Of a stretch of 32,000 nucleotides of DNA, positions 1-32,000 are shown piece after piece (within the stretch, counting starts at the first letter, position 1; each line of letters starts with the position of its first letter). The position numbers and the translations under genes were made by a program. The notes beneath the pieces are model-generated. The model saw only the letters and a list, made by a program, of their open reading frames with translations. It was not told the DNA's origin and searched no databases. This DNA comes from Zygophlyctis sp. KS116. Its lineage: Eukaryota; Fungi; Chytridiomycota. The DNA is taken from the NCBI GenBank assembly GCA_054661495.1, contig BAAFSQ010000031.1, positions 1 to 32,000 of the forward strand, read 5' to 3'.

Positions 1-1239
1 ATGGAATGGCATTCCAAAAATTTCTACTTCATCTCCAAGTTTAAGTCTTTTGGGTGCTGAACCATGATCACTTAACTGTTCGGACATTTTGATTTTTTGT
101 AGAATCTTTTTAGCCTTTCCAAAAAGTCCTTCATACATTGGATTAACAATCTCTATAGCTCTTTGAAGTGGATCATATCCGATTGAATCCAGGAAATGGA
201 AGCGAGGATTTAGTAATTCCATTCCTATACGTTCAAGAACGTTATCAGGCGCCTTTTCCATTGCAAATACTATACTACGGACTGTTCTAGGATTCCATAC
301 TTTCTGAGAAAAGAAATAATCTAAAATTTTCACTGTAGGATTCCATTGCCGGCTGGAATACATCCTTATGAACTGTTCACCAAACAAACTTAATGTATCT
401 GTGTTTTGAAAGATTTCCGCAACCTTTGATAATACATATTGCCCGTAATTTAGACGATTATGAAAGAATGAATATGCCAAAGCTAAATTCAAAACTTTGA
501 CATAATAGTTTAGAGATGCACTTTCCGCTGTTACGAGGATAGTTGCAAAAGTTCGTTTTTGATCATATTGAATTGATTCGATAATATAGCATTCATAATT
601 AGGCAGAGATGGGCTAACTTCCAAAAGCCATTTTACCATTTCTAGGTGACCATGCCGAACTGCCAGTTTATACGGTAGTTCTTTAAAAGTTTGGAAAGGC
701 TCGATTTTCTGACTTTTGACCAAATATTTCAGCAAATCTAATTTTCCAAATCCAAATATCTTCTGAACATCATCATTGCCAATACTAAACTTCCCTAAAT
801 CTTTTGCAGTGTCCAAGAATAATTCAAGATTATTAATCCTATTTTGGTCAGGTATTTCGTGATTCCACAGATCTCTTAGTATATATGATATCATAGCTTG
901 ATATGTTTCAGTCTGAAGTTCGGCATCTTCATAGTCCTTTAATGCAAAATATTTAATGATTTCCTGTTCCTTCATTTCTTTTCCATTGATCGCTTCTCTA
1001 AAAGTCCAGGATTGAAGGATATGCTCAGTAAGTTTCTTATCAGAAACCCCCTTAGAAGACCAGACTTCTTTAAGACCATTAAATTCAAGGTTGTTAGAAT
1101 TAGCCAAATTGGCTGATAACTGATTATTCCCAGACATTATTACAGATTGTTGTAATGAATCATAAGCTACTCTTACTGTCTCTGGGTCAATATCAACTGC
1201 GCTGATGCATGCTATGAATGCAAATAGAAATATGATCAT
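1..1239 (-). CDS. Secreted protein with signal peptide and ankyrin-like motif, intronless, 3'-truncated by window edge (>413 aa)
   Basis: ATG at 1239, frame open to base 1 (checked by hand; absent from the ORF track because no stop lies in the window). N-terminus MIIFLFAFIACISA is signal-peptide-like; LAVRHGHLEMVKWLLE is an ankyrin consensus motif. Confidence 0.75.
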   Translation of the reverse strand, partial: MIIFLFAFIACISAVDIDPETVRVAYDSLQQSVIMSGNNQLSANLANSNNLEFNGLKEVWSSKGVSDKKLTEHILQSWTFREAINGKEMKEQEIIKYFALKDYEDAELQTETYQAMISYILRDLWNHEIPDQNRINNLELFLDTAKDLGKFSIGNDDVQKIFGFGKLDLLKYLVKSQKIEPFQTFKELPYKLAVRHGHLEMVKWLLEVSPSLPNYECYIIESIQYDQKRTFATILVTAESASLNYYVKVLNLALAYSFFHNRLNYGQYVLSKVAEIFQNTDTLSLFGEQFIRMYSSRQWNPTVKILDYFFSQKVWNPRTVRSIVFAMEKAPDNVLERIGMELLNPRFHFLDSIGYDPLQRAIEIVNPMYEGLFGKAKKILQKIKMSEQLSDHGSAPKRLKLGDEVEIFGMPFH

Positions 1240-1273
1240 CCCTATAATACTTAAATCCCTATAATACTTAAAT
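1240..1273. repeat. Perfect 17-bp tandem duplication (ccctataatacttaaat x2) directly upstream of the ankyrin-gene ATG
   Basis: 1240-1256 and 1257-1273 are identical. Confidence 0.95.
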
Positions 1274-1465
1274 TTTTGTTGTCAAATTTGTTCCTGCAAA
1301 ATTGAGAACAGGGAGCTTACCGAACAGTTTGATTTCCATTATTTTATTTTTGATTGATCCATTGATAGACATTTCCATCTTACTGGAATTCAAAATATTA
1401 CTTGTCCAAAGGTAATGAGTTGTCCGAACGATATTACATGGCGTGATTGTAAAATTCTATAAAAA

Positions 1466-2439
1466 ATGAACTTTTATCTTTGCATTTTCTTATGTACAGC
1501 TCTCAGCATTCATGGAATAAAAAAGAAATCTCTTAGCCTGGATGGTGCGATTGCTGCCTTTATATTGGGACTGCTCATTTTTTCTCATCCTGAAATATCA
1601 TGGTCGTTTGTTTTAATTGGATTCTATTTATCAGGATCAGCACTCACAAAACTTGGATCTAAACAAAAACAAAAGTATGAAGAGTCTTATGTACAAGGAG
1701 GACAAAGAAACTGGATTCAAGTATTATCAAATGGGTTAACAGGAGCAATTCTCTGTATTCTACATCAACGTCTTGTTTTAACTAGCCATCCATGCAGTAC
1801 TATCAATACTAATCTAACAAATTGGATATTATTCTCTGGATATATCGCACATTTTGGTTGTTGGTATTTTTTGAATATTGTAATTCTAGTAATGGAGATA
1901 CTTGGGCGAGTGAAATAGGAATCCTATCTAAAGACCTTCCAATTTTAATCACAACTTTCAAAAAGGTTCCTAGAGGCACTAATGGAGGAGTCAGTACTCT
2001 TGGTCTATTAGCATCTATTGGTGGTGGTTTATTTATAGGAATCCTTGCTGCATTACCATCTATTCTGTTTTTAGATTGCAACATGCGATATCATAATGCA
2101 TTCTTAATATTTTGTATTGGTGGTATTTCTGGATTAATTGGTTCACTTATTGATTCTCTTCTAGGTACGTACATTTAGTACTTTAATACTTATATAGGCG
2201 CAACTCTCCAGAAAAGCATGATTAACACAAAAACAGGAAAAGTATATCAAGACTACTCCTTTAAGAACTCTAAAAATTCTAAAAATTCTAAAAACAGTAA
2301 ACATATTTCTGGAATGGGATTCCTAGATAATCACCAAGTATTCAATCATCTTGCTAAATTCTAGGTTAATTTCATCTCATCACTCTTTACTAGTGTATTA
2401 GTATCTGTTTCAGTATATTTTATATTTAAAGAAACATGA
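1466..2439 (+). CDS. TMEM19: TMEM19 / DUF92 family membrane protein
   Basis: Motifs GGQRNWIQVLSNG, NGDTWASEIG, VPRGTNGGVS, SLIDSLLGATLQ, LDNHQVNF reassemble after removing introns 1864-1889, 2165-2197 and 2338-2364; TGA ends at 2439. Confidence 0.9.
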
Positions 2440-2444
2440 AAATC

Positions 2445-2971
2445 TCAACAATGGAGATATCTAAGTAGAATATGTAAATATGATAGTTTTACGAAACCCA
2501 AGACACTAAATCTCCAAATCGTCTTCTACAAAAATCATAAATAAAACCAAAAAAGAAAATTGACGATAATACATCCATTACTGACCAAATATCTGTATGT
2601 TCAATTATTCTTCCAGTAGAATCAAATTCAAACTTTGACAAAATTTTTATAGGAAAACTTAGAATCCACAATATTTTAAAAGTAATTAGAGCTTCTACTA
2701 GAACAGTTTGAGTATTTAAAGAGCAAGTTTCATACATTTTAAGATTAGAAATAGAAATTGAAGTACAAAATCTAAAAGTCTTAAACTGCGCTTCAATATT
2801 TCTCCATCCTTGAGCATAAATCTAGAATTTAACTAAAACAATTACCAGCGGATCATTATAAATTGCTCTTGTTGAATAATTAGATCTAATAGCATTTCTC
2901 TGATGATTTACATCTCTAGAATATAAACATGTATGAGTTTGAATAGCAATTTCTGGGATATTTCTAGTCAT
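2445..2971 (-). CDS. SnoaL/NTF2-like fold protein
   Basis: ATG 2971, intron 2822-2845 (24 nt), probable last intron 2461-2492 (otherwise the stop is at 2489). YSTRAIYNDPL..AQGWRNIEAQF and GRIIEHTDIWS are NTF2/SnoaL-like motifs. Confidence 0.65.
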
Positions 2972-3003
2972 TCTCACTTGACAGTCTTGCTTAATCACTG
3001 CAC

Positions 3004-3035
3004 AGTCTTATAACCTGATAGTCTTATAACTTGAA
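3004..3035. repeat. Imperfect 16-bp tandem repeat in a divergent intergenic region
   Basis: agtcttataacctgat / agtcttataacttgaa; a partial third copy acagtctt lies at 2981. Confidence 0.8.
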
Positions 3036-3067
3036 ACCTAATGTGACCTACAAATTTTTAAAAAAAT

Positions 3068-5088
3068 ATGAGTAATTCATCAATAGTCTCTAGAGATTCT
3101 AAATTAGACTCTTTAAGATTGTTATTTTCCACAAACTTTGATGATAATGATCTATTGTCTATACTGGAAGAAGCACAGGATGATTTGGATTTGGCAATTG
3201 CTAGAATATCAGAAGGACAAACTGAAACTTGGGAACTTTACAAGAAAAAAACTTTAAAAAGTGTCAAGCATTCACAAAAGAGGACTCAAAGAGATTATAG
3301 GGAATTTAAAGAGTACAAGGAAAAAGTCTTAAACTCTAGAGATCAGAGAAATTTAAAAGATAGAGTTCAAAGTGTGAAACAATTAAAGGTTCAAGATTTA
3401 AATGTTCAAGATTTACATGTTCAAGATTTAAAGGATCAGAGAGAAAATACTGAGCCACAAAGAGCTGGACTGGTAAAAGTCCCGCAAAAGAGTAATTTTC
3501 AAAAAAAGAAAAAGTTTGATAAAGTGCAAAAAGTTCAAAAAGACGCTGGAAAGACTTCTTGGGCTCAGTTGGTCAAGGGAGAGGAAGAATTGATTGAAAA
3601 TTCTACTCCAAAAGTCACTCTAAATAGTACTGTAGTAAATACAACTGCTCAAACTAATACAAACTCTACTAATTCTAATAAAAATCAATCAGTAAAATCA
3701 GAAGTGATAAACTCTAATACTTCAACTGGTGTTACAATAAATCTAAATGTGGGGCCTTCTGTACTACTGAAAAAAACTGAAAGCAAGAAAATTACTACTA
3801 ATAGTACTGCTAAAAAATCTCTAGTGGTGACATTATCTAAGCAGCCAAAAGAGGTTAATAAGGAAAATTCTAATCTTCCTCCTGGGTTATTATCAAGTTC
3901 TAGTCCTATAAATGCTAAAAAATCTGCTTCAAAGCAGCAAGAAGCTGTGATTATGCCATCTAGTTCTCATTTGTCGTCAATGGGAGTACAATTTGGGTCT
4001 TTGAATAAGGAAGAGAAAAATTTGGCACAAAAAGTTGCTATTTTGGATTCTAAAAGAATTCCAACGCCTTTAAAAACTGATTCTGGGGTTTCTCAAAATA
4101 CTAATGCACCTTCTGGGATGAATATGATGCATTCTTATCCTTCAATGACTCCTGTGTCTTATTTTCAACAAATGCCAGGATTTGGAATGATGCCTCAGGT
4201 TAATAGTGCTGAATTTCAACAAATGTATGGGACGGATAATTTACAGGTAAGGTTTAAGAAAAAATTAAAAAATAGGGATATTACTCTAATCACTATGCAA
4301 AGTTTCCTGCAGGATCTCAAAATCCTCAGTCAACTTCAGCTTCTGGAACTTCTCAATCTCCTGCAGTGTCTAGCCAAAATGCTCAACAGATGGCTGTTCA
4401 TCAGCAACAGTATGCTATGCCGTTTGGATATTATCCTTATTACATGCCAGGTCAATTTCAAAATGCTCCAGGTGCACATCCTTCCTACGGCGGGCAGTAT
4501 GTGAACAAGAATATGTACCATTATGGGCCTTCTGCTTCAGGAGCTATCTCTGGAACTGCTAGTTTGACAAGTGCTGCTTTGCCGGCATCTAATACCCAAT
4601 CGTCATCTCGCAGTAGTGCTGCGCCTGTAACAGCTGCAGGATATCCTTATGTGTCTGCCCCACCTCTCTATGGGGCTTATGATGAATCTCTTGGTATTTC
4701 AGGTACAGGAAATGTTCAAAATATTCCTTTCCAAAGTCTTAATTCTGGATTTTCCTCACAATCAATTCCCCAAAGCCAGGCTACTACAACAAATAGACGA
4801 GTGTCTACTTCTGGTTCGTCCACTTCTGGGCCTAATTTCTCTAATCAAAGACCTGTCTATGATAAATTTTCAAGCAGTGTTGGCGCACAATCAACAAACG
4901 ACAGTTACTATCCCAATCAGCCATCATATGGAAATCAGTATCAGCATCAACAGCATCAACACCAACAATATTATGTTCAACAGCAACCACAACAAGTTGT
5001 TTATGGTAATAATGCTGCATATGGAAATGTTAGAACTAACCAGCAAAATCAGCAATATTGGACGTCAAGCGCAAATGGTGGTCAATAA
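3068..5088 (+). CDS. DEF1: Def1 / UBAP2(L)-like protein: N-terminal CUE/UBA-like domain, central FG motif, Q/Y/P/N-rich low-complexity tail
   Basis: DLLSILEEAQDDLDLAIARISEG...W is the Def1 CUE-like signature; MGVQFGSL motif; intron 4247-4275 joins ORFs 3068-4504 and 4366-5088 in frame. Confidence 0.75.
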
Positions 5089-5123
5089 TAGTATTATTTT
5101 CGAATAAAGTTATTAGCCTATTA

Positions 5124-5780
5124 CTAATTCTGAATATTATAATTATATGCTCCAATATCTGACAATGCTTGTTGGACGTTTTGAAGTGATCCAACGGCAA
5201 AAAGCGTTCCAGGATAATTATGAGTTTTCCAGCGTGGATGATCAATCACTGCACATGCCCCAACTTGAATCGTGGGATATTTGAGGAGCCTAATTATACC
5301 ATCTACATCTGGATATATTGAGTTACCTCTTTGTGAACAAACTGGCAATCCATCCATTGGATCAGTAAAGTCTGCCCAAAGACAACCATTCTTATAGCAT
5401 GCAGATACAAAGTCATTTCCAAATTGAATAAAGTATGCACATAACATATTCCTCTCCCAGTCACTCTCCCTTGTTGTCCGAATGATATCATATTTACAAT
5501 ATTGAAAAGTCGGTATAACAAACAGATCAGATTTTCTGAAATTTTCCAAGTCTGGAAATACAGTTGATAGTTCTCTCTTAAATGCTATTCCAGGCTTATG
5601 CAGAGAAACTTCAAAATTACTAAAAAGATCTTTGCTTGATGATGCATCAGATGAATCATTCATAAAATATTCTGTGGATAAAGGATCAGGATCAACACTT
5701 TTAGGAAATGCCTTTGTAAATGTATATTCACTGGTAATAATCATTTTGTATTTTTTAAAATCGTTTGGTTGACCTAACAT
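5124..5780 (-). CDS. MMADHC: Cobalamin trafficking protein CblD (MMADHC family)
   Basis: WADFTDPMDGLP, VGACAVIDHPRWKTHNYPGTLF and RELSTVFPD match the MMADHC C-terminal domain. First ATG at 5780 (alternative 5744); no intron needed. Confidence 0.85.
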   Translation of the reverse strand: MLGQPNDFKKYKMIITSEYTFTKAFPKSVDPDPLSTEYFMNDSSDASSSKDLFSNFEVSLHKPGIAFKRELSTVFPDLENFRKSDLFVIPTFQYCKYDIIRTTRESDWERNMLCAYFIQFGNDFVSACYKNGCLWADFTDPMDGLPVCSQRGNSIYPDVDGIIRLLKYPTIQVGACAVIDHPRWKTHNYPGTLFAVGSLQNVQQALSDIGAYNYNIQN

Positions 5781-5879
5781 CAATTCAAACTCAAGTCTCA
5801 AGACTTATCCTGGATTCCGATGTCAATGAATTTATTAATATGTCGATGCTGGTTCCTGGTTCCTGATTTGATTGATAAA

Positions 5880-6740
5880 TTATTCAACAGGATCAGCATC
5901 TACGACATCCAAACCTAAATTTTTGTAGACGGACATTCGACTTGTATGAGATTTCAAAGAACTAGAACGTCTTTTTCTTTCAGGAATACCACAAACTGAA
6001 CTTAGAGAAGGACCAAATACACTATTATACTCTGGATCTTCTGGCTTTATAGGTGTAATGATTAAAACCTGCAATGATGAATTTTGAGAGTTTTCTAAGA
6101 TTTAATATAAACAATGAGTACCTAGAAATTTGTAATACATTATTATAGCCATGCTTGATATCCAGCTCAATAGACTGATTGAAAATATCAAGATTGGAAC
6201 TAACATTTTAACAGATGACTTCTCAACATCTGTAAATCCTCTAGCTTTAACTTGATCATCCTTATTCCGCACAATCAAATAAAAGCTAGTAACCCGAAAA
6301 TAGATATAACTAGTGAATAATGAAAGAGTTATAAATGAAATAAATCCAATAAGTTCCAGCCTACGATTCCAAATTAAGCAGTAGTAACTTATGATTCCAA
6401 ATCCAATAGCTCCAATCAATACTAACCAAGTAATAACAGTAACACCGATATCAATCCTTTGCTCAGAGAGAACTAATCCAATGGTTAATTCGGATGTTTT
6501 AGTCTTGTATCTATAATTAATGAGAAAGACTTACACTATTTGGAATAAAGTAGCAAAAGGAAAGAATGCAGTGAGAGCTAGAGTGATAGCATATAATGCC
6601 AATGCAGCCATAGATACTATTTGATGAGTTTGAAGACTTCCGGTTGATGGTTTCATTTGAAAGATGCAAGATATAAATAGCCAATGGATGGTGGCGCTTA
6701 TCAATTGTGGCAGCTTGAGCAACAGCATTTCCAAAGCCAT
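5880..6740 (-). CDS. Unknown multi-pass membrane protein (about 5 TM helices, polar C-tail)
   Basis: Introns 6511-6534 (24 nt) and 6095-6121 (27 nt) join ORFs 6531-6740, 6102-6419 and 5880-6074 into one frame; several long hydrophobic segments. Confidence 0.7.
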
Positions 6741-6759
6741 TAAAGCGTTAGATTAGAAA

Positions 6760-8626
6760 ATGATTATTCTAGCATTGATCGCATTGGTAATTGAGGCTAA
6801 AGTATTTACTGTAAATCTTGAAAAAGTAGACTCTGCTCCTGATGGGTTCCCTTCGCAATTGTTGGGCTTTAACGGTTCGTTTCTAACTCCAATAATTGTT
6901 GATCGGGGCCAAGATGTCACTGTTGTGGTAAATAATCTTATGGATGAAGAATCAACTATTCATTATCATGGTATACTGCAGAATGGGACAAATTGGGTAA
7001 ATATTTAGCCTTGAAAATATTAGTATGATGGGGTTCATGCAGTAACACAATGTGCCATTGCACCAGGTAGTACTTTTGAATATCGTTTTAAAATTGGTTC
7101 TCAACATGGGACTTTTTGGTATCATTCTCATTATAGAGCGCAGTATGCAAAAGGTCTGGCTTCTCCGTTTATTATACGTGATCCGAATGAACCATATTCT
7201 AGAGAATACAAGGATGAATATGTTGTAATGTTACAAGAATGGTATCATCCACGTAATCCTAGAGACTTATTGGATCCATGTACAATTATTAAATTTAAGT
7301 TTTAGTTTTATCGTCCGAAAATGTGGCAGGAGCTGAACCTGTTCCTGATAGTATCTTGATTAATGGGAAAGGGAGATTTGATTGTTCAAAGAAACCAAAT
7401 AGTAATTGTATTCCTAATGCTCCGTTGGAAGTTTTTGAAATTCAACCGGGCGAAAGTTTTAGACTGCGTATTATTAATGTGGGAGCAATGGGATCATATA
7501 ATTTTTCTATTGATGGTCATACAATGGATGTAATAGAAGCGGATGGACAAGTTACTGAAAAGACAAATGTCGATATGCTTAGAATAGGAGTTGGTCAGAG
7601 ATGTAAGTTTCAACGTCTTTATAAGTATCAGATTCTGTATTAGTCAAGGGAAAATCAATGCGAACAACTGATAATTTTTGGATTAGAGCCAGTTTAGATA
7701 CCGGTTTATGGACTAATTTTGAATCAAACACGCTAGATCCAGTTGGTAAGGCCATTTTAAGATATTTTGGTGGAAAACATTATGAGCCAACAACTTCTTT
7801 TTCAGGGAAGAGAATGCTAGATCCATTTAAGCTTTTGCCATTTGATAAAACAATTGTTGCTCCTGATCCGGACACTGATTATAGAGTAATGTTTGCAATT
7901 GTTCCAGATGAGCAAAACGTCTCTCGGGCTTATGTACAGCTTGGTATATGATAAATCTTACTGATGAAAAGATGGAGCATTTGATTACTCACATTATGAG
8001 CCGCCAAAAATACCAACACTGTTTTCTGCTGCAAGCGGTGAAACTTTGGAAGAGTCTGCTAATGTTGCATTCCTAGATCCTTGGAGTGTAATTGAATTGA
8101 CTATTTACAATGATGATGCTATGGCTCACACTTTTCATTTGCATGGTCATACATTTTGGGTGGTTAAGCATGGACATTCTATAAATCTGTTACCTCAACC
8201 AAAGAATCGATGGACCAATTCTAAGCGAAGTATTCTTAATACAAAATTGAGCTATAAGAATAAAGTATCGACTAATTTTGGAGAGGCTGGGCCTTCTATG
8301 TTGACATACTATGACGCTCAAAGGTATCCGATTAGAGATACGATCGAAGTTCCTCCGTGTATCATCAAGGACTCTTCTGCGGGTGAAGGAGGAATCTGTG
8401 GGGGTACAAAAGGGTAATTTAGATTTATTTTACCTGAAGTTATGTTGTCATTCGGTTTATTGCAAATAATCCAGGAGTTTGGCTACTGCATTGTCATATG
8501 GAATGGCATATGCAACAAGGACTTGCTATTACATGGGTTGAGGACAAACAGGAAATAAAAACGCAGGGGTTATGTTCAATACCAAAAGATGTCTTGAATA
8601 CTTGTAAAAATAATAAAATACAGTAG
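6760..8626 (+). CDS. Secreted multicopper oxidase (Fet3-like ferroxidase/laccase)
   Basis: Signal peptide and all four Cu-binding motifs: HYHG, WYHSH, HTFHLHGH, HCHMEWH. Introns 6997-7023, 7280-7305, 7603-7631, 7944-7971, 8414-8439; TAG ends at 8626. Confidence 0.93.
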
Positions 8627-8629
8627 ATT

Positions 8630-9974
8630 TTAATCAAAATCCACAGATAACAATTCTTTTTCTGCAAGAGATTTATCGTTATCTTTTGAAACAACTGATT
8701 CCTTTTCGGGATTTTCTGGCTGCTGAGTCTCTACTGGGTCGCTAATAGAAACTTTTGTTAAATCATCGTCTTTTGGAATAGCTTTTTCTGTGGTTTCATT
8801 TTCTGTGATTGAGGCTTTTTTGACACGGTCTTTTAGAGAATTATCAGTATCTTGATGACTTCTTTTGCCCGCCTTTTTTGCTGACTCTCTTTCTTTCCAA
8901 GCCACTTCAATCTTGCCTCTAATAGCTAATAATTTTTCTCTTGTGACATTATCTTGAATTGATTTTTGAACTTTTTTAAAAACAGAAACATGATTTGCAT
9001 CTGGCTTATCATCTCTAAACCTAGAAAATCTCCAAAAGAATGGCCAATTTGCATCATATTTACATTCTATAATTCTACCATGCAACCTTTCTCCTTTTAC
9101 TTTTTCAAAATCGCTCCCAAATTCAAAATCACTTTCAATCTGATACCCTTTTGCCCCGTAAAAGACTGATATAAAATATTTATCTCCTTGTACAGTTTTA
9201 TTCACTTGCAATAAAAAATCCACTGTATTTTCTGATGGTGGCTTCCATTTAACCATTGTTTCACAAGTCCCTGGATGATATCCTGCATCTGCAGAAGTAA
9301 AAATCAACCCATCTGATTCATGCTTATATAATTCAACTTGTTCAAAAACCTTGTCCATATGATATGAAGGCTCAACCTTTTTCTGTCTTATTCTACGTAA
9401 ATCAAACCATTAAAAAAACTTACTCAAAACTATGAGTTTTTTTATAATTTGGATCCTTTTTAACTTTTTCTAGATACGGTTTCAACACCAATTCCCTTAA
9501 ATACCCAAGTCTTGAAGTGTATGGTCTATCAAGTAATAATTTCCCATTTACAATGAGAGCATCAAATATTAAAAAAAAGAGAATCTGACTTCCATCAGAA
9601 GTCTTATCATAAATCAATTCTCCATCTACAACCGTATCAACCAAATATGCATTATGATTTTTTACCAGTCCAAAACCATTAATTTTGTAGTAATCATTTT
9701 TACGATCAATTAAAATAACAATTGGAGTATAATTTGGACATTGTATAGATCCTAAATTTACAATAGTAGAATATAGTAAAACCCGAATTCCATCGGCCTT
9801 TTCAGAGACAAAATAATCCTTTTCCAACAACATTTGAGAATGTTTTTCTTCAAAAGAAATCGGTTGTGCACCTGGAAATGCATTTGCAGCTTTTGGATAT
9901 TGTAAAATATTTGATATCCTTGACGCAAACGGTGTTGCATCTTTATGTGAGAGTAGAGTTCCTGGAATTTCCAT
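8630..9974 (-). CDS. CEG1: mRNA capping enzyme alpha subunit (stand-alone guanylyltransferase)
   Basis: FPGAQPISF, KADG (motif I), DGEL, FDAL, DGLIF, KWKP, RFRDDK; intron 9393-9423. Confidence 0.95.
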
Positions 9975-10036
9975 TTTTAATTTTTTCTAAAAAAAGTTGA
10001 AATTTATTGTCAGCGCCAAGACTCGAACTCTGTACA

Positions 10037-11307
10037 ATGAAAACAATTTCAATGTTGAAAATGTTGAATTCTTCACAAAACCAAAAGGTTGCATTCTCTA
10101 TTGCTCTGTTTTCTTTAGGTGGTCTGGTATTACTACTATCAGCAGTCATTGTCTATTATACTTTTTATCAGAGTTATATTCCTGCTCTAGTCTCTGATGC
10201 ACCATTGTATTTTGATTATTCTACTTCTTCTCCTCAAGTTTTGGTTCCTGTAAAGTCTTTGGGTCTCATGAATGATCAGAAATATTCTTTTTCTTTAAAA
10301 TTAAAAGTTCCAAATTCACCTCATAATTTTAATTTGGGGAATTTTATGGTGCATTTTAGACTCTTAGACTCTTACAATAATACAATGGCTTGGGCTTCTA
10401 GACCAGGATTAGTCATCTTCAAATCCCCTTTACTCCTAACCCTCAACACTATAATATCTAGTTTTTGGCTCTTGTTGGGCTCCAAATCTGAATCTCAAAA
10501 ACTGGAAATTCCTTTAATGGAACTATATTCTCCAAATTCAAAGTCTTTTTGGGCTCAAATATCATTGTCTACTCAAGACTTACATATATCAAATGCTGCA
10601 TTAGGAATTAAAACTAATTTAAGAGGTCTGCGGTATTTTATGTACGAATGGCCTTTTGTGACTGGACTAATGCTCGTATCATTGATTTTAGCGGCTCAAA
10701 TTATGGTTTTATGGGGAATTTATGAAACTCTTTTAAATCTTAATTCAGTCCCTAATGGTGACAAGGAAAGAAAAATTAGATTAAAAAGGAAAAAGTCTCA
10801 ATTATCAAGGAAATCATCTGCTGAAACTGTAACTGCAAGATTTGATTCTAGTTATGCAAGTCAAAGAACTATAACACCTCCAAATGAAGAGTATTTTTTT
10901 ATAATATTTAATTTATTAGGATAAATAATGAACTAATCAAACCATTTTACCCAGAATCTCCTTCTCCTTGGTCTACTACAAACTCAATATCAAATCTAGA
11001 AAATAAAATAGACTCTGAACCATTGGCAACAATAGGATCAAATATTGAAGACTCTATTGGTGACACGACTATAGAATCTATAGAGGAAATTACTAAACAA
11101 GATCAAGTTGAAGAAAAAGACGTTTCTAAAGGAAAAGTAATTTCAAAAAAAGTATCAAGTTACTCATTCTTTCCTCCTACTGTCGCAGGAGCCTCATCAT
11201 ACTCAATGCCATTTTCTTCCATGTCACCAGAGATTCAAGATGACATTGTGCTCTCTGAAGCTGTTAATTCATGGAGAGAAGGTCTGGATGGCAGCTGGAG
11301 TGAGTAG
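10037..11307 (+). CDS. SEI1: Seipin (lipid droplet biogenesis)
   Basis: TM segment followed by YYTFYQSYIP, LKVPNSPHNFNLGNFMV, GLRYFMYEWP and a second TM; intron 10891-10919 joins the acidic tail. Exact start Met uncertain (10037, 10052 or 10061). Confidence 0.9.
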
Positions 11308-11335
11308 TCTGCGGTCAGAGTAAGGAAAGCTGAAA

Positions 11336-14326
11336 ATGAATTTTATCTTTGCGGAAACTGGTGCTCTAAAGACACTGAATTCAGAGTAAAATTTAGTTTT
11401 TTAAGATTTAAGTGCAATTTATGACGATATTTTTTCCATTTGGAAAATCCCGAAACAGGATCAAATTCTTCTTTGTCAGACTGGGGAGCCGTTCAAAGGG
11501 AATTTTAATGGGAATATTTATGTATTTGATAAACGATCCTTGGTAGAGCCGCGGCAAATCCAGGATTTTGCCAGTAGTTTCAAGTCTCTGCAATATGAGC
11601 CTAAACCTTACACACCAGATCTCTCATTGTTTCAAGATCATTTGAAATTAGCAGAGGATACCTTGTACAAAAGTAAAGAAATGTTGAAATTTATTTTAAT
11701 CACTTGTACAGGTACGTTCTTTAAATTTTTAATCAATTTAGAAAATACTAATATTTATGATGCTTATTCGGCTGCATTTTTAAATCTAAAATCACACGCT
11801 GATAATGTTTGTGTGCATTTCGATCGTTTTCATGCAATTGCACAAAGAGATATGGGAAAACACGCTCTATTGCTAAAGAGTTTTCCTCTGGACATTGAAA
11901 GTCTACATCATATTCCTATTCATGAAAAATTTCAAGATGTTGATAGAAAATTCTTATCTGATACAGTACCGCTTGAAAAATTGGGATCTTGGTTTGAAAA
12001 TTGTCAAAATGCGCATAATTCTTTGGTTAAAAATCTTATAGACTTGACTGAAGAGATCAAATTCATCAAAACAGGCTCTTTAAATGAAGAGAATTCTGGA
12101 CTGGGCTTTGATAAAAAGTATTCTCTAAAAATAGATACAGTTTCTGATAATATTCAAAAGATTCAAGATAAAGTAATTACACTGACAAGGGACGTGCAGA
12201 AAGTTGCCACGGTTATTCAGGATATAAAAACTAAAAAAGTTCAAGTTGAAGAAAAAATCACGGCACTTCAACATTTATATGATATTCATGAAACCCAATA
12301 TATACCTCAAATCTTGGATTCGTATAGCTTAATCAGAGGTACTTATGTAGAAATAGGATCTCAAAAGGTATGTTTATTGAACGCTGAATGTCAGGTTGAC
12401 TTAATGAGAGGCTTATTGAATAAACTAATCATTATATCACATTTACAATCAGTAATTGCCAGTGCATCACCAAAATTAAGTGATATAAGTAATACATTAT
12501 CAATGCATGTTCAAGCTTTTTCTCAACTTTTGCATGTTCATCGAGTAGCTCCTTCTTGGGGAACAGCATTAATTGAAATTGTAAGAAGAAAAGAATATCT
12601 TAAAACGTTCTTTTTAAAAGCAAAAGAAATGGCAGATATTTTAGCAAAATTTAGGACGCTAGAAGAAAAAAGAAGAGAAAACTTTACGAATGAAATATCT
12701 AGATATCTTCCTGAAGGAATAATTCAAGGATTAGATGACACTCTTCCTACATGTGATATCAAGGTCTTGCACGCTATGGATAATTTACCAGACATAACTT
12801 TGGTTGATATTCAAAGTAGGATATTTTAATTCTTATTTCTAGATTTTGAAAAGGTTGTTGGCGGAATTCGCAAATCGATTTCTGATACGAGGCAAGGCCC
12901 AGTTACATTTGATAGTTTATCAAAATTACAAGCAACCATGATGAAATTAACACCTTTAATCTCTGGAATCACTTTGGATTTTGATAGAATACTGTTCAAG
13001 TCTGGTATAATTTATAAACTAATTTTAAAGGACTGTCTGAAAGGCTATCTAAACGAATGGAAGATCAGCAACATACTAGACGGGATGATGTTTCTTTTAG
13101 GGAGGGTACTTTCTCAGTAAAAGTGTAATTAATAGGATCCCCAGAAACCAGAACAGGATCTTTTGGAAGTTCATTTAGTAAACAGTCTCTGGAAGATACA
13201 AACCGTGCATATGAAGAACGTATTAAAAATCTAGAAAAGATTCTCCAATCTAATTATGCAAAAATGGCTTCTAGCAGTCAGGAACACGAAGAAATCATAA
13301 TGCTTCGTCGTCAAGTCTCTGAATTAGAAAAATCCAAAACTGATAATACTATTTGTCTGGAAGAAGCCAAGGCTAAAATTATAGAATTGGAAACAAATCT
13401 TGAAAACAAGACCTCTGATTTAGACAGTATTAAAAGCACTAATCTCTCACTAGAAGAATCCCTAAATCAGGTATACTTACCTACTTGAAATACTTAAAAT
13501 TAGGCAAAAACAGATTTAGAAAATTTAAAAACCACTTGTCAAGACCAAGTCTCAAAACTTTCAAGTCATGAATCTGTAAATTTCCTTTTAAATCTAATTC
13601 TAGCATAACCAAATACTCAAAAACTTTTATGTAAAACTCTTGACTTTTAATGAATCAAAAATGTCAAATTCTCCCATAAATGACTTCAGTTTTGAAAATT
13701 TCCAAAAAGAAATGGATTATACTCTTGACAAATTTCAAAAACTTGAATCTACATGTAAAACTATTGATAATACTAGAGAGAATAATCCTCTCTTGGATAA
13801 AATTGAAAACCTGACACAAAATTTACAATTATCAGAAACTCAAATACAAGACTTGAAAACCAATTATAATAGTGTATTGTCTGAAAACAAAAAACTAGAA
13901 TCTCAATTAGAATCTAAAATCTCAAATTTGAACAATTCTAGAACCATTACATCTAAAATTTCTTTTGAAAAGTAAGTTTACGTTTATTTACTCTAGTTTC
14001 TCTATTGGAGATCTTGTACTTTTCCTACCTACTCGTAGTCCAATTGCATGGGCAGCCTTCAACACCAACAGTCCTCATTATTTCTTATCATTGGAAGAAC
14101 ATGATAATTTCCCTAATCAAATCAGGTAATAAAATATTAATATTAATGTAAGACGCCGGGAATGGATTTTAGGAATAGTTTGTAAAATTCATTCATTTGA
14201 AGCAAAAAAAGGTAATTTCTTTGACTTATCATAGAACATAATCCGTTTGGATTAGGACATGGAACTCTTTTCCATTTGTGTCGAGTGAATTCATTGCCAT
14301 CGTTGAATCTTGGCAATTTAGAATGA
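11336..14326 (+). CDS. ATG11: Autophagy scaffold Atg11 / FIP200
   Basis: IPKQDQILL N-terminus, LIEIVRRKEY, YEERIKNLEKIL, and C-terminal claw motifs KISFENFSIGDLVLFLPTR, WAAFN..PHYFL, WILG, NPFGL. Introns 11386-11412, 11712-11741, 12368-12394, 12816-12842, 13005-13030, 13106-13135, 13471-13503, 13576-13603, 13972-13996, 14126-14152, 14212-14234. Confidence 0.9.
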
Positions 14327-15263
14327 TTTTTATATCAAAGATTGTAGATCCATGGATAAATTTAGCATTTGAAGAATACTTGTTCAGACAATCTGTTCCT
14401 AATATATTATTTTTATATAGAAATTCAAATTGTGTCATTATTGGACGAAATCAGAATCCATGGACTGAGACAAATATTAATCTTTTAAATTCATTGCATA
14501 TCCCACTCATTCGAAGAAAGTCTGGCGGTGGAACAGTTTTTCATGATTTGGGAAACACAAATTATTGTTGTATGATGCCAAGAAATGATTTTAAACGATC
14601 GATTGCTGCTAATATGGTTACTAATGCTCTTTTAAATTTAGACATTCCTGCTCAAGTCAATCATCGATTTGATATTGTCATTGATCAGAAAAAGATTTCA
14701 GGAAGTGCATACAAGATTGCAAATAGTAAATCATATCATCATGGGACAATGCTTATAGATACTGATTTAAGGAATTTAAAGAATTTATTAAAACCAATGG
14801 TAATTTTTATATTTTTTAATTTTAGAATTGGAATATAGAGTCAAAGGGCGTATCTAGTTTTAGATCTCCAGTGACTAGATTAAGAGAATATTCATTAACA
14901 ATTGATCATTCTCCATTTTGTGAATCAGTCATAAAGGAATATTGTAAAATTAATAATCTTTTCTTGACTCCAAAATACTTTACAATGGAGGAATTTAGTA
15001 AAAATTCAGAAATACAAAAATATCATGATGAATTGAAATCTTGGGATTGGACGTTTGGACAAACTCCTAGTTTTACTCAAAAGATTGATAAAATTAGTAA
15101 AAATCATAAATTTCAACTTGTACTATCAGTTAATCACGGTCTAATCAGTGATATTCATTCTGAAAGTATAGATTCAAAAGATATAGATTCAAAAGATATA
15201 GATGACTTAAAAGAGAAATGGATTGATTCTAGATATGAAGATTGTATCAAACATTTGATTTGA
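14323..15263 (+). CDS. AIM22: Lipoate-protein ligase A / lipoyltransferase (LplA/Aim22/LIPT1 family)
   Basis: DPWINLAFEE, VIIGRNQNPW, RRKSGGGTVFHDLGN, KISGSA, HHGTML, SWDWTFGQTP; intron 14800-14825; first in-frame ATG at 14323. Confidence 0.92.
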
Positions 15264-15323
15264 ATTATCTTTTTTGATAAACGTTTTTTTAGATTCGGAC
15301 AAGTTTTGTTTTTCTTGTTTTAA

Positions 15324-16257
15324 ATGAAGATCTTGGAGATTATACCAACAGATATTGTTTTATTAATTCTTGAAAAATGTACAGTACAGACTCTAGCAAG
15401 ACTAAGATTAACATGTAAAGCTCTAAATGATCTCTACTTTTCCCCAAGTTTATGGAAAATACTTGTAATTTCAGACTGTGGGCCGCATCTACCGTTTGTA
15501 TTGAAATTAGTAGAAAAGACTCAATGGGGAATCAGAAAAATAATCGCTTCTGAAATTAGAATGGAATTAATCTCTAAACTCTTTAAAACGAGTGCCACAG
15601 ACGTGCGTTTACTAAACATTTCTGAATTCAAATCTCTTGAAATTAACAAGTCTATACAACGATTAGATTTGCATTCTTCTTCATTAACTCCAATTACTAA
15701 TTTTACTCTAAATGTTGGTTCAAATCTGGCTGAAATTCATTTGTTATTTCAAATATCTACTGAAATGTTGGATGAATTGGCAAAGTGTTTAAATTTACGG
15801 ATTCTGACTCTAGGGAATTGTTTTCAAATTTCTAATCTGGATCTTTCAAGATTTCTTAAAAAATATGGGAAATGGGACTATGTAGCGTTATTAGGAGCTA
15901 ATAATATAACCGATGCAGATTTGGTAGCGATCTCTAATCTTGAAATTGTAAATTTAATTCTTCATTCTTGTAATTTAATTACTGATGATGGAATTTCTGA
16001 ATTAACACATTGTAAAACTTTAGAATGGATAAAGGTTATTAAATGTCGGGGATTGACTCTTGGTGCATTTGCTAACACGGGGTTTTCAAGTACATTAGAG
16101 TGTTTAATGAAATATCCAGACTTTGTAACTGGTAATTTTTTGATTTTAATAATCTTATCGCATCTTGAAATTAAATATTATAGGATTGGGAATGTCCTTT
16201 AAAAAGTCATGTGTATCAACAATGACGGAATCCGTCATCTCTACAGAAACTTGTTAA
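15324..16257 (+). CDS. F-box / leucine-rich repeat protein
   Basis: F-box IPTDIVLLILEKC..LRLTCKAL..LW; cysteine-type LRRs (NCFQISN, CNLITDDGI, CRGLT). Probable 52-nt intron 16132-16183; unspliced stop would be at 16202. Confidence 0.8.
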
Positions 16258-16275
16258 AATTCCGATAATAATAAA

Positions 16276-17327
16276 ATGGATAAGCAGGAAATCAGATTGA
16301 TTATGAGTTCCTTTTATGATCCAATTGCTAGAAATAACATACATCCTGCGGCATTTGAAAATCTAGAGTTTACATTGTCCGATGGTAAATTTATAAAATT
16401 CGGACGTCCGATAAGAGGAGCAGAAGAAGATAAGGCTGATAATTTGGCTTGGTTCAAGTCGAAAGTTGTTAGTAGAAATCATGCTGAATGTTGGATGAAG
16501 AATGGTACTGTGTATGTCAAAGATTCTGGATCCTCAAGTGGAACATTTCTTAATGGCATGCGTCTCTCTCCAGGAGGTAATATTCAATTATTTTAATTAA
16601 AGGTAAACTCTCTCGGCCTTATCCATTAAAAGATGGGGATGTTATTCAACTTGGCGTAGATTATCAAGGAAGGCCAGAAGGTAATATTTTATAAAACTTA
16701 AAATCAGACATCTTTAAAGCAGTCATCATCAAAATCAATCTATTTTCATCTCAAGCTAGCATTTACAGTCGACCATGTGGAAATACTTTTGGGTAAGTAA
16801 AGTTTCAATACAACCACAATTTCTAGGCAAAGCCAAAAGAATATGTTGAATTCTTTCTAACCATTAGATTCCGAAAAGCACTTCAATCACTTCTCACAGC
16901 TTCAAATCCATTCTCTACAGGCACGCAAGACGAATCACAAACTGTAGATTGTTGCATCTGCCTATCAGGAATAGGTCCCTTTCAAGCATTATTCTTGTCA
17001 CCATGCTCACACTGCTTTCATTACAAGTGCGTCAAAAATATTCTCTCAGAATCAGGATTAATGTTTCCATGCCCAGTTTGTCGACAGGTGGCAAATTTAG
17101 AAGCCAGCGTATCAATGGAAAGTTTGGTGGAAACATTTGATGCTGAATCAACCAGCTCCAAAGAAGAACATCCATTAGAGAATACAACAGAGTTTCAAAT
17201 CGACACAAAATCTTGCAAATTTACAACATCAAAAGGTTCTTCTCTCTTTTTAGAAGAAGGGTTAACTGTCACGACAGAGCAGAATATATTCCCAAAAGAA
17301 GAGATAACTGATGATATGGTTGAGTGA
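16276..17327 (+). CDS. DMA1: FHA-RING E3 ubiquitin ligase (Dma1/Chf family)
   Basis: FHA motifs FGR, FKSKVVSRNHAE, DSGSSSGTFLNG, LKDGDVIQLGVDY; RING DCCICL..QALFLSPCSHCFHYKC..FPCPVCRQVANLEA. Introns 16577-16602, 16681-16707, 16793-16867. Confidence 0.92.
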
Positions 17328-17348
17328 GTGGGGTTGGTAGATTAGGAG

Positions 17349-17564
17349 ATGAAAAATGATGGCAAATACATTTTCTTTGGAATTGCAGTATTTGTTTTTG
17401 TGATTGCAGCAATGAGTACATTGGCTTCCAACTCTAGATATTATGCAAGGAGAGGCCGTTATCCAAAATCTCCATTTAGAAGGAAAGGCAAAGGAGTTAA
17501 AAGCATTCGCAGCAAAAAAAGATTTTCAAGAGGACCCTATTTGCCCCCCATAACCAAACTATAG
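17349..17564 (+). CDS. Small single-pass membrane protein with highly basic tail (71 aa)
   Basis: ATG-initiated ORF that fills the DMA1-WDR59 gap; one hydrophobic helix followed by an R/K-rich tail. No family recognised. Confidence 0.5.
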   Translation: MKNDGKYIFFGIAVFVFVIAAMSTLASNSRYYARRGRYPKSPFRRKGKGVKSIRSKKRFSRGPYLPPITKL

Positions 17565-20500
17565 CTTGCAATAACATCCACATCCAGAAGGACAAACATT
17601 ATGATTCTTAAACCACTCTTGATAATGATGGACATGACCTCCATGTTGGCATTTTGAGCAAAATGCAATCATTTTATGACATGATATCTGGCAAATACAG
17701 CATCTTAAAGTTTTAGACTCTGAACAGACCATGCATTTAGATGAATCAAGGGGTATATTTGATCCACACTGTTGACATTCAACTTGAATACCTAATATAT
17801 CAGAAATTATATTTACCCATTTTAAATTCATCCTGAGCGGCAGGAGTATCAAATATATGCAATTGTTTTAAAATATATGCTCTTTGATACCACAACCCCC
17901 ACATTTGAAGGCATTCTGCATACCGATAACGGAAGCAAAGTCCCGCGTAAAATCTAGACATGTCATTTACCAATTTTCCATCCTGATCAATTGATTTTTC
18001 AAAAAGATTCAGCAAATGAGCTGATAAAAACTGATTATAGACTTTAACTACCATTCCTGATTCAACCTCGATTGAATTTCGTACGGCAGCTGCATATGAT
18101 AGATTATTCTTTGGCATATCATGACTAATCCCAGACACCAGTTTATTCATTGGATTTACAGCAGCAACTACTGAAACGGCTGAGGAGTAATAAGAAGAAA
18201 TAGAAGACGTCCGAATAGCGCCCGTAGAATTTGCACGAGGCAAGATGGCCTGCCGATCTGTAATTGTGATGGAAGTTGGTATAATAGATTTTGTGGTAGT
18301 GTAAGATCTCGAAATTCCTTCCGGAGATAAAGATACTTTTTGAGATGTAGTATTATTAGTAACTATTGGAATAAAGGGTTGGTTTTTATCGGCATATATT
18401 TTCTCTATATTTTGCCTCTAAGAGATCACTTTCAAAACGCTTACCTTTATCATCAAAAGGCTCATCATCGCAAGTGTCTGCAAATCACGATGTTTCTCTA
18501 AGAAAGAAAATCTAAAATGAGATATTCAAAGCCTACATTTCCTGGAACACAACTGAACAAACGTAAGCACTACTGGCAGGACACGCTTCCTCCACATACC
18601 GGATAGATCCTTTGTCTGTTTTTTCTTTAGAATAGCTATCATCAAAAATATTGGATAACAGCATCCATATTTTCGCAAGGTCTAAGCGCCCCATACTTTG
18701 AGCAGCATCGCCAAATAATAGACATGCTTTTTTTGAATTGCCGAATTCTGAGATGTTTTTGTTCATTTTTTGAGCCATCTGTTCTGAAATTGGATCTAAT
18801 ACTATATTTTGATCTATGTAAACGTTTGCCCCGAAGAAGGATCGAGCTGAGTCGATGCTCTCCTTTTGTTCGATTGTTTCGTTTAAAGGCCGGTCATCAT
18901 GCGCTAGCGATGCTGATCTTCTCCTATTCCCATCCAAATCAATGTGTCCCGAGCCAATATCAATAGATTGCTGCTCAGAATTATACTCCTTTAGTGATGG
19001 TATATCCACCGACGAAGTGGATAAAGTGGTTCTACGGTTAAATTTTGGCAGTTCCTTTATTTCAGAGGGAATGGTGATGTATTTGGTATTGCTCCTTGAT
19101 TTTGATTGATATATCTGCTTGAGAAAATTTCCATTGCTATAGTTGTTTTCTGAGTTATTTCTTGAATATCGCTGTAATGAATAATGTGAATTTGGACGCC
19201 AAGATATGCTCTCTTCTTCCTCCTCTTCTTCTTCATCGAGCCAATAATTTGCGGTATTCCCCTGATGATACCCAGAGTTTTCCGATGAATAAGAATGACT
19301 TGCCTGAACTAAACCTGTCCGCGAAAGTAGAAAAGATCTATAACTCTCGTACATATCATATGTTTTAGGATATGTGACAAATTTTTGAGATTGAAGTACA
19401 GGCTGTTGATATTTGTTGGTTAATGTATGAGATGCAAATCTTGTCGCTGCGGGATGTGGAAGAATTGAAAAGAAATAAATAAGCTTTCCTATACATCAAA
19501 TAATAAAATAGTACCACCAGAAAAGCAACCTTGACAAATCCTTGGAAAAGGAACGTTAATTTTCTTAACATCTGCAGTGCGCAATGTTTTAGCTGCTATT
19601 TTTTGACTTAAAAGAGATATTTCATTGTCAGATGAATCCGAATCCAGCTCCACATCTTCAATAAATACATCACTAGTATCTTTTTTTTGAACAGGCGTTT
19701 CAATATCATTAAGAAAGTAATTTACTTTTTCCATTAAAGTATTTTCTGTTTCGGCCTGTTCCGTATCAATGTTCAAAACGTTTCCCTTTACAAGAAATTG
19801 AATCAGGGATTCCAAATGCAAAAGACTATGCGATTCTAGGAGGAGCTTGTTTAGATTATAGTACATATATCGAATAACTTCCAAGTCCAAATTTGATTCT
19901 GATAAATCAAAATGTGAAACCAAAAAAGAATTTGGAGTTGACTTGAAGAAAATCAAACAAGAAAACCCAAATGGCGTCGTCATAATTTTCAAGTGGTTAA
20001 TATCAGTTATAAATATTCTAAAATCTTATATAAAATGAAATACCTATATTGAAGCGGCTCATCTCCAACTTTTTCAAAAGCCACATTCTTAAACTTTCTT
20101 TCAATACTTTTTAGCAGTTCCTCCAGTTTACTTAAATTGTCTGAAACTTCTTTTAGTTTGGGAATTGTATTCAAATCTCTTATTTGATGTAAAATATTCC
20201 CCTCAACAGATACGTCTGAATTTCTAGATTCATCTTAAAAGATTAGAATTTAAGACTTACCATGTTTTGAAAATCCCAGGAACGATTTTTCAGGAACCTT
20301 TGGAAAACTACCAGTTCTAGTTACAACTAAATTTTGGGGATCTACCGGCCAAAGTCTTAAATGCTGATCTTTAGACCAAGTCACTAATTGAAATTGATCG
20401 CCCCTTTTCCTCCAAACAAATTCTTTAACAGTATCTGTATGTCCAGAAAACACGATTAAAGGCTCTAAAAAAGAATTACAATCCCACAAATAGAGATTAT

Positions 20501-21319
20501 TATCTTTTCGTTGAGGCAAACTAACAATATAATTTCCAAAAGGAGTAAATCTTGCTCTCCATACTGGAAATCCAGTTTCAATCGCTGCTAAACATGTCCT
20601 TGGTTGAGAATAATCCCAAAACTTTTTTATAACCTTTTAAAAAATACCTTTATAAAACCATCTTGAGCACAAGTCACCAATTCCTTTTCTTCTCTTGGCG
20701 ACCAATCTATCCCATAAACCTTATTCATATGTGCCGTAATTATAGTAAGTGGAGAACTACCCTTTCTACCCTTTAATTTCACGTCTATAATACCTTAAAT
20801 CCCAAATTCTAGCATCAGTATCATGAGATGATGCCATTATAAATTCATTTTTAGGATTAAATTTGACTTGACTCCCTCCTGTCCAAGCTCCTAAACTAGA
20901 AATTGGTTTCTGTAGAGAGACTCTTAAATCCCAAATATGAATATATGAATCATTAGATATTGAAGCTAATATATCAGAATGAGCAATTGACCAATGAAAA
21001 TCATTAATTGCTCTTGTATGACCGGGTAAAATATATTGTACCGCTCCCTGCCCAACGTTCCAAATCAATATTGTCTGATTACTCTATTATTACAATTGAA
21101 AATTATTACCGTTGAAGCTATGACATCCCTTTTACTTGCATGCGGATTCCACTGAACATCACAAACATCCCATTTAGAATAATGACTTAAAAACCGAGCA
21201 TCGTCAAGTGGATTATTAAGATCGATAATATACAATCCTCTCTTTGCCGCTAAACAAGCTTGATCCCCTTCTGGACTAATACTCAATGAAGTTACAGGAT
21301 AATTTAAGTTAAAATTCAT
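17559..21319 (-). CDS. WDR59: GATOR2/SEACAT subunit WDR59 / Sea3 (Mtc5)
   Basis: N-terminal WD40 (GLYIIDL, DVQWNPH, GHTRAINDFHW, PVWRARFTPFG, LVTWSKD), VPFPRIC..FS, DLQTLAM, and C-terminal zinc finger CQHGGH..CPSGCGC. Introns 21084-21109, 20766-20793, 20622-20647, 20234-20260, 20018-20043, 19489-19514, 18512-18536, 18418-18444, 17792-17816. Confidence 0.92.
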
Positions 21320-21626
21320 TCTAAAACTTTTTCAGTTGCAGAGAGAAATCGACCTCTGTCTCCTCGCTGTCTCTTGACTGCATGCATATGTCTGGATTCA
21401 TGTCTATATTTCTAATATTAGCTATAATCTAAAAAATACAGAATTTCCAGATTCCATTTCTAAACGAGCACGTTGTTCCCGTCTCTTCATGATTCGATGA
21501 TATTGTTTTGCTGAAAATCAATGGACAAAAATTACCATTGACAAATAATGGTTCGTTTGGAGTCTTTGGAAAGTTTATAAACTTTTATTATCTTTTTTAA
21601 AAACAAACCTCATTGATATAGTCCAT
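21316..21626 (-). CDS. HAP2: Minimal CCAAT-binding factor subunit HAP2 / NF-YA (76 aa), absent from the ORF track
   Basis: Exons 21626-21609, 21581-21536, 21510-21440 and 21411-21316 (introns 27, 25, 28 nt) give MDYINEFINFPKTPNEPLFVNAKQYHRIMKRREQRARLEMESGNSKYRHESRHMHAVKRQRGDRGRFLSATEKVLE*, containing the NF-YA signatures VNAKQYHRI.KRR and HESRH.HA..R.RG..GRF. Confidence 0.92.
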
Positions 21627-21628
21627 TC

Positions 21629-24600
21629 TTAACTCGAGTATCCAGACTTTCGTATCTCTGCCAATTTATAACGCGCAGTCTGAAGAGCTTTTTCAATTTC
21701 TAAAATTGAGACTTGGGCATCCATTTCCTGAACCTTGTAATCATGTCGTCCAAGTTTCTCTACTTCAGATAGGGCTTTTGCTTCAGCTATAGATTTGGAG
21801 GCGGATTTGGCTGCCTTGACTAAAAGGGCCGTTGCCTCTCGGACTGCTACTGCTGCTGCTTCCAGTTTGTCTTGGGTTTGGGAAAATGGGACAGCTTTTA
21901 CTCTTGAAGCTGCGACAAGTTGAGTGGTTGCTACAGAGACTTCTTGTGCGGCAACTACCAGCTGTTCCCAAGAATGTGTATCGTGTATAAGACCATCAGC
22001 AACTTCAACTAAATATGTGGTAGCTACAGAGACAGATTTAGCTGCAGATATTAAACCTTCTGTCCACTTATTATTCTTCTTGTAAAATGCAACATTAGAT
22101 GAATTTCCACGGCCCTGAGCGACAATTTCTCTTTCAGATGCAGTTGCACATTTTATCAAGTTTGAAATTGCATTTGTAATTGCCATGGCTGCTTCAAGGA
22201 TTGCAGAGTGGACTTGAATTTGTTGAGGTCTAGATATCAAGCTAGCTAAATGTGCTGCAGCTTCTTCTATAGCTTTTGCGGCTGATCGCATTTCTCTTTC
22301 TACTGCATCTCCAAGTTCTGATTCCAACAATTTTAGATTATCATCTTTGGGAGAAATTTTCTCAACTACTAATCCTAGAGTTTTAAAAGAGTTTTGAGCT
22401 TCTTGTACTCCCTTTTCAATAAATTCTGGTCGGTAGGAAGAATGGAGAGTTGCTAGACGAGAACTTTGGCCATTTATAAAGATATTTCTGCAGTCCAAAA
22501 CACAAGTCTTCAAACTTTTTAATAATTCTTCTGAAACAGCATCATCTTTCGCAAGGCGATTGACTCCTTTTACATTGTTAGTGAGCTGTACAACTGATCC
22601 TAAAAATGCAGTCATTGGTGTAATAACATCCTTTGGATCTCCTCCTTGCGAGACCTTAATTATAGAGTTACCAAAATCAGAGCTGGAAGATTGAGCCTTT
22701 TCTAAGACCGAAAGGACAAATTCTGGTGAAGCTCCTTGATTTCCAAGGTAAGATGGTGAATCAATTTGTATCAATAGTTCATCAAAAGTACTTGCAGAGC
22801 CATTCAAGATTCGATCTAACATTAGACATTTAAGGAAGCGCACCAAGTAATAAGCTCAACTCTGAATTATGATCTAATTGCATTTTTTGTAATTTTGAAC
22901 TTATTTCATTGCTCATACTATCAGCATTCTAAAGATTAGCGCAAATAAAAAAATACCTGCTGTTGTTGCGCAAAAGCTAAAATGGTTTGGTCCAAACTAG
23001 CCTTTAGAACTTCTATTTCTTCAGCGTGTGCCTAAAAATTTACGGAGAAATATTTACTAAATCTGCACGTTGGGAATCGTCTTTCGCAAGCTCAAGTTGT
23101 CGTCTAAGCGCTTCTATTTCAGATATTTTACCCTGTCTGTCAATAATACTAAATTACATTGAGAGAATTTTCAAAAGCCATCTTTTCATTGTTAAATCTA
23201 GAAACCAAACCAGCGACCTCTGCACCCTTTGAATTTGAAATATCCGACAAAGATGATTGTGCGTCTCGTAGCTCCTTCCGTAATTGACCTATTTCCTCTG
23301 CGTGTTGGTTTCGAAGCCTCTCGGCCTCATTTCTAAAACGATCGCGCTCAACAAGTAAATCAGTCATTTCATCTGATTTCAACTTTGATATAAAAGTTTG
23401 ATAAATAAGTACCTTAAGTTCTGTCCTTATTCTTTCTAATTCTGCTTTTGATTTATGTGAATCATTTAAGTCAGCATCCTTTTTGTCCTTTAATGATGTT
23501 AGAAGGTCGATATGTTCTTTACGAAGTTGGGAATAAAGCTTTGCTAAAGCTTCATACTTTTGTTTCCAAATATTTACTTCCTCTATCATATCAATATTAT
23601 AAGCGCACCTGTAAGCCTCCTAATTGTTTCGTCATCATTTTTAAGCTTAAAACTATTCAGCTGATCTTCTAATGCTCTCATTTTTGAAAGATAATCCTGA
23701 ATAGTATTTCGGTCAGTCAAAGATTGCATTCGCGCATTTTCAAGTTGTGATTGCGCATCAACTAACCGAGACTGCATTAGCTGGAACTCTAATTGAGCAG
23801 CTTGATTAGCACTTTGCGCTTGTTGCTGCATCATCCGGATTCGCTCTTCTTCCATTCTTAGTTTTTCAGCATTTTGACGTTTCAACTCCTCTTCTCTTTG
23901 ATGCTGCAATTCCAACTCCCGCATTTTTTGTAACTCTTGCTGCCTTTGTAGTTCTTGCTGCCTCTTTAACTCTTGTTGCTTTAAAAGAGCTTGCTGCCTT
24001 TGTCTCTCTAATTCTTCCTGTTCCTTTTGCAATTGCTGTTGAAGCTACTCTGTTTAAAAAAAGTAAAGTACCCTCTCTTGTTCCTTCAAAAATTCATCAT
24101 CATCCTCATCCTTTTGTTCTTTTTCCAAGCTTTGAACTTTTGGCTTTCTGACTGGTGGTCCTTTTACTAAAAAATCTGGAGGATCAGCCGACAAGTGAGG
24201 AATTGTAATTAGAGATGTCAAATATCTCAACGCTTTACAATCTTCATAAAACGCATAAAGTTGATTATGAGAATTTTTGAATAATACCCGTAGAGGAGAC
24301 AAAACTTCAACAGATCCAATAACTTTACCATTAAAGAACCCAAAAGATACCTTGATGCATTCCTGTTAACATTGAAACCAAAAATTCATAAACCCCATAA
24401 CTTTCTTCTACCAGTGGAACTAGAGCCGATATTCTTGCTTCATTGTTACTTGTTGCTCTTAAACTAGAAAAAACATATTTTTGTAAAACATCAATTTTCC
24501 CCAACATTTCAAGTAATTCCTCAATAGTATGATAACCTTCATTAGGATCCTGTAATCCTTTAATTGAAATATATTCATCATAATCAAAATTTCCAGAGAA

Positions 24601-25052
24601 TTCAGGATGTAAAGCATGATAATCAAGTTTACTAACCAAAAATTGTACGTACGCCTTTATCAGATCTGAATACCCCCCATAATGCCCCGCAGTCCTTGAG
24701 AGCGACTGTAAAAATGGAGTTTCTCTAATTCCTTCCTTTAGAACCTAGAATTTAGAAAACTTAAATATACGCCTGGATGACCCTGTCTAACAACTTTATG
24801 GAGCATAATCATTAATTTAAATACAACGACTTCGTCGCCTAAAGCCGGAAAAGACTTTATTGCTCTCCAAAAGCTCCCTGCGCCTCTAATATCCCAAGTG
24901 TAAAGCATGCATCCACGGACATGTTTCTGCTTTGGCGCTGATTCCTCTGTAGAAAGGGCTTTACGGATATGAACGGCCAAATCTTCTTCCATCTTTAATG
25001 TACCAATCGCAGGCCTCTGTCCCTGTGACCCTGGATACTGTTGATTATACAT
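21629..25052 (-). CDS. SLA2: Endocytic adaptor Sla2/End4 (HIP1R): ANTH, coiled coil, I/LWEQ (THATCH)
   Basis: ESAPKQKHVRGCMLYTWD, RISALVPLVEESYGVY, WKQKYEALAKLYSQLR, FYKKNNKWTEGLISAAK, QLVAASRVKA. Introns 24745-24770, 24323-24350, 24045-24071, 23583-23608, 23383-23412, 23133-23157, 23032-23057, 22929-22956, 22816-22843. Confidence 0.95.
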
Positions 25053-25243
25053 GAGTTATAAATCTAAAAACCCAAAACTACTCCACCAAAAGTCCGAGTT
25101 TTGTTCGGAGATTTTCTTTCAAAAAATAAAAAAAATCTAGTGCACCTCCATGTTTGCCACTGTATTACTAAAATCTAAATTTATTAAACGTTTTAAAATC
25201 TTGAGTTTTTCCATTTTATGAAAAGTGAAGATTTACAAAATTT

Positions 25244-27759
25244 ATGAAAAAAATCAATCCTTCAGTCATTGAGTTTCTCTCTCTAAAGAATCAGCAGGTG
25301 AGACCACAGTTGGGAATTTTACTATCAAATGAGAAAAGTCAGTGTTGGACTGTTTTAACAAATGGGCATCTTTTTACTCATGGATTAAATAATATTAGAT
25401 TAGTTCTCTCTGATACTGATCAGTTTCTAAAAGAATTCAATTCTGAACCCCTTCATCCTGCTGGTCTATCAATGAATACTCTTGATAGATTGGACAAAAT
25501 TCCTGAAATTTTAGGTGCTATAAAGGATTTGGAAGGAGAATCTTTGAAAAAGGAATATTTAGAATCTATGCCTCTAGAATTCAAAAAATCAAAATATGAT
25601 ATAGAAGAATTAACTCGAGAATTTAGATTTCTTAAATCAGATACATCTAATAATTTTATTTCAAGTAAATGGGCCACATACCAAACAATTCTAAAATCTC
25701 AAAATCTATTTAGAATTTATGAAAATCCTTTAAAAGGAATGGAAATTGAATGCTTTTCAAAAGATCAAACTGATTTTTTTTCATCTATTGGTTACAAGGA
25801 AGAAGAGCTTATAGAATTTATTAGGAAATGTTTAGACAAGTCAATTCATAATTCTTGGTCAGAATTTGAATTGAAAATCATTGATTTGCTAAAAAAAGGT
25901 GTGATTTCATCAAAAAAGTATCCAGATATTCACAAGAAAATTTCATTTGATATATTGCGCAAAACTGAAAAGTATTTACCAAATGATTCGGATTTAATTG
26001 TGTTTTTAAAAGATTCTGGTTTAGTGGCTCCATGGGAGACCTTTTTACAAAGATCTACTGGTTTATGTAGATTTGCAGATGTTCCTGTAAAAGATGAAGA
26101 GAGAATTACAAAGGAATTCGAAGAAGAGTATTCAGATAAAATGTTGAAGGATATAAATACATTGGAGACTTCTGATGGTAGCTTAAGTTTTGAATCGATA
26201 ACATTGCCGGAAAAATATTCTTGGATATCTCCAGATTTTGTCCCTGAAGGGGAAATTCTAGATTTACCTTTTTCAAGAGATGTTTGCAGTCATATCAGAA
26301 AAGATTTTGGTGATTTACCTGGTAAATAATCTTGATTTAATCTTTCATAGTTTACATAATTGATGCCGATACCGCACATGAAATTGATGATGGAATATCA
26401 ATTGAACATAATCCTGACGGTGTTTGGATACATACTCACGTCGCTGATCCAACAGTATATATGCAAGCGAATCATCCACTTTCACTGTTTGCACAACTTA
26501 GGCATTCTAGTATTTATTTTCCAGATAACCATTTGCCACTTATTCCTTCTAAATTAACAGATGAAATTTTCAATTTGGGAAAGTCACCATTTGCAGTCAC
26601 GTTTTCAGCAAAAATGGACTCAAAGGGAGATATTCTGGACTATACAGTCCAGCCGTCCATAATTAAGAATGTAATGCGAATTAGTTATTCAAGAGCTGAT
26701 GGTTTGATTGACGAAATTGAAAATGATACCCAAGATCAGGGTGCATCAAGGGATTTAAAAGAAATTAAAAAGTTGACGGAAAAGCATATTCAATATAGAA
26801 CTAATCAAGGGGCTATAAACGCAGACTCAAAAGGAGAAGTCAGACTCACTCCTTATCCATTTATAGATCCATCAAAATCATGGAATCCTCCTCCCGAGAA
26901 ATATCCCAAGATTTTTATAGATAATTATGATCTCAAATCTAGAACCATGGTGTCGGAATGTATGATTATTGCTGGAAGAATTGGTGCACGTTTTTTTACA
27001 GATAAAAAGATTCCTGCAATTTACCGTGTACAGGAACATCCCCAACTTTCAAATCAAAATGATCTTAAAGACTTTCAATCTATAATGGATAAAAAAGATC
27101 CTATAACTGGTGTACTTCCAATTTTTGAATCTCGTAAATTAGGTCGATTTGTTCGCAGCGCAGCTTCATCAACTCACTCCATGCCTCATTTTGCCATGGG
27201 ATTAGATGAAAACGGCTATTTAAAACTGACCAGCCCATTAAGACGATATACAGATTTAATACTTCATTGGAACATAAAGGCTTACTGGTCTAAAACTAAA
27301 TTTCCATTTTCAGAGGATGATCTTTTGTCAATGATCCCCAGACAGACTATTTTGGACAATCAGCTTAAATATTTATCTCATCATTCAACCCGCTTTTGGT
27401 TATATGAGTGGATTAGAAGACGTCAAGTTCTATACAAGTCTCCACTGGTGAACATTGATGATGGTATTGTACCTCATGAAAGTGAATTTGGAATTCCAAG
27501 AACCTGGACGTGGAACCTCAGAACAAACAAATATGCATCTGAGTACCCTTTATACAAGGCAATAATTTTGGAGATTGTGGAAGACCGTAAACTATTAAAA
27601 GTTTGTCTACCCTCTCTAGCATATTTAATCAATCCATGCTTTTATGTAAGAAATAGCCCAGAATTATTTGTGGGAAACTCAATCAATGTCCGTGTTTTTA
27701 ATGTTGATCCTGGAATGTTGGAATTGAAATTGGATTATATACCAGGAAATGATCAATAA
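25244..27759 (+). CDS. DSS1: RNase II/RNB-family exoribonuclease (mitochondrial Dss1/Rpm1-like)
   Basis: RKDFGDLPVYIIDADTAHEIDDGIS catalytic motif formed across intron 26322-26350; MVSECMI, PHFAMGL, TSPLRRYTDLILH. Start codon uncertain. Confidence 0.85.
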
Positions 27760-27881
27760 ACTATATATTGTTTTATTTACACGACATATTCTCTTTTTAT
27801 CCATTCTAATTAAATGATCAATCTTACATCCATTTTAACGTTTAAACCATATAGTAATCGAGCATTTTCCAAACAAAAAAT

Positions 27882-27956
27882 GGTTTCATAGTGTAGTCGG
27901 TTTATCACGTGAGCTTAACATGCTCGAGGTCCTGGGTTCGATCCCCAGTGAAACCA
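27882..27956 (+). tRNA. tRNA-Val (anticodon AAC)
   Basis: Acceptor stem GGTTTCA/TGAAACC; anticodon arm TGAGC-TTAACAT-GCTCG; T arm CTGGG-TTCGATC-CCCAG; followed by a TTTT Pol III terminator; no intron. Confidence 0.95.
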
Positions 27957-28134
27957 TTTTACTTATTTTGAACTAGTGACCGTATCTGCAGTTTGGTAGT
28001 TTTTTTGGAATTATTATTTTACCGTTTTCGCATTTTACCAAATCCTCCGACTGAGTCATATTGTAATAGAATGAAGCATGATGCGAATCAGTCACAAGAG
28101 AAAATCCTAAAATCAAATTCTTTCAAAATTGCAA

Positions 28135-29172
28135 ATGATGAGCACAAATTTGCCGTATGATGCAGCAGCTCCACTACAAGCCAAAGATTCTCTTGGCATC
28201 CATGATCGAATGACTCAATTTGTAACTAATCTTCAAAAGGATATTGTAGCAGCTCTGGAAGTATTTGAAGGATCGGGAGCATTTTTAAGAGATTCATGGA
28301 CTAGAGAAGAAGGAGGCCATGGAACTTCATGCGTTTTACAAAAGGGAAAAGTATTTGAAAAGGCCGGTGTTAATGTCTCAGTTATAAATTCTTGTGCTCC
28401 TCAGGCAATGATTCAGCAAATGAGAGCTCACAGAATTCCGACACTCTCAAATGATACTAAATATGATATGTCGGTCGCTGGTATTTCACTTGTGATTCAT
28501 CCGCATAATCCTCATGCGCCAACTGTGCATTTGAATTATCGCTATTTTGAATTACTAGAAGGAAATAAAGTCGTTGCTTGGTGGTTTGGAGGTGGTTCCG
28601 ATTTGGTAATTCACATTTTTAAAAGTATAGACTCCAGCTTATATGTACGAGGAAGATTGTGTACATTTTCATAGTCTTTTGAAGGCTGCTTGCGATACAC
28701 ATGATTCTTCATATTATCCAAAATTTAAGAAATGGTGTGATGAATATTTTGTAAATACTCATCGTGGGGAGTCAAGGGGGATAGGAGGGATTTTTTTTGA
28801 TGATTTAGATTCTAAAAGTCCAATCGAGTTATTCAATTTTGTTTATGATTGCGGAAATTCCTTTATAAAGCAATATATACCTCTGATTGAAAAAAGAAAA
28901 GATATGGAATTTACTAAAGAACAAAAGGAATGGCAGCAATTGAGAAGAGGTAGATATGTGGAATTTAATTTGGTAAACTGATTTTTTGATTTAGAATCTA
29001 GGTTCATGATCGGGGAACAAAGTTTGGACTCTCTACTCCTGGTGTACGGATAGAGTCTGTTTTAATGTCATTGCCTCTCACGGCACAATGGGAGTATATG
29101 CACGTACCAGCTCCAGGATCTCCTGAAGATGATTTACTCAAAGTTTTAAGAAATCCAAGAGACTGGTTATAA
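28135..29172 (+). CDS. HEM13: Oxygen-dependent coproporphyrinogen III oxidase
   Basis: [67 protein letters not shown]; introns 28606-28630 and 28973-29001. Confidence 0.96.
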
Positions 29173-29198
29173 TAATATAAAAATAAGTTTTAATTTTT

Positions 29199-30518
29199 TT
29201 AGTAATTGCAATGTCCCAAATATCTTGAGGCGACAGGCCAATCTTTAACATTCCAGATTCCAGTGATGTATGCGAGATATCTTTCTAGTCCCATACCAAA
29301 TCCACCATGCGGAACAGTTCCATACCTTCGAAGATCTAAATACCAATCATAGTCTTCCTTCTTCATTCCAGATGCAAGAATTCTCGATAGTAAAAGATCT
29401 AGAGACTCTTCTCTTAAAGACCCACCAATCAGTTCTCCAATTTTAGGAACCAGTAAATCAGTACATTCAACAGTCTGTCCATCAGGAGAAAGTTTCATGT
29501 AAAAAGGTTTCACAGATGCAGGATAATTTGTTATAAATACAGGCCCTTTTACATACTCTTCTGCAAGATACCTTTCATGTTCTGTTTGTAACGATAACCC
29601 CCATTTTACAGGATATTCCCATGTTCTTTTAGCTGATTGTAATATAGAGATAGCTTTAGTATACTCCAACCTTCCCCAAGGCTCTAAAAATCTTTTTATT
29701 CGTTCATCCCTAGACGTATCTATATATTTTGAACAAAATACCAAATCTTCATTATTTTCAACAATATCTTTTGTAACTTTGATCAATGAATCTTGTATAA
29801 AATCTAGTAATTCATGAATATTAAAAATAAATGCCATTTCCGCTTCCAACATCCAAAACTCTGCCAAATGACGTGTAGAAGCTGATGTCTCTGCTCTAAA
29901 TGCAGGATTTAAACAATATACCCTTGAAATCCCAGAAGCCAACATTTCTAAATGCAATTGACTTGAAACTGTCAAATATGCAGGTTTGGAAAAGAAATCA
30001 TTTTTTCCACTTGAAACTTGAAAGACATCACCCCCACCTTCTGCATCATTACCAGTTAGTATTGGAGGATGAGTCTGAAGAAAATCCTTGTCATGAAAAA
30101 CCTTTGAAATCGAATTAATTGCCAAACTTCTGACTCTAGTTGTGATCTGATGAATCCTAGTCCTACTCTTCAAATGTGCAAACCTACGAAGATATTCCAG
30201 TGGTAATTTAGTCTTTGCCAAGGGATAATTCTGATTTGATGTTCCTAAAACTTTTAATTGCTTTGACACTAATTCAAAATCCTGTCTCTCTCCTGGCCTT
30301 TTTTTATAATCCCCTTGGACTAATAGACAAGTCCCATTCGTCAAGTCCAAGCCTTGTAACAGTTGCGAATCTAAAACGACTTGTAAGTCATTCAGAGTAG
30401 AACCATCTGATAACGCAAGAAACGTTGTTTTTGCATGCGATCGTATGGATCTGATCCATCCCCCTACAGAGACATTTGAGATTTCATTTGTTGCAGTCAA
30501 GAGCCGTTTGACATTCAT
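29199..30518 (-). CDS. SLM5: Asparaginyl-tRNA synthetase, mitochondrial/bacterial type (Slm5/NARS2), intronless
   Basis: LTVSSQLHLE, FRAE..STRHLAEFWMLEAE, LQTEHERYL, GELIGGSLRE, WYLDLRRYGTVPHGGFGMGLER. First ATG at 30518; frame open up to a TTG at 30575. Confidence 0.95.
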   Translation of the reverse strand: MNVKRLLTATNEISNVSVGGWIRSIRSHAKTTFLALSDGSTLNDLQVVLDSQLLQGLDLTNGTCLLVQGDYKKRPGERQDFELVSKQLKVLGTSNQNYPLAKTKLPLEYLRRFAHLKSRTRIHQITTRVRSLAINSISKVFHDKDFLQTHPPILTGNDAEGGGDVFQVSSGKNDFFSKPAYLTVSSQLHLEMLASGISRVYCLNPAFRAETSASTRHLAEFWMLEAEMAFIFNIHELLDFIQDSLIKVTKDIVENNEDLVFCSKYIDTSRDERIKRFLEPWGRLEYTKAISILQSAKRTWEYPVKWGLSLQTEHERYLAEEYVKGPVFITNYPASVKPFYMKLSPDGQTVECTDLLVPKIGELIGGSLREESLDLLLSRILASGMKKEDYDWYLDLRRYGTVPHGGFGMGLERYLAYITGIWNVKDWPVASRYLGHCNY

Positions 30519-30587
30519 GTTGTAGGCAAAGTTTGACCTACAAACAATCAAGTTGAGGAGCAGGTGCGGGGTCAAATTTAGCGAAAA

Positions 30588-31687
30588 ATGGAAAATTTAA
30601 TTTTAGAAAACTCTTTTGCAACAATTAAACAGACTTTGCTTCCATCTGATGACCCTCGGAACAAGTTTTACCTTGTTATTCATGGTGACGAGGAAAATTT
30701 AAATTATAAAATTGTGTCTGAAGAAAATTTAAAAGGTATATTTCCCAAAAAAAGATTAAATTCTAGACGTGGAAAATATTTTATTTAAAAAGCTCTATTG
30801 TATTTCTAAAGAGAAAAACTTTCAATTGCTGAATTTGGTGACAGTACAAAATCAACAAGATTTTAAAGACATAGCCCTTACGAAAAGCCTAACTCATCCA
30901 AGCGTCAAAATACTGAAAGAGATTTCGAAACCTAAACCGCTTGCAGAAACACAACAAGTTAAAGTCAGTAATAACCCATTTGATGCTATTAAAAAATCAA
31001 AGAAAGCAGGACTCAATAAAGAATCGTTCTTTGCTGCCTTTAAGAAGCACGATCAAGTGGAAAAAAATGAAAATTCCGTCAAAGTTGCGCCCAAAACTTC
31101 AGAAAAGTCAATTCAAGACTCAGAGGTTGCTGTAAAAACGGACTCAGTAGCTCAAAACTCCAAAGATGTAAAAACTAGTAATAATCAAGATTCGGTGGTT
31201 GTAAAAAAGAAATCCTCAGTTCAAAATTCCAAAAACGCAAAAGCCAACAAAAATAAAGACCCAGTGGTTGTTGCACAAAAGAAATCTGTACAGAAAAAAG
31301 CCGGATCTAAAGCTTCAGAAAAGAGTCTAGTTCAAGAAACTACTCTAAAGGATATGTTTGAAAATGATAAAAAAGGAAATGAAATTGAGGATGATACTCA
31401 CGAAGATCAACATAAGGAGGAGGAACAAGATTCTCAAGAATTGATACAACCCAGGAAAGGTAGAAAAAAGAGAAAGGTTATAAAGACAATGACATTTTCG
31501 GAAGGAAAGTATATGAGTAAATTCTTATCAAGTTAATGTGATAGAAACCAGAGATGTGGAAACATGGGAGAGTTATTCTGAGTCAGAGAATGAAAAAACT
31601 AGCGGTAATGCGTTTAGTGAATTACCAAAAAAGAGAAAATCTCAAAGTCAACAGCATTCGATTTCTTCTTTTTTTACAAAAAAATAA
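30588..31687 (+). CDS. POL32: DNA polymerase delta subunit 3 (Pol32/Cdc27/POLD3)
   Basis: RKKRKVIKTMTFSEGKYMKTRDVETWESYSE motif and C-terminal PIP box QHSISSFFTKK*; introns 30736-30766 and 31517-31544. Confidence 0.85.
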
Positions 31688-31689
31688 AA

Positions 31690-32000
31690 TTATAATGGTT
31701 TCACCCAGCCTGCTTCGTAAAAAAATTCATACACTTTTGTTGCTTTTTGAGGATCCACATCTTTCAGTAAAGCTTTAGACATTGATGGCGTTAGATAACC
31801 TCGTGATACATATGCTCTTAAAAGGATATCCTTCATTAGAAAATATGCTTTTGGGTAAATACGAAGATTCGAACACAAGTCTCGTTCTCCTTGTAGTAAA
31901 AGTGAATATGATTCAGCTTGAGTTATATCTAGGGGGTTTGGAGCTTTTCTATGTGCAGCTCCTCCCTGCCTTCCCGGTGGAGTTATCGATTCATCTTTAG
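31690..32000 (-). CDS. ADA2: Transcriptional adaptor Ada2, C-terminal SWIRM domain (5'-truncated by window edge)
   Basis: RKAPNPLDITQAESYSLL..ERDLCSNLRIYPKAYFLMKDILL..KATKVYEFFYEAGWV* matches the Ada2 SWIRM domain. Confidence 0.85.
   Translation of the reverse strand, partial: KDESITPPGRQGGAAHRKAPNPLDITQAESYSLLLQGERDLCSNLRIYPKAYFLMKDILLRAYVSRGYLTPSMSKALLKDVDPQKATKVYEFFYEAGWVKPL

Follow-up and report, generated by a model that had tools for sequence, protein, structure and literature searches.

How are three genes expressed when there is next to no DNA between them? In the window, by which we mean the whole 32,000-nt stretch of DNA analysed here, from an uncultured, aquatic chytrid, the genes SLA2, HAP2 and WDR59 follow one another on the minus strand. 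The SLA2 stop codon TAA (21631-21629) is followed by GA and then by the HAP2 start codon ATG (21626-21624), a distance of +2 nt, and the HAP2 stop codon TGA (21318-21316) overlaps the WDR59 start codon ATG (21319-21317) as ATGA, a distance of -4 nt. The first-pass annotation had called this an operon-like tri-gene cassette, expressed either from a polycistronic RNA or from promoters and terminators embedded in the neighbouring genes. Our analysis suggests that SLA2-HAP2-WDR59 is probably a case of compaction-driven gene interlocking and that an operon is improbable.

The three-gene geometry is real and not an artefact. The +2/-4 spacing was read directly on the minus strand, and the same arrangement was found in an independent assembly that is 96.7% identical (L048); this locus and L049 rule out an assembly artefact. 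The annotated in-frame TGA five codons 5' of the WDR59 ATG is indeed present (21334-21332), and the position of the WDR59 start is identical in four relatives. The TTTAG upstream of WDR59 has no usable donor, the best one at a normal intron distance scoring -2.0, against 1.6 for modelled donors at their 1st percentile; an additional upstream WDR59 exon is thus ruled out by the identical start and the missing donor. The claim that the genes have no space of their own for a promoter, UTR or poly(A) site is correct as a statement about geometry. Pfam domains support the identity of all three genes (ANTH and I/LWEQ in SLA2, CBFB_NFYA in HAP2, zf-RING_16/zinc_ribbon_16 in WDR59). HAP2 is the sole NF-YA match in the assembly and its exon structure is kept in relatives, while the WDR59 stop lies 5 nt away from the stop of a small convergent gene. 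A metatranscriptome contig from a lake shows the removal by splicing of a predicted SLA2 intron of 26 nt (23583-23608); in one RNA run, 6% of the words were recovered, in three short contigs that are each located away from both junctions. Coordinates are collected in Table 1.

Table 1. Features of the SLA2-HAP2-WDR59 locus, in positions of the window.
Feature	Position	Strand	Basis or reading
SLA2/HIP1 (ANTH ... I/LWEQ), 1059 aa, 9 introns of 25-30 nt	21629..25052	-	gene finder, Pfam
GA spacer, 2 nt, SLA2 stop to HAP2 start	21627..21628	-	read directly
HAP2/NF-YA, minimal, 76 aa, four exons	21316..21626	-	gene finder, Pfam, relatives
HAP2 introns	21582-21608, 21511-21535, 21412-21439	-	
ATGA, HAP2 stop/WDR59 start overlap (-4)	21316..21319	-	read directly
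WDR59/Sea3/Mtc5 (WD40 ... RING), 1174 aa, 9 introns	17559..21319	-	gene finder, Pfam
Divergent spacer, 191 nt, holds SLA2 promoter; promoter words TCCGAA, TCGGAC	25053..25243	.	
CGCG promoter-type word in SLA2 codons Thr-Ala-Arg, 15 codons before stop	21672..21675	.	candidate HAP2 promoter element
TAATAAA in HAP2 intron 1, AATAAA 39 nt past SLA2 stop	21584..21590	-	candidate SLA2 poly(A) signal

The host assembly comprises 12.7 Mb in 1175 contigs. The best named matches to SLA2 are chytrids (51-57% across the full exon), and in a tree of the SLA2 C-terminus the window falls inside a long-branched clade of environmental sequences (support 100/100), which nests with three less compact environmental relatives within an unresolved set of chytrid sequences. 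Gene models, gene starts included, were made ab initio with a self-trained gene finder on 232 kb, composed of the window and 200 kb of further genome sequence; this sample amounts to 1.8% of the genome and comes mainly from its largest contigs. Splice matrices were seeded first with introns from the SLA2-HAP2-WDR59 locus and retrained afterwards on the 232 kb; first exons of fewer than 12 nt cannot be modelled by the finder. Spliced models were queried one exon at a time, and 45 loci from distant fungi were left out of the comparisons. The modelled sequence holds 145 genes and is 88% coding and 5.7% intron, with about three introns per gene and intron lengths of 24-30 nt that peak at 25-28 nt.

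To place the locus in its genome, we considered the spacing of all 137 neighbour pairs in the sample, 71 of them tandem and the rest split evenly between convergent and divergent (33 each), so that co-oriented neighbours are not in excess (p 0.73). Median gaps are 69 nt for tandem, 26 nt for convergent and 130 nt for divergent pairs. Tight tandem junctions are common (8/71 at +4 nt or less), ten convergent gaps are +7 nt or less, the tightest being -9 nt, and six divergent gaps fall within 33-39 nt. No single mRNA can serve a convergent or a divergent pair, and polycistrony offers no explanation for such tightness; provided that the models hold, UTRs and signals in this genome must overlie neighbouring coding sequence. 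Nor does the spike of same-strand distances at -4/-1, which the first-pass annotation had proposed to look for, appear at the 71 tandem junctions: four -4 or -1 overlaps were observed against 2.7-4.1 expected, in a small sample of low power and after correction for how readily ATGA or TRATG arises at a stop codon. An ATG at -4/-1 was likewise as frequent at tandem stops (8/65) as at convergent stops (6/58; p 0.78). A modest excess may lie beyond the power of this small sample. The genome does not look operon-organised, and overlaps of this kind probably number in the hundreds across it. A rough extrapolation puts the tandem junctions of the whole genome at roughly 4,000.

The promoter words of the sample are CGCG, GTCCGA and AGGGC. 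A first set of four motifs was fixed after the tails had been seen, which makes the test based on it partly post hoc; for resampling, we used promoter 5-mers ranked automatically by their enrichment in intergenic promoter DNA versus coding DNA. With the SLA2-HAP2-WDR59 locus excluded, the last 20 codons of the upstream genes at tight tandem junctions (n=14) contained 2.1-2.8 times the promoter 5-mers expected under synonymous resampling (p 0.008 with clusters counted, p 0.001 with overlaps counted), compared with 0.7-0.8 times for convergent and 1.2-1.3 times for loose tandem tails. Similarly, AATAAA occurs near 28 of 123 stops in the sense and 13 in the antisense orientation (3% in CDS windows), and near the stop of five of 16 tight upstream genes versus 3.6% of gene-body windows (p 2e-4). 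Displaced promoters and terminators, as putative elements read from such word counts, are supported statistically across the genome sample.

At the SLA2-HAP2 junction, the history of the spacer can be followed. In the less compact relatives L052 and L074, SLA2 and HAP2 are adjacent with a gap of ~180-190 nt and the HAP2 N-terminus is longer, and adjacency was found also in relatives at 67-68% identity. In six loci of the compact clade, which are related rather than independent (identity between L077 and L050 is 90%), the spacer measures 2, 2, 2, 1, 1 and 0 nt, and all share the short first exon. This comparison shows that an ancestral spacer shrank to 0-2 nt. The tight spacer is kept while its frame is not, varying between 0, 1 and 2, which excludes a read-through fusion of the two proteins.

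Two short words stand out on either side of this junction. The first is CGCG in the last codons of SLA2. All six compact-clade loci have it at -47/-49 from the end of the SLA2 stop, which places it ~50 nt upstream of the HAP2 ATG. It is built by two synonymous routes, ACC-GCG or GCG-CGN, and GCG makes up 11% of Ala codons; in five of the six loci the last 900 nt of SLA2 contain no other CGCG. Three loosely spaced relatives are without CGCG at the corresponding SLA2 codon, and two of them carry it in the spacer. Across the sample, CGCG has a density of 2.3/kb in promoters versus 0.24/kb in CDS, with none in introns or convergent spacers, and an 11-mer containing the CGCG of the SLA2 tail recurs on contig 3, where it lies in a divergent spacer of 33 nt. 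Synonymous conservation in the SLA2 tail is not raised overall; the GCG codon and the CpG count are its only unusual features. The second word is TAATAAA in HAP2 intron 1, common to all six loci, with AATAAA 32-39 nt past the SLA2 stop. AATAAA is present in 10 of 476 introns (2%), four orthologous SLA2 introns have no 5-mer in common across five species, and the six loci have diverged in the intron and at the synonymous positions around these words. We infer that CGCG is a HAP2 promoter element and TAATAAA an SLA2 poly(A) signal; TAAT could instead serve as a branch point. On these comparative grounds, SLA2 and HAP2 seem to be two transcription units that interlock but remain separate. The idea that promoters and terminators lie in neighbouring genes gains support from this junction and from the genome statistics; no conserved signals of this kind were found at HAP2-WDR59.

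At that second junction, a true two-protein mRNA could exist. SLA2 would then stand apart and HAP2-WDR59 would form a cellular bicistron, with one mRNA made from a promoter in the SLA2 tail, an arrangement that we regard as unlikely though worth weighing. HAP2, with its 76 codons, would then be translated first, and WDR59 made at a low level by AUGA termination-reinitiation. WDR59 is a SEACAT/GATOR2 subunit, for which low output might suffice, and the short first ORF also fits. The overlap itself recurs: in a second species (L077/L078) the -4 ATGA is found again, with WDR59 66% and SLA2 79% identical and with different codons flanking it in the two species (VLE*/MNF vs KNL*/MSSF), which overturned the impression gained from L047 and L075 that the overlap is species-specific. 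L047 carries a 214-nt insertion between 9-nt direct repeats, with a remnant of the old HAP2 tail behind it; unspliced, HAP2 ends 81-159 nt before WDR59, and splicing at weak sites (donor 1.3, acceptor 1.2) would restore the overlap. In L075, however, HAP2 and WDR59 are separated by at least 24 nt (167 nt unspliced) containing promoter words and AATAAA, and the window's other ATGA overlap, ATG11-lipoyltransferase, becomes +23 and +10 in relatives. To keep ATGA, it is enough that A follows the WDR59 ATG and that the HAP2 tail is not shifted in frame, and its persistence is therefore weak evidence of selection.

At this junction, no promoter word was found in the last 20 codons of HAP2, near the WDR59 ATG, and no conserved AATAAA or other poly(A) hexamer in the first 420 nt of WDR59 (L077 is without any of eight variants), which would suit a shared mRNA; the promoter words are present in 47 of 77 true promoters, so that ~40% are without them, and most 3' ends are likewise without a poly(A) hexamer of this kind. 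Against a bicistron, no structure upstream of ATGA was stable above chance (MFE z 0.5), and in a crude stem search for H-type pseudoknots 44% of shuffles reached the best score in each of the two species, which had no stems in common. UGGGA, the TURBS motif, is absent within 90 nt upstream of both junctions. Coupling of the victorivirus type, as mentioned in the first-pass annotation, is left with AUGA in two species and no pseudoknot above chance. The lack of a -4/-1 excess also weighs against a bicistron, as does the presence of DENR and NMD factors: UPF1, UPF2, Mago and DENR were all found in the host, and the presence of DENR speaks against a loss of 40S recycling factors. The Pre-PUA domain (MCT-1/eIF2D) was not found in a search that can miss short exons. 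In yeast, reinitiation on bicistrons is inducible (PMC11952965). Taken as a whole, a conserved chytrid bicistron on a spliced nuclear mRNA, with AUGA reinitiation that dispenses with the viral pseudoknot and with some other overlaps behaving alike, strikes us as unlikely.

Could the downstream genes instead be cut from a longer precursor, with the TTTAG or TTAAG before their ATGs acting as splice acceptors of a 5'-UTR intron, of a missed exon or in spliced-leader trans-splicing? Both ATGA junctions of the window carry TTTAGAATGA and the SLA2 junction carries TTAAGAATG, and the acceptor at WDR59 scores 3.3. However, the AG is not retained in L047, L050, L051, L053, L075 or L077, acceptor-like sites before ATGs are not enriched (29% vs 22-42% in controls), no donor is in range and skipping of exon 4 yields no in-frame fusion. 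Splicing from a longer precursor, in any of these variants, is thus very unlikely. The 10-mer TTTAGAATGA as a common signal was also rejected: relatives do not retain it at the one junction or the other, and it is taken as a coincidence. TTAGAATGA has three further matches in the 232 kb, none at modelled gene junctions.

Least probable of all is a true tricistronic operon with serial translational coupling. A transcript with a stop codon followed by many exon junctions is a likely target of NMD, and this would presumably hold for the host. An SLA2-HAP2 spacer that exceeds 2 nt in none of the six loci and the adjacency that persists at 67-68% identity would fit such an operon, but the candidate signals after SLA2 and before HAP2 (AATAAA and CGCG) are both conserved, leaky scanning is ruled out by the 70 AUGs of SLA2, the SLA2 stop would be followed by 12 exon junctions that expose the RNA to UPF1, UPF2 and Mago, the functions are unrelated and gene orientation is random. 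The operon-like cassette of the first-pass annotation is not supported, given the conserved poly(A)-type signal of SLA2, the random gene orientation and the missing -4/-1 spike; polycistrony keeps some plausibility for the HAP2-WDR59 part, where ATGA recurs and no conserved terminator was found for HAP2.

We think it likely that SLA2, HAP2 and WDR59 are interlocked, separately transcribed monocistronic units shaped by genome compaction. As the spacer shrank, the HAP2 promoter would have come to lie within the last codons of SLA2, where CGCG would be maintained via synonymous choices. SLA2 mRNA, in turn, would extend into HAP2 and be cleaved past AATAAA in HAP2 intron 1, a site at which a poly(A) signal would carry no coding change as its cost. 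HAP2 and WDR59 probably interlock as well, WDR59 starting inside HAP2 and HAP2 ending inside WDR59, at a junction that offers no direct sequence support. The ATGA overlap would be the end point of spacer erosion and passively kept. Multi-gene read-through RNAs probably exist, and would not be the main templates for the downstream proteins.

Promoters and terminators that have moved into neighbouring genes are known in microsporidia and nucleomorphs, whose genomes are reduced and mostly intron-poor. The compact chytrid clade appears to reach a similar state with about three introns per gene retained, and its less compact relatives display an earlier state. A literature search covering few subscription journals found no description of genome architecture in this clade. 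Comparison of sequences lets such a displacement be followed at SLA2-HAP2, in a promoter-type word at synonymous positions and in a poly(A)-type signal within intron 1 of the neighbour, and whether splicing of HAP2 intron 1 competes with 3' cleavage of SLA2 becomes directly testable. If HAP2-WDR59 were bicistronic, it would be a cellular case of AUGA reinitiation.

How does this arrangement compare with known systems? The ATGA overlap and the spacers of 0-2 nt resemble bacterial operons with translational coupling, but the chytrid has spliceosomal introns, random orientation, no -4/-1 excess and unrelated functions; compared with spliced-leader operons, an acceptor before the downstream ATGs is neither enriched nor conserved. 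In victoriviruses and hypoviruses, termination-reinitiation takes place at AUGA or UAAUG, and HvV190S needs an upstream H-type pseudoknot (PMC6631646). HAP2-WDR59 has AUGA in a fungal cell as well, but no pseudoknot above chance or common to both species, and SLA2-HAP2 is without AUGA or UAAUG; unlike reinitiation at the calicivirus TURBS, neither junction has UGGGA. Green algal bicistrons work by leaky scanning, with a first ORF that is AUG-depleted and in weak Kozak context (PMC7896298, PMC11892635). The size of HAP2-WDR59 fits, with a short first ORF and the second close behind, but HAP2 contains 9 AUGs and SLA2 70, and the HAP2 ATG has A at -3, the commonest base at that position. In Agaricomycetes, polycistronic transcripts arise where tandem genes are read through while also being transcribed independently (PMC4503453). 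The tandem genes of the chytrid may be read through as well. The Agaricomycete cases are based on long reads; the upstream gene in Agaricomycetes is without termination elements (PMC4503453), whereas SLA2 keeps a conserved candidate.

The closest known case is that of displaced control elements in microsporidia. Transcription in Antonospora locustae and Encephalitozoon cuniculi is overlapping and multi-gene, control elements have moved into the genes next door with the shrinking of intergenic DNA, AAUAAA lies near stops, 5' UTRs are very short and there are divergent genes that share a 35-bp spacer (PMC2803860). The chytrid similarly has severely reduced intergenic DNA in all orientations and, judging by sequence only, promoter elements inside the upstream gene and termination signals inside the downstream gene, the former not found for WDR59 and the latter not found for HAP2. 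Its promoter words (CGCG, GTCCGA, AGGGC) differ from the microsporidian CCC/AAATTT. E. cuniculi has very few CDS overlaps (PMC2803860), whereas 8/71 tandem gaps in the chytrid are +4 nt or less. Finally, microsporidia are intron-poor, reduced parasites with transcript data, whereas the chytrid is intron-rich, with about three introns per gene, and one of its introns appears to host the poly(A) signal of a neighbour.

The nine-gene block from seipin to SLA2 retains the same order in the related locus L077, with protein identities of 66-79% between the two, and its spacers range individually from -4 to 419 nt. Within it lies a second ATGA overlap, joining the ATG11 stop to the lipoyltransferase start, in a context (TTTAGAATGA) identical to that of the HAP2-WDR59 junction. 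The corresponding gap in relatives is +23 (L077) or +10 (L079) nt; every relative begins its lipoyltransferase at a conserved core (MIFISK), and an obvious mitochondrial presequence is lacking. The WDR59 stop lies 5 nt from that of a convergent 60-aa gene; L077 has 6 nt at this place, and in the related locus L047 the two genes overlap by 4 nt.

Coordinates of the junctions, genes and insertions discussed
Feature	Sequence	Positions	Strand
Nine-gene block	window	10037-25052	
ATG11/lipoyltransferase ATGA	window	14323-14326	+
WDR59/convergent-gene stops	window	17553-17559	
HAP2/NF-YA	window	21316-21626	-
HAP2 tail insertion	L047	2273-2486	
HAP2 exon 4	L053	2040-2141	

HAP2 is shortened to 76 aa, having lost the glutamine-rich N-terminus present in the less compact relatives L052 and L074. 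In L047, its tail carries a 214-nt insertion flanked by 9-nt direct repeats (ATTTGTATC); as these repeats contribute both the GT and the AG, the insertion could be a transposon-derived new intron, and its splicing out would restore the ATGA overlap with WDR59. In the related locus L053, exon 4 diverges from the NF-YA motif two residues in, which may reflect a further insertion, the presence of an alternative exon or misassembly at the end of the contig.

Among recycling factors, DENR is present in the whole-genome assembly. The Pre-PUA domain (MCT-1/Tma20, eIF2D/Tma64) gave no match there, although short exons and assembly gaps can hide matches and weaken this search; together with only two SUI1 matches, this suggests that eIF2D may be absent.

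Six divergent spacers in the sampled genome DNA (L054-L073) had gaps clustered at 33-39 nt, some containing GCCCTA/TAGGGC or CGCG words; such a spacer probably serves both genes as a minimal bidirectional promoter, their 5' UTRs being very short. Across the 232-kb sample, CpG observed/expected is kept at 1.1 in promoters whereas it is depleted to 0.6 in CDS, and the recurring promoter words are GTCCGAA, AGGGC, GACCTA and ACGCG/CGCGAA, the last of which we take to be MCB/E2F-like.
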